This document shows positions 1 to 64,000 of a stretch of DNA of 64,000 nucleotides, piece after piece (the stretch's first letter is position 1; the number at the start of each line of letters is the position of its first letter). The notes under the pieces were generated by a model. The model was not told where the DNA came from and made no database searches. It saw only the letters and a program-made list of their open reading frames with translations. Where the stretch lies: the NCBI RefSeq assembly GCF_028686475.1, contig NZ_JAQUCA010000006.1:69648-133647 (forward strand), in the 5' to 3' direction. The stretch comes from Giesbergeria sp. GTDB taxonomy: Bacteria > Pseudomonadota > Gammaproteobacteria > Burkholderiales > Burkholderiaceae_C. The position numbers and the translations under genes were made by a program.

Positions 1-63
1 CAGAATCAGGGCGACCAGCAACAGCAATCTAGCGCGCAGGCTCAGCTTGTGGGATGTGGGCAT
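1..63 (-). CDS. N-terminal fragment of a membrane protein running off the left edge (sensor-like N-terminus)
   Basis: ATG at 63 preceded by GGAG; reads MPTSHKLSLRARLLLLVALIL, a basic-then-hydrophobic start typical of sensor kinases, cyclases and MCPs. Too short to assign a product. Confidence 0.55.
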   Translation of the reverse strand, partial: MPTSHKLSLRARLLLLVALIL

Positions 64-87
64 TTTGTTTGCTCCAGAAGAAAAAAT

Positions 88-996
88 TTAACTGAACTCA
101 CGTTCGCGTAGCCATTTGGTCGCAATCCATTTCTCGCCTGCTTGCACGGGCGCGCCGCCGTGCAGGGTACGGGTACTGGGGTGGGGCAAGGGGTAGCTAA
201 AGAACACCGCATTGCCGCGCTGCGCCATCACTTCTAGGCCCACATCGGGGAAGGTGGTGCCGCCGCCACGCTCGGGGGTGTTGAGGTACAACACAAAAGT
301 GCCGACACGCTGGCCACCACGGGCCAAAATGCGCGGCGTACCGGGCTGGGCTGGGTCAAAATAGTCGTAATGGGGTTTGTATTCGGCACCGGGACGGTAG
401 TGCAGCACTTGGATGCCCTCGCCGTTTTCTACCGGCCAGTGGGCCAAACGGGCCAAACGGGCTTCAATGCGTGCCATCAATTCACTCTCGCCACGCTGAA
501 AGAACATGCCATCGCTGGTGCGGTCGGCATTGACTTCTTCGCCGCCGGTTTGGGTGGCCACGGTCAGGGAGCGTGCCATGCGTGGACGCGCCGCGTCGAT
601 CAGGGCCTCGCATTCTTCGGGCGATAGCACATTGCCCAACACCACCACGCGCGGCAGCGCCAGCGACAACAGCACCTCCACCTGACGGTCTCCGGCATCC
701 AGATAGCTAGGGGCACCGTGCAGCACAATATCGGGGGCGGCTTGATCGGGGGCCAAAATGCCCTCGTGGTAGCCCACTTCGTTCAGGTGGGCGCGTAAGG
801 TTTCTTCTAGGGCCTGCATCGCCACCGCTTCTTGCCAGCCGGATGCCATCATGGCCTGTATCAGTGCCGGGGCACCGATGTTGGCTTGGGCTTGGCTGAC
901 AATCCAGTGGCGCAACTCAGGCGTAATGGCAGGTGCAGCAGCGGGGCGCGCCGCTTGAACAGAGGATGCTGTGGTGGGGGTGGTGAATGGTGCCAT
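88..996 (-). CDS. 2OG-Fe(II) oxygenase, prolyl 4-hydroxylase-like
   Basis: HYDYF (HxD) motif, TLHGG distal His, KWIATKWLR 2OG-binding segment. Confidence 0.85.
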   Translation of the reverse strand: MAPFTTPTTASSVQAARPAAAPAITPELRHWIVSQAQANIGAPALIQAMMASGWQEAVAMQALEETLRAHLNEVGYHEGILAPDQAAPDIVLHGAPSYLDAGDRQVEVLLSLALPRVVVLGNVLSPEECEALIDAARPRMARSLTVATQTGGEEVNADRTSDGMFFQRGESELMARIEARLARLAHWPVENGEGIQVLHYRPGAEYKPHYDYFDPAQPGTPRILARGGQRVGTFVLYLNTPERGGGTTFPDVGLEVMAQRGNAVFFSYPLPHPSTRTLHGGAPVQAGEKWIATKWLREREFS

Positions 997-1022
997 GAGA
1001 GTCTCGCTGATGTAACATTGTC

Positions 1023-1799
1023 TTACATTGAGCGCCGCCGAAACACCAATCGATGAGTGTCGGAAGCGTGCGGGTCAAAAGCATAGCCTTCTGCGGCAAA
1101 GCCTAGCAATTGTTCGGGCTGGGTGGCACGCTGCACAATGGCATGGCGTGCCATCAGGCCGCGTGCGCGTTTGGCATGGAAGCTGACGATGTGGTAGCGC
1201 CCTCCTTTCCATTCTTCAAATACACATTCAACGATGCGCGCGTGCAGAGCGCGGGTATCAACGGCCTTGAAATACTCTTGCGAAGCCAAATTGAGCAGCA
1301 CCGGAGCCGGTTCATGGGCCAACTGGGCTTGCAAATGTGTCGCAATTTTTGTGCCCCAAAACTGGTACAGGTTGTTGCCGTTGGGGTTTTGCAAGCGGGT
1401 GCCCATCTCTAGCCGATAGGGCTGCATCCAATCTAAGGGGCGCAGTACGCCATACAGACCACTCAGGATGCGTAGATGCTGCTGCGCCCAGTCTAGGTCG
1501 GTGCTGGCTAGGCTGCGCGCCTCCAATCCGTCATAGACATCGCCATTAAAGGCCAACAGCGCTTGGCGTGCATTGCTGGCCGTGAACTGGGGCGACCACG
1601 CGGCATAACGGGCAACGTTCAGGGCGGCCAAAGCATCGCTGATTTTCATCAGGGCCGCTAAATCTTGTGGGGCCAGTGGGCGCAAAAGGTCTATCAGCGC
1701 TTGGCTTTCGGGCAAAAAAGCGGGCAAGCTGTGTGGCCAGTCGGCGGGTACGGTGGTGTCGTAGTCCAAGGATTTGGCGGGGGAGAGCAGTATCAACAT
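1023..1799 (-). CDS. yaaA: Peroxide stress protein YaaA (UPF0246)
   Basis: [12 protein letters not shown] start, [26 protein letters not shown] and AKRARG motifs. Confidence 0.92.
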
Positions 1800-1823
1800 A
1801 AGCCCACTCGGCAGAAAAAAGCA

Positions 1824-1861
1824 GAAAAAAAGCGCCCGTCTGCATTACACAGACTGGCGCT
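1824..1861 (-). terminator. Probable intrinsic terminator after rne
   Basis: Imperfect stem GCGCC-CGTCTG...CAGAC-TGGCGC next to an A-run (U-tract on the minus strand). A second perfect 13-bp inverted repeat lies at 1873-1906. Confidence 0.55.
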
Positions 1862-1915
1862 GGAGCCATTCAGCTGCTGGCGGCCAGGTAGCAGGCCGCC
1901 AGCAGCACAGGGGCT

Positions 1916-4900
1916 TTAGGCTTGCGGGGCTTCTTGCTCAAACGGCAACACCAAGGCACGCAAATCGCGGCGCGTTTCTACCAACACCAAGGGGCCTTCG
2001 TCTGGCACTACGGGGGCGGGGCGTTGGCGGGGCACATGCACTGGGCGTGGTTCGGCGGCAATGGCCGCTTGTACGGCGGCTACCTTTTCTGGGTCAGATT
2101 GCACCCATTGCAGGCCGACCGCTTGGGCCAAGGCTTGCATTTCAGCCACTGGCAAGACAAAGGCTTGCACTGGCGCTGGCTGCGGGGCGACTAGTACCAC
2201 CGGGGCTTCTGGCACCTCTGGCACTGCTTCTGGTGCCTCTGGCACTGCGGCGCTTGGTGTTGCTGCCACTTCCACCACTTCCACTTCCACCTCTGCTGGT
2301 GCGGGGCTGGGTGCAGGTGCAACGGCTGGCTCTTGTGGCGTTGCCGCTTCTTCGGGTGCCACCACAGCTACCACCACAGGGCTGGGGCTGGCGGCAGGCG
2401 CAAAGTAGCTGCGACGCACCGGCTGCTGCGCGTCGGCTTCTGGCAGGTCGGCCAGTACGGGCGCTGCCGGTGCGGGGGGCTGCTGCTCATCGGCGGCGGC
2501 AGACTGGGCTGCTGCTTCAGGGCGCTCTGTGCGCTCAGGGCGGTCACCACGTTCACCGCGTTCACCACGCTGGCGGTCACGGCCATAGCGATCCCGGGAG
2601 CGGCGCTCGCGGCGCTCTTCGGGGGCCGCTGGGGCTGCTGTTTCTGCATCCTCTGGGGCTGCTGCGGTTACTGGCTCGGCGCTGGCGTTGAACTCGGCGG
2701 CTTCGGTGCTGCGTGCAGAGCGCTCACGGCCTTCTGGGCGGGCAGGGCGCTCGTTGCGGTCACGGCGCGCAGACTCGTTGCGCGGGGCGCGCTCAGGGCG
2801 TGGCTCGTAGGCTGGCGCTTCGGTCACCGAATCCAATGGAGTTTGTACCACATCAAGGTCTAGCGCCTGCTCGTTGGGCGTGCGCTGCTCATTGCGGCCT
2901 CGGCTGGGGCCACGGGGTTCGCGGCGTTCGCTGTCAAAGCGTTCCGACTCACGCGGGGCGCGCGGCTCGTAGCTGCTGTTGCGGCTATCGGGGCTGTTGC
3001 GCTCAGGGCGCTCGGCACGGTCTGGGCGCTCGGCGCGCTCATTGCGGCGGCTGCTGTTAGCGCTGCGCTCGGGGCGCTCGTAGCGTTCAGCGCGCTCGGT
3101 GCGGTCTGGGCGGTCGTTGCGTTCGCCACGGCGTGGGCGCGCTTCGTTGCTGCGTTCAGCACCACGGCGCGGCTCGCGCACGCTGGCTGGGGCCGGGGCG
3201 GGTGCTGCCACAGGAGCGAGTCGGCGGCCAAAGCCAAACAAGCGCTTGAGCCAGGCAAAGAAGCCACGTTCTTGCGGTTCAGGGGCCGGGGCTGGGGCCG
3301 GGCCGGGGCGCGCTGGGCCGCGTGCTGGGCGGCTGGCTGCCTCGGGGCGCGGTGCCGCTTGGGGGGCGGGCGCGTCGGGCAGCACGCCGCGAATCAGCGG
3401 GGTTTGCTTGTTGGTAGGCTCTTGTGAGCGACGCGTGACGGCGGTCGGGTCTTCAAAGTCTTCGGCCAGCTTGTAGCTGGGTTCCACCACGTCTAAACGG
3501 GGGTCATCGTGCTTGAGGCGCTCTAAGCGGTAGTTGGGGGTTTCTAGGGTTTTGTTGGGCACCATCAGCACATTGACGCGCTGTTTCAGCTCAATTTTAG
3601 AAATTTCGGTGCGCTTTTCATTGAGCAAGAAGCTGGCCACCTCGACCGGCACTTGGCAATGCACGGCGGCGGTGTTGTCCTTCATGGACTCTTCTTGGAT
3701 GATGCGTAAAATTTGCAGCGCCGATGATTCGGTGTCGCGGATATGGCCCGAGCCGCCACAACGTGGGCAGGGGATGGACGAGCCTTCCGACAGCGCCGGT
3801 TTGAGGCGCTGGCGGCTCATCTCCATCAGGCCAAATTTGCTGATAGTGCCAAACTGCACCCGCGCCCGGTCTTGGCGCAAGGCATCGCGCAGGCGGTTTT
3901 CTACTTCGCGCCGATTCTTGCTTTCCTCCATGTCGATGAAGTCAATCACCACCAAACCACCCAAATCGCGCAGGCGCATTTGGCGCGCTACTTCGTCTGC
4001 CGCTTCGAGGTTGGTGCGTAGCGCCGTTTCTTCGATGTCGCCGCCCTTGATAGCACGCGCCGAGTTCACATCCACCGACACCAGCGCCTCGGTGTGGTCA
4101 ATCACGATGGCACCACCGCTGGGCAATTGCACCGTGCGCGCATAGGCCGATTCAATTTGGTGCTCAATTTGGAAGCGCGAGAACAGCGCGGCATCGTCGC
4201 GGTAGCGCTTGACGCGGCTGGCATGTTCGGGCATGACGTGCGCCATGAACTGCTGCGCCTGTTCATAAATGTCGTCGGTGTCGATGAGGATGTCACCGAT
4301 GTCGGCATTGAAATAATCGCGAATGGCGCGAATCACCAAGCTCGATTCTTGGTAAATCAGGAACGCCCCCTTGCCCGCCTTGGCCGCGCCGTCAATGGCG
4401 TTCCAGAGTTTGAGCAGGTAGTTCAAATCCCATTGCAACTCAGGCGCGGTGCGGCCAATACCGGCGGTGCGCGCGATGATGCTCATCCCGTTGGGGTATT
4501 CGAGCTGGTCCATCGCCTCTTTGAGTTCAGCCCGGTCTTCGCCCTCAATGCGGCGCGAAACACCACCACCGCGTGGGTTGTTGGGCATCAGCACCACATA
4601 ACGCCCGGCCAAGCTGATGAAAGTGGTCAGGGCGGCGCCTTTGTTGCCACGCTCTTCTTTTTCGACTTGGATGAGCAGCTCTTGGCCTTCGCGAATGACA
4701 TCGTGGATGCGCGCTTGGCTAGGTGCAACACCCGAAGCAAAGTATTGCTTAGAGATTTCTTTGAACGGCAAAAAGCCGTGGCGGTCTTCGCCGTAATCGA
4801 CAAAGCAAGCCTCTAGGCTAGGCTCCACGCGCGTCACCACCGCTTTGTAGATGTTGCCCTTGCGCTGCTCGCGCCCTTCAATCTCGATTTCATAATCCAG

Positions 4901-4972
4901 CAACTTTTGACCATCGACAATGGCCAAACGGCGTTCTTCGGGCTGGGTGGCGTTAATCAGCATCCGCTTCAT
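1916..4972 (-). CDS. rne: Ribonuclease E
   Basis: [21 protein letters not shown] start, S1 domain, DVNSARA and IDFIDM catalytic motifs, CPRC Zn-link, long R/E/P/A-rich disordered C-terminus. Confidence 0.97.
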
Positions 4973-5551
4973 GATGCGTTTCCTTTTTTGACTGGGGCCG
5001 CCAGCGCCGCAACCGAGGTTGCCGGGCTACCGACCCATGATTCCAAACAACAGGCCCACGATGGGCCAACGATGCCTGAACTGACACCTTGAAACGAGGG
5101 GGAATTGCCGGGTATGCCGTGGGCCGCTGGACGGGGTTAGCGCAGCGGCGGCAACAGGGGCGGGTGGATGGGAGCGGGCCTGAAAATCTGTAGCTTTGCC
5201 ATTACAACAATGGCTGCTGGCGCAGGCAGGATAATAGGCACTGGCAGGCGATTGCACGCCCATAGCGGCGGCATAAGCCATCGCTCTAGGGTCTGAAACA
5301 ATATTGCCAGCGTCAACATATTCGCTTTGATCCGCTGGCAGTTGCGCCCCCGTGGGGTGAACTGCCAGATGGGGTATTCCGTATCTGTATTTCAAGGGTA
5401 TCAGTCTGCCGTGCATCATGCGGGCCAAGGCAGGCAACTGGCCTGCTATCTGCGTGCATGATGCCCACTGGCATCGACCTGCCTGCGCGGGGCAAAATGG
5501 CCGTGTGGACTAAACTCCAGACGAATCAACCACTTACAAAACACTGCACAG
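4973..5551. promoter_or_regulatory. Long structured divergent rne/rluC intergenic region, probable rne 5' leader
   Basis: About 580 bp with no convincing gene; strong hairpins at 5335-5368 and 5413-5464. Long rne leaders are known in proteobacteria. Confidence 0.55.
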
Positions 5552-6592
5552 GTGACCAAGATTATAGGCGGCAAAACCCCACCAGCCCGGCATAGGGATA
5601 GCCCTTGCCCCCCCGTTTCTACCCCAGCTGGCACACCAGCGGCGCGCCAGTTGCTGGTCGATGCCGACTCTGGCGGCCAGCGCTTAGACAACTTTTTGAT
5701 GCGCCACCTCAAGGGCGTACCCAAGACCCATGTCTATCGCATCATTCGCAGTGGCGAAGTCCGCATCAACAAGGGCCGCGCCAGCGCCGATACGCGCGTG
5801 CAAGCAGGCGACAGCGTGCGCCTGCCGCCAGTGCGGGTGTCAGAAAAAATGGCCGACAAAGCCGCCCACCCGGCCCCGGCGCGCGAGTTTCCGTTGCTGT
5901 ACGAAGACGAGCATCTGCTGGCCATTGACAAGCCCGCTGGCGTGGCCGTGCATGGCGGCAGTGGCGTGAGTTTCGGCGTGATTGAGCAATTGCGCCAAGC
6001 GCGGCCCCAAGCCAAGTTTTTAGAACTGGTACACCGCCTGGACCGCGAAACCTCGGGCATCTTGTTGGTGGCCAAAAAGCGCAGCGCCCTCACGCACCTG
6101 CAAGACCAATTCCGCGAGCGCGAAACCGGCAAAACCTATTTGGCGCTGGTACAAGGGCTTTGGCCCGCCAAGCTCAAGGTGATTGACACCCCATTGCACA
6201 AATACCTGCTGCCCGACGGCGAACGCCGTGTGCGCGTCACCAGCGCAGAAGACCCGGATGGAATGCGCTCGATTACGCTGGTGAAGGTGCGTGCCACAGC
6301 GGCAGCACGTCCGGCGCAAGGTTTACCGGCCATGAGCTTGTTAGAAGTGACGATTAAAACCGGGCGCACGCACCAAATTCGCGTCCATTTGGCCGCCCAA
6401 GGCCACCCGATTGCCGGGGACGATAAATATGGCGATTTCGATTGGAACAAACGCTTACAAAAAGCCGGGCTAAAACGCATGTTTCTGCACGCTTGGCGCT
6501 TGCAATTTACCCACCCAGCCAGCGGCGAGCGTTTGCAATTGCTGGCCGAGTTGCCGCCAGAATTGCAAGCCTTTGCGCCTGCACCCGCCTGA
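5552..6592 (+). CDS. rluC: 23S rRNA pseudouridine synthase RluC
   Basis: S4 domain (QRLDNFL...VYRIIRSGEVRIN), HRLDRETSG with catalytic Asp, TGRTHQIRVH; divergent from rne as is usual. Confidence 0.92.
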   Translation: MTKIIGGKTPPARHRDSPCPPVSTPAGTPAARQLLVDADSGGQRLDNFLMRHLKGVPKTHVYRIIRSGEVRINKGRASADTRVQAGDSVRLPPVRVSEKMADKAAHPAPAREFPLLYEDEHLLAIDKPAGVAVHGGSGVSFGVIEQLRQARPQAKFLELVHRLDRETSGILLVAKKRSALTHLQDQFRERETGKTYLALVQGLWPAKLKVIDTPLHKYLLPDGERRVRVTSAEDPDGMRSITLVKVRATAAARPAQGLPAMSLLEVTIKTGRTHQIRVHLAAQGHPIAGDDKYGDFDWNKRLQKAGLKRMFLHAWRLQFTHPASGERLQLLAELPPELQAFAPAPA

Positions 6593-6597
6593 AGTCT

Positions 6598-6960
6598 TTA
6601 CCAATCGAGCGTGCAGCTATCGCCCACCGCATCGCGCCACACGCGCACCCGGCATGGCGCGGGCTGCATGTCGGCCAGTGCTTTGGCAATGAACAGGCAC
6701 AGGTTCTCCAGCGTGGCCGGGCCAAGGTTGGGCACTTCGTCCAGCAGGTGGTGGTCTAGTTGTTCGCGCAGCAGCGCTAAACGCTGGCGCAGATGGCCAA
6801 GGTCTATCACCATGCCAGTGCTAGGGTTGCGTGGCCCCGAGATAAACACTTCGGCATGGTAGGTGTGGCCGTGGATGCGGCGGCTGCCTTCGGCCTCTAT
6901 CTCGCGTTGCAAGGTATGGGCCGCATCAAAGAAAAAACGTTGGCTAACGGTCAGTTGCAT
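6598..6960 (-). CDS. queD: 6-carboxy-5,6,7,8-tetrahydropterin synthase (QueD/PTPS family)
   Basis: FDAAH, HGHTY, GMVIDLG, LDHHLL and TLENL motifs; directly downstream of queE. Confidence 0.85.
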   Translation of the reverse strand: MQLTVSQRFFFDAAHTLQREIEAEGSRRIHGHTYHAEVFISGPRNPSTGMVIDLGHLRQRLALLREQLDHHLLDEVPNLGPATLENLCLFIAKALADMQPAPCRVRVWRDAVGDSCTLDW

Positions 6961-6979
6961 GGTGGTGTCTGAAAAAATC

Positions 6980-7618
6980 TTAACGAATGCCAGTCAGTTT
7001 GTGCGTTTGCAGGCTCAAGCGCCAAGCCGGGCGCTCTAGGCAGGTGGCAATACACAAGGCAATGTGTTCGGCCTGCGCCGCATCGTCCAAGGGCTGCAAA
7101 AAGCGATGGGCAAACGGGCCGCTGGCTTCTAAAGCATCCAAATCCAAACCAGCTTGCGGCCAGACCACTTTCAGCTCTTGGCCTTGCCGTTGCACCCAAT
7201 CGGTGCCCGCTTTCGGGCTAACGCACAGCCAGTCAATGCCGGGCGGCGCAAGCATGGTGCCGTTGGTCTCGACCGCAATCCGAAACTGCTGGGCGTGCAG
7301 CGCTGCAATCAAGGCCGTATCGACTTGTAGCAGTGGCTCGCCGCCAGTTAAAACGACCAAACGATGGGTGCTGTCATGGGCTGGCCACAGGGCTGCAATT
7401 TGCGCCGCCAAAGCATGGGCGCTGTCAAATTTGCCACCCAAGGTGCCATCGGTACCGACAAAATCGGTATCGCAAAAGCGACACAGCGCGCTGGCCCGGT
7501 CTTGGGGACGGCCTGTCCAGAGATTGCAGCCCGCAAAACGGCAAAAAACGGCAGGCTGGCCTGCTTGGGCACCTTCGCCTTGCAAGGTATAAAAAATTTC
7601 CTTAACGGAGTAACTCAT
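6980..7618 (-). CDS. queE: 7-carboxy-7-deazaguanine synthase, radical SAM
   Basis: EIFYTLQGEG, CX14CX2C cluster motif (Burkholderia-type QueE), TGGEP, SLQTHK. Confidence 0.93.
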   Translation of the reverse strand: MSYSVKEIFYTLQGEGAQAGQPAVFCRFAGCNLWTGRPQDRASALCRFCDTDFVGTDGTLGGKFDSAHALAAQIAALWPAHDSTHRLVVLTGGEPLLQVDTALIAALHAQQFRIAVETNGTMLAPPGIDWLCVSPKAGTDWVQRQGQELKVVWPQAGLDLDALEASGPFAHRFLQPLDDAAQAEHIALCIATCLERPAWRLSLQTHKLTGIR

Positions 7619-7752
7619 GGATGGGTGCTGGAACGGTTATATCTTTGCGTAGCGCGATGTGGCAACGGCTTGCGAGTCTATGCCATACTGCCCGCAAAAT
7701 AATGCCCCCTTGCAATGCCCACACTGGCCAGCTCTTTGCTTGCACCACCAAC

Positions 7753-9552
7753 ATGCCCGCCCACCCCTCTGCCAAGCTTGATTTTTCTGACCCGCACGCT
7801 GGCCCCACAGCGCCACGCTTACGTCATGTGTTTGCCAAACCACGGCAGGTCTTGAGCGCCCACCATGCAGCAGAGGTGCCGGGGCTACTCAACGCGGTAC
7901 AACAGGCGGCGCAGCAGGGCGCTTGGTGCTTGGGTTACTTGCGCTACGAGGCCGCCGCCGCTTTTGATGCAGCTTTACAAACGCACCCAGCCAGCGGCCC
8001 GCTGGCATGGTTTGCGCTATATGAGCCGCCCCCCCTTTGGCCAGCGCTAGATGGCAAAATCAGCACAACCAGCCCTTCATCGCCTGATTTGCACTGGCAG
8101 CAAACCCTCAGTCGCCCCAGCTTTGCTGCCGCCGTGCAGCAAATTCAGCAAGCGATTGCAGCAGGCGAGTATTACCAAGTCAACTACACCACACAATTGC
8201 AAGCCGCCCTCAAGCAACCGGCGCAACCGGCAGCAGCGCTGGCCCTGTTTGCTGCCTTGCAACGCGCGCAACCGGGCGGCTATGCGCTTTATTTGGATAC
8301 TGGGGTTGAACAAATTTTGTCGGTATCCCCCGAGTTGTTTTTCGATTGGCACCAACAAACCGCTGGCGGTCAGATACTGGCCCGCCCCATGAAAGGCACC
8401 GCGCCGCGCGGCAACACCCCAGAGCAAGATGCTGCCCAAGCTGCCGCTTTGCGTGCCAGCCCAAAAGAGCGCGCCGAAAACGTGATGATTGTCGATTTAC
8501 TGCGTAATGACCTATCACGCATGGCCAGTCCCGGCAGCGTGCAAGTGCCACGCTTGTTCCATACCGAAGCCTTGCCCAGCGTCTGGCAGATGACCTCGGA
8601 CGTGCAAGCCCGCACCCGCGCTGGCACCACGCTGGCCCAAGTCTTTGCTGCGCTGTTTCCGTGTGGCTCTATCACCGGAGCGCCCAAAGTGCGCGCCATG
8701 CAAGCCATCAAACAACTAGAGACTACGCCGCGTGGCATTTATTGTGGTGCCTTGGGTCTGGTGCGCCCAGACGGCGCGGGCGGTATCCGCGCCACCTTCA
8801 ATGTACCGATTCGCACCGTGGTGCTGCAAGGCCAGCACGCCTACTGTGGCATTGGCAGTGGCATCACCGCCAGCGCCCAAGCCGGGGCAGAATGGCAAGA
8901 ATGGCGTTACAAACGCACTTTTGTGGAGCAAGCCAGCATGGCTTTTGATTTGTTAGAAACCTTGGCCCTAGAGCAAGGCCAATGGCGGCACGGCCACGCG
9001 CATTTGGCCCGCTTGCACGGTGCTGCACAGTATTTTTCTTACCCTTGGGATGCCGCCCAAGTGCAACAATGCCTCAACGATTTGGCCCAAGCCCACCCGA
9101 CAGGCCGTTGGCGCGTGCGCGTGCTGCTCAATGCCCAAGGACAAGCCAGCGCCCAAGCCTTTCCCTTAGAACCCACTCCGGCCAAAGTGCAATTGCAATT
9201 GGCATCCCAGCACTTGCCCGAGGCCGATAGCCCCTTTGTGCGTTACAAAACCACCCGCCGAGGACATTACGATGCCTTTGCGCCCACCGTTGCGGGCATC
9301 TACGACACCATCTTGTACAACGAGGCCGAGCAAATCACCGAATGCACCCGTGGCAACCTGGCCATGCTGTTGGATGGTGAGTGGGTCACACCGGCATTGG
9401 ACTGTGGCTTGTTGCCGGGCGTGGGCCGTGCCGTAGCCTTGCGCGATGGGCGCTTGCGCGAAGCGGTAGTGCGCCGCCAAGATGTGCCGCGCATCCAAGC
9501 CTGGGCCTTTTTGAACAGCCTGCGCGGCTGGATAGCTGCCGATTTGGTCTAG
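7753..9552 (+). CDS. pabB: Aminodeoxychorismate synthase component I fused to ADC lyase/aminotransferase IV (PabB-PabC)
   Basis: SPELFF, PMKGT, KERAENVMIVDLLRNDL, FPCGSITGAPK; C-terminal YKTTRR, ECTRGN and GLLPG. Start moved to the ATG at 7753. Confidence 0.88.
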   Translation: MPAHPSAKLDFSDPHAGPTAPRLRHVFAKPRQVLSAHHAAEVPGLLNAVQQAAQQGAWCLGYLRYEAAAAFDAALQTHPASGPLAWFALYEPPPLWPALDGKISTTSPSSPDLHWQQTLSRPSFAAAVQQIQQAIAAGEYYQVNYTTQLQAALKQPAQPAAALALFAALQRAQPGGYALYLDTGVEQILSVSPELFFDWHQQTAGGQILARPMKGTAPRGNTPEQDAAQAAALRASPKERAENVMIVDLLRNDLSRMASPGSVQVPRLFHTEALPSVWQMTSDVQARTRAGTTLAQVFAALFPCGSITGAPKVRAMQAIKQLETTPRGIYCGALGLVRPDGAGGIRATFNVPIRTVVLQGQHAYCGIGSGITASAQAGAEWQEWRYKRTFVEQASMAFDLLETLALEQGQWRHGHAHLARLHGAAQYFSYPWDAAQVQQCLNDLAQAHPTGRWRVRVLLNAQGQASAQAFPLEPTPAKVQLQLASQHLPEADSPFVRYKTTRRGHYDAFAPTVAGIYDTILYNEAEQITECTRGNLAMLLDGEWVTPALDCGLLPGVGRAVALRDGRLREAVVRRQDVPRIQAWAFLNSLRGWIAADLV

Positions 9553-9571
9553 TACCCAACAAAAGCCCAAC

Positions 9572-9600
9572 AAAAAAGCCAACCCGCCGGGTTGGCTTTT
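9572..9600. terminator. Bidirectional intrinsic terminator between pabB and tRNA-Arg
   Basis: AAAAGCCAACCC-GCC-GGGTTGGCTTTT perfect hairpin with an A-run and a T-run. Confidence 0.8.
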
Positions 9601-9612
9601 GAGAGAAAAACA

Positions 9613-9688
9613 TGGTGCGGCTGGCGGGGATCGAACCCACGACCCTTGGCTTCGGAGGCCAATACTCTATCCACTGAGCTACAGCCGC
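9613..9688 (-). tRNA. tRNA-Arg (CCG)
   Basis: Reverse complement GCGGCTGTAGCTCAGTGGATAGAG-TTGGC CT CCG AA GCCAA-GGTCGTGGGTTCGATCCC...CGCACCA; 76 nt, cloverleaf, encoded CCA. Confidence 0.97.
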
Positions 9689-9858
9689 TCACAGATTGGC
9701 GCAAGGCCAATCTCGCGCATTATCGCATGGCTGCAAGCCCTGCCAGCGCACCGTCCCCAGCAATCGCTGGCGCTTGCGCGCCAGCAGCAAGGATGCACCC
9801 ATATAATCCGGGGTTATTTTTCAGCCTACCCACTTCCCCCGATCTTTGCGAGGACGTC

Positions 9859-10383
9859 ATGCGCGCCAATCCCCACAAAAAACACCCCCACCGCTCCCGA
9901 GGTTCGCTGTCTTCCGTCATGCTAACGCTGGTGCTGCCCGTTGCCGTGGTAGTTGCCTTGATCGCCACGGCCTACGTCAAGACCAACCCCACTGAACCCA
10001 AAAGCCGCCTAGACAACAACGAGCAAAGCGTGGCCAGCCGCATCCAAAAAGTGGGCACCGTGGCCATCCGCGAGGCCGCCAAAGCCCTGCGTAGCGGCGA
10101 AGAAGTTTATACCGCCCAATGCTCGGCCTGCCATGCTGCGGGCACCGTGGGCGCACCCAAGTTTGGCGATGCGGGTGCTTGGGGTCCCCGCTTGGGCGCA
10201 GGTTTTGATGCCTTGGTGCAATCGGCCCTCAAAGGCAAAAATGCGATGGGTGCCCAAGGCGGTGGCGAGTTCAATGACCTCGAAATCAGCCGTGCCGTGG
10301 CCTATATGGCCAATGCTGGCGGCGGCAAATTTGCCATGCCCGGCCCCGCAGCTGGCGATGCACCCGCTGCCCCAGCGCAGTAA
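9859..10383 (+). CDS. Membrane-anchored cytochrome c5
   Basis: N-terminal TM helix, CSACH heme motif, GAPKFGD..AWGPR, NAMGAQGG (Met ligand); GAGGA RBS before ATG 9859. Confidence 0.88.
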   Translation: MRANPHKKHPHRSRGSLSSVMLTLVLPVAVVVALIATAYVKTNPTEPKSRLDNNEQSVASRIQKVGTVAIREAAKALRSGEEVYTAQCSACHAAGTVGAPKFGDAGAWGPRLGAGFDALVQSALKGKNAMGAQGGGEFNDLEISRAVAYMANAGGGKFAMPGPAAGDAPAAPAQ

Positions 10384-10401
10384 ACATCCCCCGATTAGCA
10401 C

Positions 10402-10428
10402 AAAGGCCGGCTTTATGCCGGCTTTTTT
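10402..10428 (+). terminator. Intrinsic terminator after cytochrome c5
   Basis: GCCGGC-TTTAT-GCCGGC followed by TTTTTT. Confidence 0.75.
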
Positions 10429-10457
10429 CTTTGTTATCCCCGCTTTTTTAATCCACC

Positions 10458-10889
10458 ATGACACCATCCCCAACCCCAGCAGCCCCCACCCCCCAAGCCA
10501 TCACCGTGCATGAAGCATCGCGCGTCCTAGAAGTTGCGTTTTCAGATGGCGCCGTGTTTCGTATTCCATTCGAGTTGATGCGCGTGGCCTCGCCCTCGGC
10601 CGAAGTGCAAGGCCACGGCCCCGGCCAAGAAACCTTGCAAACCGGCAAACGGGATGTGACGCTGCTGGCCCTAGAGCCGGTGGGCCATTACGCCGTACAA
10701 CCACATTTTTCCGATGGCCACCGCAGTGGCATTTTTACTTGGGCCTATCTGTACCAATTGGGCCGCGACCAAGAACAACTTTGGCAAAATTACTTGCAAC
10801 GCTTGGCCGCCGCCGGATTAGAGCGCGATGCCCCCATGCCCACGCGCAATACCGCTGGCAGTGGCAACAGCGGCTGTGCCAGCCAGTAA
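10458..10889 (+). CDS. DUF971 / gamma-butyrobetaine hydroxylase-like N-terminal domain protein
   Basis: ELMRVASPSAEVQGH, VGHYAV, FSDGH.SGIFTW.YL; usual position upstream of ubiE. Confidence 0.85.
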   Translation: MTPSPTPAAPTPQAITVHEASRVLEVAFSDGAVFRIPFELMRVASPSAEVQGHGPGQETLQTGKRDVTLLALEPVGHYAVQPHFSDGHRSGIFTWAYLYQLGRDQEQLWQNYLQRLAAAGLERDAPMPTRNTAGSGNSGCASQ

Positions 10890-10970
10890 AGTGCGCTTTT
10901 TACCACCACCCCCGCGCGCCATACCCGGAAAGTTTGCAGGGTTGTCGCCACAGCAGATAGCATCAGCACC

Positions 10971-11702
10971 ATGAGTACCACCCATTTTGGCTTTGAATCG
11001 GTTGACGAACGCGAAAAGGCCCAGCGCGTGCGCGGCGTATTCAACTCCGTTGCCCCCAAATACGACCTGATGAACGACCTGATGTCCGCCGGACTGCACC
11101 GCGTTTGGAAGGCTTACACCATCATGGTGGCCAACCTGCGCGAAGGCAGCCAAGTGCTAGACATTGCCGGGGGCACTGGCGATTTGGCACGCGCCTTTGC
11201 CAAAAAAGTAGGCAGCAGTGGCCGCGTGGTACACACCGACATCAACGAAGCCATGCTGCGCGTAGGGCGCGACCGGCTCCTAGACGAAGGCGTGGCCCTG
11301 CCCACCTTGGTTTGTGATGCCGAGCAATTGCCATTTCCGGATAATCATTTCGATGTGGTCAGTGTTGCTTTTGGCCTACGCAACATGACGCACAAAGACG
11401 AGGCACTGGCCGAGATGTGCCGCGTACTCAAACCCAAGGGCAAATTGTTGGTGTTGGAGTTCTCCAAAGTGGCCCAACCCCTGAGCAAAGCCTACGATTG
11501 GTACTCGTTCAACGTACTGCCCAAGTTGGGGCAACTGATTGCAGGTGATGCCGACAGCTACCGCTATTTGGCCGAATCCATCCGTATGCACCCCGGCCAA
11601 CAAGAACTTAAAACCATGATGCACGAAGCTGGTTTTGGCCATGTCGACTACCACAACCTGACTGGTGGCGTGGTAGCGCTGCATGTTGGCATCAAGTGTT
11701 GA
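10971..11702 (+). CDS. ubiE: Ubiquinone/menaquinone C-methyltransferase UbiE
   Basis: [48 protein letters not shown]. Confidence 0.97.
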
Positions 11703-11721
11703 ACCCAAGGAGAAAGCACCC

Positions 11722-12711
11722 ATGAAAAAACTCTGGCCCGCCCTGCTGCTGGCAATCGCTGTCATCGTGGCCCACCCCGAGGCTGAAGCCAAACGCTTGG
11801 GCGGTGGCAAATCGGTCGGGCAACAATCCAGCAACGTCACCCAGCGCGAAGCCACACCCGGCGCGCCCACACAAAACTTCAACCAAGCCGCCCCGCGCCC
11901 AGCCAACGCCGCACCTGCAGCCCCGGCTGCGGCCCCCAAGAAGCCTTGGGGCGCTATGCTAGGCGGCTTGGCCGCTGGTTTGGGCTTGGCTTGGCTGGCG
12001 CACTCCTTGGGCTTTGGCGAAGGGTTGGCCCAATTTCTGATGTTTGCTCTGCTGGCCGTCGCCGTGTTGGCCGTGGTCGGGCTGGTGCTGCGTAAACGCC
12101 AAGCAACCAATACAGCCAGTGCTTTGCCGTTTGCCTTTCAGGGCGCAGGGGCTGGCGCACCCGGCAATGCGCCGGTGTTGCGCGACTACAACCCGGATAA
12201 AGTGGGCAACGATGCCTCGGCGCGCCCGTGGGAGCGCAACAGCATGTCATTCGAAAACAGCCGCCCTGCCTCTGGTGGCTCCATGATTGGCTCGGCACTG
12301 TCGGGTTCACAAAACTGGGGCATTCCAGAAGGTTTTGACACGGCCGGTTTCGTCGAAGCAGCCAAACGCAACTTCATCACCCTGCAAGCGGCTTGGGATC
12401 GCTCCGACGTGACCACCCTGCGCTCCATGATGACCGATAGCATGTTGGCCGAAATCCGCAGCCAACTGGCCGAACGCGAAACCCACCGGGGCGAGCAGCA
12501 ACCCAACCAAACTGATGTGGTGATGTTAGAAGCCCAATTGCTGGGCATTGAAGACTTGGGCGATGCCTACATGGCCAGCGTCGAGTTCTCCGGCCTGATT
12601 CGTGAAGAAGCCTCAGCTGGGCCTAATCCATTCCGCGAAGTATGGAACATGACTAAGCCCAAAACCGGCAGCAGCGGCTGGTTGGTGGCTGGTGTGCAAG
12701 CCTTGCAATAA
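11722..12711 (+). CDS. Tim44-like domain protein
   Basis: Signal peptide, AKRLGGGKSVG, WGAMLGGLAAGLG, F..LQAAWD and FREVW motifs; lies within the ubi operon. Confidence 0.85.
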   Translation: MKKLWPALLLAIAVIVAHPEAEAKRLGGGKSVGQQSSNVTQREATPGAPTQNFNQAAPRPANAAPAAPAAAPKKPWGAMLGGLAAGLGLAWLAHSLGFGEGLAQFLMFALLAVAVLAVVGLVLRKRQATNTASALPFAFQGAGAGAPGNAPVLRDYNPDKVGNDASARPWERNSMSFENSRPASGGSMIGSALSGSQNWGIPEGFDTAGFVEAAKRNFITLQAAWDRSDVTTLRSMMTDSMLAEIRSQLAERETHRGEQQPNQTDVVMLEAQLLGIEDLGDAYMASVEFSGLIREEASAGPNPFREVWNMTKPKTGSSGWLVAGVQALQ

Positions 12712-12757
12712 CAACACCAGCGCAACGCTGGGTGCGCTTCAGGAATAATCGGGGACT

Positions 12758-13363
12758 ATGGCAACACCACAGTCCCCTTTTTCTATTCTTGGCAGCGTTT
12801 TCGAGCGCCTTGCCCCCGGGCTTGTCCCGCCCCCTTGGCTGGTACACGAGGTGCAGCACCGCGCCGTGCTGCTGCTCAACCATGTGCTACAGCAAGAACC
12901 TGCGGCGATGGAGCGCCTAGAGCGCCAGTCTGGGCGCATCGTGCAGGTGCAATGGCGACACTTTTTTGTCACATTGCAAGTCACACCCGCAGGTTTGTTC
13001 GATACCGCTGATGACGACATCACCCCTGATTTGCGCCTAGAGGTCATGCAAGACTCGCCCTTGGGTTTGGCCCAATTGGCACTGCGTGGCGAGCGCCCCG
13101 CAGTGCGGATTGATGGCGATGTGCAGTTTGCCGGAGACATCCAATGGCTGTCCGACAACCTGCGCTGGGACATCGAAGAAGACTTAGCCCGCCTGCTGGG
13201 CGATGTGCCTGCCCGTACCCTGTGCGACGGTGCGCGTGGCTTAGCGCAAGCCTTGCGCCAATTTGTCGGCAACCGCATGGCAGCGGCACAGGGCATGGAC
13301 AGCGCCGCAGCACACAGCCCCGGTGCAGCACCCACTTGGTCGGACGACCGCACCATCCCATGA
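12758..13363 (+). CDS. ubiJ: Ubiquinone biosynthesis accessory factor UbiJ (SCP2 domain)
   Basis: [34 protein letters not shown]; between ubiE and ubiB. Confidence 0.8.
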
Positions 13364-14931
13364 ACCGCTGGTTTCGGGGTGCTACCATCGTTTGGGTAGC
13401 GCTGCGTTATGGTTTAGATGAACTGGTGCTGAATAGCTTTCAGCACCGCTGGCTGCATTTGCTGGCGCGTGTGGTCTCGGTCGGGCGCAACCTGCGCGCA
13501 CCGCGCGGCCAGCGCCTGCGCGAAGCCTTGGAGCGCCTAGGGCCGATTTTTGTCAAATTTGGCCAAGTGCTTTCTACCCGGCGCGATTTGCTACCACCCG
13601 ACATTGCCGATGAATTGGCCTTACTGCAAGACCGCGTACCGCCGTTTGACTCCAACGTGGCCGTGGCCACGATTGAACGCGCCTTTGGCAAACCCTTGGC
13701 CGAAGTGTTTGTCTCGTTTGAGCGAGTGCCGGTAGCCAGTGCCTCGATTGCCCAAGTCCACTTTGCCTCCCTGCGCGATCGGCACGGCCAATTGCACGAG
13801 GTAGCAGTCAAGGTGTTGCGCCCCGGTATGTTGCCCGTCATTGACAAAGACTTGGCGCTAATGAAAATGATGGCCGGTTGGTTAGAAAGCCTATCCAGCG
13901 ATGGCAAACGCCTCAAACCGCGCGAAGTCGTGGCCGAGTTTGACAATTATTTACACGACGAGCTGGATTTGGTGCGCGAAGCCGCCAACGCGGCCCAACT
14001 GCGGCGCAACATGGACGGCTTGGACTTGGTGTTGATTCCAGAGATTTACTGGGACTTTTGCCACCCCGAAGTCATGGTGATGCAGCGCATGTACGGTGTG
14101 CCCATCAGCCAAGTGGACAAACTGCGCGAGGCCGGGGTGGATATTCCCAAACTGGCACGCGACGGCGTGACTATTTTCTTTACCCAGGTGTTCCGTGATG
14201 GCTTTTTCCATGCCGATATGCACCCCGGCAATATCCAAGTCAGCTTGGCCCCAGAAACCCTAGGGCGCTACATCTCTTTAGACTTTGGCATTGTCGGTTC
14301 CCTGACCGAGATTGACAAAGAATATCTGGCGCAAAACTTTACTGCGTTCTTCCGGCGCGACTACAAGCGCGTGGCCGAATTGCACATTGAAAGCGGCTGG
14401 GTACCGCCAGAGACGCGCGTCAATGACCTAGAAGCCGCCATCCGCACCGTCTGCGAGCCTTATTTCGATCGCCCACTGAAAGAGATCTCCTTGGGCATGG
14501 TATTGATGCGGCTGTTCCAAACCTCACGGCGCTTCAATGTCGAAATCCAACCGCAACTGGTGCTGCTGCAAAAAACACTGCTCAACATTGAGGGCTTGGG
14601 CCGCCAGCTCGACCCCGAGCTAGACTTGTGGAGCACCGCCAAACCCTTCTTAGAGAAGTGGATGCTCGACCAAATGGGGCCACAGCGTCTGTGGCAAGAG
14701 TTGCGCGCCCAAGCACCGCATTACGCCAAACTATTGCCTGCGCTCCCACGCCTGCTGTACGAGCAAATGCAGCAACGCAGCGCCAAAACCACAGCCCCGA
14801 GTGAGCTACAACAACTGCTGCAAGAACAACGCCGCACCAATCGCTTATTGCAAGCCTTGCTGTATAGCGGCGGCGGTTTTGTGCTCGGCCTATTGGTGAT
14901 GCAATTCATTATTCGGGTGCGGGTGTTTTAG
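13360..14931 (+). CDS. ubiB: Ubiquinone biosynthesis kinase-like protein UbiB
   Basis: [51 protein letters not shown]; ATG 13360 overlaps the ubiJ stop. Confidence 0.96.
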
Positions 14932-14991
14932 TTTGGGCGCTTGCCCGCATAATGCGCGGCATTTTTCACTTCCGGCTTGGCGGAGTTGCCC

Positions 14992-16449
14992 ATGCTGATT
15001 ACCTTCATCGCTCTGTATTTGCTGGCCTCCATTGCTGTGGGCCTGTTTGCTGCCACCAAGGTACATAACACCGCCGACTACGCCGTGGCAGGGCGCAGCC
15101 TGCCGCTGGCGGTGGTGATTGCCACCACCTTTGCCACCTGGTTTGGCTCGGAAACGGTGCTGGGCGTGTCCGCCCGGTTTGTTGATAAGGGTTTGGGGGC
15201 GGTGGTGGAAGACCCGTTTGGTGCTTCGATGTGTTTGGTACTGGTGGGGCTGTTTTTTGCCTACAAGCTGTACCAGAAAAACCTGATTACGCTGGGCGAT
15301 TACTACCGCCAGCGTTATGGCCGTGCGGTAGAAGTACTGTGTTCCATCATCATTATTTTTAGTTACTTGGGCTGGGTGGCGGCGCAAATTACCGCCTTGG
15401 GTTTGGTGTTTAACCTGCTCACGCAGGGGGCCATGTCTATTACTGTGGGCATGGTGGTTGGCACGCTGGTGGTGCTGGTCTATACCCTGTACGGTGGCAT
15501 GTGGTCGGTCGCCCTGACCGATTTTGTGCAAATGATTGTGATTGGCTTGGGCCTGATTGCCATTGCTTGGTTTGCTGCTGATTTGGCCGGTGGGGCCGAC
15601 AAGGTGGTGGATTTCGCCGCGCGCGAGGGCAAGTTCCAATTCTTTCCGCAAGACGGCGGTTTTAAAGAGTGGAGCTTCTTCATCGCTTCGGCCATCACTA
15701 TGATGTTGGGTTCAATTCCACAGCAAGACGTGTTTCAGCGCGTGATGTCATCCGACAGCGCGCGCACCGCCCGCATTGGCCCGGTGATTGGTGGCTTGCT
15801 TTATCTGCTGTTTGCCTTTATCCCCATGTTTGTCGTGGCCTCGGCGGTGCTCATCATGCCCGACACCGCCCGTGCCTTGTTGCAAGACGACCCACAAAAG
15901 ATTTTGCCCACGCTGGTGATGGAACGCATGCCCTTGGTGCTGCAAATTGCCTTTTTTGGTGCTTTGCTGTCGGCCATCATGTCCACGGCCTCGGCCACCT
16001 TGTTGGCCCCTTCCACCGCTTTTGTCGAAAACATCTTGCGCAATCTGCGCCCCGGCATGAGCGATGCCCTGACGCTCAAGGCCATGCGGATGTCAGTATT
16101 GGTATTTACCGCTTGTGTGCTTACCTATGCTATCACCATGCAAGGCACCTCCATTTACGAGATGGTGTCGGGCGCTTACCAAGTGCCACTGGTAGGGGCT
16201 TTTATCCCCTTGGTGTTTGGCCTGTACTGGCAGCGCGCCACCACCCAAGGGGCTTTGCTGGCGGTGGTATTGGGCTTGGGCGTTTGGTTGCTGTTCATTG
16301 CCAGCCCGATGCTGTCTGAGGCTTTTCCACAGCAGTTAGCGGGCTTGTTGGCCGCCTTGGTGGGGATGTTGGCTGGCTCTTTGCTGCCGCAGTTCATCCC
16401 CGACCACAAGGGCCATGTGCCACACTACCAAGGCAGCCCAGCCCACTAA
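14992..16449 (+). CDS. Sodium:solute symporter family transporter
   Basis: DYAVAGRSL, ATWFGSETVLG, YTLYGGMWSVALTD, SAIMST; about 13 hydrophobic segments. Confidence 0.9.
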   Translation: MLITFIALYLLASIAVGLFAATKVHNTADYAVAGRSLPLAVVIATTFATWFGSETVLGVSARFVDKGLGAVVEDPFGASMCLVLVGLFFAYKLYQKNLITLGDYYRQRYGRAVEVLCSIIIIFSYLGWVAAQITALGLVFNLLTQGAMSITVGMVVGTLVVLVYTLYGGMWSVALTDFVQMIVIGLGLIAIAWFAADLAGGADKVVDFAAREGKFQFFPQDGGFKEWSFFIASAITMMLGSIPQQDVFQRVMSSDSARTARIGPVIGGLLYLLFAFIPMFVVASAVLIMPDTARALLQDDPQKILPTLVMERMPLVLQIAFFGALLSAIMSTASATLLAPSTAFVENILRNLRPGMSDALTLKAMRMSVLVFTACVLTYAITMQGTSIYEMVSGAYQVPLVGAFIPLVFGLYWQRATTQGALLAVVLGLGVWLLFIASPMLSEAFPQQLAGLLAALVGMLAGSLLPQFIPDHKGHVPHYQGSPAH

Positions 16450-16538
16450 GCTTTGGGGGTTAGCGCAGTGACACCGCAGCGTCAAGAGGGCAGCCTATAA
16501 TTGAAGGCTTTGCACTTTCAGTCCAGGCCCAAAGTAAT

Positions 16539-16862
16539 ATGCCTATTTATGCCTACAAATGCGGCTCCTGTGGCCATGCCAAGGATGTGCTGCAAAAAAT
16601 GTCCGATGCGCCCCTCACGCAGTGCCCGGCTTGTGGCGCCGACAGCTTCAGCAAACAAGTGACGGCGGCCGGTTTCCAGCTCAAAGGTTCGGGTTGGTAC
16701 GTGACCGACTTCCGTGGCGGCAGCGGCGGCACTGCCGCACCCGCCACCAGCGATAAAACCGGCGCTACTACCGATACGGCAACCCCCAGCAGCACCGAGG
16801 CGGCCAAGCCGACCCCCACCACCGACAGCGCCAGCAGCGCCGCCCCCCCTACCAAAGCCTAA
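16539..16862 (+). CDS. FmdB family zinc-ribbon protein
   Basis: MPIYAYKCGSCGH...CPACG and FQLKGSGWYVTDF. Confidence 0.9.
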   Translation: MPIYAYKCGSCGHAKDVLQKMSDAPLTQCPACGADSFSKQVTAAGFQLKGSGWYVTDFRGGSGGTAAPATSDKTGATTDTATPSSTEAAKPTPTTDSASSAAPPTKA

Positions 16863-16872
16863 AGTGTTGCCC

Positions 16873-17511
16873 ATGTCTGCCCTACGCAAATGGCTGTTCA
16901 CCGGCCTGCTGGTGATTGTTCCTGGAGCGATCACGCTATCGGTGCTCAACTGGATTGTGGGGCTGCTCGACCAAACGCTGCTTATCCTGCCGCAAGACTG
17001 GCACCCCGACAAAGTATTGGGCTTTCATATGCCCGGCTTTGGGGTGCTGCTCACACTGCTGATTTTGCTTACCGTGGGCGCTTTTGCCAGCAATTTTGCT
17101 GGCCGTAAATTGGTGCAGTGGGGCGATGCGGTCGTGCATCGCATTCCGGTGGTGCGCTCGATTTACTCCAGCGTCAAGCAGGTATCGGATACGCTGTTTT
17201 CTGAAAGCGGCAATGCCTTTCGCACGGCAGTGCTGGTGCAGTGGCCACGCGAAGGCGTTTGGACGCTGGGCTTCATCACTGGCGCACCGGCAGGAGAAGT
17301 AGCCAGCTACCTGCGCGACGAGTTTGTCAGTGTCTATGTGCCCACCACGCCCAACCCCACGGGCGGTTATTTTGTCATGGTGCGTAAAAGCGAATGCGTC
17401 GAGCTGGAAATGAGCGTCGATGCGGCGCTGCGCTACATTGTCTCTATGGGGGTGGTAGCCCCTGTTGATCCCTTGGCGGTGGCTGCGGCCCAGCTACCCC
17501 CCAACCCCTAA
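16873..17511 (+). CDS. DUF502 membrane protein
   Basis: RIPVVRSIYSSVKQ and VYVPTTPNPTGG; usual position upstream of aspS. Confidence 0.9.
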   Translation: MSALRKWLFTGLLVIVPGAITLSVLNWIVGLLDQTLLILPQDWHPDKVLGFHMPGFGVLLTLLILLTVGAFASNFAGRKLVQWGDAVVHRIPVVRSIYSSVKQVSDTLFSESGNAFRTAVLVQWPREGVWTLGFITGAPAGEVASYLRDEFVSVYVPTTPNPTGGYFVMVRKSECVELEMSVDAALRYIVSMGVVAPVDPLAVAAAQLPPNP

Positions 17512-17541
17512 CGCGCCTGCAACGGCGCTGGAAGTTTTGTC

Positions 17542-19344
17542 ATGGCTATGCGCTCCCACTATTGCGGTCTTGTGACCGATGCCCTGTTGGGCCAAACCGT
17601 TACCCTGTGCGGCTGGGTGAACCGTCGCCGCGACCACGGTGGTGTGATTTTTATTGACCTGCGTGACCGCGAAGGCTATGTGCAGGTGGTGTGCGACCCT
17701 GACCGCCCCGAGATGTTCCAAACCGCCGAGAGCATCCGCAACGAGTTTTGCGTGCAAATCAAAGGTTTGGTGCGCGCCCGCCCCGAAGGCACGACCAACG
17801 AGAACCTCAAAAGCGGCAAAATCGAGGTGCTGTGCCACGAGTTGAACGTGCTGAACCCGTCGGTGACACCTCCGTTCCAAATTGACGAAGACAACCTGTC
17901 CGAAACTACCCGCCTGACGCACCGCGTGCTGGACTTGCGCCGCCCCTACATGCAGCGCAACATGATGCTGCGCTACAAAACCGCCATCCAAGTACGCAAC
18001 TTCTTAGACCAAGAAGGCTTTATCGACATCGAAACCCCGATGTTGGGCAAGAGCACTCCTGAAGGCGCACGCGACTATCTGGTGCCCAGCCGCGTCCACG
18101 ACGGCCAATTCTTTGCTCTGCCCCAGTCGCCCCAGCTCTACAAACAGATGCTGATGGTATCGGGCTACGACCGCTACTACCAAATTACCAAGTGCTTCCG
18201 CGACGAAGACCTGCGCGCTGACCGCCAGCCCGAGTTCACGCAGATTGACTGCGAAACCTCGTTCTTGAACGAAGAAGAAATCCGCGCCATTTTCCAGCGC
18301 ATGATTACCGAAGTGTTCAAGCAACAATTGAACGTCGATTTGGGCGAGTTCCCCATCATGAGCTACCAAGAGGCTGCACGCCGCTTTGGCTCGGACAAGC
18401 CCGACCTGCGCGTCAAGCTCGAATTTACCGAGCTGACCGAAGTCATGAAGGACGTGGATTTCAAGGTGTTCTCTACCCCCGCTACCACCAAGGGTGGCCG
18501 CGTGGTAGCGCTGCGCGTGCCCGGTGGCGCACAAATTTCGCGTGGCGAAATTGACCAATACACCGAGTTCGTCAAAATCTACGGTGCCAAGGGCTTGGCC
18601 TGGATTAAGGTGAACGAAGTCGCCAAGGGCCGCGAGGGTCTGCAATCGCCCATCGTGAAAAACCTGCACGATGCCGCCATTGCCGAGATTCTCAAGCGTA
18701 CCGATGCCCAAGATGGCGATTTGCTGTTCTTTGGTGCTGACAAAGAAAAGGTGGTCAATGACAGCATCGGCGCACTGCGCCTGAAAGTGGGCCACAGCGA
18801 ATTTGGCAAGAAAAACGGCCTGTTTGAAGACCGCTGGGCTCCGCTGTGGGTGGTGGATTTCCCGATGTTTGAGCACGACGAAGAAGAAAACCGCTGGACG
18901 GCTGTTCACCACCCCTTCACCAGCCCGAAAGACGGCCACGAAAACCTGATGGACACCGACCCCGGTGCTTGCATCGCCAAAGCCTACGACATGGTACTCA
19001 ATGGCTGGGAGCTGGGCGGTGGCTCGGTGCGTATCCACCGCGCTGATGTGCAAAGCAAGGTGTTTGCGGCGCTCAATATCAGCCCCGAAGATGCGCGCGC
19101 CAAGTTTGGCTACCTGCTCGATGCGTTGCAATACGGTGCGCCCCCGCATGGTGGCTTGGCCTTTGGTTTAGACCGCCTGATTACGCTGATGACGGGTGCT
19201 GAATCCATCCGCGACGTGATTGCCTTCCCGAAAACCCAACGCGCCCAAGACTTGCTGACCCAAGCCCCCAGCCCGGTGGACGAGAAGCAACTGCGCGAGC
19301 TGCATATCCGCTTGCGTAACCCCGATGCTGTGAAGGCGGGCTAA
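17542..19344 (+). CDS. aspS: Aspartate-tRNA ligase, probably non-discriminating Asp/Asn
   Basis: [44 protein letters not shown] (His) and RPEG (Gly) match the residues associated with non-discriminating enzymes. Confidence 0.97.
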
Positions 19345-19377
19345 TCCCCCCACTGCACCGGTTTGCAGGCAGAATGC

Positions 19378-19403
19378 AAGGGCACCTCAGGTGCCCTTTT
19401 TTT
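19378..19403 (+). terminator. Intrinsic terminator after aspS
   Basis: AAGGGCACC-TCA-GGTGCCCTT followed by a T-run. Confidence 0.8.
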
Positions 19404-19413
19404 CTGGCTTCGC

Positions 19414-20343
19414 ATGTCCATTCCTGATTTTCAAACCCTGATGCTGCCCCTGTTGCAATCGCTGGCCGATGGCAAGGTGCATGAGTTCCGGCAGGCGGTG
19501 GAGTTGTTATCGCAGCAATACGAACTGACCGAGCTAGAGCGAGCCGAGTTGTTGCCCAGTGGCCGGGCTCCACTGTTTTACAACCGCCTGTCGTGGGCCA
19601 AGACCCATCTGAAAAAGGCGGGTTTGCTAGAGTTTCCCCGGCGCGGTGCATTCCAAATCACCGATAGGGGTTTGCAGGTATTGGCCCAGCCACCCGCGCG
19701 CATTCACATGGCTTGGTTGCAGCAGTTTCCAGAATACGCCCAAGCACTGGCCTTGCCGCCTGCAAACCATCCAGCACCCAGCGCCGATGCAATGCCCACC
19801 GCCATCGACATTCCAGAGGCATCTGTGACCCCCCAAGAAGCGATTGAACAAGCCCACCAAGCCCTGCGCCGCGCCTTAGCCGATGAGGTGTTGGCCTCGG
19901 TCAAGTCTTGCAGCCCGGTGTTTTTTGAACAGTTGGTGGTGCAGTTGATGATCAAAATGGGCTATGGCGGCAGCCGCCAAGAAGCTGGGCAGGCCGTGGG
20001 TAAATCGGGTGATGGCGGTATCGATGGCATCATCAACGAAGACCGCTTGGGCTTAGATTCCATCTACCTGCAAGCCAAGCGTTGGGAAGGGGTGGTAGGC
20101 CGACCAGAAATCATGAAATTCGTCGGTGCATTGGCCGGACAACGGGCGACTAAAGGCGTATTCATCACTACGTCCAGTTTTACCCAAGAGGCCAAAGCTT
20201 ATGCGGCATCCAGCCAATACCGGCTGGTGTTGATTGATGGTGCCAGATTGGCCGACTTGATGGTAGAGCATGATTTAGGAGTTTCGGTGGCGGCTATTTA
20301 CCATCTGAAGCGTTTGGACTCCGATTTTTTCAGTGAGGAATAA
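19414..20343 (+). CDS. mrr: Mrr type IV (modification-dependent) restriction endonuclease
   Basis: MSIPDFQTLMLPLL, NRLSWAKTHLKKAGLL winged helix, GDGGIDG...IYLQAKRW nuclease motif, LIDGARLA. Confidence 0.92.
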   Translation: MSIPDFQTLMLPLLQSLADGKVHEFRQAVELLSQQYELTELERAELLPSGRAPLFYNRLSWAKTHLKKAGLLEFPRRGAFQITDRGLQVLAQPPARIHMAWLQQFPEYAQALALPPANHPAPSADAMPTAIDIPEASVTPQEAIEQAHQALRRALADEVLASVKSCSPVFFEQLVVQLMIKMGYGGSRQEAGQAVGKSGDGGIDGIINEDRLGLDSIYLQAKRWEGVVGRPEIMKFVGALAGQRATKGVFITTSSFTQEAKAYAASSQYRLVLIDGARLADLMVEHDLGVSVAAIYHLKRLDSDFFSEE

Positions 20344-20347
20344 AACC

Positions 20348-21166
20348 ATGCCAAGAATCAAACCGCTTGTCGTGGTGCTGACATGCTTGGCCTTAGGGCT
20401 GGCAGGCTGTGGGGAGAAGAAAATCGAACTCGGCCAAGGCGGCTCCGTGGTCACTGGGTCGGCAGGCCCTCAAGGCGCTCAAGGGGCAACAGCCGAATTG
20501 GTGCGCTGCGATGCGCCCGTGGCGACAGTGGCGCTGGCAGAGAACCCACATGGCTACGTCATGGGTGCTGGTGGGCACTTGCCCGCCTCCCCGGTGCCGC
20601 TGGTCAAACTGCTGGCGCAACAAAGCGGTTGCCTGCGCGTGGTTGATCGGGCCGCCGGATTGCGTGGCACAGTGCAAGAACAAGAGTTGAAAGAAGCTGG
20701 CGTACTGCGCCAAGAGGGTTCCACCATCGCCAAAGGGCGTGGCTACGAGGCCCAATACACCCTGACTCCCAGCCTAACCTTCAGCGAACAAAATGCGGGC
20801 CAAGGGCTGGCGGGCATTTTGGCCCTGATTCCAGTGCTGCGTGACATGGCCGGGCTGATCGGGCTGGCCGAACAGGTCAAGTTCAAAGAAGCACAAACCG
20901 CGCTGCTGTTATCTGACAACGAAACCACCGAACAGGTGGCAGCAGCCACTGGTGCCGCCCGCGCGACCGATTTGGGGGTGGGCGGACTGGTGCTAGGCCA
21001 GTTGGGCGGGGCGGCTGGGGCCGGTTGGAGCAACACCAACGAAGGCAAAGTGATTGCTGCTGCCTTTTTGGATGCCCATAACCATTTGGTGCAACAACTG
21101 CGCACCCTGCAGGCCAAACCGCTGCCACCGGCCATCCCAACACGCACCGATGCACCTAAACCCTGA
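20348..21166 (+). CDS. CsgG/HfaB-like lipoprotein
   Basis: Lipobox LAG-C; QQSGCLRVVDR and GKVIAAAFLDAHN resemble CsgG-fold proteins. Confidence 0.6.
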   Translation: MPRIKPLVVVLTCLALGLAGCGEKKIELGQGGSVVTGSAGPQGAQGATAELVRCDAPVATVALAENPHGYVMGAGGHLPASPVPLVKLLAQQSGCLRVVDRAAGLRGTVQEQELKEAGVLRQEGSTIAKGRGYEAQYTLTPSLTFSEQNAGQGLAGILALIPVLRDMAGLIGLAEQVKFKEAQTALLLSDNETTEQVAAATGAARATDLGVGGLVLGQLGGAAGAGWSNTNEGKVIAAAFLDAHNHLVQQLRTLQAKPLPPAIPTRTDAPKP

Positions 21167-21939
21167 TGAATATGTCCTCCTTGGTTTTGCCACCACGCCA
21201 GCCCGAGCATTTGCGGATTGCCACCTACAACATCCACAAAGGCGTACAAGGCATAGGCCCAACGCGGCGGCTAGAAATCCACAATTTGGGACAAGCCGTA
21301 CAGCAGTTGGATGCCGACATCATTTGCTTGCAAGAGGTACGCAAACTGCACCGGCGCGAGGCCCAATACTTTGCCCACTGGCCTGATATGCCCCAAGCCG
21401 AGTTTTTGGCCCCCGAAGGCTACACCGCCATTTACCGCACCAACGCCATCACCCGGCATGGTGAACATGGCAACGCCTTGCTCACCCGCTGGCCGGTACT
21501 AGGGCACCAACACGAAGATATTTCTGACCACCGTTTTGAGCAGCGCGGGTTGCTGCATGTAGAGCTAGCGATACAAACGCGGCCCGTGCATGTAGTGGTG
21601 GTGCATTTAGGCTTGATTCCGGGCAGCCGGGTGCGCCAAATTCACCGCTTGCAGGCGTTTATCGAACGCGAAGTGCCCCGCGCCAGCCCCTTGGTAGTGG
21701 CTGGAGACTTTAACGATTGGGGCCAGCAAATCAAACGCATGTTGGCCGGTTTCGGCCTACACGAGTACGAGGAAACCCCGACCCATCGGGCCTTCACCTA
21801 CCCCGCCCGCTTGCCCATCGTGCAACTAGACCATGTGTATGTGCGCGGCCTAGAGCCGCTGGGGCTACAAGTACCACGCGGGCGCAACTGGTGGCGCATG
21901 TCCGACCATTTGCCACTGGTGGCCGAGTTTCGGGTTTAA
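21166..21939 (+). CDS. Endonuclease/exonuclease/phosphatase family protein (YbhP-like)
   Basis: ATYNIHKG, DIICLQEV, AGDFNDW, LDHVY, SDHLPL; upstream of clsB. Confidence 0.9.
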   Translation: MNMSSLVLPPRQPEHLRIATYNIHKGVQGIGPTRRLEIHNLGQAVQQLDADIICLQEVRKLHRREAQYFAHWPDMPQAEFLAPEGYTAIYRTNAITRHGEHGNALLTRWPVLGHQHEDISDHRFEQRGLLHVELAIQTRPVHVVVVHLGLIPGSRVRQIHRLQAFIEREVPRASPLVVAGDFNDWGQQIKRMLAGFGLHEYEETPTHRAFTYPARLPIVQLDHVYVRGLEPLGLQVPRGRNWWRMSDHLPLVAEFRV

Positions 21940-21945
21940 AAGCAA

Positions 21946-23181
21946 GTGCCTGTGCTGGATATAGCTACTGAGGAGGGCGATGGGCCGCAAATCCGCCTGC
22001 TGCAAGGGGCGGCAGAGTTCTTTCCGGCACTGATTGCGGCGCTGGATGCAGCGCACACCGACGTACAGTTTGAAACCTATCTATTTGACTTTACCGGCAC
22101 CGGAACCACGGTAGCCGAGGCCTTAGAGCGCGCGGCCCAACGCGGCGTGCATGTGCGCGTGGTGGTCGATGGCGTGGGCACCGGACGCTTGCCAGCCGCA
22201 TGGCGGCTACGCTTTCGGGCAGCGGGGGTACGTTGTTTGGTGTATGCACCCTTGGGCCTGTTGGGGCTGCTTTTGCCCAGTGGCTGGCGGCGATTGCACC
22301 GTAAATTGTGCGTCATTGATGGCGACACGCTGTTTTGCGGTGGCATCAACATATTGGATGATTTTCATGACCCCAACCACGGCACCCTGATAGCACCACG
22401 CTTAGATTTTGCCGTGCAACTGAGTGGGCCATGGGTGGGACGCTTGGTGCTACAAGCCAGCGACACGATGGAGCGCCTCTGGCAGCGCATGGTGGCGGTG
22501 CAAAATATACGCCGCTATCAATTGCCAGCGGCAGTGCATGCTTTGCGCGCTGCCCAAGCGGCACGCCATCGCAGCCCACCCACCCATAGCGCCGTGCCAA
22601 AAGCCAGTTTGTTGTTGCGCGACAACCTGCGCCACCGCGCCCGCATCGAAAAAGCCTATTTGCGCGCCATTGCCGCCGCACGCGAAGAAATCATCATTGC
22701 CAATGCTTATTTTTTGCCCGGACGCAAACTGCGCCGCGCCTTGGTATTGGCAGCCCAACGCGGGGTGCGCGTGCAACTGCTACTGCAAGGGCGCTACGAG
22801 TATTTTTTGCAATACCACGGTGCGCGACCGGTGTATGGCGCTTTGCTAGCCGCTGGCATCGAAATCCATGAATACGAACCCAGCTTTTTACATGCCAAAG
22901 TCGCGGTGATTGATGCCCAAACAACACGCCCGTGGGTGACGGTAGGCTCGTCCAATTTAGACCCCCTGAGTTTGCTACTGGCGCGCGAGGCCAATGTAGT
23001 CTTAGAAGACAGCCAATTTGCCCTGGCCCTGCGCCAGCGGCTGCTGGATGCCATGCAGCAAGCCGGACGTGTACTAGACCCCACGCGCTATGCCCAACGG
23101 CCTTGGCGCGTGCGCCTCTTAGACCGGATAGCCTTTGCGCTAGTACGGGCAGCTCTGTGGTTGCACGGAAAAAAATATTAA
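21946..23181 (+). CDS. clsB: Cardiolipin synthase B
   Basis: Two HKD motifs (LHRKLCVID, LHAKVAVID), GGINI, GSSNLDPLS; no N-terminal TM pair. Confidence 0.9.
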   Translation: MPVLDIATEEGDGPQIRLLQGAAEFFPALIAALDAAHTDVQFETYLFDFTGTGTTVAEALERAAQRGVHVRVVVDGVGTGRLPAAWRLRFRAAGVRCLVYAPLGLLGLLLPSGWRRLHRKLCVIDGDTLFCGGINILDDFHDPNHGTLIAPRLDFAVQLSGPWVGRLVLQASDTMERLWQRMVAVQNIRRYQLPAAVHALRAAQAARHRSPPTHSAVPKASLLLRDNLRHRARIEKAYLRAIAAAREEIIIANAYFLPGRKLRRALVLAAQRGVRVQLLLQGRYEYFLQYHGARPVYGALLAAGIEIHEYEPSFLHAKVAVIDAQTTRPWVTVGSSNLDPLSLLLAREANVVLEDSQFALALRQRLLDAMQQAGRVLDPTRYAQRPWRVRLLDRIAFALVRAALWLHGKKY

Positions 23182-23224
23182 GCACTGGTACGATGAAGCC
23201 ATTTACTGACCACTGGGCGCCACC

Positions 23225-23926
23225 ATGACACCAGATACCCCCGACGCAGGCATCCCGGTCTCCGTCAAAATCCGTGAACGCATTACTGCGGCGCGCAAAC
23301 GCGCGCACGCCAACGACAACATCGCCCAGTTTTTGCAACCGGGCGAATTGGAACTGCTGCTGGACGAAGTAGAAGCCAAAATGCAGGGCGTACTCGACAG
23401 CTTGGTGATTGACACCGACAACGACCACAACACCAACAACACCGCCCGGCGCGTGGCCAAAATGTACCTGCTGGAGGTGTTCAAAGGCCGCTACGTAGAG
23501 CCACCGACCATTACTGAGTTTCCGAACGCAGAACACCTCAATGAGCTGATGATTGTCGGCCCGCTAACGGTACGCAGCGCTTGCAGCCACCACTTTTGCC
23601 CCGTCATGGGAAAAATCTGGATTGGTATCATGCCCAACGAACACACCAACGTGATTGGGCTGTCCAAATACGCCCGCTTGGTAGATTGGATTATGAACCG
23701 CCCACAAATCCAAGAAGAAGCGGTGATTCAACTGGCCGACCTGATTATGGAAAAAACCCAGCCCGACGGGCTGGCGATTGTGATGGAAGCGAGCCACTTT
23801 TGCATGTCTTGGCGCGGCGTGCGCGAGCCAGATAGCAAAATGATTAACTCCGTCATGCGCGGCGTGTTTCTCAAAGACTCGGCACTGCGGCGCGAATTTT
23901 TGTCTTTGCTGCCCCGAAAGAACTAA
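23225..23926 (+). CDS. folE: GTP cyclohydrolase I
   Basis: TARRVAKMY, ACSHH (Zn ligands), IGLSKYAR, RPQIQE, HFCMSWRGV, RREF. Confidence 0.93.
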   Translation: MTPDTPDAGIPVSVKIRERITAARKRAHANDNIAQFLQPGELELLLDEVEAKMQGVLDSLVIDTDNDHNTNNTARRVAKMYLLEVFKGRYVEPPTITEFPNAEHLNELMIVGPLTVRSACSHHFCPVMGKIWIGIMPNEHTNVIGLSKYARLVDWIMNRPQIQEEAVIQLADLIMEKTQPDGLAIVMEASHFCMSWRGVREPDSKMINSVMRGVFLKDSALRREFLSLLPRKN

Positions 23927-23929
23927 GCC

Positions 23930-24352
23930 ATGCTTGTCCGTTTACTCTATGCCAGCCGCGTGGCCGACACCTCACGCCAAGCGATTGAAACTATTTTGGC
24001 CCAATCGCGCGAACACAATCCCAGCAACGGCATTACTGGTGTGCTGTGCTATGGCGATGGCATTTTCTTGCAAGCCATTGAAGGTGGACGTTCTGCCGTC
24101 AATGCCCTGTATGGCCAAATTTTGCGCGACCCACGCCACCGCCAAGTCGAATTACTTTACTACCAAGAAATTACCGAGCGCCGCTTTGGTGGCTGGACGA
24201 TGGGCCAAGCCAATTTGTCCAAAATCAACCACTCTACGCTGCTCAAATACTCCGAACGCCCCGCGCTAGACCCCTACGCGGTATCGGGAGAAGTATCGCT
24301 GGCGCTGCTAGAAGAGCTGATGGCTACCGCCTCCATCATTGGCCGTGCCTAA
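23930..24352 (+). CDS. Stand-alone BLUF blue-light photoreceptor
   Basis: LLYAS, SREHN...ITGVL, FLQAIEG, DPRH, RRFGGWTM; the photoactive Tyr and Gln are present. Confidence 0.92.
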   Translation: MLVRLLYASRVADTSRQAIETILAQSREHNPSNGITGVLCYGDGIFLQAIEGGRSAVNALYGQILRDPRHRQVELLYYQEITERRFGGWTMGQANLSKINHSTLLKYSERPALDPYAVSGEVSLALLEELMATASIIGRA

Positions 24353-24569
24353 ACAACACCTGCGTTTACTGGCACCGCTTGCCTTGTTGATAGGCTTGCT
24401 CACAGGCCACGGCTTAGAGGCAGCACCCGCGCCGTGGTACTACTGGCAGCACAGCAGCGGGGGCGCCCCGGTTTGCGCCCAACATGCCCCCGGCCCCGGC
24501 TGGACGGCCTCCAGCACGCCCTTTGCTGGCCCTGGTTGCCAGCGTCCCCTGCGCCGGGTAACGCCTTAG
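24345..24569 (+). CDS. Small secreted two-Cys protein of unknown function
   Basis: Signal peptide then APAPWYYW...CAQHAPGPGW...GPGC; GTG start overlaps the BLUF stop. Confidence 0.6.
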   Translation: MPKQHLRLLAPLALLIGLLTGHGLEAAPAPWYYWQHSSGGAPVCAQHAPGPGWTASSTPFAGPGCQRPLRRVTP

Positions 24570-24586
24570 CAACTGCTGGCCGTGTG

Positions 24587-25252
24587 ATGCCTACGTTTTC
24601 CACTGTATTCAATTTTTTTGGCGTAGCCTTGTTATTGGCCCTGACACCGGGGCCAGACAACCTGTTTGTGCTGGTGCAATCCATGCAGCGCGGTGTGCGC
24701 GTAGGCTTGGCCGTGGTGTTGGGCTTGTGTTTGGGGCTGCTGGTGCATACCAGCGCTGTGGCCTTGGGGCTGGCCGCCGTATTGGCCACGCTGCCACTGG
24801 CCTTCAGTTTGTTGCAAATAGCAGGTGCAGTTTATTTGGCATGGCTGGCTTGGCAAGCTCTGCGCCCACGCCCAGCAGGCAGCGCCAGCGCTACGGCGAT
24901 TGGGCCTACCACATCCACCGCTGCCAGCCCCACGGCTTTGGCACGCATGGTAGGCCGGGGCCTGCTGATGAACCTAAGCAACCCCAAGGTATTGCTGTTT
25001 TTTTTGGCCTTTTTGCCGCAATTTACCCACCCAGCCCAAGGCAGCATTGCCAGCCAAGTTTTATGGCTGGGGCTGGTATTTATGCTGGCCACCTTGTTGG
25101 TGTTTGGTGCTATTGCCTGTTTTTCGGGGTATTTTGCCACTTTGCTGCAACGCCATGCCCACGCCCAAAGCTGGCTAGATAAATTGGCCGGGTTGGTTTT
25201 TTTAGCCTTGGCCTTGCGCCTGCTCAGCAGCGAATTGGCCTTACCTGAATGA
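24587..25252 (+). CDS. LysE/RhtB family exporter
   Basis: LALTPGPDNLFV, GAVYLAWLAW, NLSNPKVLLFFLAFLPQF. Confidence 0.92.
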   Translation: MPTFSTVFNFFGVALLLALTPGPDNLFVLVQSMQRGVRVGLAVVLGLCLGLLVHTSAVALGLAAVLATLPLAFSLLQIAGAVYLAWLAWQALRPRPAGSASATAIGPTTSTAASPTALARMVGRGLLMNLSNPKVLLFFLAFLPQFTHPAQGSIASQVLWLGLVFMLATLLVFGAIACFSGYFATLLQRHAHAQSWLDKLAGLVFLALALRLLSSELALPE

Positions 25253-25311
25253 GGCACAGGTGAGGCACGGTTGGGTTTTCCATAAAATCCGGCCAGACTA
25301 AGGAATTTGCT

Positions 25312-25722
25312 GTGGCTGATTTGATTGCGGTTCTCATCCGCTGGAGCCTGCGGGCCATTTTGTTGTTGCTGGGCGTATTGGTCTTTTTGGGCCTCTTGGG
25401 CTTGGGGCTGGTACTGGCACTGGTATGGAGCCTGCGCGCTTTGTGGGCGCGCCTGACCGGCCATCCCGTCACCCCTTGGACGATGCCCCTAGACCCACGC
25501 GCTGGTTGGCGCACCATGTACCAGCGTAGCCAAAATGCCTGGACAGCCCCACGCCAAGGCCAGCCCACCCCCCACAATGACGACGACATCACCGACGTGA
25601 CCGAAAAGCGCGAAACCCCCGGTGAATGGCCCGAGAGCCAATTTTCACGCTTTATGCTGGAACAGTCAGATGTCACCGACGTACAACCCCGTGACCCCCA
25701 AGACCGCCCACGGCCACGCTAA
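25312..25722 (+). CDS. Hypothetical membrane protein
   Basis: Long hydrophobic N-terminus and acidic tail with two D[IV]TDV motifs; fills the gap, preceded by AGGA. Confidence 0.6.
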   Translation: MADLIAVLIRWSLRAILLLLGVLVFLGLLGLGLVLALVWSLRALWARLTGHPVTPWTMPLDPRAGWRTMYQRSQNAWTAPRQGQPTPHNDDDITDVTEKRETPGEWPESQFSRFMLEQSDVTDVQPRDPQDRPRPR

Positions 25723-25737
25723 AAAACACAAGGCCGC

Positions 25738-27558
25738 TCACACTTTGCGCGGCAGCAACTGCACCATCGCGCCAATCAACTGCTCACTCGACACCGGCTT
25801 GTGCAATAGCAGCGCGGCGGTCGATTGGGCATCGCGCAGGCGCTGGGGCGAGGTATCGCCCGTCAGGATGATGGCAGGCACTTGCTGGCCCCAATGGGCG
25901 CGCAACTGCTCTAACACCTCTTTGCCGGTTTCGCCCTCGCGCAGCCGAAAATCGGTAATGATGACATCGGGGGCAGCGTGCCCGGCCATAGGCCCCACCA
26001 GGGCCTCGCGGGCCGATGAAGCCGTGCTACAAGCGCAACCCCAACTTTGCAGCAAAGACTGCATCCCCAAACACACCGCCTCATCGTCATCAATGGCCAA
26101 GACGCGCAGGCCGACCAAGCGCCGTATCTGCTCATTGCTATCGGCATGCTCATCGAGCAGCAAGGGCCCATGCCAAGCGTCTAGCCACAGCCGAAACACC
26201 GAACCCCGGCCCACACAAGAGAATACTTCTACCTGTGTGCCCATTTCGGCCACCAAACGTTTGACGATGGCCAAGCCCAAACCCAGCCCTTTGCGCCGGT
26301 CACGCTCTGGGTTGCCCAATTGGTGGAACTCCCGAAAAATCTCTTCTTGCTGCTCGGGCGCAATACCCACCCCGGTATCCCACACTTCCAGCGCCAGCCG
26401 CGCGCGGCGCTGGCGACAAGCAATCAACACCCCGCCTTGCTGGGTATAGCGCAGGGCATTGGAAATCAGGTTACGCATCACCAAATCCACCAAAGCCCGG
26501 TCGGCCAGTGCGGCAGCCGAAGTTTCATGCGTGCGATAAACCAGCCCGGCCACATCGGCCTGACCGCCAAATTCTTGCTCTAGCGCCGACAACAGCGGCT
26601 GCACCGCAAACGGGGCACGGTGCGCCTTGACCACCCCGGCTTCTAAGCGCGAATAATCGAGCAAGGTAGTGAGCATTTCTGCCGCCGCCGCCGAAGCGCT
26701 GCGCGCATGGCCCAACACCAAGGTTTGGTGGGCATTGAGCGGACTGCGCTGCAAAGTTTCTAAAAACAAGCCCATCGCGTGCAAAGGCTGGCGCAAATCG
26801 TGGCTGGCAGCGGCCAAAAAACGCGATTTATCCTGATTGGCCTGCTCAGCGGCTTCTTGCGCCTCTAGCGCACGTTGCGTTTGGGCGCGCAATTGCACCA
26901 CCAAGCGTTGGTTTTCAAATTTAATTTCGATGCTATCGCGCGCGGCTTTGGCCAGATTGCGTGCGTGCAAGCACGTCAGGCTGTAATAAACCCCCACCAT
27001 CGCCATCGCAGGGATGGTGACCGCGCCTTTGGTCAGCAGCAAGGCAACCAAGGCCCCCACCACCGCACAGCTTAAATAGACAACGTAGGCCCGGTACATG
27101 GGCGCGCCCAAACCCAAAGCCCCCGAGGACACGGTACTGAGGATGCCGACGTAATACACCACCGCATCGGTAGAGTCTTGGCTAAACCACCAAATAATCA
27201 GCCCCAAACTGCCCCAAATCAGGCCCATAGCGGCCATGCACTGTATCAAGCGCCAAGCATCTTGGCGTGGCGTTTTGTGTGCGCGCGGCAAAGGACGCAA
27301 ACCCGCATACACCCCAGTAACCACCACTAAATGGGTGGCAAACCACCACAAAACGGCGTACATCGGTATCACCAGCCCCATCACCCACACCGTGCCCAAC
27401 GAGGTCAGTAGCGAGGCCCCCAAAGTCATGGGGAAACTGCGCCGTAACAGCACTACCTGCTCGGCCAGCATTTCATCACGGTCTGGGCCTACCACCCAAT
27501 GGCACCACGCCTGCCAAGGCGAGGATGGTATCGACGAAGATGGCTCAGTAGCTGCCAT
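25738..27558 (-). CDS. Hybrid membrane sensor histidine kinase with C-terminal receiver
   Basis: About 5-6 TM helices, ASHDLRQPL H-box, NLISNA, DTGVGI, GLGLGL, receiver IDDD...TDF...TGD...KP. Start set at ATG 27558, overlapping the regulator stop. Confidence 0.93.
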   Translation of the reverse strand: MAATEPSSSIPSSPWQAWCHWVVGPDRDEMLAEQVVLLRRSFPMTLGASLLTSLGTVWVMGLVIPMYAVLWWFATHLVVVTGVYAGLRPLPRAHKTPRQDAWRLIQCMAAMGLIWGSLGLIIWWFSQDSTDAVVYYVGILSTVSSGALGLGAPMYRAYVVYLSCAVVGALVALLLTKGAVTIPAMAMVGVYYSLTCLHARNLAKAARDSIEIKFENQRLVVQLRAQTQRALEAQEAAEQANQDKSRFLAAASHDLRQPLHAMGLFLETLQRSPLNAHQTLVLGHARSASAAAAEMLTTLLDYSRLEAGVVKAHRAPFAVQPLLSALEQEFGGQADVAGLVYRTHETSAAALADRALVDLVMRNLISNALRYTQQGGVLIACRQRRARLALEVWDTGVGIAPEQQEEIFREFHQLGNPERDRRKGLGLGLAIVKRLVAEMGTQVEVFSCVGRGSVFRLWLDAWHGPLLLDEHADSNEQIRRLVGLRVLAIDDDEAVCLGMQSLLQSWGCACSTASSAREALVGPMAGHAAPDVIITDFRLREGETGKEVLEQLRAHWGQQVPAIILTGDTSPQRLRDAQSTAALLLHKPVSSEQLIGAMVQLLPRKV

Positions 27559-28192
27559 CGTGTGGCACCGGCGCACTGACCAAGCCCCAGCGCTGCGCCT
27601 GCAACAGTGCAGCACTGCGGCTATTGACCCCCAATTGGCTAAAAATGGCCGCCACATGCACGCGCACGGTGTTTTCGCTCAAACCCAAATCGCGGGCAAT
27701 CACTTTGTTGGGTTTGCCACTGCACAGCAGCGTCAAGACATCCAATTGCCGTGCCGTTAACGCAGGGCTGGCCGTGCCGCCCAAACCAGTCGGTGCCGGA
27801 CAAGCCACTTCGGGCGGAAAACAAGGCTGCCCGGCCAAGGCCAAGGTAATGGCATTCAAAATATCTTGCGCCCCAGCAGACTTGGGCAAAAAGCCATCGG
27901 CGCCGCGCAAGCGCGCCTCGCGCACCGCATCGGGGGCCATGCTGGCCGACACCAACACAATGCGCGCCTGCGGGTAACTTTTGCGTAGCAGGTGCAGACC
28001 ATCCAAACCGCTCATGCCGGGCAGCTGAATATCGAGCAGCACCAAATCCAAAGCGGGCACCGCCAAAGCACAGGCTTGGGCGATAGAACCGGCCTCTGCA
28101 ATGGAGGCCACGCTGGGATGGTCTTGAACAATCAGGCGCAGGCCGGTACGAAACAAAGTGTGGTCATCGACCAGCAGCAAGGTAGCAGGCAT
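27545..28192 (-). CDS. NarL/LuxR family response regulator
   Basis: LLVDDH, LLDIQLP, LTARQLDVL...NKVIARDLGLSENTVRVHV. Confidence 0.93.
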   Translation of the reverse strand: MPATLLLVDDHTLFRTGLRLIVQDHPSVASIAEAGSIAQACALAVPALDLVLLDIQLPGMSGLDGLHLLRKSYPQARIVLVSASMAPDAVREARLRGADGFLPKSAGAQDILNAITLALAGQPCFPPEVACPAPTGLGGTASPALTARQLDVLTLLCSGKPNKVIARDLGLSENTVRVHVAAIFSQLGVNSRSAALLQAQRWGLVSAPVPHDGSY

Positions 28193-28342
28193 AGTCTTTG
28201 AGTATCACGCAGAAAGACCCCATTGCATCTAGTCTTTTTGGGCGATAGACGAAGCCGGTCCATGTTTTTAGACTGGCACCTGCCGATTGAATATTGCTAT
28301 CAAAACACTCGGCACGATGGCCAAATTTCAAAGGACCCTGCT

Positions 28343-28858
28343 ATGAGCGCTCCCATAGACATCCGTACCGCCCGCTCTCATGCCCATCCCGGCCCACTGG
28401 GGGGCAACAGCGTAGAAGACATCGTGGCCCTGCATTGCAGCGAAGTGCCGCTGCTGGCCGGCATTGTGATTGAACGCCTGGACGCACAAATTGGCGTCTG
28501 GCAATACTCCTTAGACGATGGTGCCAACTGGCAAGTGGTACGCACCGATTTGCTACACCGCGAAGGCCCGATGGGCTTGGTGCTGGCGCTGGGGGCGCGC
28601 TTGCGCGTGCTGCCCTTTGGTGGCCAGCGAGGCAGTGTTCGCATGGTGTTTCATGCCGTGCCGTTTGTGGGCGGTGGCAATGGTATTTACCGCCCCTACC
28701 CCCCCTGCGACGAGCGCCCCGAAGCCCCCACCGTCACGCTGATGCTAGGGCTATCGGCCATCAATGGCGCACCCAAAGCAGTGCATGTGCCACGCCTACG
28801 CAACAAGCGCGCCTTGGCCGCTGCTGCTCGACAAGCACCCGCCCGTGCTGTCGGATAA
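28343..28858 (+). CDS. Hypothetical protein resembling one repeat unit of giant RTX/cadherin-like adhesins
   Basis: AGIVIE...GVWQYSLDDGANW...LVLALGARLRVLP...F-A pattern; AAGGA RBS before ATG 28343. Confidence 0.55.
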   Translation: MSAPIDIRTARSHAHPGPLGGNSVEDIVALHCSEVPLLAGIVIERLDAQIGVWQYSLDDGANWQVVRTDLLHREGPMGLVLALGARLRVLPFGGQRGSVRMVFHAVPFVGGGNGIYRPYPPCDERPEAPTVTLMLGLSAINGAPKAVHVPRLRNKRALAAAARQAPARAVG

Positions 28859-28898
28859 AAGCAAGCGGCGGCAGGTAGTGGCCTTGGTGATGGCTGCC

Positions 28899-29375
28899 TT
28901 ATTCTGGCGTGCCCATTTGTGATTGCAGGTAGTTTTGCAGACCCACTTTGTCGATGAGTTCGAGCTGGGTTTCCAAAAAGTCGATGTGCTCTTCGGTGTC
29001 ATCCAAGATTTTTTGCAGCAAATCGCGCGAAACGTAATCGCGCACGCTTTCGCAGTGGGCGATGCCTTGTTTGATGGTGGCTTGCGCGCCCTGCTCTAGG
29101 CGCAAATCGCAGGCCAAAATCTCGGGCACCGTTTCGCCCACTTGCAACTTGCCCAAGTCTTGCAGATTGGGCAGGCCATCAATCATCAAGATACGGTCTA
29201 TCAGCCAATCGGCGTGCTTCATCTCACCGATGGACTCGGAATGCTCTTTCTTGGCCAACTTGTCAAAGCCCCAATGCTTGAGCATCCGGTAGTGCAAAAA
29301 ATACTGGTTGATGGCCGTCAGCTCGTTTTTGAGCTGGGCTTGCAAGTGGCCGATGGCTTGGGTGTCACCCTTCAT
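28899..29375 (-). CDS. bfr: Bacterioferritin
   Basis: MKGD, ELTAINQYFLH, EMKHAD (heme Met), EEHIDFLE ferroxidase residues. Confidence 0.96.
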   Translation of the reverse strand: MKGDTQAIGHLQAQLKNELTAINQYFLHYRMLKHWGFDKLAKKEHSESIGEMKHADWLIDRILMIDGLPNLQDLGKLQVGETVPEILACDLRLEQGAQATIKQGIAHCESVRDYVSRDLLQKILDDTEEHIDFLETQLELIDKVGLQNYLQSQMGTPE

Positions 29376-29438
29376 GGTGCGCTCCTAGTGGTGAGAAAAT
29401 AAGTTGCTATTGTGCGGCTTGCGCGTAAAACGTGCAGC

Positions 29439-29475
29439 ATAGACAAAAGGTATCGAATCCATCGAAGCAATCCAT
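29439..29475. promoter_or_regulatory. OxyR binding site upstream of ahpC, in the divergent bfr/ahpC region
   Basis: ATAG-N7-GTAT-N7-ATCG-N7-CCAT against the consensus ATAG-N7-CTAT-N7-ATAG-N7-CTAT; exact spacing, one mismatch in each of three half-sites. Confidence 0.8.
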
Positions 29476-29544
29476 TGGATGCACACGCTGCTTTGGGCCA
29501 TACTTCGTCCTGTATCCCGTTTCAACCACCAAAAGGAAACCGCA

Positions 29545-30108
29545 ATGTCCCTGATCAACACCCAAGTCCAACCCTTCAAAACCCAAGCCTTCCACAACGG
29601 CAAGTTTGTCGAAGTGAGCAATGAAACCCTCAAGGGCCAATGGTCGGTGCTGATTTTCATGCCCGCTGCTTTCACCTTCAACTGCCCCACCGAGATTGAA
29701 GACGCAGCGGACAACTACGAAGCCTTTCAAAAAGCCGGTGCCGAGGTCTATATCGTGACCACCGACACCCACTTCAGCCACAAGGTTTGGCACGAAACCA
29801 GCCCTGCCGTGGGCAAGGCCAAGTTCCCGCTGGTGGGCGACCCTACCCACACCCTGACCAACGCCTTTGGCGTGCATATCCCTGAAGAAGGTTTGGCACT
29901 GCGCGGCACTTTCATCATCAACCCCGAAGGCCAAATCAAGACTGCTGAAATTCACAGCAACGAGATTGCCCGCGATGTGTCCGAAACCCTGCGTAAGCTC
30001 AAGGCTGCCCAGTACACCGCCGCCAACCCCGGCCAAGTCTGCCCCGCCAAATGGAAGGAAGGCGCGCAGACCATCGCTCCGTCGATTGACCTGGTCGGCA
30101 AAATCTAA
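29545..30108 (+). CDS. ahpC: Alkyl hydroperoxide reductase C
   Basis: AFTFNCPTE peroxidatic Cys and VCPAKW resolving Cys. Confidence 0.97.
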   Translation: MSLINTQVQPFKTQAFHNGKFVEVSNETLKGQWSVLIFMPAAFTFNCPTEIEDAADNYEAFQKAGAEVYIVTTDTHFSHKVWHETSPAVGKAKFPLVGDPTHTLTNAFGVHIPEEGLALRGTFIINPEGQIKTAEIHSNEIARDVSETLRKLKAAQYTAANPGQVCPAKWKEGAQTIAPSIDLVGKI

Positions 30109-30146
30109 GCTGGCCTGCGCCACACTGTACTGACCCTCTAAAAACG

Positions 30147-30175
30147 CCCAGGTGCCTGGCGCCTGGGTTTTTTTT
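30147..30175 (+). terminator. Terminator/attenuator hairpin between ahpC and ahpF
   Basis: CCCAGGTGC-CTG-GCGCCTGGG followed by a T-run. Confidence 0.7.
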
Positions 30176-30207
30176 AGCCAAAATTTGCATTTTTCAGGAG
30201 TTTTTTC

Positions 30208-31764
30208 ATGCTTGACGACAACCTCAAAGCCCAATTGAAGTCCTACTTGGAGCGCCTGCAACGCCCAGTGGAGCTGGTGGCCTCGCTGGACGACAGCGCC
30301 ACGTCGCGCGAGCTGAAAGAACTGCTGCACGATGTTGCTTCTGTTTCCGACAAGGTGACAGTGGTTGAAAACAACGATGCGGATACACGCAAGCCCTCGT
30401 TCTTGATTACCAACCCCGGCCAAGATAGCGGTCCGCGCTTTGCCGGTGTACCGCTGGGCCATGAATTTACCTCGCTGGTGCTGGCCTTGCTGCAAGTGGG
30501 TGGCCACCCCTCCAAAGAAGCCGCCGACCTGCTGGAGCAGGTGCGCGCCTTGGACGGTGATTTCCACTTTGAAACTTATTATTCGCTCAGCTGCCACAAC
30601 TGCCCCGACGTGGTGCAGGCGCTCAACCTGATGAGTGTGCTCAATCCGCGCATCACGCACACCGCGATTGATGGCGGCGTGTTCCAGCAAGAGATTGAAG
30701 CGCGCGAGATTATGGGCGTGCCGACCGTCTTCTTAAATGGCCAAAAATTCGGCCAAGGCCGCATGGAGCTGGCCGAGATTGTCGCCAAAATTGATACCGG
30801 TGCAAGCGCCAAAGAAGCCGCAAAAATCAGCGCCAAAGAAGCATTTGAAGTCTTGGTGGTGGGCGGTGGCCCCGCTGGCGCGGCGGCGGCTATTTATGCA
30901 GCACGCAAAGGCATTCGCACCGGCGTAGCCGCCGAACGCTTTGGCGGCCAGGTACTCGATACCGTGGACATCGAAAACTACATCTCGGTGCGTAAAACCG
31001 AAGGCCCCCAATTGGCCGCCGCGATGGAACACCATGTGCGCGACTATGAAGTCGATGTCATGAACCTGCAACGCGCCAAAGCCCTGATTCCAGCAGCCGA
31101 AGCTGGCGGCCTGATTGAGGTGCAATTAGAGAACGGGGCCAGCTTGCGTAGCAAGTCGGTGATTTTGGCCACGGGCGCACGCTGGCGCAACATGAACGTG
31201 CCCGGCGAGGAGCAATACCGCACCAAGGGCGTGACCTACTGCCCCCACTGCGATGGCCCACTGTTCAAGGGCAAGCGCGTGGCGGTGATTGGTGGCGGCA
31301 ACTCGGGGGTGGAAGCAGCGATTGATTTGGCCGGTGTGGTGGCCCATGTCACGGTGCTGGAGTTTGCCGCCGAACTCAAAGCCGATGCCGTGTTGCAACG
31401 CAAACTGCGTAGCCTGCCCAATGTGGACATTATTTTGAATGCCCAAACCACCGAAGTGAATGGCGATGGCCACAAAGTCACCGGCATCACCTACAAAGAC
31501 CGCAGCAACGAGCAAATCAAGCAGGTGGCATTGGAAGGGATTTTTGTGCAAATCGGCCTATTGCCCAACACCGATTGGCTCAAGGGCACGGTGGAACTGA
31601 ACCGCATGGGCGAGATTGTCATTGATGCCAAAGGCCACACCAATGTGCCAGGCGTGTTTGCCGCCGGAGATTGCACCAGCGTGCCCTACAAGCAAATCAT
31701 CATTGCCACCGGCGAAGGTGCCAAGGCGGCACTAAGCGCCTTTGACCACTTGATTCGGCACTGA
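30208..31764 (+). CDS. ahpF: Alkyl hydroperoxide reductase F
   Basis: SCHNC, GGGPAG, YCPHCDG, GGGNSG, AAGDC. Confidence 0.97.
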
Positions 31765-31788
31765 CCACCCTACAAGCTGCTGTTTTCC

Positions 31789-32610
31789 TCAACCGAACTG
31801 GTGCGCGACTTGGTATTGGGCATACAGTTCGCGCAGCTTCTCACGCAAAGAACTCATGCCGCCGCTGACGTAAACCCAATTGCCGTGGGCGGCACGCACA
31901 CTGTCCACCGAGGCATGGCGGATGAAATCGGTCATGAAAAGGACAGGATTGTTGCTTTTGGATAAGGCCACCAGCTGGGTGCTGTTGCGTGCATCGGCAG
32001 GCACAAAGGCCAGTTTGGCGAATTTGAAATCGCTTTTAATCATGTGCGCCTGCCCCGGCATCAAGCCAACGATAGTGGCAGCAAAGTTTTTGCCACTTTG
32101 TTTCGGCGTGCGCTGGGGGTCTTTTTTCAGCGGGATGTCTCTGGTGTCTTGCGCGTCTTGGCTGCCCACGGCTTGGGGTGCGGCGGCTGGTGCGGGTGGG
32201 GCTACTGGAGGCACTGGAGCTACTTGAACCGCTTCAGCTACTTTAGCCGTAGCGGGTGCAAACGGCTGCGTCGGCTGCACGCTTGTGGGTGTTGCTTCTT
32301 GTACGACAACTGGAGCCGCTTGTACCGTAGCGGGCGCAATCGGCGGTGCTGCGCTGGAAAAAGGCGGCACCACCGGTTGCGCCAACAAATTAATCGGAAT
32401 TTGAATCGGCTGAATCTGCGCCAAAGCTGCGGCAATTTTGCTGTGTACGTCTTTGGTCGCCTCTGCAATCATCGCGTTAATTTTTGCTTCGATTTCATGG
32501 CGCAGTGGCTCGACCAGCGCCTCCACAATCGAGCTGGCCACCGACTGGGCGATGCCGTGACATGCCGTTTGCAAGGTGCTGGTGTCTGGGCGGGTAATGT
32601 GGTCTGGCAT
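31789..32610 (-). CDS. Hypothetical protein: helical N-terminus, Pro/Ala linker, DUF2325-like C-terminal domain
   Basis: Start chosen at ATG 32610 (GGAG upstream) because the longer ORF overlaps ccoG; C-terminal IVGL...LFMTDFIRH...GGMSSL pattern. Confidence 0.55.
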   Translation of the reverse strand: MPDHITRPDTSTLQTACHGIAQSVASSIVEALVEPLRHEIEAKINAMIAEATKDVHSKIAAALAQIQPIQIPINLLAQPVVPPFSSAAPPIAPATVQAAPVVVQEATPTSVQPTQPFAPATAKVAEAVQVAPVPPVAPPAPAAAPQAVGSQDAQDTRDIPLKKDPQRTPKQSGKNFAATIVGLMPGQAHMIKSDFKFAKLAFVPADARNSTQLVALSKSNNPVLFMTDFIRHASVDSVRAAHGNWVYVSGGMSSLREKLRELYAQYQVAHQFG

Positions 32611-32720
32611 AGGGCGCTCCGTTTGGAAAAAAGACCGATTGTGGCCCTGTTTTGCGTGCGCGCAGGCGGGCTTGGTGGGTGTCACGGAGACCTTAAACCA
32701 CCAAGCAGGGGCGTGGCTGC

Positions 32721-32749
32721 ATCTGATAGGCACCAGATAGCCGCATCTG
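32721..32749. promoter_or_regulatory. Candidate operator upstream of ccoG
   Basis: ATCTG-N8-CAGAT inverted repeat plus a third ATCTG at 32745. Confidence 0.4.
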
Positions 32750-32841
32750 CTGCTGTTATCTATGCGCCTGCCATTCCATAGTGGAGGTCTTGAAGCCGGG
32801 GGCGTTGTGTGCGCCCACCAGCCCTTGTTGCAAGGCCTTTT

Positions 32842-34287
32842 ATGTCTGACCCTTCTCTTCCTCCACCTGCGCCCGTAGCGCGCAAAGTCATTCCCATCAC
32901 CCCAGAGCCTGCGGCCTCGGTTCCGTTTTACGCGGCGCAGGTCAAAATTCAGCCGCGCTCTATCAAGGGGGTGCTGGCACGCTGGCGCTGGATTATGGTC
33001 TGGCTGACACAACTGTTCTTTTATATCGTGCCGTGGTTGCAATGGAACGGGCGCCAGATGTTGCTGTTCGATTTGGAGCAGCGGCACTTTTACCTGTTTG
33101 GGTGGCTGCTGTACCCGCAAGACTTTATCTACCTGACAGCCTTGCTGATTATTTCGGCGCTATCGCTGTTTTTGTTCACAGCGGTGGCAGGGCGCTTGTG
33201 GTGTGGCTTTGCCTGCCCGCAGACGGTCTATACCGAGATTTTTTTGTGGATTGAACACCATATCGAAGGCGACCGCAGCGCGCGCCTGCGTCTGGATGCT
33301 TCGCGCTGGACGACCGATAAGCTGTGGCGCAAATCGCTCAAGCAATTTTTGTGGCTGGCCGTGGCACTGTGGACAGGCTTTACCTTTGTCGGTTACTTTG
33401 TCCCCATTCGCACGCTGGCGCTAGAAGTCATGGCGCTGCAAGGTGGCTGGCAAATTTTCTGGGTGCTGTTTTATGCACTGGCGACCTATGGCAATGCGGG
33501 CTTTTTGCGCGAGCAAATCTGCAAATACATGTGTCCCTATGCGCGTTTTCAGAGTGCAATGTTTGACCCTGACACGCTGATTGTTACCTACGATGCTGCG
33601 CGCGGCGAGACGCGCGGGCCACGCAGCAAAACCATAGATGCCAAAGCGCAAGGGCTGGGCGATTGCATTGACTGCACCTTGTGCGTGCAGGTGTGCCCGG
33701 TGGGCATCGACATCCGCAAGGGCTTGCAGTACGAGTGCATCGGTTGTGGCTTGTGTGTAGATGCCTGCAACTCGGTGATGGACAAAATGCAGTATGCGCG
33801 TGGCCTGATTCGTTACACCACAGCCAATGCCTTGGCCCAAGGTTGGGGCGCGGCGCAGGTATTGCGGCGCGTACTGCGCCCGCGTGTGCTGATTTATAGC
33901 GTGGCACTGGTGGCCCTGACGGTGGCGATGGTGGCCAGTTTGGCGGTGCGGACTCCCTTGAAAGTGGATGTGATTCGTGACCGGGGTGTGCTGGCGCGGC
34001 AGGTAGGGCCAGGGCAGGTAGAAAACGTCTATCGCTTACAGATGGCCAATGCCACCGAGCAACCCCAACGCTACCGCATCACCGCCAGTGGCATTGCGGG
34101 TTTGCAGGTTGCGTCAGAGGCCGAGGTAGAAGTGCAGGCCGCCAGTTCGCGCTGGGTGGTGCTGCGCTTGCGCGCGCCCCACGATGCTCTGCCCAGCGGC
34201 CCCCATCCGGTGGCGCTAGATTTTGTCGCTTTGGGGCAGCCGGGGCTGGCGCTGCGCGAGAACACCACCTTCTTGTTGCCACGCTGA
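32842..34287 (+). CDS. ccoG: CcoG/FixG/RdxA family 4Fe-4S membrane protein
   Basis: GRLWCGFACPQT, CKYMCPYARFQ, CIDCTLCVQVCP, CIGCGLCVDAC, NVYRL. Confidence 0.92.
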   Translation: MSDPSLPPPAPVARKVIPITPEPAASVPFYAAQVKIQPRSIKGVLARWRWIMVWLTQLFFYIVPWLQWNGRQMLLFDLEQRHFYLFGWLLYPQDFIYLTALLIISALSLFLFTAVAGRLWCGFACPQTVYTEIFLWIEHHIEGDRSARLRLDASRWTTDKLWRKSLKQFLWLAVALWTGFTFVGYFVPIRTLALEVMALQGGWQIFWVLFYALATYGNAGFLREQICKYMCPYARFQSAMFDPDTLIVTYDAARGETRGPRSKTIDAKAQGLGDCIDCTLCVQVCPVGIDIRKGLQYECIGCGLCVDACNSVMDKMQYARGLIRYTTANALAQGWGAAQVLRRVLRPRVLIYSVALVALTVAMVASLAVRTPLKVDVIRDRGVLARQVGPGQVENVYRLQMANATEQPQRYRITASGIAGLQVASEAEVEVQAASSRWVVLRLRAPHDALPSGPHPVALDFVALGQPGLALRENTTFLLPR

Positions 34288-34289
34288 TG

Positions 34290-35708
34290 CTATGTCTGCC
34301 CTGCACCGGCCAGTTGACCCAGCGTGGCCAAGGCCTGCTCGGTGCGGGCGTTCCAAGCATGGCCGTAGTTCAGGCGCAAGCAATGGCTAAAAGCGTGCGA
34401 TGCCGAAAAGATAGGCCCCGGCGCGATGCTGATGTGCTGGGCCAGCGCCTGTTGGTGCAGGCGCAGTGCATCGCAGCCCTCGGGCAACTCGACCCACAAA
34501 AAGTAGCCACCCTCGGGCCGGGTGGCGCGCGTGCCTACGGGAAAGTAATGCCCTACCGCCTCGGCAAACTGCGCCTGCTGTGCGATAAATGTCTGGCGCA
34601 ATTTACGCAAATGCTTGTCAAAGCCCCCTTGCTCTAAATACAGCGCCAGCGCCATTTGTACCGGCACCGAGGCACTGAGTGTAGTGGTGAGCTTTTGCCG
34701 TGCTACGGCACGGGCAAAGCGTCCCGGTGCGGCCCAGCCGATGCGGTAGCCCGGTGCCAAACATTTGGAAAACGAAGAGCAATGCAGCACCAGCCCTTCG
34801 GTATCAAACGCCTTGGCGGGCAGCGGACGCTGGTCGCCGAAATACAGTTCGGCATAGACATCGTCTTCAATCAGCGGCAGTTGGTAGCGCGTGATGAGTT
34901 CTACCAGCGCTTTCTTCTTGGCCGTAGGCAACAAACTGCCCAGCGGGTTCTGAAAGTTGGTCATCAGCCAACAGGCTTGGGGGCGGTGGCGCACAATGGC
35001 AGCCTCCAGCGCCGCTAAATCAATGCCCTCGCGCGGGTGGGTGGGCACCTCGATGGCTTGCAGCCCTTGGCGCTCCAACGCTTGCAAGGCGGCATAAAAG
35101 GTGGGGGATTCCACCACCACTGCATCCCCAGGCCGGGTCACGGCAGACAGGCACAGATTGAGCGCCTCCAGCGCGCCATTGGTAATCACAATGTCTTCGG
35201 CGGGCACGGCAACCCCGGCGGCCAGATAGCGCAGAGCGATTTGGCGGCGCAAACCCGCATGGCCGGGGGTGAGGTCGTCCACCGTACTCCAAGGGTCAAG
35301 CGTGCGTGCGCTGGCGGCCAGGCATTGGCCTAGGCGTTGCAGTGGATACAGCAGCGGGCTGGGAAAGGCCGACCCCAGTGGCACCACCTGCCGCGCCATG
35401 CTCGATTGCAGCACCTCAAACACCCGCTCACTCACATCGACGGCAATGGCTTCGTTGCTGGGCTGGGAGGGCCGTTCTGGCTCTGGCGGCGCACGGCGCA
35501 AGCTGGGGTTGACAAAATAGCCGAAGCGTTCACGCGCTTGCACCAAACCACGCGCTTCTAGCAGGTAGTAAGCCTGAAACACCGTGGATGCGCTCACCCC
35601 CCGGCTGGTGCAGGTATGGCGCACCGACGGCAAGCGGTCACCAGGGCGCAACAGCCCGCTATGGATAGAGCTGGCAATATCAGCGGCTAAAATTTCGTAA
35701 CGTTTCAT
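34290..35708 (-). CDS. MocR/GabR family PLP-dependent GntR regulator
   Basis: GDRLPSVR winged HTH, IEDDVY, SFSKCLAPGYRIGW with the PLP lysine. Confidence 0.92.
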   Translation of the reverse strand: MKRYEILAADIASSIHSGLLRPGDRLPSVRHTCTSRGVSASTVFQAYYLLEARGLVQARERFGYFVNPSLRRAPPEPERPSQPSNEAIAVDVSERVFEVLQSSMARQVVPLGSAFPSPLLYPLQRLGQCLAASARTLDPWSTVDDLTPGHAGLRRQIALRYLAAGVAVPAEDIVITNGALEALNLCLSAVTRPGDAVVVESPTFYAALQALERQGLQAIEVPTHPREGIDLAALEAAIVRHRPQACWLMTNFQNPLGSLLPTAKKKALVELITRYQLPLIEDDVYAELYFGDQRPLPAKAFDTEGLVLHCSSFSKCLAPGYRIGWAAPGRFARAVARQKLTTTLSASVPVQMALALYLEQGGFDKHLRKLRQTFIAQQAQFAEAVGHYFPVGTRATRPEGGYFLWVELPEGCDALRLHQQALAQHISIAPGPIFSASHAFSHCLRLNYGHAWNARTEQALATLGQLAGAGQT

Positions 35709-35795
35709 GCGGTTTTTAGGCAACAAAATGCAGCCGCGCGAGAGCGCTGCGAGTGCAGCACTGGAACCAAGTTAGCATCAGGTGCTGAAACAGGC

Positions 35796-36200
35796 TTAGG
35801 TAACAACCCAGTTTTCTATTTCCAGACCGGGCACTCGGGCAAATTCGCCCATGTTGTTGGTGACCAAAATCAGCCCATCGCTGCGCGCGTGGGCTGCAAT
35901 ATGCAAGTCATTGACCCCTATCGGCTGCCCGGCCTTTTCTAGTTTGGCCCGGATAGCACCATAGTGTTGCGCTGCTTTGCTGCCGTAAGGCAGCACCTCA
36001 AGGCGGCTACAAAAATCCTCCACAGCGGCTAGATTCTTATGAACTTGGCTGCTTTTTTCTGCGCCATGCAAAAGCTCCGACAAAGTAATGGCAGAAATGG
36101 CCATACGGTGGGCATTTTGGTTGAAGGTGGACAGCACCTCAATCGGGCGGCGCTTGAGCACATAAATAACAATATTGGTGTCGAGCAAGTAGCGCAGCAT
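35796..36200 (-). CDS. vapC: VapC PIN-domain toxin
   Basis: YLLDTNIVI, SELLHG, GVNDLHIAAHA, LVTNN..EF; TGATG overlap with vapB. Confidence 0.93.
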   Translation of the reverse strand: MLRYLLDTNIVIYVLKRRPIEVLSTFNQNAHRMAISAITLSELLHGAEKSSQVHKNLAAVEDFCSRLEVLPYGSKAAQHYGAIRAKLEKAGQPIGVNDLHIAAHARSDGLILVTNNMGEFARVPGLEIENWVVT

Positions 36201-36439
36201 CAAAGCGCTTCCCGCTCTGTCTGCTGCTGGCTGGCGCGTTCGGCCATGAAATCATCACTGACTTCGGGGCCGTTCAGAAAAAAGCTGTCCCACGCCTGCC
36301 CCACGGGAACAATGATGCGCTCATTGCCTTTGGCCCGCACTTCTACTTTGTGGATGTGATCTGGCAAGCGCAGCGACACTGGCAGCCGAACTGCCTGTGT
36401 GCGATTGTTGCTAAAAACTGTGCTGACAAGCATAGACAC
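36200..36439 (-). CDS. vapB: VapB/VagC antitoxin (SpoVT/AbrB type)
   Basis: VFSNNRTQAVRLP, WDSFF, DDFMAER. Confidence 0.92.
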   Translation of the reverse strand: MSMLVSTVFSNNRTQAVRLPVSLRLPDHIHKVEVRAKGNERIIVPVGQAWDSFFLNGPEVSDDFMAERASQQQTEREAL

Positions 36440-36450
36440 CTCCTTGCATG

Positions 36451-36469
36451 TATATATCTTGAGTATATA
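36451..36469. promoter_or_regulatory. Probable vapBC autoregulatory operator
   Basis: TATATA-N7-TATATA palindrome 12 bp upstream of the vapB start. Confidence 0.55.
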
Positions 36470-36496
36470 GCTCTGCTGTACTACATGCAGGCAGGC

Positions 36497-39097
36497 TTAG
36501 TTGGCGTAATAACTGGGCTGTGCCACCGAAGTCGGTTGCGCCTTGGGCAATTCAAATGCCTTGGCAGGCAGGGCATCGGCATTCAGGGATGGAGCCGTCT
36601 GGTTGTTCATCAACATGCCGCGCAACTTTTGCAAGCTCTCTTGGAACGAGCCGGTCAGGCGCTCACCCTCGGCGCGGCTGGTGACGATGTAGGGGGTGAT
36701 GGTAATGAGCAACTCGGTTTTTTCGTTGGTCTTTTTGGTCGAGCCAAACAAGCCACCCAAAATCGGGATGTCTTTAAAGCCCGGTAAACCCACCGCTTCG
36801 TTGTTGTTCTTGTTTTGAATCAAACCGGCCAGCATGATGGTTTTGCCATCTTCTACCGTGATGTCGGTGGTCACCTTGCGCTTAGAAAAGCTGGGGTATT
36901 GCGAGCCACCCGTCGAAACCGGGTTACCAATGCTGCTGACCTCTTGGGCAATGCTCAAGGACACATTGCCGGAAGAGGTAATGTTGGGTTTCACCTCTAA
37001 CAAAATCCCCGTAGGGCGGTATTGCACCGAGTTGGAGGTGGAGAAAGAACTGCCGCCCAACAAAGTCCCGCTCGATGGCGTGGAGACAGTTTGGGTAATC
37101 ACCGGGATTTCGTTGCCCACTTCAACCTTGGCAATTTTGCCGTCGCTGGCCAACACATGCGGGGTGGACAAAATATTGACATCGGTATCTTGGCCCAACA
37201 GGTTCAACATGCCAATCACCTGCCCGGCACTGCCAAATACCGCATAGTTCAGGCCGGAGCTGTTGCCCAACACGGCAGGCGTAGCACCACTGGCGCTGGT
37301 GGCGCGAGGAGCCAAAGCCCCTTCTAGGCCAACAAAGCCGGGCCAGCTTTTGCCGTTGTGCGATAAGGCCGATTTCAGCCACCACTCGACGCCGTATTGC
37401 AGGGTATCGGTCAGGGTGACTTCGGCCACCATCACTTGAATCAGCACTTGGCGCGGCGAGGAGTCTAGGCGCTCTAACACCTTGCGGATTTGTTGGTAAT
37501 CTTGCGCCGAAGCCCGAATGATGAGCGAGTTGCTGCCCTCATCGGCAATCACTTGCACCGAGCCACCCAAGCCGGTGCCGCTACCACTGCTGCCAGCGGC
37601 GCTGGGCACATTGCCGCCGCGCTCAATGGTGCGCGTGGTGCCTGCTGCATTGGCAGCGCCACCACTGGCAGCACCCAAACCACCAGCGCCAGCACCACCG
37701 GCAGAAGCGCTACCAAAGGCTGAGCTATTGGCCGAAGGCAGACCCGAGGCCCCGGTGTTGTTGCTGGGTGCCGCCGCACCGCCAAACAACTGCTGCAAAA
37801 TGTTGGCCAAATGCGGGGCGTTGCTGTTGACCACCGGATAGACATGCACATAAGCGCCCAAACCATTGCGCGGCTCGGCATCCAGGGTTTTAACCCATTG
37901 CTCGGCGGCCTGCATCAGCTTGTCGTTGGCCGTGGCGACCAGCAAGGCGTTCATGCGTACCACCGGCAGCACATACACTTTGGCGGCATCGGTGCCGGCC
38001 CAGTTGAACAGGCCCGAGGTTTTGAACAGCCCTTCCAATTCTTTGGCCATGTCGGGCGCTTCGGCGTGCGACAAGGGCAATAGCTTGACTTGGATGTGGT
38101 TGAAATAATCCACGTCCAAGGTTTTTACCATGTCGATGATTTTGTCCACATTGGCTTGCCGGTCGGTGACAATCAAATGCTTGTTGGCCGGGTCGTTGGT
38201 GATGGCCGCCTGCGGGCCGACAAAATTACGCAAAGTGTTGACCAACTGGTTAGCCTGCACAAATTGCAACGGAATAATCTGCATCACCAAAGAGGCCGGC
38301 CCCACGCCTTGCTTGGCCACCGAATCGCGCACCGCCGCAGCATCACGCAGCACTTTGTAGGTTTTGCCTTGGCGCACGATGGCGATATTGCTGGTGGCCA
38401 AAGCGGTTTCTAGGGCGCTAAAAATATCGGCCATGCTGATGGCCCCCGTACTTTTGAGCGTGATACGCCCCTGCAAAGAGGGGTCAATGATGTAGTCGAG
38501 CTTGAGAATATCGCCCAGCACCACCTGCAAGACATCGTAAATATCGGCGTTGTCAAATTTGAGTGTCACACCGGGATTGGGGGTGTTGGACAACTCCGTC
38601 CCGGCAAAGCTGGGGGCAGCTGGGGCCGCAGCGGGCACCGCCACACTGGGGGCTGTGGCACCAGCGGCACCAGCAGCACCAGCAGCACTAGGGGCGCTAG
38701 AGGCACGCAAGGCAGCACCCAGAGGGCTAGGGGCCGCAGCGGGGGTGCTGCTGCTACCCGGCACCAGCACCGGATTGGATACTGCTGGCGTTGGCGTTGG
38801 CGTTGGACTAGGTGCAGGTGCAGAAACTGGTGCAGGCGCTGGTACAGGCCGGGGTTTACCAACTCCCAACAGGGTCGAGAGCGATGTGCTGGGTGCTGCC
38901 TCTTGCGCGGGCGCGGGGGCAGCGGCACTGGGGGCAGCAGCTGGGGCGGGGGTAGCCACTTGCATCGGTTGGCCGGTGAATGGGTTGATGGGCGCCTGCG
39001 GCTGTGCCCAAACCGACGGCGTGAGCAGCACCACGCTGGGAGCCAACAAGCTGGCCAGCACCATCTGACGCAACACGGGAGGAGAGAATTTTTTCAT
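36497..39097 (-). CDS. gspD: Type II secretion secretin GspD
   Basis: N0 domain (TLKFDNADI..VL), QVLIQVMVAEV, LSTPHVLA, GNEIPV, KTELLITITPYIV. Confidence 0.93.
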   Translation of the reverse strand: MKKFSPPVLRQMVLASLLAPSVVLLTPSVWAQPQAPINPFTGQPMQVATPAPAAAPSAAAPAPAQEAAPSTSLSTLLGVGKPRPVPAPAPVSAPAPSPTPTPTPAVSNPVLVPGSSSTPAAAPSPLGAALRASSAPSAAGAAGAAGATAPSVAVPAAAPAAPSFAGTELSNTPNPGVTLKFDNADIYDVLQVVLGDILKLDYIIDPSLQGRITLKSTGAISMADIFSALETALATSNIAIVRQGKTYKVLRDAAAVRDSVAKQGVGPASLVMQIIPLQFVQANQLVNTLRNFVGPQAAITNDPANKHLIVTDRQANVDKIIDMVKTLDVDYFNHIQVKLLPLSHAEAPDMAKELEGLFKTSGLFNWAGTDAAKVYVLPVVRMNALLVATANDKLMQAAEQWVKTLDAEPRNGLGAYVHVYPVVNSNAPHLANILQQLFGGAAAPSNNTGASGLPSANSSAFGSASAGGAGAGGLGAASGGAANAAGTTRTIERGGNVPSAAGSSGSGTGLGGSVQVIADEGSNSLIIRASAQDYQQIRKVLERLDSSPRQVLIQVMVAEVTLTDTLQYGVEWWLKSALSHNGKSWPGFVGLEGALAPRATSASGATPAVLGNSSGLNYAVFGSAGQVIGMLNLLGQDTDVNILSTPHVLASDGKIAKVEVGNEIPVITQTVSTPSSGTLLGGSSFSTSNSVQYRPTGILLEVKPNITSSGNVSLSIAQEVSSIGNPVSTGGSQYPSFSKRKVTTDITVEDGKTIMLAGLIQNKNNNEAVGLPGFKDIPILGGLFGSTKKTNEKTELLITITPYIVTSRAEGERLTGSFQESLQKLRGMLMNNQTAPSLNADALPAKAFELPKAQPTSVAQPSYYAN

Positions 39098-39744
39098 TAT
39101 GATTTGCTGGGATTCTGGGAAGGATTGGTTTTTTTGCTGCTGCTGGCCGTGACGCTGCTCCAGCCTTCGGGCATGGGTTTGAAGTGCAGACTGCTCAGGC
39201 GCAGGCGAATATCGAGCTGCTGGCCGCCGCGCTGGGGGTCGGGCACCACGCGCAGTTCCAGATTGTCCACATCAACGCGTTTCGGCAGGCGCGCCAAAGC
39301 CGCTTGCAAGCGCGGCAATTGCTGGGGCACGCCGTTGAAATGGGCGCTAATGCTGATGCGGCTGGCCACACTGTTGAGGGGCTGCTGCTGCGGCTCGTTC
39401 CATTGGATGTCAGAAAAGTAGAGCGATTGCAACATTTGTTGCACCTGGGCCTGCATTTTTTGCGTGGCCGCTGGGGCCTCGGCATCGACAAACCATTTTT
39501 GCGCCAGTGGCCCAAAATCAGGTTCTAGTTTGTCGTGGCTGGCGCTGATGTTGGCATCCAGCGCTAACACGCTTTGGTTGTTTTCTGCCGTCATTTGCTG
39601 GTCGAAGACTTCTTCACGCTTTTCTAGGTAGCCGTCGATATGCTCATCAAACAGCGATGCCAGCAGCAGCACCACCACCACGGGAAAGGCAAAATACTTG
39701 ATACCGTGCTCCCGGTACACACGTTTAGCGGCACGTTTCATCAT
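39097..39744 (-). CDS. gspM: GspM-like inner membrane component
   Basis: One N-terminal TM helix, coiled region, ferredoxin-like C-terminus; sits after the L-like gene. Confidence 0.6.
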   Translation of the reverse strand: MMKRAAKRVYREHGIKYFAFPVVVVLLLASLFDEHIDGYLEKREEVFDQQMTAENNQSVLALDANISASHDKLEPDFGPLAQKWFVDAEAPAATQKMQAQVQQMLQSLYFSDIQWNEPQQQPLNSVASRISISAHFNGVPQQLPRLQAALARLPKRVDVDNLELRVVPDPQRGGQQLDIRLRLSSLHFKPMPEGWSSVTASSSKKTNPSQNPSKS

Positions 39745-41150
39745 GGTTTGGCGGCTTTCTCGGGTGCGTTGCTGGCTTCGCTGCTGGCTGCCTCTGGCTC
39801 GGCGCTGGGGGGTGCCGGGGGCAGTTTTTCAGTTTGTAGATGGATGCCGATGTCTGAGCGTTCGGCCAGAAACTCGGGCACGGGCAATTCGGCAAATGGC
39901 TGGTAATCGGGCAAGGTGCGTTCTTGCAGCCATTGCAGGGCGGCAGCATCGCCGGTGCCGGCCAGTTCTACTTTTTGGCCATCCAAACGCAGATAAAGCA
40001 ACGTGGCCGGTGGCGGGGGTAACACGGCCAGCAGTTGCGGCAACGGCAGGGGCGTTTGGTGGGCGGCCTCTTGGGCTTGGGCCGCTTGCACGGCATCGGC
40101 CATCCACAGGGTTTTGAGCTTGAGCAGTTTGGCCGCTTCGACCTTGGGGGCTTGCTGGCGCAGGTCTTCGTGGGTTTGCTCAATGTGGCGCTCTAGTTGG
40201 CCATCGTGCCACAACATCAGGGCCAAGCCTATCAGGCCCACGGCACCACCCACGCTGCTCCAAAAATTGATTTTTTGTACCAAATACTGCTGCGTGGCTT
40301 GCAGCACAATGCCCTCTAAGCTGGAGCGCCAAAGTTGCTCTAACAGGGCGGCCACACTGCGCGCGGGCAGGGCACGGCGCGCATGGGGCCAGTGGCTCTC
40401 ATCCAACGCCGACAACACGGGGGCCGAGGCCCAGAGTTGCACATTTTGGGGAGGCACGTTTTGGGCCGGGCTGCCCAGCACACCATCGGGCAGGGCGGCC
40501 AGCTCCAGCTTGAGCAGTGCCGCCAAAACCGCACCGTCTTGCACGCTGGCCGTCTCCAATACCCGGCTACGCAGTAAAGCGCCATCAGTGGCCAAAATAT
40601 GCAAACAATAGCCTCCAGCAGCTTCGCCTTCTAGCACCATACAGACTTGGCCTTTGCACTGCAAAGACAGCGGCTGGAATAATTGCGCGCGCGCAAACAG
40701 CTCTACCGTCTGCAAAGCACAGGCGGCGCTGATGCGCTCGATTTCGGCCACCCAATCTTTGTGTATCCAGAGCAAGGATTTTTGCGTGCCTTGGCCAAAG
40801 TGGTCGGTTTGCGTTAGCACGCTAGAGGCGGCAAAGGGCAGCAATGGCCCGGCTTCGCTGCTGGTGGCGGTGGGCGGCAAAATGCCCAAAATATCACCAG
40901 CCAGCACCCAGACGATTTCGCTGGCCGCCGGAATGCGCCATTGTTGGCTGCACGCACCCAAGGCCGCTTGCAGTGCAGGCAAATAGCCTTCGCCGTCGGG
41001 CAAATCGGCCCGATGGGCATGGGCTTGCTTCCAGCCCAGCCAGCCACGCTGAAAGTGCAGCACCTGCACGCCCTGTGCAGAAAGAGAGACGAGCAGTTGG
41101 TGCCGTCGTGGAGGAGGAAGGAGCCGGTTGTGCATGGGGTAAAGCGTCAA
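39741..41150 (-). CDS. gspL: GspL/PilN-like inner membrane component, divergent
   Basis: Large cytoplasmic part, single TM, coiled coil, VELAG PilN-like end; position between K and M. No strong motif. Confidence 0.55.
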   Translation of the reverse strand: MTLYPMHNRLLPPPRRHQLLVSLSAQGVQVLHFQRGWLGWKQAHAHRADLPDGEGYLPALQAALGACSQQWRIPAASEIVWVLAGDILGILPPTATSSEAGPLLPFAASSVLTQTDHFGQGTQKSLLWIHKDWVAEIERISAACALQTVELFARAQLFQPLSLQCKGQVCMVLEGEAAGGYCLHILATDGALLRSRVLETASVQDGAVLAALLKLELAALPDGVLGSPAQNVPPQNVQLWASAPVLSALDESHWPHARRALPARSVAALLEQLWRSSLEGIVLQATQQYLVQKINFWSSVGGAVGLIGLALMLWHDGQLERHIEQTHEDLRQQAPKVEAAKLLKLKTLWMADAVQAAQAQEAAHQTPLPLPQLLAVLPPPPATLLYLRLDGQKVELAGTGDAAALQWLQERTLPDYQPFAELPVPEFLAERSDIGIHLQTEKLPPAPPSAEPEAASSEASNAPEKAAKP

Positions 41151-41168
41151 AATCCTGAAAATGGGGCC

Positions 41169-42119
41169 TTAGCGGTTGGTGCTGGGCGGTGCAAAGGGCA
41201 AGCTGCGCTGCGTCCATTGGTCTAGCAGCTCTAAGGTGCCGGCTTTTTTGGCCACCGTGGCCACCAAGGTGTTGCCACCGGCCACAGGCCGCGCACGCTG
41301 CACGCGCGCGCGCACTAGCAGCACCGGGGCATCGGGGCTGCTGGCGCTCAGGCCGGCAGCTTGTACCCAAGCCTGAAACTGCACCGTGGGCACCGCCCCA
41401 GCGCGCCGCCATTGGGCCAGCTGTTGCAGTTGCTCATCGCTGGCTTGGCCCAAAACTTTGAACAGTGGCAGGGGTGTGGCGTAGGGATGGACTTTTTTCT
41501 GGCCCGTACCCACCACCAGCCAATGCTGTAAACCTTGCAGATTGGCACCATTGCCGCTAGAGAGCATCTGGCGCGGAATGTCGGGCCAATCGAGCAATTC
41601 TTGCAAACTGGCAAAACCCGCACCGCCGCGCATCCGCGCCAATTCTTGCTTGAAAGCCAGCACGCGGTTGGCCAAGTCTTGGGCGGCTTCGGGCGAGGTG
41701 GCCCCCAGCAGCAGAAACAAGCGCTGCCATTCTGCCGCCGTGAGTGTATTGGCATCGGGCAGGCCGCTGCCATCTTCTAGCAGCACCTCTATTTGCAGCG
41801 CGCCTACCGCCACACTATAAGGCGTGCTGCTGAACTGCCAGCGCGGTTTTTGGCGCAGCGCCTCGTGGCGCGGGTCAGGGGGCAGGGCCTCAATGGCCAA
41901 GCTGATGGCCGCTTGCGCGATGGCGTATTGCACCGCCCCTTGCAAGGCGTATTGTTCTTGCAGCAATTCTTTTTCGCGTGCCAACAGTTGGGTATCTAGG
42001 CGCAGGGAGGCACTCACGCCCAACACCAACGTCGAGACCACCGCCAGCAGGCCCAAGGCAAATAGCAGCACATAGCCGCGTTGCCGATGGTTTGGATAAG
42101 GCGATTTAGCCCTCTTCAT
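41169..42119 (-). CDS. gspK: Minor pseudopilin GspK
   Basis: QRGYVLLFALGLLAVV prepilin site without Glu5, DGSGLPDAN, FASLQELL. Confidence 0.8.
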   Translation of the reverse strand: MKRAKSPYPNHRQRGYVLLFALGLLAVVSTLVLGVSASLRLDTQLLAREKELLQEQYALQGAVQYAIAQAAISLAIEALPPDPRHEALRQKPRWQFSSTPYSVAVGALQIEVLLEDGSGLPDANTLTAAEWQRLFLLLGATSPEAAQDLANRVLAFKQELARMRGGAGFASLQELLDWPDIPRQMLSSGNGANLQGLQHWLVVGTGQKKVHPYATPLPLFKVLGQASDEQLQQLAQWRRAGAVPTVQFQAWVQAAGLSASSPDAPVLLVRARVQRARPVAGGNTLVATVAKKAGTLELLDQWTQRSLPFAPPSTNR

Positions 42120-42793
42120 CAGCGCGCTCCATCCCGGTGGGCGCTATACACCACTGGCGGTGCATCGGCGTGCAAACCCGACAAGGCCAAACGCATCAGG
42201 CGTGGTGGCGGTTGGCTGGCATCCCAGCTCGCCACCCAGCGTGGCTGGGGTTTGCCTTGGGCATCTAGCCCCTGCAATAAAAAAGAAAAGGCGCACACCT
42301 GCAAGGGTGCAGCTAAAACCCAGCGTTGGCCTTCGGCCTCGGGGGTGGGGCCACGCGCTACCGGTGCGCCCGGTGGCGCGGCAGGCGGCAAGGCTTGCAC
42401 TTGATAGACCAAAGCCCACGCCTTGCTATCGGCGGCTTGTTCGCAACGGTAGCGCACCCGCGCTAGGGGCAGCGGTGGCGTATCGGGTGCGCTGGTGCGG
42501 CTGCGGCTGGACATGGGCAATTGCCAAGGATGCAGGGTGTCAAACTCCAGCACAGTTGCATCGGCATAGACGCGCAAGCCCCGGCCTTGCCATTCGTGCT
42601 GCAAAATGCGCTCGGCAGCGCGCACCGCTTCACGCGCTGGGTTGCGCGCTTGGTGGCGCGCGTAAAAATCCGAGGCCATCGACAAACCTGCCGTACCCAC
42701 CAGCGCCACCAGCGACGATAAGGCCAAAGCGACAATCAGCTCCAGCAAGGTAAAACCCCGCTGTGGTGCGCGCTGAACAGGGGCGGACATCAT
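42119..42793 (-). CDS. gspJ: Minor pseudopilin GspJ
   Basis: QRGFTLLELIVAL prepilin motif, W...W...PRLMRL tail. Confidence 0.75.
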   Translation of the reverse strand: MMSAPVQRAPQRGFTLLELIVALALSSLVALVGTAGLSMASDFYARHQARNPAREAVRAAERILQHEWQGRGLRVYADATVLEFDTLHPWQLPMSSRSRTSAPDTPPLPLARVRYRCEQAADSKAWALVYQVQALPPAAPPGAPVARGPTPEAEGQRWVLAAPLQVCAFSFLLQGLDAQGKPQPRWVASWDASQPPPRLMRLALSGLHADAPPVVYSAHRDGAR

Positions 42794-42798
42794 GGTGC

Positions 42799-43299
42799 TT
42801 AGCGCGCAGCAGCAGCGGCCGCAGGTTTAGCGGTGGCAGCAGCGGGTGGTGGGTCTAAACGGTAAGTGGCCAAACGATAAGCCTGTGGCGCGGCCTTCGG
42901 CCCCCAAAACACTTCAATCTCGACCGAATGCAATACTGACTTGAATTCGGTCAGCAGCGCTTGCTGTGCTGGCTCTAACAAAGGTACCGGGCGCACTTGA
43001 ATCCGATAGCCCAAATCTATACCGGCAAAGCGTTCTTCGCCCGCATCAGCGGCCAGCAGGTAGTCGGGGTGACTCAATACCTCATCGAGTTTGGCTTGTG
43101 CCAGCGCCAGCGCTGCCGCATGGGCAGTTGATTTGGCCTCTAGGCGCGTGCTGCCCGAAATAGCGGTAAAGGCAATCGCCAGCCCGGCACCGAGCAACAC
43201 CATCGCCACCAACACTTCCAGCAGGGTAAAACCTTGCTGGCGCTGGCAGGCGGGCCTAGCGGCCAGCTGGAACAGGGTCTTGTCGTTCAATGCGGCCAC
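42799..43299 (-). CDS. gspI: Minor pseudopilin GspI
   Basis: QQGFTLLEVLVAM prepilin motif; position in cluster. Confidence 0.75.
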   Translation of the reverse strand: MAALNDKTLFQLAARPACQRQQGFTLLEVLVAMVLLGAGLAIAFTAISGSTRLEAKSTAHAAALALAQAKLDEVLSHPDYLLAADAGEERFAGIDLGYRIQVRPVPLLEPAQQALLTEFKSVLHSVEIEVFWGPKAAPQAYRLATYRLDPPPAAATAKPAAAAAAR

Positions 43300-43753
43300 T
43301 GATTTTTGCCAAATGAAAAATTTGCTGCATTCCGCTGGGAGTACGGATTAAAAAACGCGCCTCGGACAGGCCGCCATCCGGGTAGAACACCAGCGGCAGC
43401 GCCGCTGTACGCTCGTCAGAGGCGGGCCGAAACTGGTAGCCGGGCGGCAGCTCTAACACCATGCGCTGCTCTTTGGATCCCAGTTGCTGCACGATGGCAT
43501 GGTGCTTAAAGTCCACCAGCGCTTGCACGGTGCCAGCGCCCAACACGGCCTTGTTACGCAAGCGCTTGAGGTCCAGTTGGGTGCGGTCTATCCAGTGCTT
43601 TTCGTTGGCGCGCAGGGCCATTTTGTCCACCGAGACTATCGCCAGCCCGGTGCCAATGCCAATCAGCACCAGCACCAACAGCAGCTCTAGCAGGGTAAAG
43701 CCCGATGCTGGCCGCCGTGCCGGAGGGCAACAGGCCAAGCGGCTCACTCCCAA
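43256..43753 (-). CDS. gspH: Minor pseudopilin GspH
   Basis: SGFTLLELLLVL prepilin motif, FYPDGG. Confidence 0.75.
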   Translation of the reverse strand: MGVSRLACCPPARRPASGFTLLELLLVLVLIGIGTGLAIVSVDKMALRANEKHWIDRTQLDLKRLRNKAVLGAGTVQALVDFKHHAIVQQLGSKEQRMVLELPPGYQFRPASDERTAALPLVFYPDGGLSEARFLIRTPSGMQQIFHLAKISGRIERQDPVPAGR

Positions 43754-44199
43754 CTGTGGATGTCGGCATTGTCGCCGCTGCCACCCTCCTTGCCATCGGC
43801 CCCGAGCGAAGACAGCTCGTAGTCGGCCTTTTCGCCCGGTGCTTTATAGACGTAAGAATGGCCCCACGGGTCTTTATCGACCCGCTTTTTCAGGTAGGGG
43901 CCGCGCCATTTCAGGGCTTCGGCTTGGTCCGCTGGTTTGTCGGACAGGGCGCGAATGCCCTGCTCGGTGCTGGGGTACTGCGACATATCCAGCCGGTAAG
44001 TATCCAAGGCCGCGCCCACCATTTCAATTTGGGTGCGCGCTGCTTTGATTTTGGACGAATCGAGTTGCCCAAACAGCCGTGGCCCCACCAAGGAGGCCAG
44101 CAGGCCCAAAATCACCATCACAATCAGCAGCTCAATCAAGGTAAAGCCGCGTGCTTGGCGCACAGAAGAAGACAGTTTTGGTTTTGAAAATAGCATCAT
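43744..44199 (-). CDS. gspG: Major pseudopilin GspG
   Basis: RGFTLIELLIVMVILGLLA, ALDTYRLD, WRGPYL, DPWG..Y.Y, SLGADG.EGG. Confidence 0.95.
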   Translation of the reverse strand: MMLFSKPKLSSSVRQARGFTLIELLIVMVILGLLASLVGPRLFGQLDSSKIKAARTQIEMVGAALDTYRLDMSQYPSTEQGIRALSDKPADQAEALKWRGPYLKKRVDKDPWGHSYVYKAPGEKADYELSSLGADGKEGGSGDNADIHSWE

Positions 44200-44215
44200 G
44201 TGTGTCAAAGCCCGC

Positions 44216-45406
44216 TCACATAGGCATGTCATTGATGGAAAAAATGGCGGTCAGCATCGACACCACAATGCCGCCAATCAGGCCGCCCATCAGCAAAATC
44301 ATCACCGGTTCAAACAAAGCCACCAAGTTGCGCGTGGCCTTTTGGATGTCTTTCTCGTACTGGTCGGCCACTTTAATCAGCATGGTGTCTAAAGCGCCGG
44401 ACTCTTCGCCCACGGTGGCCAATTGCCCCAACAGTTTGGGAAAGAAGGGGTCAGCACGCACCGGCCCCGAAACCCCCCGGCCCTCTTGCACCGCCCGCAC
44501 CAAACGGTCTAGGGCTTTACGCAGGGGGATGTGGTCGGTCAGTTCGCGCACAATCCGCATCCCAGTCAGTATCGGAACCCCACTGGCGAGCAGAGTTCCC
44601 CAGGTGCGGCACACATGGGCCAGTTGTATTTTGAGCAGCAACGGCCCCAACACCGGCAGGCGCAACAGTGCCAGTTGCCAGCGTTCGCGCCAAACCTCAT
44701 CGCGCAGGGCCATGACAAAACCCGTCACCGCCAGCGCCAGCCCTATCACAAAGAAGATGCCATAGTTTTTGAGAAATTCACCGACGGCAATCAGCACCGC
44801 TGCTGGCCCCGGCAAACTTTGGTTCATGTCGGCAAAAATTTGGCCAAACTTGGGCAAGACAAACACCGTCAGGCCGAGCAAGGCGCTCATGCCAAACACA
44901 AACAGCAAAATCGGGTAGATGGACGAAGTCACCAAAAACGCGCGAAATTCCATGCTGCGCGTGTAGAACTCCACCAAGCGGTGCATCACCACCGGCAGTA
45001 CGCCGCCCTCTTCACCGGCGCGCACCATGTTGATATACAGGCGCGGAAATACCTTGGGGTGCTGCATGAAGGCATCGGCCAAGGTATTGCCTTTTTCTAC
45101 CTCCAGCACCACCTGCTGCATCACGGCCCGAAAGTGGGCTTGTTCTAAACTGCCGGTGCTAATGTGCAAGGCCCGGTCTAGCGGCAAACCGGCATCCAGC
45201 AAGGTAAGCAATTGCTCCGTCATGGCCAGCACATGCTTGAGGCCGACGCGCTCTTGGCCCCAACGCCCAGCGGTGGCTTTGGCGGCCGTGGGACTGACCA
45301 CAGGGGCAGAGGATGCCGCTGCCACCGGCGCACGCACCGGCGGCGCTGCTGTGGCAACCGGCACAGCCCGCTCGGGGGCGGCACTCGCACTAGGACGGGG
45401 GCGCAC
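44216..45406 (-). CDS. gspF: T2SS platform protein GspF
   Basis: LLDAGLPL, VRAGEEGG, IYP, TLLASGVP, VGEESGAL, EPVMIL. Confidence 0.92.
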   Translation of the reverse strand: MRPRPSASAAPERAVPVATAAPPVRAPVAAASSAPVVSPTAAKATAGRWGQERVGLKHVLAMTEQLLTLLDAGLPLDRALHISTGSLEQAHFRAVMQQVVLEVEKGNTLADAFMQHPKVFPRLYINMVRAGEEGGVLPVVMHRLVEFYTRSMEFRAFLVTSSIYPILLFVFGMSALLGLTVFVLPKFGQIFADMNQSLPGPAAVLIAVGEFLKNYGIFFVIGLALAVTGFVMALRDEVWRERWQLALLRLPVLGPLLLKIQLAHVCRTWGTLLASGVPILTGMRIVRELTDHIPLRKALDRLVRAVQEGRGVSGPVRADPFFPKLLGQLATVGEESGALDTMLIKVADQYEKDIQKATRNLVALFEPVMILLMGGLIGGIVVSMLTAIFSINDMPM

Positions 45407-45407
45407 G

Positions 45408-47006
45408 CTACTGAATCTCCTGCCGTGTCACGCGGGCCAGCTCTTCTAGCGTCGTCAAGCCCGCCAACACTTTACGAATGCCATCGGCGCGCATGGTACG
45501 CACGCCTTGCTCTAGGGCTTTTTTACGCACGCCCTCGGCGGGCAGTTTTTTAATGATGGCCTCTTTGATAGCGGTGGTCATGGGCAGCAACTCATAAATG
45601 CCGGTGCGCCCGGTGTAGCCCGATTGGCCGCAATGGCTGCAACCCCGCCCATGAAACAGTTGCGGCACCTGCTCAGGGGCTACGCCTTCTTCGGCCAAGA
45701 ACAACAAGTCGGCCTCGGTGGGCGCTGTGGCTTCTTTGCAATGCGGGCAAATCATGCGTACCAAGCGCTGCGCCACAATCAACACCACCGAGGAGGCAAT
45801 CAGGTAGCTTTCTACCCCCATGTCCATCAGCCGGTGGGCTGCGCCAAAAGAATCGTTGGTGTGCAGGGTAGAAAACACCAAATGCCCGGTCAGGGCCGAT
45901 TGGATGGAAATTTCTGCCGTTTCTTGGTCGCGAATTTCCCCCACCATGATGATGTCGGGGTCTTGGCGCACAATCGAGCGCAAGGCACTGGCAAAGGTCA
46001 GGCCAATTTGCGATTTGACCTGAATCTGGTTGATGCCATCAATTTGGTACTCCACCGGGTCTTCTACCGTGATGATTTTGTTCTCGGGCAGATTCACACA
46101 GGCCAGCGCCGCGTACAAGGTGCTGGTTTTGCCGCTGCCGGTGGGGCCGGTGACCAAAATCATGCCATGCGGTTGGGCAATGGCTTGCTGCAAGGCTTGC
46201 AGGGTTTCGTCGTCTAAACCCAAAGACTCTAGCCCCATCAGGCCCGGCCCTTGGTCTAATAAACGAATCACCATGCTCTCACCATACACCGTGGGCACGG
46301 TAGAGACGCGCATATCCACCTGCCGCCCCGCCACTTCCATTTTCATGCGGCCATCTTGCGGCAGGCGGCGCTCGGCAATGTTCATTTTGGCGCGCAATTT
46401 CAGGTGCGAAATCGCCGGGGTGTACATGCGCCGGGGTGGCGGTTCGGTTTCGCACAACACGCCATCGACGCGGTAGCGCACCCGAAACTGCTGCTGTGAG
46501 ATTTCCAAGTGCAAGTCCGAGGCGCGGCGCTCGACTGCGCGCAACAACAAAGATTGCACCAAACGCACCACCGGGGCATCTTCTGCCAACGCCTTCAGGG
46601 TTTCTAGGTCGTCGTCGGGACTATCGCTGCTGCTGTCCACCTCGGCTTGGGTAAAACTGTGGCTGCTGGCGTTATCGGGGTTATAAACTTGGGCCAACTG
46701 GGCCGCTATCCAAGCCTTAGGGGCCAAAGACAGCTGCACCGGCACACTAAAAAATTGTTGGAGTGCATCCAGCGCGGCCAGCCGCACCGGCACGGCACTG
46801 AGTACCTGCACGCCCCCCTCTTCTACCAAGAAGGGTAACAAACCATTGGCGCGCAAAAAATCGGGCGACAGTCCGGCTACGGGCGGTATAGGCTCTGTGG
46901 CAGGGGTGGTGGTATCGAACACTGGGGCGCGCAAGGTGCGCGCAAACTCGACCAGAAGGGCGGCCTCCGCAGCGTCCGTTGCGGTGCCGGGGAGATGGCT
47001 GCTCAT
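45408..47006 (-). CDS. gspE: T2SS ATPase GspE
   Basis: Walker A GPTGSGKT, TVEDPVEY, RQDPDIIMVGEIRD, CPHC...CSHC Zn motif. Confidence 0.95.
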   Translation of the reverse strand: MSSHLPGTATDAAEAALLVEFARTLRAPVFDTTTPATEPIPPVAGLSPDFLRANGLLPFLVEEGGVQVLSAVPVRLAALDALQQFFSVPVQLSLAPKAWIAAQLAQVYNPDNASSHSFTQAEVDSSSDSPDDDLETLKALAEDAPVVRLVQSLLLRAVERRASDLHLEISQQQFRVRYRVDGVLCETEPPPRRMYTPAISHLKLRAKMNIAERRLPQDGRMKMEVAGRQVDMRVSTVPTVYGESMVIRLLDQGPGLMGLESLGLDDETLQALQQAIAQPHGMILVTGPTGSGKTSTLYAALACVNLPENKIITVEDPVEYQIDGINQIQVKSQIGLTFASALRSIVRQDPDIIMVGEIRDQETAEISIQSALTGHLVFSTLHTNDSFGAAHRLMDMGVESYLIASSVVLIVAQRLVRMICPHCKEATAPTEADLLFLAEEGVAPEQVPQLFHGRGCSHCGQSGYTGRTGIYELLPMTTAIKEAIIKKLPAEGVRKKALEQGVRTMRADGIRKVLAGLTTLEELARVTRQEIQ

Positions 47007-47095
47007 GTTGAAAAAATGGGGGTAAATTCTGCCGAAGGCCCAATAAAAAATTGCACCAGCACAGCCCAAAGCCGCGCCAGTGCGCCACCAGCATT

Positions 47096-47413
47096 CTACC
47101 GACTTGGCACGGCCAAGCCCAACAAGCCATCGACACCATACAGCAAGGCCATGCGCCCCAGTGCCTCGGGCAGGCCCTGTACCTGCAAGGTACGCCCTTG
47201 GGCCAACAGAGTGCGACGACACTCTAACAACACCGCCAAAGCAGCGCTATCAAACTGGGCCAGGGCCGAGGCATCGAGTACACACACTGCTTGTGTCTGC
47301 TGGGCCAAGGTTTGTTGCAAACCGGCCAAAATAGCCGCCGCTTGGCGATGCGTTAGCTCGGCGGGCAAGGCCAGCGCTGGGGCCGCCTGCACCTCCTCAG
47401 CGCTTGTTGGCAT
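47096..47413 (-). CDS. mlaB: STAS domain protein MlaB
   Basis: LDASALAQFDSAALAVLLEC; last gene of the mla operon. Confidence 0.8.
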   Translation of the reverse strand: MPTSAEEVQAAPALALPAELTHRQAAAILAGLQQTLAQQTQAVCVLDASALAQFDSAALAVLLECRRTLLAQGRTLQVQGLPEALGRMALLYGVDGLLGLAVPSR

Positions 47414-48035
47414 TGCTCAGGTTGCGCGCGGCCAGGGTGGCAATCAGGCCATCTACTCCCTTGGCATTGATTTCTTGGGCAAACTGGGTGCGGTAGGTGT
47501 CCACCAGCCAGACACCCAGCACGTTCAGGTTGTAGATTTTCCAACCTGCGCCCACACCGGGGGTTTTTTCTAACCGATAGTCCAGCTGTACCGGGTCGCC
47601 ACGGCCACGCACTTCGGTGCGTACCAGCACATCTTTGTCCTCGGGTGCAGCACGCAAGGGCTTGATGGTGATGGTTTGGTCGCTCACTTGCGACAAGGCC
47701 CCAGCGTAGGTACGCACCAACAGGGTTTTGAATTCTTCTTGCAGGCGCTGCTGCTGTGGCGCGCTGGCTTGCCGCCAACCGGGGCCTACAGCCGCAGCAG
47801 TCATGCGCTTAAAGTTGACATTGGGCATGATGGTTTTGTCCACCAACACCATAATTTTGTCAATGTCGCCGGTTTTGATGCTTTTGTCGGCGCGTACCGC
47901 ATCCAACACTTCGGTAGAGAGGCGCAGGATAAGGCCATCGGGGGCTTCATCGGCAGCGCGGGCGGGCAAGCCAAAACCCAGCACCAAGGCGGCGAGTGTC
48001 GTAGTGGCCAAACGGCCTAAAAAACGGCGTTGCAT
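47397..48035 (-). CDS. mlaC: Phospholipid-binding protein MlaC
   Basis: EFKTLLVRTYAGAL, LDYRL, WKIYNLNVLGVWLVDTYR.QF. Confidence 0.92.
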   Translation of the reverse strand: MQRRFLGRLATTTLAALVLGFGLPARAADEAPDGLILRLSTEVLDAVRADKSIKTGDIDKIMVLVDKTIMPNVNFKRMTAAAVGPGWRQASAPQQQRLQEEFKTLLVRTYAGALSQVSDQTITIKPLRAAPEDKDVLVRTEVRGRGDPVQLDYRLEKTPGVGAGWKIYNLNVLGVWLVDTYRTQFAQEINAKGVDGLIATLAARNLSNANKR

Positions 48036-48102
48036 GAAATCACTCTTTTCAAAAATTCGGGACTAGCGGGTTGGCTTATAGGGCTTATAGGGCTTATTCG
48101 GT

Positions 48103-48876
48103 TTATTGTTCAGGCTCAGGCGGCAAACTGCCATCGGCAGCCTCGTCTGCGGCACTGCGGTCCATATCGCGGTCGATACCGGCCCGCTGGCTACGCACGC
48201 GCAAAAACACATCGCGGCTAAAGCTGTATTTGTCTAAAGCAGCACCGTCAAGCATCTCGCCAGCGCGCAAAAAATTGGCGCGGGTATCCACCAAGCGCAG
48301 GGCATACAGGCTGTTGCGGCTGGGGATGTCATCCACCCCTTTGAGTAGATTGCCTTGGCTATCGACCGGCCAAGCCAAGGTATCGCGCACCGTCGATGGC
48401 CCCAGCAAGGGCAACACCAAATAGGGGCCGGGCGGCACGCCCCAGCGACCCAAAGTCAGGCCAAAATCTTGTTTGTGTCGCTCTAGGCGCATTTCGGTGG
48501 CAATATCCAACACACCGCCCAAACCAAACACGGTATTGATACCAAAGCGGAAAAAGCTGCTCATGGCGGCCTCGCCACGCCATTGCAGGGTGTTGTTGAC
48601 AAACGACCAAGCATCGCCCAGATTGGCAAAAAAGTTGCTCACACCCCGGCGCGCCAGTTCGGGCACCGCTTGCTGGTAGCCGGTGGCCACGGGTTTCAGC
48701 ACGGCCTCATCTACCGCGTCATTAAAGCGGCTCATGCTGCGGTTGTACGATTCAAACGGGTCTTGTGGATGTGCCGAGGGCGCACTGGCACAGCCCGCCA
48801 ACACCAAAGCAGACAACGCCAAGGCTGTGCCAAGGCGTGGAGAACAAAAAGGCTTCATCAAAAAAGAGGGGGTCAT
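48103..48876 (-). CDS. mlaA: MlaA/VacJ lipoprotein
   Basis: LAG-C lipobox, DPFESYNR, INTVFGLGG, YLVLPLLGPSTVRD. Confidence 0.93.
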   Translation of the reverse strand: MTPSFLMKPFCSPRLGTALALSALVLAGCASAPSAHPQDPFESYNRSMSRFNDAVDEAVLKPVATGYQQAVPELARRGVSNFFANLGDAWSFVNNTLQWRGEAAMSSFFRFGINTVFGLGGVLDIATEMRLERHKQDFGLTLGRWGVPPGPYLVLPLLGPSTVRDTLAWPVDSQGNLLKGVDDIPSRNSLYALRLVDTRANFLRAGEMLDGAALDKYSFSRDVFLRVRSQRAGIDRDMDRSAADEAADGSLPPEPEQ

Positions 48877-49361
48877 GGTTGGGCACTGCCTGTGCTGGCC
48901 GGAGTCGATTCTGCGGCCTTGCTGAATAAAAATTGGCCAATCAGATTTTCTAATACCATAGCCGATTGGGTGGCCGTCACTACATCGTCGTGGGCCAAAT
49001 TGGCTTCATCGGCCCCGGCTTCAATGCCGATGTACTGCTCGCCCAGCAAGCCACTGGTCAAAATTTTGAGCGAGCTGTCTTTGGGAAAGTGGTAACGTTT
49101 TTGCAGTGTCAGAGCCACTTCGGCCTGAAAAGTTTTATCGTTAAAGGTAATCGACTCTACCCGGCCCACCACCACGCCAGCGCTACGCACTGCCGCTTGG
49201 GGCTTGAGGCCACCAATGTTGTCAAAACGGGCGGTCACGCGGTAGCCCGATTCAAAGTTGAGCGAGAGCAGGTTGGCCGATTGCAAAGCCAGAAACACCA
49301 GCGCCACGGCCCCCAACATGACAAACAGACCGACCCAGACATCGTTTTTGGATTGCTGCAT
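48873..49361 (-). CDS. mlaD: MCE protein MlaD
   Basis: FDNIGGLK..AAVRSAGVVVGRV, TSGLLGEQYI. Confidence 0.95.
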   Translation of the reverse strand: MQQSKNDVWVGLFVMLGAVALVFLALQSANLLSLNFESGYRVTARFDNIGGLKPQAAVRSAGVVVGRVESITFNDKTFQAEVALTLQKRYHFPKDSSLKILTSGLLGEQYIGIEAGADEANLAHDDVVTATQSAMVLENLIGQFLFSKAAESTPASTGSAQP

Positions 49362-49376
49362 TCGAGACTTCTTTGC

Positions 49377-50159
49377 TTAGATACTGAACATGGCGGCTGT
49401 CAGGACAAAATCCAAGCCCAACACCGCCAACGAGGCCATCACCACGGTGCGCGTGGTGGCGCGCGATACCCCTTCGGGGGTGGGCTTGGCGGTATAGCCT
49501 TGCAGCAAGGCCACAAAGGTGACGGTGATGCCAAAAGCCACACTTTTGACCACGCTGTTACCCAAGTCGCTGAATACATCCACGCCGCCCTGCATTTGGC
49601 TCCAAAACGCGCCCGCATCTAGCCCCAGCATGGGCACGGCCACCGCCCAGCCACCCACTACACCCACCGCATTGAACACCAGCGATAGCACCGGCATGGC
49701 AATCACACCGCCCCAAAAACGCGGGGCCAAAATGCGCTGCACGGGGTCCACGGCCATCATCTCCATTGCGCTGAGCTGCTCCCCGGCGCGCATCAGGCCA
49801 ATTTCTGCCGTGAGCGAAGTGCCCGCACGCCCAGCAAACAGCAGCGCGGTAATCACCGGCCCGAGTTCGCGCAGCAAACTAAGCGCCACCAACTGGCCTA
49901 AAGCCTCGGTGGAGCCAAAATCTTGCAAGGTGTAGTAACCCTGCAAGGCCATGACAAAACCCACAAACAAGCCCGATACCGCAATAATGGCGAGTGAATA
50001 GTTGCCCAAGAAATGCACTTGGTCGCGCACCAAGCCGAATCGGGTCAAACTGGCGGGCAACCATTGCAACAAACGGCCAAACAGTCGTGCCGCTTGGCCT
50101 ATATCGGCCAGCTGGCGGCGCGCCGCCAAGCCCACATCGGCAGGACGGTACCAACTCAT
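49377..50159 (-). CDS. mlaE: Permease MlaE
   Basis: LLRELGPVITALLFAGRAG, EGVSRATTRTVV. Confidence 0.95.
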   Translation of the reverse strand: MSWYRPADVGLAARRQLADIGQAARLFGRLLQWLPASLTRFGLVRDQVHFLGNYSLAIIAVSGLFVGFVMALQGYYTLQDFGSTEALGQLVALSLLRELGPVITALLFAGRAGTSLTAEIGLMRAGEQLSAMEMMAVDPVQRILAPRFWGGVIAMPVLSLVFNAVGVVGGWAVAVPMLGLDAGAFWSQMQGGVDVFSDLGNSVVKSVAFGITVTFVALLQGYTAKPTPEGVSRATTRTVVMASLAVLGLDFVLTAAMFSI

Positions 50160-50998
50160 GCGCGGCCTCCACTGGGGCCAATGGGGCCAAAATCTTGCGC
50201 CGCATCTGGCCCCGGATAGTGGAACGGCACCGGCCCAGTGGGCAGGGCATGGACAAACTGGTGTACCAGCGGGTCAGTGCTGTGGCGCACCTGCTCCGGG
50301 GTGCCTTGGGCGGCAATCGTGCCCGGCCCCAAAATCACCACATGGTCGGCAATTTGGAAGGTGATTTCTACATCGTGCGAGACGATGATGGTGGTCAGGC
50401 CCATCGCATCATTGAGCTGGCGAATCAACTGCGCCGCCGTGCCGAGGGAAATGGGGTCTAAACCGGCAAAAGGCTCGTCGTACATCACCAATTCGGGGTC
50501 CAGGGCGATGGAGCGCGCCAGCGCCACGCGCCGCGCCATACCGCCCGAAATTTGTGCGGGCAGCAAATCGCGCGCACCGCGCAAGCCTACCGCGTGCAAC
50601 TTCATCAGCACAATATCCCGAATCAAGGCTGGCGGTAAATTGGTGTGTTCGCGCAGTGGAAAAGCCACATTGTCAAACACCGTCATGTCGGTAAACAAGG
50701 CCCCAAACTGGAACAACATGCCCATGCGGCGGCGGGCTGCATACAGGGCAGCAGTGTCCATCTGGCCCACATCTTGGCCATCGAACAGCACCTGCCCTTG
50801 CTGGGCTTGTTGCTGGCCACCCACCAAGCGCAGCACCGTGGTTTTGCCGCCCCCCGAAGCCCCCATGATGGCCGTGACTTTGCCACGCGGCACTGCCAAG
50901 GACAGGCCACGCAAAATGGGTCGCTCGCCATAGCTGAAATGCACATCGCGCAGCTCGACAAACGGGGCAACAGAAGAAATAGGGGAAGATGAAAGCAT
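50156..50998 (-). CDS. mlaF: ABC ATPase MlaF
   Basis: GASGGGKT, QFGALFTD, ISGGM, YDEPFAGLDP. Confidence 0.95.
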   Translation of the reverse strand: MLSSSPISSVAPFVELRDVHFSYGERPILRGLSLAVPRGKVTAIMGASGGGKTTVLRLVGGQQQAQQGQVLFDGQDVGQMDTAALYAARRRMGMLFQFGALFTDMTVFDNVAFPLREHTNLPPALIRDIVLMKLHAVGLRGARDLLPAQISGGMARRVALARSIALDPELVMYDEPFAGLDPISLGTAAQLIRQLNDAMGLTTIIVSHDVEITFQIADHVVILGPGTIAAQGTPEQVRHSTDPLVHQFVHALPTGPVPFHYPGPDAAQDFGPIGPSGGRA

Positions 50999-51141
50999 GA
51001 AACAGCACAACGCAAGCCGTAATCATAGGCGCTAACGGCTGGCCTTGTATGGCATTAGGTTTTATCGGTGCAGCAGCAGCTTGTTGGCTATGATGCTGCT
51101 CTTTGCTTCGCCCCTGCGCCCGGCTACGGCAAAGGTTTTTC

Positions 51142-51552
51142 ATGTTTGCTGCACCCGCTTCTATTGTGCCTGCTGCACGCCCCCCCAGCCCAGCCACCAG
51201 CGGCCTGCACCTGATGGCCGACCTGCATGGCTGCCAAGGTGACCTGCGCCTGATGCACGATGCCGATTTTTTGCAAAATTTTTGCCAAGCCAGCGTGCAG
51301 GCGGCTGAACTGACGGCGGTGGGGTGCTTGTTTCATCTTTTTGGCGCGCAAGGCGGCGTGACGGGCGTGGTGGTGCTGGCCGAGTCCCACCTGTGCATCC
51401 ACACTTGGCCCGAGGCGGCCTATGTCACGCTGGATGTCTATGTGTGCAACTACTCTAGCGACAACCGGCACAAGGCCGAGCAGCTCTTCCATACCTTGCA
51501 GCAAGCCTTTGCTGCGCGCGATGCCCGGCTGCACCGGGTAGAGCGCCGTTGA
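51142..51552 (+). CDS. speD: Pyruvoyl-dependent S-adenosylmethionine decarboxylase proenzyme family
   Basis: GLHLMAD, GVTGVVVLAESHLCIHTWPE with the ES autocleavage site, DVYVC. Confidence 0.85.
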   Translation: MFAAPASIVPAARPPSPATSGLHLMADLHGCQGDLRLMHDADFLQNFCQASVQAAELTAVGCLFHLFGAQGGVTGVVVLAESHLCIHTWPEAAYVTLDVYVCNYSSDNRHKAEQLFHTLQQAFAARDARLHRVERR

Positions 51553-51601
51553 ACCAACCTGCCCTGGCATCAGGACAGATGCAGGTGGTTTGCGTGCAAG
51601 T

Positions 51602-52012
51602 CTAATTGGCGTGGTTGACCAAGTATTCGAGCGCTTTAACGCGGTCGGCGGTCACGTTCATCTTGCACTCAGTGCTACCCACGATACTGAGGTCAAGATT
51701 GCCCGCATAGGTAATGGGATAAAGCTCACAGTTTAAGTCGCGAAACCGTATCCAGGTACGTTGGACGGCTTGGAGTTCCTTTTTATTCTCAGGGTTATTA
51801 TCCATTTTTATGATGGTCTTATAGGCCTCGTTTAAGCGGACATCCTGGCGTTTGAGTTCTGCGCTGACACATTTATCGATTTCTGTCCGGTCACTATCGG
51901 CCTTGTGCATACAAGCGTCGAATTTTTGTGACAGATTGCTTTCTTGGGCGCTGGCTGCCAAAGGCAGAGCGGCGGCAAAAATCAGGGTGATTTGAAGGAG
52001 CAAGGGTTTCAT
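51602..52012 (-). CDS. DUF1311/LprI family secreted protein, copy 1
   Basis: Signal peptide; C...C...RLNEAY...QRTWIRFRDLNC...C...R pattern. Confidence 0.85.
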   Translation of the reverse strand: MKPLLLQITLIFAAALPLAASAQESNLSQKFDACMHKADSDRTEIDKCVSAELKRQDVRLNEAYKTIIKMDNNPENKKELQAVQRTWIRFRDLNCELYPITYAGNLDLSIVGSTECKMNVTADRVKALEYLVNHAN

Positions 52013-52049
52013 GGACTTGCCTTTTAAGGCTGGATGGGGCTTCAGACGG

Positions 52050-52445
52050 TCACTCAATGAAATTTTCAAGCTCTTTGGCACGCTCGGCGGTCATCCGCAT
52101 CGTGCAATCACTGGCATTGACCGCGGCACTGGTGCCCCCGTCGGGGTCGTGGTAAAAGTCACAGTTTAAATCGCGAAACTTTATCCAGACCCGTTGGGTG
52201 GCTTGGAGTTGTTTTTTACGCTCAGGGGTTTGGTCAGATGCCATCAGCGTCTTATAGGCTTTGTTTAAGCGGGCATCTTGGCGTTTGAGTTCTGCGTCGG
52301 TGCAGTCCATCATTTCTATCGTGACACCACCGGACTTGTCCATGCAAGCGCTGAATTTTTTAGACAGATTGCTGTCTTGGGCGCTGGCCGCCAAAGGCAT
52401 GGCGGCGGCCAAAGCAAGGGTAATGTGGAGGAAAAGGGGTTTCAT
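52050..52445 (-). CDS. DUF1311/LprI family secreted protein, copy 2
   Basis: Signal peptide; ACMDKSGG.T..M.DC...RLNKAY...QRVWIKFRDLNC...C...RAKEL. Confidence 0.88.
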   Translation of the reverse strand: MKPLFLHITLALAAAMPLAASAQDSNLSKKFSACMDKSGGVTIEMMDCTDAELKRQDARLNKAYKTLMASDQTPERKKQLQATQRVWIKFRDLNCDFYHDPDGGTSAAVNASDCTMRMTAERAKELENFIE

Positions 52446-52620
52446 TAGTTTGCGCGTGAAACCTCGGCATTCATGTCAAGGAGGTAGAGCGCGGAACGCC
52501 TAGCGCTCCTTGCTTTGGGCCGAACCTGCTCACGTCCGTTTAATAGCCCGGTTGACAGAAATGAGTGCAAGGCTTTTCACCACGGCTGGGCCTTGCGGCT
52601 CTGCCCGTAAGTTCCGACCT

Positions 52621-54210
52621 TCAGGTGGTAGTTGACCTGGTCAGGGCAGGAAATTGGCTTTGGCGCTCCCCCAAATGAAACACACTCACCACTTGGGTTA
52701 AAGCATCCGCTTGGCTGTGCAAAGATTCAGCTGCGGTGGCGGCTTGCTCCACCATCGCGGCATTTTGCTGTGTGGCCACTTCCATTTGCTCGATGGCTAA
52801 ATGCACTTGGTCGATGCCGGCACTTTGTTCGGTGCTGGCGGCGGTAATCTCGCTCATGATGTCGGTCACGCGGCTGATGCTGGCCACAATTTGCTCCATC
52901 GTTTGGCCAGCTTGTTCTACCAAATGGCTGCCGTTTTCTACCTTGTCCACCGAGTCGCTAATCAAGGCTTTGATTTCTTTGGCGGCCTCGGCACTGCGCC
53001 CGGCCAAACTACGCACCTCAGAGGCCACCACGGCAAAACCCCGCCCTTGCTCGCCCGCGCGCGCTGCCTCTACCGCCGCATTGAGGGCCAAGATATTGGT
53101 TTGAAAGGCAATCCCATCAATCACGCTGATGATGTCAACAATCTTTTTCGACGAAGTGTTGATAGAGCGCATGGTGTCCACCACCTGCGCCACCACCTCG
53201 CCGCCTTGGGTAGCCACCTGCGAGGCCGATTGCGCTAATTGATTGGCTTGGCGCGCATTGTCGGCATTTTGCTTGACGGTGCCGGTCAGGGTATCCATCG
53301 AGGCCGCGGTTTCTTCTAGCGATGTAGCCTGCTGCTCGGTGCGCGCAGACAGCTCCAAGTTGCCAGCGGCAATTTGGCTCGATGCTGTGGCGATGGTATC
53401 GGTGCCGATGCGAACTTGCTGCACCGTGTGCAGCAAACTGGCGTTCATGTCTTTCAGAGCCTGCATCAGCTGGCCGGTTTCGTCTTGCGATTCGACGGCA
53501 ATGTCCATCGTCAAATCACCGCTGGCCACATGGCGCGCCACGGCCACCGCCTCGCGCAGTGGGCGGGTGATGCTGCGCGTGGTGGCCCAAGCCAGCACAC
53601 TGCCCACCAGCACCGCCACGATAGCGGCCAAGTACAGCGTCCAGCTCAGGCGCTGGCTGGCGGCTCGCGCCTGTGCGCGCACCTGCTGCTCGGCGGCCTG
53701 GTGTAACTCAACCAATTTGTTGATTTCGGCCAGCAACTGCCGAAACAGCGGATCTATCTGTTTGGACAGAATCTGGGCCACACCCTCTGTATTGAAGGCC
53801 AGCGCCTGACCGATGGCATCGGCGCGCAGGCCAGCCAAACCTTTTTCTAACTCGGCCATACGGGCAAAAATAGCTTTTTCTTCTTCGCTGGTGCCCAAAT
53901 CAATTAACTTTTGGCGCGCTTGGGCGTACAGCTGGCTATGCTCTTTGAGCCGCGCCTCTTCTTTGTTCATCTCACTGACTTCAGAATGCAAGCCAATACT
54001 GCGAATGGCCACCACTGCTTCGAGTTGCTCGGATTTCATGGTGGTCGTCCATTGCACTTTGGCGCTGGCCAGCTCCAGCCCGTCAAACAACTGCTGCTCG
54101 TTGCGCGCGGTGCTGATGTTGACCAATACCACCACGGCAATGAGCAGAGCCAAGACAATGCCAAAGCCGATTTTGAGGCGCGTACCGATACGCAGGTCAC
54201 TGATTTTCAT
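52621..54210 (-). CDS. Methyl-accepting chemotaxis protein with a four-helix-bundle-like periplasmic domain
   Basis: Two TM helices, [38 protein letters not shown]. Confidence 0.95.
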
Positions 54211-54350
54211 AGGAAAAAGTTTCGCTAAGAAAGAAAGGCAGCAGTCAGCGGTGGAAACTGCCCAGAGGCCACTGCCCTCAACCAGCAGAGGCAAGAAAGC
54301 GCTGGCACCGCGCGCACGGGCAGCACTAGGCACTAAGAGACTAGGGCGCG

Positions 54351-54809
54351 TTACTTATAGATGCCGACACCAATCAGCACATCATCGACTTTTTCAACAT
54401 AGGTGGATTTGGGTTCGACCACTTTGGTGATAGCGTTGGGCCACTTGTAATCGACCCAGCCTTTGCCGCTTTTTTGCGCGGTGTCAATAAAGCCTTTAAC
54501 GATGAACTTGCCATCAGCGTCTTTGATTTCGAGCAAGTTTTTGCCAATCAGCTTGGCGTTGGAACCGTGGCATTTATTATTGCCTAGCATGTCGTAGCAC
54601 ATGACATACAGGTCTTTTTGCACAAAAGCGCCCTTGGGGTTGTTGAATTCGGCAAACGCCTTTTCTGGCCCACTGGACTTGATGAGTGCAACCCCCTTCT
54701 TGACCATTGCCATCGCCTCATCGGCAGTCCCTTTTTCCGAAGCAACAGCACTGAAGGCCAGAGTGAGGGCAGTGACACCCACTGCTACATGCTTGAGCAT
54801 AGTTTTCAC
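54351..54809 (-). CDS. Stand-alone periplasmic single Cache (sCache_2-like) protein
   Basis: Signal peptide; LYVMCY...H...GKN...D..GK...GWVDYKWP...K.TYV; no TM or output domain. Confidence 0.85.
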
Positions 54810-55031
54810 AGAAATTTATCCTTTTCTTGGTTTCAGACGCTGCCGTTTTGCACGCTATCTTGTGCCCATTGCACGACACAGCCATGACAAGCCGAACAGC
54901 TTACAGACTCCGCAGTATCCCACTGCGGCCTGTCTGGAACTTGACGACTGCACCTGCACCGTGCAGTCTGTGCCAAATTAATAGCGATTTTTGTAGCTAA
55001 AAAATGTACTATGCCCAAAACTTAAAAACCT

Positions 55032-56381
55032 ATGAAAAATCCATTGCCCCATCCACTCAAAATAGGCCGTCCACTGGGCGGCTTGCTCTTCGCGCTGCTT
55101 GCCTGCACATCGGCCCAAGCCGAAGCAGATGAGGGAGCTACCGCCAGAAGGCTGAAATTTTCTGGCTTTGGCACGCTGGGACTGACCCACCACAACAACC
55201 GCGACGTAGGTGTCATTTCGTCGTTTGGGCAAGAGTCACCCGCCCATGACGGGTTTTCTGAAAACTTGGACAGCGTATTAGGGGCGCAACTCAATTGGCA
55301 GGCGGCCGATGACACCTCGTTGGTGCTGCAAGCCGTGGGCCGCGCCGGAGAGGGCATGAAGCCCCAAGTACGTATGGGTTATGTGCGCCAGCAATTTGGC
55401 CAAAATACGTCGGTGCGCTTGGGCCGCTACCGCAGCGCCTTGTACTTTGATGCCGATGTGACCGAAATTGGCTATGCCAACCTCACGGCGCGCAAACCGC
55501 TGCCGGTATATTGGATTAGCAACAACGTAGCAGCGATTGACGGCATTGATGTGCAATGGCACCACAGCAGCGGCAATGCGGGCTGGCTGCTCAATGTGTA
55601 TGCAGGCGAGAGCAATACCCAGCAAAAATTTCCCTTAATCCAAGGCGATACCAAACTCAGAGACATCCGAGGCTTTGCCCTGACTTATATGCTGTCGAAT
55701 GTCTCTTTGCGTGCTTCCAGAACCTGGGTCGGCAAATACGCCGTGCAATCGTCGCGGCAGGTGGAGCAAATGAACGCTGGCTTGCAGCAGGCCGCTGGCG
55801 GCTTGGCAGCGTTGGCAGCAACGCCGGTGCTGCCAACACCAGTGCGGGCCAGTCTGGCCAGCAAGGCCAGTGAAATCGCCAGCTATGCCAATCCGTTTGA
55901 TAACCAGCCCATTTACACCAGCTTGGGCTTTAACGCCAATTTTGACAACTGGTCAGTTATGGGCGGCTGGGTAGGTTTTGATTCGCAATCGGCCATGATT
56001 GGCAAATACAACAGTTACAGCGTCACGGTGGGCCGTAGCATCGGCAATATCACGCCCTATATTGAGCTGGCGTACCAGCGCCGCTCCAATCCTATCTTCA
56101 ATACCAATGCCTTAGGCCCCACGGGCCTGCATCCGCAGCTGGATATGGGGCTGGCCCAACTACAAGGAGCATTCTCCGAAGCCGCCCAGTTTGCTGATTT
56201 TTCTATGCGCTCAGCCAGTGTAGGGATGCGCTGGGATGTGCAAAAAGACATGGCCCTCAAGCTGCAATACGACCTCATCAAAACCCCAAGCCCCTACCGT
56301 GCTGGCGGGTTGGCCACCAGCACCTTACCCATCAACAACAAAGTGCATCTGGTTTCTGTGGTGTTCGACTTCATTTTCTAA
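55032..56381 (+). CDS. Outer-membrane beta-barrel (porin-like) protein
   Basis: Signal peptide, FSGFGTLG, alternating beta strands, G.RWD...MALKLQYD, terminal DFIF. Confidence 0.8.
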   Translation: MKNPLPHPLKIGRPLGGLLFALLACTSAQAEADEGATARRLKFSGFGTLGLTHHNNRDVGVISSFGQESPAHDGFSENLDSVLGAQLNWQAADDTSLVLQAVGRAGEGMKPQVRMGYVRQQFGQNTSVRLGRYRSALYFDADVTEIGYANLTARKPLPVYWISNNVAAIDGIDVQWHHSSGNAGWLLNVYAGESNTQQKFPLIQGDTKLRDIRGFALTYMLSNVSLRASRTWVGKYAVQSSRQVEQMNAGLQQAAGGLAALAATPVLPTPVRASLASKASEIASYANPFDNQPIYTSLGFNANFDNWSVMGGWVGFDSQSAMIGKYNSYSVTVGRSIGNITPYIELAYQRRSNPIFNTNALGPTGLHPQLDMGLAQLQGAFSEAAQFADFSMRSASVGMRWDVQKDMALKLQYDLIKTPSPYRAGGLATSTLPINNKVHLVSVVFDFIF

Positions 56382-56391
56382 GGACACAGCG

Positions 56392-56817
56392 ATGAAACAC
56401 CTTCACATTGCATTATTAAGCTGCTGGATGGCTTCTGGTGCCTGGGCACAAAGCGCCTTGGTGGTTATCGCCAACCCAAGCGTGGCCATAGAAAAAATAG
56501 ATACCCATCAGGTTACGCAAATTTTTCTCAAGCAAATTCAGACTTGGCCCGATGGCAAGGCGATACAGCCCATCGACATCAAAGAAGGCTCCCCGCTACG
56601 CACCGAGTTTTACAGCAAAATTACAGGGCGCAGTCCGGGGCAAATGCGCGCCTATTGGGCGCGTCAGGCGTTTACGGGCATGGGTTTTGCCCCCAAAGAG
56701 TTTGCCACTGCCGACGATGTGAGCAAAGCCGTTCAGACTACGCCGGGAGCGATTGGCTACATCGACAAGAAAAGTGCCTTGGGCACGGCCAAAATCGTCT
56801 TGCAACCCAACGAATAA
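56392..56817 (+). CDS. Small periplasmic binding-protein-like domain (often annotated as phosphate ABC substrate-binding)
   Basis: Signal peptide, VVIANP, YWARQAFTG...P, V...PGAIGYI; 141 aa, about one PBP lobe. Confidence 0.75.
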   Translation: MKHLHIALLSCWMASGAWAQSALVVIANPSVAIEKIDTHQVTQIFLKQIQTWPDGKAIQPIDIKEGSPLRTEFYSKITGRSPGQMRAYWARQAFTGMGFAPKEFATADDVSKAVQTTPGAIGYIDKKSALGTAKIVLQPNE

Positions 56818-56885
56818 GCAAAAAAGCTGCCAACACTTGCCTAAGCAAGCACTGGCGGCTAAGGTAGGCCGGAGGGTGTAGCGGC

Positions 56886-58364
56886 TTAACGCGGCAAGCT
56901 CGATTGGCCCATCAAAAAGCTATCGACGGCACGCGCCGCTTGGCGGCCCTCACGAATCGCCCACACCACCAAAGATTGACCCCGGCGAATATCACCGGCC
57001 GCAAACACCTTGGGCACATTGGTGGCGTAGCCGCCTTGGTCTTCGGTGCTGGCGCGGGCGTTGCCGCGCGCATCTTTGTCAATGCCAAAGGCATCCAACA
57101 CCGCTGCTACCGGACTGACAAAGCCCATTGCCAGCAACACCAAATCGGCCGGGTAGTGCTTTTCGGTGCCTGCAATTTCTAGCAATTTGCCGTCTTTGAA
57201 CTCGACTTGCACCGTGGTTAAGCCTTTGACCTTGCCCTTTTCGCCCACAAACTCTTTGGTAGAAATAGCAAACTCGCGCACGCAACCTTCGTCGTGGCTG
57301 GAGCTGGTACGCAGCTTGAGCGGCCAATAAGGCCACACCAGTGGTTTGTTTTCTTGCTCGGGTGGCATGGGCATGACTTCAAATTGGGTCACGCTGGCCG
57401 CGCCGTGGCGGTTGCTGGTGCCAACACAGTCGCTGCCGGTGTCGCCACCGCCAATCACAATCACATGCTTGCCATCGGCGCGCAGTTGGCCTTTGAGCTT
57501 GTCACCGCCATTGACTTTGTTTTGCTGCGGCAAGAACTCCATCGCAAAGTGGATGCCGTCCAAGTCGCGGCCCGGCACGGGCAAATCGCGCGATTGTTCA
57601 GCACCGCCGGTGAGCAGCACGGCATCAAACTCGGCTTGCAGTTGCGCCGGGCTGATGGTCTCTTTGGCCCAGTTGGTGACTTTGCTGCCTTTGCCCAAAC
57701 CTTCTTTCGGGTCGGCCACCAGCACGCTGGTGCGGATGGTCACGCCTTCGGCTTCTAGTTGTTTGGCGCGGCGGTCAATGTGCGACTTTTCCAGCTTGAA
57801 ATCGGGGATGCCATAGCGCAGCAGGCCACCGATACGGTCGTTCTTCTCGAACAAAGTCACATCGTGACCCACACGGGCCAGTTGCTGTGCAGCGGCCATA
57901 CCGGCAGGGCCAGCCCCCACCACAGCCACTTTTTTGCCGGTTTTTTGCGCGGCGGGTTGCGGCTGCACCCAGCCATTCTCCCAGGCTTTGTCGATGATGG
58001 CGTGCTCAATACTCTTGATGCCGATAGGCGCAGCGTTGATATTGACCACGCAAGCGGCCTCGCACGGGGCGGGGCAGATGCGGCCTGTGAACTCGGGGAA
58101 GTTGTTGGTGCTGTGCAGCACCTCGATGGCGTTTTTCCAATCGCCGTGGTACACCAAATCATTGAAGTCTGGAATGATGTTGTTGACCGGGCAACCGTTG
58201 TTGCAAAACGGCGTGCCGCAGTCCATGCAGCGTGCGCCTTGCACTTTGGCTTGTTCCGGTGTCAGGGCAATGACGAACTCTTTATAGTTCTTGATACGCT
58301 CGGACACGGGCAGGTAGCCCTCTTCGATGCGCTCGTATTCTAAGAAGCCAGTGGTCTTTCCCAT
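56886..58364 (-). CDS. gltD: Glutamate synthase small subunit
   Basis: [50 protein letters not shown]. Confidence 0.97.
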
Positions 58365-58409
58365 GATGAATCTGTCCTTGAATCTGTGTTCGCGTGAAAG
58401 GCAGGGCGC

Positions 58410-61400
58410 TTACTTGGCGGCTACTGCGGCGGCTGGAGCAGCGGGTGCGCTGGCGGCGGGTGCTTGCTGGGCGCTACGGGCATAAATTTCGCCCAAAGCG
58501 CGTTGGTACTCGGTGGGGAACACCTTGACAAACTTGGCACGCGCAGCCGCCCAGTGATCCAGCAGATCGCGAGCGCGTTGCGAGCCTGTCCAGCGGCTGT
58601 GCGCCTCGACCAAGCTACGCAGCAATTGGTCATCGCTTTGGCCCTTGTGCCAGATGCCGGGGCTGACGCTGGCGACAAACTCTTCGTGCGGCAGCACTTT
58701 GTCTAGCTTGACCGAGGCTTTGTTGCAGCGCTGGGCAAATTGGCCGTCTTCGTCATAAACGTAGGCGATACCACCGCTCATACCAGCAGCAAAGTTGCGC
58801 CCGGTTTTGCCCAACACCACCACCGTGCCGCCGGTCATGTATTCGCAGCCGTGGTCGCCCACACCTTCGACGACTGCCGTAGCACCCGACAGACGCACGG
58901 CAAAACGCTCACCGGCCACGCCGCTGAAGAAGGCTTCGCCCGTGGTAGCACCAAACATCACGGTATTACCGACGATGGTGTTACGCACGGCTTCGCCCCG
59001 GAACTCGTGGCTGGGGCGTACCACCACCCTGCCACCCGACAAGCCTTTGCCGGTGTAATCGTTGGCTTCGCCGGTCAGGTTCAGGGTAATGCCCTTGCAC
59101 AGGAAGGCCGCGAAGGACTGGCCGCCGGTCCCTTCAAAGTGGATGCGGATGGTGTCATCGGGTAAGCCTTCGGGGTGTGCCTTGGTGACAGCACCGGACA
59201 ACATGGCCCCCACAGAGCGGTTGACGTTGCGCGCCACTTCCATGATACGCACTGGCTCGCCTTGCTCAATCGCGGGCTTGCAGCGCTCAATCAGCTTCAC
59301 GTCCAAGGCTTTTTCTAGCAAATGGTCTTGCTTGGTAGTGTGGTAGCGTGGCACATCAGCGGGCACGCTGGGGGCAACAAACAGGCGCGAGAAGTCCAAG
59401 CCCTGCGCCTTCCAATGCTCGATGCCTTTGCGCGTGTCGAGTAAGTCCACGCGGCCAATCAGGTCATCAAACTTGCGGATACCCAGTTGGGCCATGAGCT
59501 GGCGCACTTCTTCGGCAATAAAGAAGAAGTAATTGACCACATGCTCAGGCTTGCCGGTAAACTTTTTACGCAGCACGGGGTCTTGCGTCGCCACACCCAC
59601 CGGGCAGGTGTTCAGGTGGCATTTACGCATCATGATGCAGCCTTCTACCACCAGCGGAGCCGTAGCGAAGCCAAATTCATCTGCACCCAGCAAGGCACCA
59701 ATCACCACGTCGCGGCCAGTCTTCATTTGGCCGTCGGCTTGCACACGGATGCGGCTACGCAGGCGGTTCAGCACCAAGGTTTGTTGGGTTTCGGCCAGAC
59801 CGATTTCCCACGGGCCACCGGCGTGCTTGATGGACGACCAGGGCGAAGCACCCGTGCCACCGTCGTGACCAGCAATCACTACATGGTCGCTCTTGCACTT
59901 GGCTACACCCGCGGCCACCGTGCCCACGCCCACTTCAGATACCAACTTGACCGAGATGTCGGCGTGCGGAGCCACGTTTTTCAAGTCGTGAATCAGCTGG
60001 GCCAAATCTTCAATCGAGTAGATGTCGTGGTGCGGTGGCGGCGAAATCAAACCGACGCCGGGCACCGAATGGCGCAAGAAACCAATGTAATCCGACACCT
60101 TACCGCCGGGCAACTGGCCGCCTTCGCCGGGCTTGGCCCCTTGGGCCATTTTGATTTGCACTTGGTCGGACGAGGACAGGTACTCTGCCGTCACACCAAA
60201 ACGCCCCGAAGCCACCTGCTTGATTTTGGAGCGCAGGCTGTCACCGGCTTGCAGTTGAATGTCGGACTCTACCTTGTCAGCCCCAATGATGGAGGCCAAA
60301 GTTTCGCCTTGCTGAATCGGGATGCCTTTGAGTTCGTTGCGGTAACGTTTTGGGTCTTCGCCGCCTTCGCCGGTGTTGCTCTTGGCACCAATGCGGTTCA
60401 TGGCCACAGCCAAAGTAGCGTGGGCTTCGGTAGAAATCGAACCCAAGGACATGGCCCCGGTGGCAAAGCGCTTGACGATTTCAGTGGCCGGTTCCACTTC
60501 TTCCACTGGAATGGCTTTGGTGGGGTCAAACTTGAACTCAAACAGACCACGCAGCGTCATGTGGCGCTTGGTTTGGTCGTTGATGATTTGGGCGTATTCT
60601 TTGTAGGTGCTGAAGTTGCCCGAGCGGGTGGAGTGCTGCAATTTGGCAATCGCATCGGGGGTCCACATGTGTTCTTCACCACGGGCGCGCCAAGCGTATT
60701 CGCCGCCCGCATCCAGCATAGTGGCCAGCACCGGGTCATTGCCAAAGGCAGCGCGGTGGGTGCGAATGGCTTCTTCGGCAATTTCAAAGATGCCAATGCC
60801 CTCAACACGGCTGGCGGTGCCAGTGAAGTATTTGTCCACCGTCTCGCTGTTCACGCCCACGGCCTCGAACAACTGTGCGCCACAGTAGCTCATGTAGGTG
60901 GACACGCCCATTTTGGACATGATTTTGGACAAGCCTTTGCCAATCGCCTTGACATAGTTGTAAATGGCCTTGTCTGCCGACAAATCGCCGCCCAACGCTT
61001 TGTGCATCTCAGCCAGCGTTTCCATCGCCAAATAGGGATGGACGGCTTCGGCACCATAACCTGCCAGCACGGCAAAGTGATGCACTTCGCGCGCGGTGCC
61101 GGTTTCTACCACCAAGCCAGCGCTGGTACGCAGGCCAGCACGCACCAAATGTTGGTGGATGGCCGACAGCGCCAGCAAGGCCGGAATCGCCACTTGGGTG
61201 GCCGACAACTTGCGGTCGCTGATGATGAGGATGTTGGCACCGCCCTTGATTTCGTCCACCGCTTGGGCGCACAGCGAGGCCAACTTGGCCTCTACGCCTT
61301 GCTTGCCCCAGTCCAGCGGGTAAGTGATGTCGATGGTGGCGCTCTTGAACTTGCCGTGCGTGTATTGCTCGATGTCGCGCAGCTTGGCCATGCCCGCAAA

Positions 61401-63137
61401 GTCCAGCACCGGCTGGCTCACTTCCAAGCGCATGGGCGGATTGACTTGGTTGATGTCCAGCAGGTTGGGCTTGGGGCCAATGAAGCTGTTGAGCGACATG
61501 ACGATGGCCTCGCGGATGGGGTCAATCGGCGGGTTCGTCACTTGCGCGAACATCTGGCGGAAGTAGTTGTAGAGTGGCTTGTTTTTGTCTGACAACACCG
61601 CCAGCGGGCTATCGTTGCCCATTGAGCCAGTGGCTTCTTCGCCATTCTGGGCCATCGGGGCCAGCAAAAATTTGATGTCTTCTTGGGTAAAGCCGAACGC
61701 TTGTTGGCGCTCTAGCAGTGCCAAATCCGAAGCAGCGGACGGCACGTCTGCTGGGGCAGGCAAGGTATCGAGCTTGATACGCAGGTTTTCAATCCACTGC
61801 TTGTAGGGCTTGGTGTTGACGATGTTGGCTTTAAGCTCCTCGTCTTCAATCAAGCGGCCTTGCTCTAAATCAATCAGCAACATTTTGCCGGGTTGCAAGC
61901 GCCATTTACGCACGATTTTGCCATCAGGCACCGGCAATACACCGGCTTCAGAACCCAAAATCACCAAATCATCGTCGGTGATGCAAAAACGCGAAGGGCG
62001 CAGGCCATTGCGGTCTAGCGTGGCACCAATTTGGCGGCCATCGGTAAAGACGATAGAAGCTGGGCCGTCCCACGGCTCCATCATGGCGGCATGGTATTCG
62101 TAGAAGGCGCGGCGGCGCTCGTCCATGCACTCGTGCTGTTCCCAGGGCTCGGGAATCATCATCATCACCGCTTGGCTGATAGGGTAACCGGCCATCGTCA
62201 GCAGCTCTAGGCAGTTGTCAAAGGTGGCGGTGTCGGACTGGCCAGCAAAGCTGATGGGGTAGAGTTTTTGCAGGTCTTGCGCCAGCACCGGCGAGGCCAT
62301 GACACCTTCACGCGCCAACATCCAGTTGTAGTTGCCGCGCACGGTGTTGATTTCACCGTTGTGTGCCACATAACGGTAGGGGTGGGCCAGCGGCCACTCG
62401 GGGAAGGTGTTGGTAGAAAAGCGCTGATGCACCAAACCGATGGCCGAGACGCAACGCTCATCGGCCAAATCTTTGTAATACACCCCCACTTGGTCGGCCA
62501 GCAACAGGCCCTTATAGACCACGGTGCGGCTGCTCATGCTGGGCACGTAATATTCTTTGCTGTGCTGCAATTGCAGCGCTTGGATGGCAGCGCTGGCGGT
62601 TTTGCGAATCACGTAGAGTTTGCGCTCTAGGGCATCTTGCACGATGACATCGTTACCGCGCCCAATAAAGACTTGGCGCAACAGCGGCTCTTTGTCGCGC
62701 ACCGTGGGCGACATCGGCATATCGCGGTTGACGGGCACATCGCGCCAGCCCAACAACACTTGGCCTTCGGCCTTGATGGCGCGTTCCATCTCTTGCTCGC
62801 AGGCCAAACGGCTGGCGTGTTCTTTGGGCAAGAAAATCATGCCGACACCGTATTCACCCGCTGGCGGCAAGGTTACGCCTTGCTTGGCCATTTCTTCGCG
62901 GTAAAGCTGGTCTGGAATTTGAATCAGGATACCCGCGCCATCGCCCATCAGCGGGTCGGCACCTACGGCACCCCGGTGGTCAATGTTTTCCAAGATTTTG
63001 AGGGCTTGGGTCACGATGTCGTGGCGCTTGATGCCCTTGATGTGGGCCACAAAGCCCAGGCCGCAGGCATCGTGCTCTTGGGCCGATGAATACAAACCGT
63101 GTTGTTGCAGATGCTGGATTTCGGCAGCCGTGGTCAT
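58410..63137 (-). CDS. gltB: Glutamate synthase large subunit
   Basis: HDA-CG propeptide cleavage site, [40 protein letters not shown]. Confidence 0.98.
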
Positions 63138-63207
63138 GGGCGCATTCCTCGTTATTTTTGCAGGGATGTATAGATTAGTGCAATGCAGCAAAATCATGCA
63201 AGCACTT

Positions 63208-63230
63208 TAATTGGGGTCAGATTCCAATTA
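63208..63230. repeat. GGGGTCAG-containing hairpin next to the Y1 transposase gene
   Basis: TAATTGG-GGTCAGATT-CCAATTA inverted repeat; related TTGGGGACAC at about 63259-63268 in an AT-rich tract. Confidence 0.5.
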
Positions 63231-63300
63231 TTTACAAAAAACAACAGCTTTTATTTATTTGGGGACACATCAAAAAGCATAGCAACAACACTTTATTTCT

Positions 63301-64000
63301 CTAGGTTGCAGGCGTGATAACCTCCCCTGCTGCTACGCTGGCCACTGGCACGCGCCGAGGCCGTCCCGGCTTGGCTTTGGTGATACGCCGTTGCGATTTT
63401 TTTTGCAATTGCGCTACAAAATCTGCGCCCCCCAAGGCCCAACCCTTGAGTGCAGCATCGGTCAGGGCAGCCTGCGTATCGGCATCCAAGCCCGCCTGCA
63501 CCACATCACGGTAGGCCGCTTCGCGCGCAAACGGGGTGTTGCCCAGCAACCAATACAAGGCGTGCGCCGTGACCAACTTATCTTGGCGCAGCCCTGTGTA
63601 ATGGTTGTGACTAGACCAAGGCCAATCGGACACCTGCGCCACCCTGCCCGCACGCACTGGGTTCAAATCTATATAGGCCATGCAGGCAAGCAAATAGCGT
63701 TCCGACTCTATCAGTGTGCTACGGTAACGCCCCTCCCAAAGGGTGCCAGTGCGGTTGTGGCGCTGATTGAAGTAGCGCACATAACTGCGCCCCACCGCTT
63801 GCATCATTTTGGGCAGGGCTTCGGCCGTGGTGGGCGTGGCCAGCAGGTGGAAATGGTTATCCATCAGCACATAGGCGTGCAAAGCCACGCCCCATTGCCG
63901 CGCTTGTTCGGCCAGCAAGGCCAACATGCGCTCAAAATCTTGCGGGTCGATAAAAATCGGTTGGCGGTTGTTGCCGCGCTGGATCAGGTGGTGCGGATAA
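63301..64000 (-). mobile_element. Y1 (HUH) RAYT-like transposase, 5' end outside the window
   Basis: Frame open to the window edge (YPHHLIQRGNNRQPIF...), HUH motif LMDNHFHLL, LWEGRY, catalytic YIDLNPVRAG, WPWSS. Confidence 0.88.

Follow-up and report, generated by a model that had tools for sequence, protein, structure and literature searches.

The four envelope genes around a divergent spacer in this Giesbergeria DNA (the window, 64,000 nucleotides in full) probably make up two sensory modules, each conserved independently of the other and placed back to back. One is a two-gene operon for a free periplasmic Cache protein and an MCP; the other, a porin-like barrel encoded with a single-lobe periplasmic binding protein (here, the cassette), would be an orphan paralogue of a family that is linked to transducers elsewhere. 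A sequence-only reading had treated the four genes as one candidate sensing system, which our results split into two pairs: the Cache-MCP pair also occurs without the cassette, and 30 of 42 cassettes in a Burkholderiales-type genome set are followed by a PP2C gene.

The open reading frame list contains all four genes, in the order MCP and sCache_2 protein (minus strand), spacer, barrel and mini-PBP (plus strand; Table 1), which confirms the coordinates behind the earlier description of four envelope genes around a 222-bp spacer and of a 10-nt gap between barrel (stop at 56381) and mini-PBP (ATG at 56392). A search of the spacer for a sigma-70 promoter gave no consensus match. One Pho-box-like site with three mismatches (54873-54890) is at chance level, with four such sites found in the window versus 3.2 expected, and shows no conservation upstream of other barrels. 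The hairpin downstream of the mini-PBP is predicted to end the two-gene barrel-mini-PBP operon, and the next gene, gltD (56886-58364), lies on the strand opposite to the mini-PBP. No ABC importer genes occur within or adjoining the four genes, the nearest ABC genes being those of an unrelated system (mlaFE, 49377-51010). In metatranscriptome contigs, all four genes had similarly low depth. A metatranscriptome contig also spans the spacer, possibly through DNA carry-over.

Table 1. Features of the four-gene region, in window positions.
Feature	Coordinates	Strand	Description
MCP	52621..54210	-	529 aa from family-typical start MKISDLR; Pfam MCPsignal 192, HAMP 43.5, 4HB_MCP_1 35 bits
Free periplasmic sCache_2 protein	54351..54809	-	152 aa; Pfam sCache_2 68 bits vs cut-off 25; upstream gene of Cache-MCP operon
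Intergenic spacer, divergent	54810..55031		222 bp, common to Cache-MCP and barrel-mini-PBP operons; read from sequence
OM porin-like barrel	55032..56381	+	449 aa, signal peptide, 16 strands; AF2 pLDDT 87.1
Periplasmic single-lobe PstS-like mini-PBP	56392..56817	+	141 aa precursor, signal peptide; AF2 pLDDT 90.9
GC-rich hairpin	56829..56856	-	Terminator-like, 12 pairs and T-run on minus strand; mini-PBP and gltD convergent

The minus-strand pair is an operon in its own right. Its MCP, which the mechanical open reading frame begins at a GTG (54333) and the family-typical start at 54210 brings into register with orthologues, comprises TM1, a periplasmic four-helix-bundle (4HB) domain of ~160 aa, TM2, HAMP and the MCP signalling domain, with MCPsignal, HAMP and the periplasmic 4HB_MCP_1 each scoring above its cut-off. 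The Cache protein carries an N-terminal signal peptide, and profile scanning and reading of the sequence revealed no further domain, membrane segment or output domain beyond sCache_2. Characterized sCache_2 members are normally part of a membrane receptor, whereas this one is a free secreted domain; its nearest solved relatives are the Cache sensor domains of MCPs (4exo, 2qhk and 4k08). It has 1,098 homologues of ~151 aa, and the Cache-MCP operon is far commoner than the cassette (1,098 hits vs 125). In the five outside contexts examined (L047, L049, L050, L136 and L138), the MCP gene always lies directly downstream of the Cache gene, and barrel and mini-PBP are missing beside the operon in all five; L136 even shares the AdoMet_dc-mla synteny of the window, but the gene that diverges from its operon does not encode a barrel. 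The ligand-binding region of the window MCP is 50-58% identical to that of MCPs from Cache-MCP operons in cassette-free genomes. Because the pair is found in these contexts without barrel or mini-PBP, and with its sensor region well conserved, Cache and MCP constitute an independent two-gene operon. Within it, the likeliest role of the soluble sCache_2 protein would be to bind a small ligand and present it to the four-helix-bundle domain of the MCP, in a form of indirect-binding chemoreception.

On the plus strand, the AF2 model of the barrel shows what defines a 16-strand porin, a barrel with an inward-folding L3, here an L3-like constriction loop of 33 residues (135-167) that contains short helices and connects strands 5 and 6. 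The two helical inserts proposed from sequence are visible in the same model as a hairpin (242-283) and a helix (368-387), which would be loops L5 and L7, respectively, if the topology is that of general porins. All top 50 Foldseek matches were general trimeric porins of the OmpF/OmpC/Omp32/PorB type (E 6e-13 to 3e-11, with the best matches around 1e-12). The window barrel had no match of its own in Pfam or NCBIfam, even at E 10; several homologues, including the Giesbergeria paralogue, match Pfam Porin_4 (PF13609). Loop lengths are invariant across 25 homologues, down to 43% identity, and basic residues are conserved.

The mini-PBP is related to PstS over part of that protein's length. Its Pfam PBP_like_2 match (26.5 bits, under the gathering cut-off of 27) covers only profile positions 92-189 of 267, and it scored 14-21 bits against NCBIfam PstS models with cut-offs above 200. 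Foldseek matches were all PstS, with a TM score of ~0.65 when normalized to the query and ~0.36 when normalized to the target. Because these matches cover ~120 of ~260 residues, the protein is modelled as a single PstS lobe and not as a two-lobed PstS. Profile alignment places it on lobe II, where K-E-G-S-P-L-R stands opposite R-A-A-G-S-G-S-R of Streptococcus pneumoniae PstS1. The phosphate ligands of lobe II in PstS are Arg135 and Ser139-Gly140-Thr141 (E. coli PstS numbering, from established structures). At these positions in the mini-PBP, Arg is replaced by Lys (variable in the family), Gly by Pro and Thr/Ser by Leu, and Ser alone is commonly kept, so that the anion-binding residues of PstS appear mostly lost. 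Residues 79-99 form a family-specific invariant helix/loop (GRSPGQMRAYWARQAFTGMGF) that is kept whatever the transducer type. Moreover, the family includes fusions, in which two mini-PBP domains are joined to a BlaR1/M56 sensor or two mini-PBPs follow each other in tandem; these favour a sensor function outside the cytoplasm and a pairwise mode of action.

We surveyed the cassette in a Burkholderiales-type genome set (42 cassette loci, L005-L046, with heuristic gene calls in the fetched loci) and in a gammaproteobacterial, marine-type metagenome set (77 mini-PBP genes, 35 of them with long flanks). In all 42 genome loci, the barrel gene directly precedes the mini-PBP gene and shares its strand, mostly with gaps of -1 to 20 nt; in the metagenome set it is adjacent to 69 of the 77 mini-PBP genes (32/35 among those with long flanks), directly downstream in some gamma-type loci. 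Barrel and mini-PBP are thus an obligate pair, their pairing being far beyond chance. The cassette normally shares its operon with a transducer of the inner membrane that possesses a periplasmic domain, either a PP2C/RsbW-like kinase/STAS system, an MCP or a GGDEF-EAL protein. PP2C, as part of a HAMP-PP2C/kinase/STAS partner switch, is the next gene after the cassette in 30 of the 42 genome loci, and STAS lies within four genes in 26. Among the 35 long-flank metagenome cassettes, an MCP is the commonest partner (21, within two genes and on the same strand); examples are a Marinobacter operon ordered MCP-barrel-mini-PBP and, for the other output, a Halomonas locus ordered mini-PBP-barrel-dCache_3-GGDEF-EAL. 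Cassette-linked MCPs carry a divergent four-helix-bundle sensor, with sub-threshold TarH/4HB matches, that is homologous (hhalign probability 98%) to the sensor of a HAMP-GGDEF-EAL protein linked to a cassette. HAMP was present in every scanned cassette-linked transducer except the Halomonas dCache_3-PAS-GGDEF-EAL protein. These results bear out, at the family level, the statement in the sequence-only reading that such pairs recur beside MCPs and cyclases, and the neighbourhood survey it had proposed as a check found homologues neither mostly with ABC transporters nor devoid of signalling neighbours. The remaining 14 of the 35 metagenome cassettes are orphans with no transducer nearby. This frequency of orphans raises the prospect that the cassette may also act independently of a transducer.

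With thousands of clusters at 50% identity, the family is widespread and apparently undescribed, as we found no published description of a barrel plus half-PBP cassette.

In an alternative suggested by PstS ancestry, the cassette would be an uptake device: a solute-selective porin would admit an anion, for example phosphate, which a periplasmic carrier or chaperone would hand over to secondary transporters (a Na/Pi symporter or an NCS2-type permease). The PP2C/STAS genes would then merely regulate the transporter, and the window would simply contain one more porin/carrier pair, with no role in chemotaxis. A Na/Pi symporter indeed lies within five genes in 18 of the 42 genome loci, and in other loci STAS is followed by a Xan_ur_permease-type transporter. 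Also in keeping with uptake are the barrel, whose fold is that of an ordinary porin with an L3-like loop and conserved basic residues, and the metagenome cassettes that have no transducer nearby. We nonetheless regard uptake, including its extension to the window, as unlikely. A single lobe would be unable to enclose a ligand, the Gly of the SGT loop is Pro and only the Ser among the lobe II ligands is commonly kept, Pho boxes are absent upstream of barrels, gammaproteobacterial cassettes pair with an MCP or GGDEF-EAL protein and no transporter, and no transporter adjoins the window copy. That the "phosphate-binding" protein would not feed ABC transport, as had been proposed from the window, agrees with the family as a whole: no ABC ATPase occurs within three genes of the cassette in 43 Burkholderiales-type loci, and Pfam-annotated cassette contexts contained no ABC genes. 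The seven ABC ATPases near metagenome mini-PBP genes (of 77) do not resemble importer components, judging from four of them: two are ABC-F proteins by domain scan, and two more are ~950 aa long and encoded on the other strand. A role for the mini-PBP as a subunit of a Pst ABC importer was rejected on its single lobe, degenerate ligand residues, lack of pstCAB linkage and sub-cut-off scores.

By analogy with YfiB-YfiR-YfiN or RcsF-OMP, the cassette could instead report the state of the envelope: the barrel would retain the mini-PBP, or let it go to the transducer upon perturbation of the outer membrane or periplasm or upon surface contact. Outputs of a biofilm type (a SiaA-like PP2C switch facing a Hemerythrin-GGDEF gene in convergent orientation, and GGDEF-EAL proteins) fit this proposal, as do the degenerate ligand site and the rigidly fixed length of the external helical loops of the barrel. 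In addition, a mini-PBP motif that stays constant whatever the transducer suggests that the barrel is the constant contact. However, the proposal is pure analogy, since neither YfiB/YfiR nor RcsF is homologous to the cassette proteins, MCP partners point to chemical gradients and not to stress, and a porin fold with a normal constriction loop suggests the passage of solutes; we judge it improbable.

The position of the window cassette can be understood from its relatives. In a simple distance (NJ) tree, paralogues from the same genera that are linked to PP2C and GGDEF form the sister group of the window clade, and both copies were found in Giesbergeria and in two Simplicispira MAGs, the PP2C-linked paralogue being located elsewhere in related genomes. 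The window cassette is thus a lineage-specific duplicate of the PP2C-linked copy in the Giesbergeria/Simplicispira clade. Duplication would have moved it away from the PP2C switch to its present place beside a pre-existing Cache-MCP operon. It has no transducer in its own operon, and the sole transducer nearby is the divergent MCP.

This adjacency is the basis for considering the four genes as one trans-envelope chemosensory system, in which a cue would pass from the barrel to the mini-PBP (perhaps also to the Cache protein) and on to the MCP, with the spacer co-regulating both operons. The habitual cis-linkage of the family to transducers, MCPs foremost in the metagenome sample, the Marinobacter operon, the four-helix-bundle fold class shared by cassette-linked MCP sensors and the window MCP, the orphan status of a cassette with one transducer at hand, and the similarly low metatranscriptome depth over all four genes are consistent with it. 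So is the retention of the head-to-head arrangement in at least six related lineages (L001/L007, L006, L139, L140-142 and the window), where barrel identity is 78-88%. These lineages belong to a single shallow clade, however, in which flanking housekeeping synteny is equally conserved, and in the closest MAG (L005) the upstream neighbour of the barrel is an HNH-like ORF and not Cache. Moreover, the window MCP sensor has no detectable homology to cassette-linked sensor domains, the two operons diverge where all cognate cassettes and transducers share a strand, and the orthologous Cache-MCP operon persists with a well-conserved sensor in cassette-free genomes. The spacer-spanning contig may be DNA carry-over, and the window was picked for this very adjacency, which inflates its apparent significance. 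A single four-gene system is accordingly doubtful in our assessment, and a link between cassette and MCP in the window is possible but less likely than not. Conservation of the head-to-head arrangement in at least six lineages and use of MCPs by the family elsewhere suggest that the adjacency may be functional, in which case the reading of two independent modules would be too conservative.

For two modules, our preferred reading, the cassette may work as follows. The barrel would admit or sense an external cue, and the half-PBP, unable to enclose a ligand alone, would act as a dimer or against the surface of a partner. Shuttling between the barrel and the periplasmic domain of a transducer, or bridging the two, it could set transducer output. 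In SBP-dependent receptor systems (Tar-MBP, CtpL-PstS, LuxPQ), it is the ligand-loaded binding protein that docks onto the periplasmic domain of its receptor. In the window, the orphan copy might feed the adjacent MCP (possible but doubtful, as above), serve the PP2C system elsewhere or work alone.

Several known systems resemble parts of this arrangement. General trimeric porins (OmpF/OmpC, Delftia acidovorans Omp32, PorB; Porin_4) share with the barrel its conserved basic residues, its 16 strands and an L3-like loop linking strands 5 and 6, but the barrel is ~100 residues longer, has a 55-residue L5 helical hairpin and a 40-residue, helix-containing L7 of fixed lengths, lacks a Pfam match of its own in the window copy and is always encoded with a mini-PBP. 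In YfiBNR (TpbB), which controls a diguanylate cyclase across the envelope, YfiB belongs to the OmpA-like lipoproteins and the fold of YfiR is unrelated to that of the mini-PBP; the likeness would be one of logic only, with an outer membrane part, a small periplasmic protein and an inner-membrane HAMP transducer with a periplasmic domain. The HAMP-PP2C, RsbW-like kinase and STAS genes of 30/42 Burkholderiales-type loci are reminiscent of SiaABCD and RsbU-RsbW-RsbV-type partner switches (PMC7647112), and in Giesbergeria and Simplicispira a diguanylate cyclase adjoins the PP2C switch, as in SiaABCD. In contrast to SiaABCD, the cassette-linked PP2C has an unrelated, unannotated periplasmic domain, and none of these genes is in the window. 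The P. aeruginosa sia locus (PAO1 map) is not known to include a barrel or mini-PBP. SiaA and SiaD equivalogs were ruled out for the PP2C (78-87 bits vs a cut-off of 700) and the cyclase (148 vs 290).

Hydrocarbon sensing in Cycloclasticus (PahS/PahP/PahK-PahR) likewise relies on jointly encoded proteins of the outer membrane, the periplasm (a binding protein) and the inner membrane (a sensor), and a trans-envelope relay has been proposed for it (PMC10570129). PahS, however, is a TonB-dependent receptor with 22 strands and 687 aa, PahP a classic two-lobe SBP and the output a histidine kinase (PMC10570129), whereas the cassette combines a 16-strand porin-type barrel with a half-PBP and has no sequence relationship to these proteins. 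Indirect sensing is known from phosphate chemotaxis through PstS-CtpL in Pseudomonas aeruginosa and from MBP-Tar and RBP/GBP-Trg (reviewed in PMC8050422). PstS-CtpL pairs a PstS-family (PBP_like_2) periplasmic protein, as signal input in place of or besides transport, with a helical-bundle MCP sensor, as the cassette may do where it is linked to MCPs. PstS has two lobes, a complete phosphate site and pstCAB as accompanying genes, whereas the mini-PBP is a single lobe whose anion loop is degenerate, it is not accompanied by ABC genes, and its cassette obligately co-encodes a dedicated porin-like barrel. The cassette may thus follow a logic like that of MBP-Tar, PstS-CtpL or PahS/PahP/PahK, built from different parts.

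The four envelope genes in the window fall into two modules. A two-gene cassette on the plus strand, encoding a 16-strand porin-like barrel and a single-lobe PstS-like protein (mini-PBP), is an orphan member of a very widespread, apparently undescribed family, and it adjoins an independent minus-strand operon for a free periplasmic sCache_2 protein and a chemoreceptor (MCP). Among the window findings, the family-level result for the cassette is the interesting part, and literature searches found no published description of such a barrel and mini-PBP cassette. The ORF listing and direct reading bore out the anatomy described in the sequence-only reading, including the divergent spacer and the short gap between the plus-strand genes. 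Signal peptides were read at the N-termini of the Cache protein, barrel and mini-PBP, and the MCP has the Pfam architecture 4HB_MCP_1 + HAMP + MCPsignal. The four genes are flanked on one side by two LprI genes, an AdoMet decarboxylase gene and mlaFEDAC, and on the other by convergent gltD-gltB. The nearest named relatives are Simplicispira MAGs and Giesbergeria, and the sequence is contained in freshwater, wastewater and bioreactor metagenomes.

Features of the cassette, the Cache-MCP operon and the adjacent LprI pair (window coordinates)
Feature	Position	Strand	Basis or remark
LprI/DUF1311 (lysozyme-inhibitor-like) tandem pair	51602-52445	minus	genes overlap by 32 nt
MCP	52621-54210	minus	ORF listing and direct reading; family-typical start at 54210, mechanical ORF to 54333
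sCache_2 protein, 152 aa	54351-54809	minus	Pfam sCache_2, 68 bits
Divergent spacer, 222 bp	54810-55031		between Cache and barrel genes; direct reading
Barrel, 449 aa	55032-56381	plus	ORF listing; no Pfam match
Mini-PBP, 141 aa	56392-56817	plus	10-nt gap after barrel gene
Hairpin	56829-56856		between mini-PBP and gltD genes

The LprI pair is missing from the loci of Giesbergeria (L001) and two metagenome relatives (L139 and L140; L-numbers denote genome or metagenome loci), which are otherwise syntenic, and is therefore an insertion specific to the window, placed between the genes for AdoMet decarboxylase and the MCP. In L001, a 102-aa ORF without a Pfam match or a window counterpart was called within an enlarged Cache-barrel spacer (L001:7669-7977).

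A search through one genome per species yielded 42 loci, which were annotated with a heuristic ORF caller, family HMMs, Pfam checks and gene calls seeded with HMM matches. The barrel gene lay immediately upstream of the mini-PBP gene, on the same strand, in all 42. The next gene encoded a HAMP-SpoIIE (PP2C) phosphatase in 30 loci, a STAS protein was encoded within four genes in 26, and a Na/Pi symporter (PF02690) was encoded within five genes in 18; in some loci a Xan_ur_permease-type transporter takes its place. The phosphatase has a conserved periplasmic region of ~300 aa, which matched neither a Pfam family nor a PDB sequence, and an RsbW-like HATPase_c_2 kinase is present as a fusion to the phosphatase or as a separate gene product. 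SiaA orthology was rejected for these phosphatases (the match was limited to the HAMP-PP2C part, far under the equivalog threshold), leaving SiaA as an architectural analogue only. In several loci (L011:13298-14902, L019:13362-14981, L023, L026 and L033), the STAS gene is followed by a gene for a ~540-aa Na/Pi symporter or a ~600-aa Xan_ur_permease-type transporter, and the partner switch there may control a transporter instead of a sigma factor. BTAD + AAA_16 regulators of 1230-1290 aa directly adjoin cassette-PP2C operons (L010:4754-8452, L029:4748-8533 and equivalents in Duganella and Roseateles). No ABC ATPase was found within three genes of the cassette in 43 loci, in keeping with the earlier view that the "phosphate-binding" protein is unlikely to serve transport. 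An MCP neighbour was confined, within the 42-locus set, to the window's own orthologous locus.

Distant members of the family are linked to MCPs and cyclases. Marinobacter encodes an MCP, a barrel and a mini-PBP in one operon, where the 397-aa middle gene product matches the barrel HMM at 3e-56; Halomonas groups a mini-PBP and a 407-aa putative barrel with a dCache_3-PAS-GGDEF-EAL protein, and in a Granulosicoccaceae MAG a HAMP-GGDEF-EAL gene lies directly 5' of the cassette. A metagenome scan seeded with this distant (Marinobacter/Halomonas-type) clade recovered 80 loci with 77 mini-PBP genes, 35 of them with both flanks longer than 3.2 kb. A same-strand barrel gene adjoined the mini-PBP gene in 69 of the 77 and in 32 of the 35 with long flanks; within the latter, a same-strand MCP gene lay at most two genes away in 21, in variable gene order, and 14 cassettes had no nearby transducer. 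The neighbourhood survey called for by the sequence-only reading thus found signal-output partners to be common, and its statement that such pairs recur beside MCPs and cyclases holds true at the family level. The cassette-linked metagenome MCPs have in common an unannotated sensor domain of ~170 aa. This domain shares homology with the N-terminal part of the cassette-linked GGDEF-EAL protein (98% hhalign probability), and its sub-threshold matches to TarH, 4HB_MCP_1 and CHASE3 identify it as a divergent four-helix bundle. The cassette habitually has a transducer in its operon, and the output domains behind it are interchangeable, sometimes with a shared sensor domain. Five metagenome loci (L066, L075, L098, L101 and L111) carry two barrel-mini-PBP pairs in tandem, sometimes with one MCP for both, indicating repeated local duplication of the cassette.

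The mini-PBP (AF2 model, pLDDT 90.9) matched PstS proteins exclusively in Foldseek, with ~120 of ~260 residues aligned, corresponding to one lobe, and profile alignment placed it onto PstS lobe II. Its Pfam match to PBP_like_2 was sub-threshold (26.5 bits versus a cut-off of 27) and covered only part of the profile (positions 92-189 of 267). In place of the PstS anion loop R-x-x-G-S-G-S/T it has K-E-G-S-P-L-R, and the family has a nearly invariant segment, GRSPGQxRAYWARQAFTGMGFPP, that is not in PstS. The one-lobe match, altered loop and new segment together indicate a PstS-derived half-domain which has lost most canonical phosphate ligands and acquired a new conserved surface. At E <= 1e-3, an exhaustive profile search returned 10,275 clusters, and 6,740 clusters (50% identity) at the stricter E <= 1e-10. 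The best 150 homologues are almost all 132-165 aa long, with a few tandem doubles (e.g., P0286-P0291, 250-290 aa; P-numbers denote mini-PBP homologues), and one 744-aa protein (P0284) carries two mini-PBP domains at the C-terminus of a BlaR1/M56 sensor-protease. Such fusions and doubles are Rosetta-stone hints that the domain may be an extracytoplasmic sensor element working in pairs.

In the AF2 model (pLDDT 87.1), the barrel consists of 16 long strands. Strands 5 and 6 are joined by a 33-residue loop with short helices, where porins have their constriction loop L3. The two helical inserts noticed in the initial reading are present as a helical hairpin (residues 242-283) and a helix (368-387), which, by analogy with general porins, would fall in external loops L5 and L7. 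The lengths of these loops (54-55 residues for L5 and 40 for L7) are constant across 25 barrel homologues with identities as low as 43%, whereas barrels of the distant clade have shorter versions of both. The best 50 Foldseek matches in the PDB were all general porins (E ~1e-12), including VhChiP, OmpC/F, OmpK36, PorB and Omp32 of a related Comamonadaceae species; together with the absence of a Porin_O_P match, this gave no support for an OprP/OprO-like phosphate porin. OmpS (Alcanivorax) and PahS (Cycloclasticus) were also rejected as homologues, as both are TonB-dependent receptors and hence analogues only.

The Cache-MCP operon has a distribution of its own. A search with the free Cache protein returned 1098 homologues of ~151 aa, the best 120 listed being 63-93% identical; the mini-PBP search of the same database returned 125, lower by an order of magnitude. 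In all five contexts examined outside the window clade (L047, L049, L050, L136 and L138, from Hydrogenophaga, Herbaspirillum, two metagenome lineages and one Burkholderiaceae MAG), the Cache gene is followed directly by the MCP gene, without a barrel or mini-PBP. The Burkholderiaceae MAG locus (L136) even has the AdoMet_dc-mla synteny of the window, and there the divergent Cache neighbour starts with a non-secreted ORF, not a barrel. The window MCP sensor region is 50-58% identical to the MCPs of these outside operons, and the nearest solved relatives of the Cache protein are MCP Cache sensor domains. This recurrent linkage and the conserved sensor point to the Cache protein as the natural periplasmic partner of the window MCP, for which it would be a soluble co-receptor. 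The combination of a secreted sCache_2 protein and a 4HB-MCP is a widespread two-gene operon in Burkholderiales, of which no description was found. With HAMP excluded, no relationship was detectable between the window MCP sensor and the cassette-linked sensor domains; homology among the former, the cassette-linked MCP sensor and the PP2C N-terminal domain found no support, with hhalign probabilities of 0.2-10%.

Giesbergeria and two Simplicispira MAGs have two cassettes each, of which the first is MCP-adjacent or orphan and the second is followed by PP2C-kinase-STAS genes with a convergent Hemerythrin-GGDEF gene. In a barrel distance tree, the orphan clade that includes the window is sister to the PP2C-linked paralogues of the same genera, indicating a lineage-specific duplication of the two-gene cassette alone. 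The head-to-head layout with the Cache-MCP operon is stable within the clade (L001/L007, L006, L139 and L140-142; barrels 78-88% identical). In the closest relative, a Simplicispira MAG (L005:1-830), an HNH-endonuclease-like ORF precedes the barrel, and the 115 bp before the barrel are the reverse complement, at 88% identity, of window 52440-52553 (MCP 3' end to LprI spacer), which suggests that a rearrangement, or a contig-end misassembly, parted the cassette from the Cache-MCP operon.

The sequence-only reading had proposed a single system in which a cue passes from the barrel via periplasmic adaptors to the MCP. Its general premise, a link between cassette and transducer genes, stands at the family level, and the MCP is the sole transducer near the window cassette; family members are normally accompanied by a transducer in cis, which elsewhere can be a four-helix-bundle MCP. 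Against a four-gene unit, the Cache-MCP module is the same in genomes without the cassette. Moreover, cognate cassettes and transducers are operonic, whereas the window pair is divergent; the head-to-head layout is conserved only to a shallow depth, no greater than that of synteny among the flanking housekeeping genes; cassettes often occur as orphans; and adjacency itself was the reason the window was picked. We therefore consider a four-gene relay, with the cassette signaling to the adjacent MCP, improbable on balance, and any functional link between the two doubtful.

No shared regulatory signal, Pho box or other, was found. Across 42 barrel upstream regions, the best agreement with the Pho-box consensus CTGTCATNNNNCTGTCAT was 8-11 of 14 positions, with no conserved site, and a window site with three mismatches was at chance level (4 found versus 3.2 expected in the window). 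All four genes were covered at similar low depth in assembled metatranscriptomes of a biofilm and a second community (runs X25 and X26), where one contig crossed the whole divergent spacer (window 54403-55042). This contig may represent read-through transcription, antisense RNA or carried-over DNA, and the assembled contigs cannot establish co-regulation. Only ancestry and nearby Na/Pi symporter genes suggest phosphate as the ligand, against which stand the degenerate site and the missing Pho boxes.

The barrel could be an outer-membrane entry or sensing point, and the half-PBP may act in pairs or against a partner. The tandem fusions and a motif that stays invariant whatever the transducer suggest one constant contact, which may be the barrel or a shared ligand, and the half-PBP might modulate the periplasmic domain of the transducer. 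A further-reaching reading, held at somewhat less than even confidence, is that the cassette is a widespread undescribed trans-envelope sensory input module, interchangeable across chemoreceptors, PP2C/STAS switches and c-di-GMP enzymes, whose half-PBP completes a ligand site or signal only in complex with itself, the barrel or the transducer, and that the Giesbergeria/Simplicispira duplicate is newly wired to a Cache-using MCP, placing two soluble periplasmic inputs on one MCP.

If the pair is a signaling accessory, it would explain the input route of many orphan MCPs, PP2C switches and GGDEF-EAL proteins with unannotated periplasmic domains, chemoreception would gain an outer-membrane tier, and a widespread mis-annotation would be corrected, because mini-PBPs currently carry the name "phosphate ABC transporter substrate-binding protein". 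Cultured carriers (Marinobacter, Halomonas, Duganella, Paraburkholderia lacunae, Burkholderia guangdongensis and Giesbergeria sinuosa) make the cassette directly testable, and the free sCache and MCP operon offers a second soluble co-receptor case that is testable separately. Indirect sensing via periplasmic binding proteins is represented by a handful of systems, each of which borrows a complete transport substrate-binding protein (SBP). In contrast, the cassette has a dedicated half-SBP that has no ABC-importer linkage and is obligately paired with an outer-membrane channel of its own. As proposed here, it would work in the manner of MBP-Tar and PstS-CtpL (PMC8050422), and its working can likewise be compared with that of PahS/PahP/PahK (PMC10570129), although it is a member of none of these systems.
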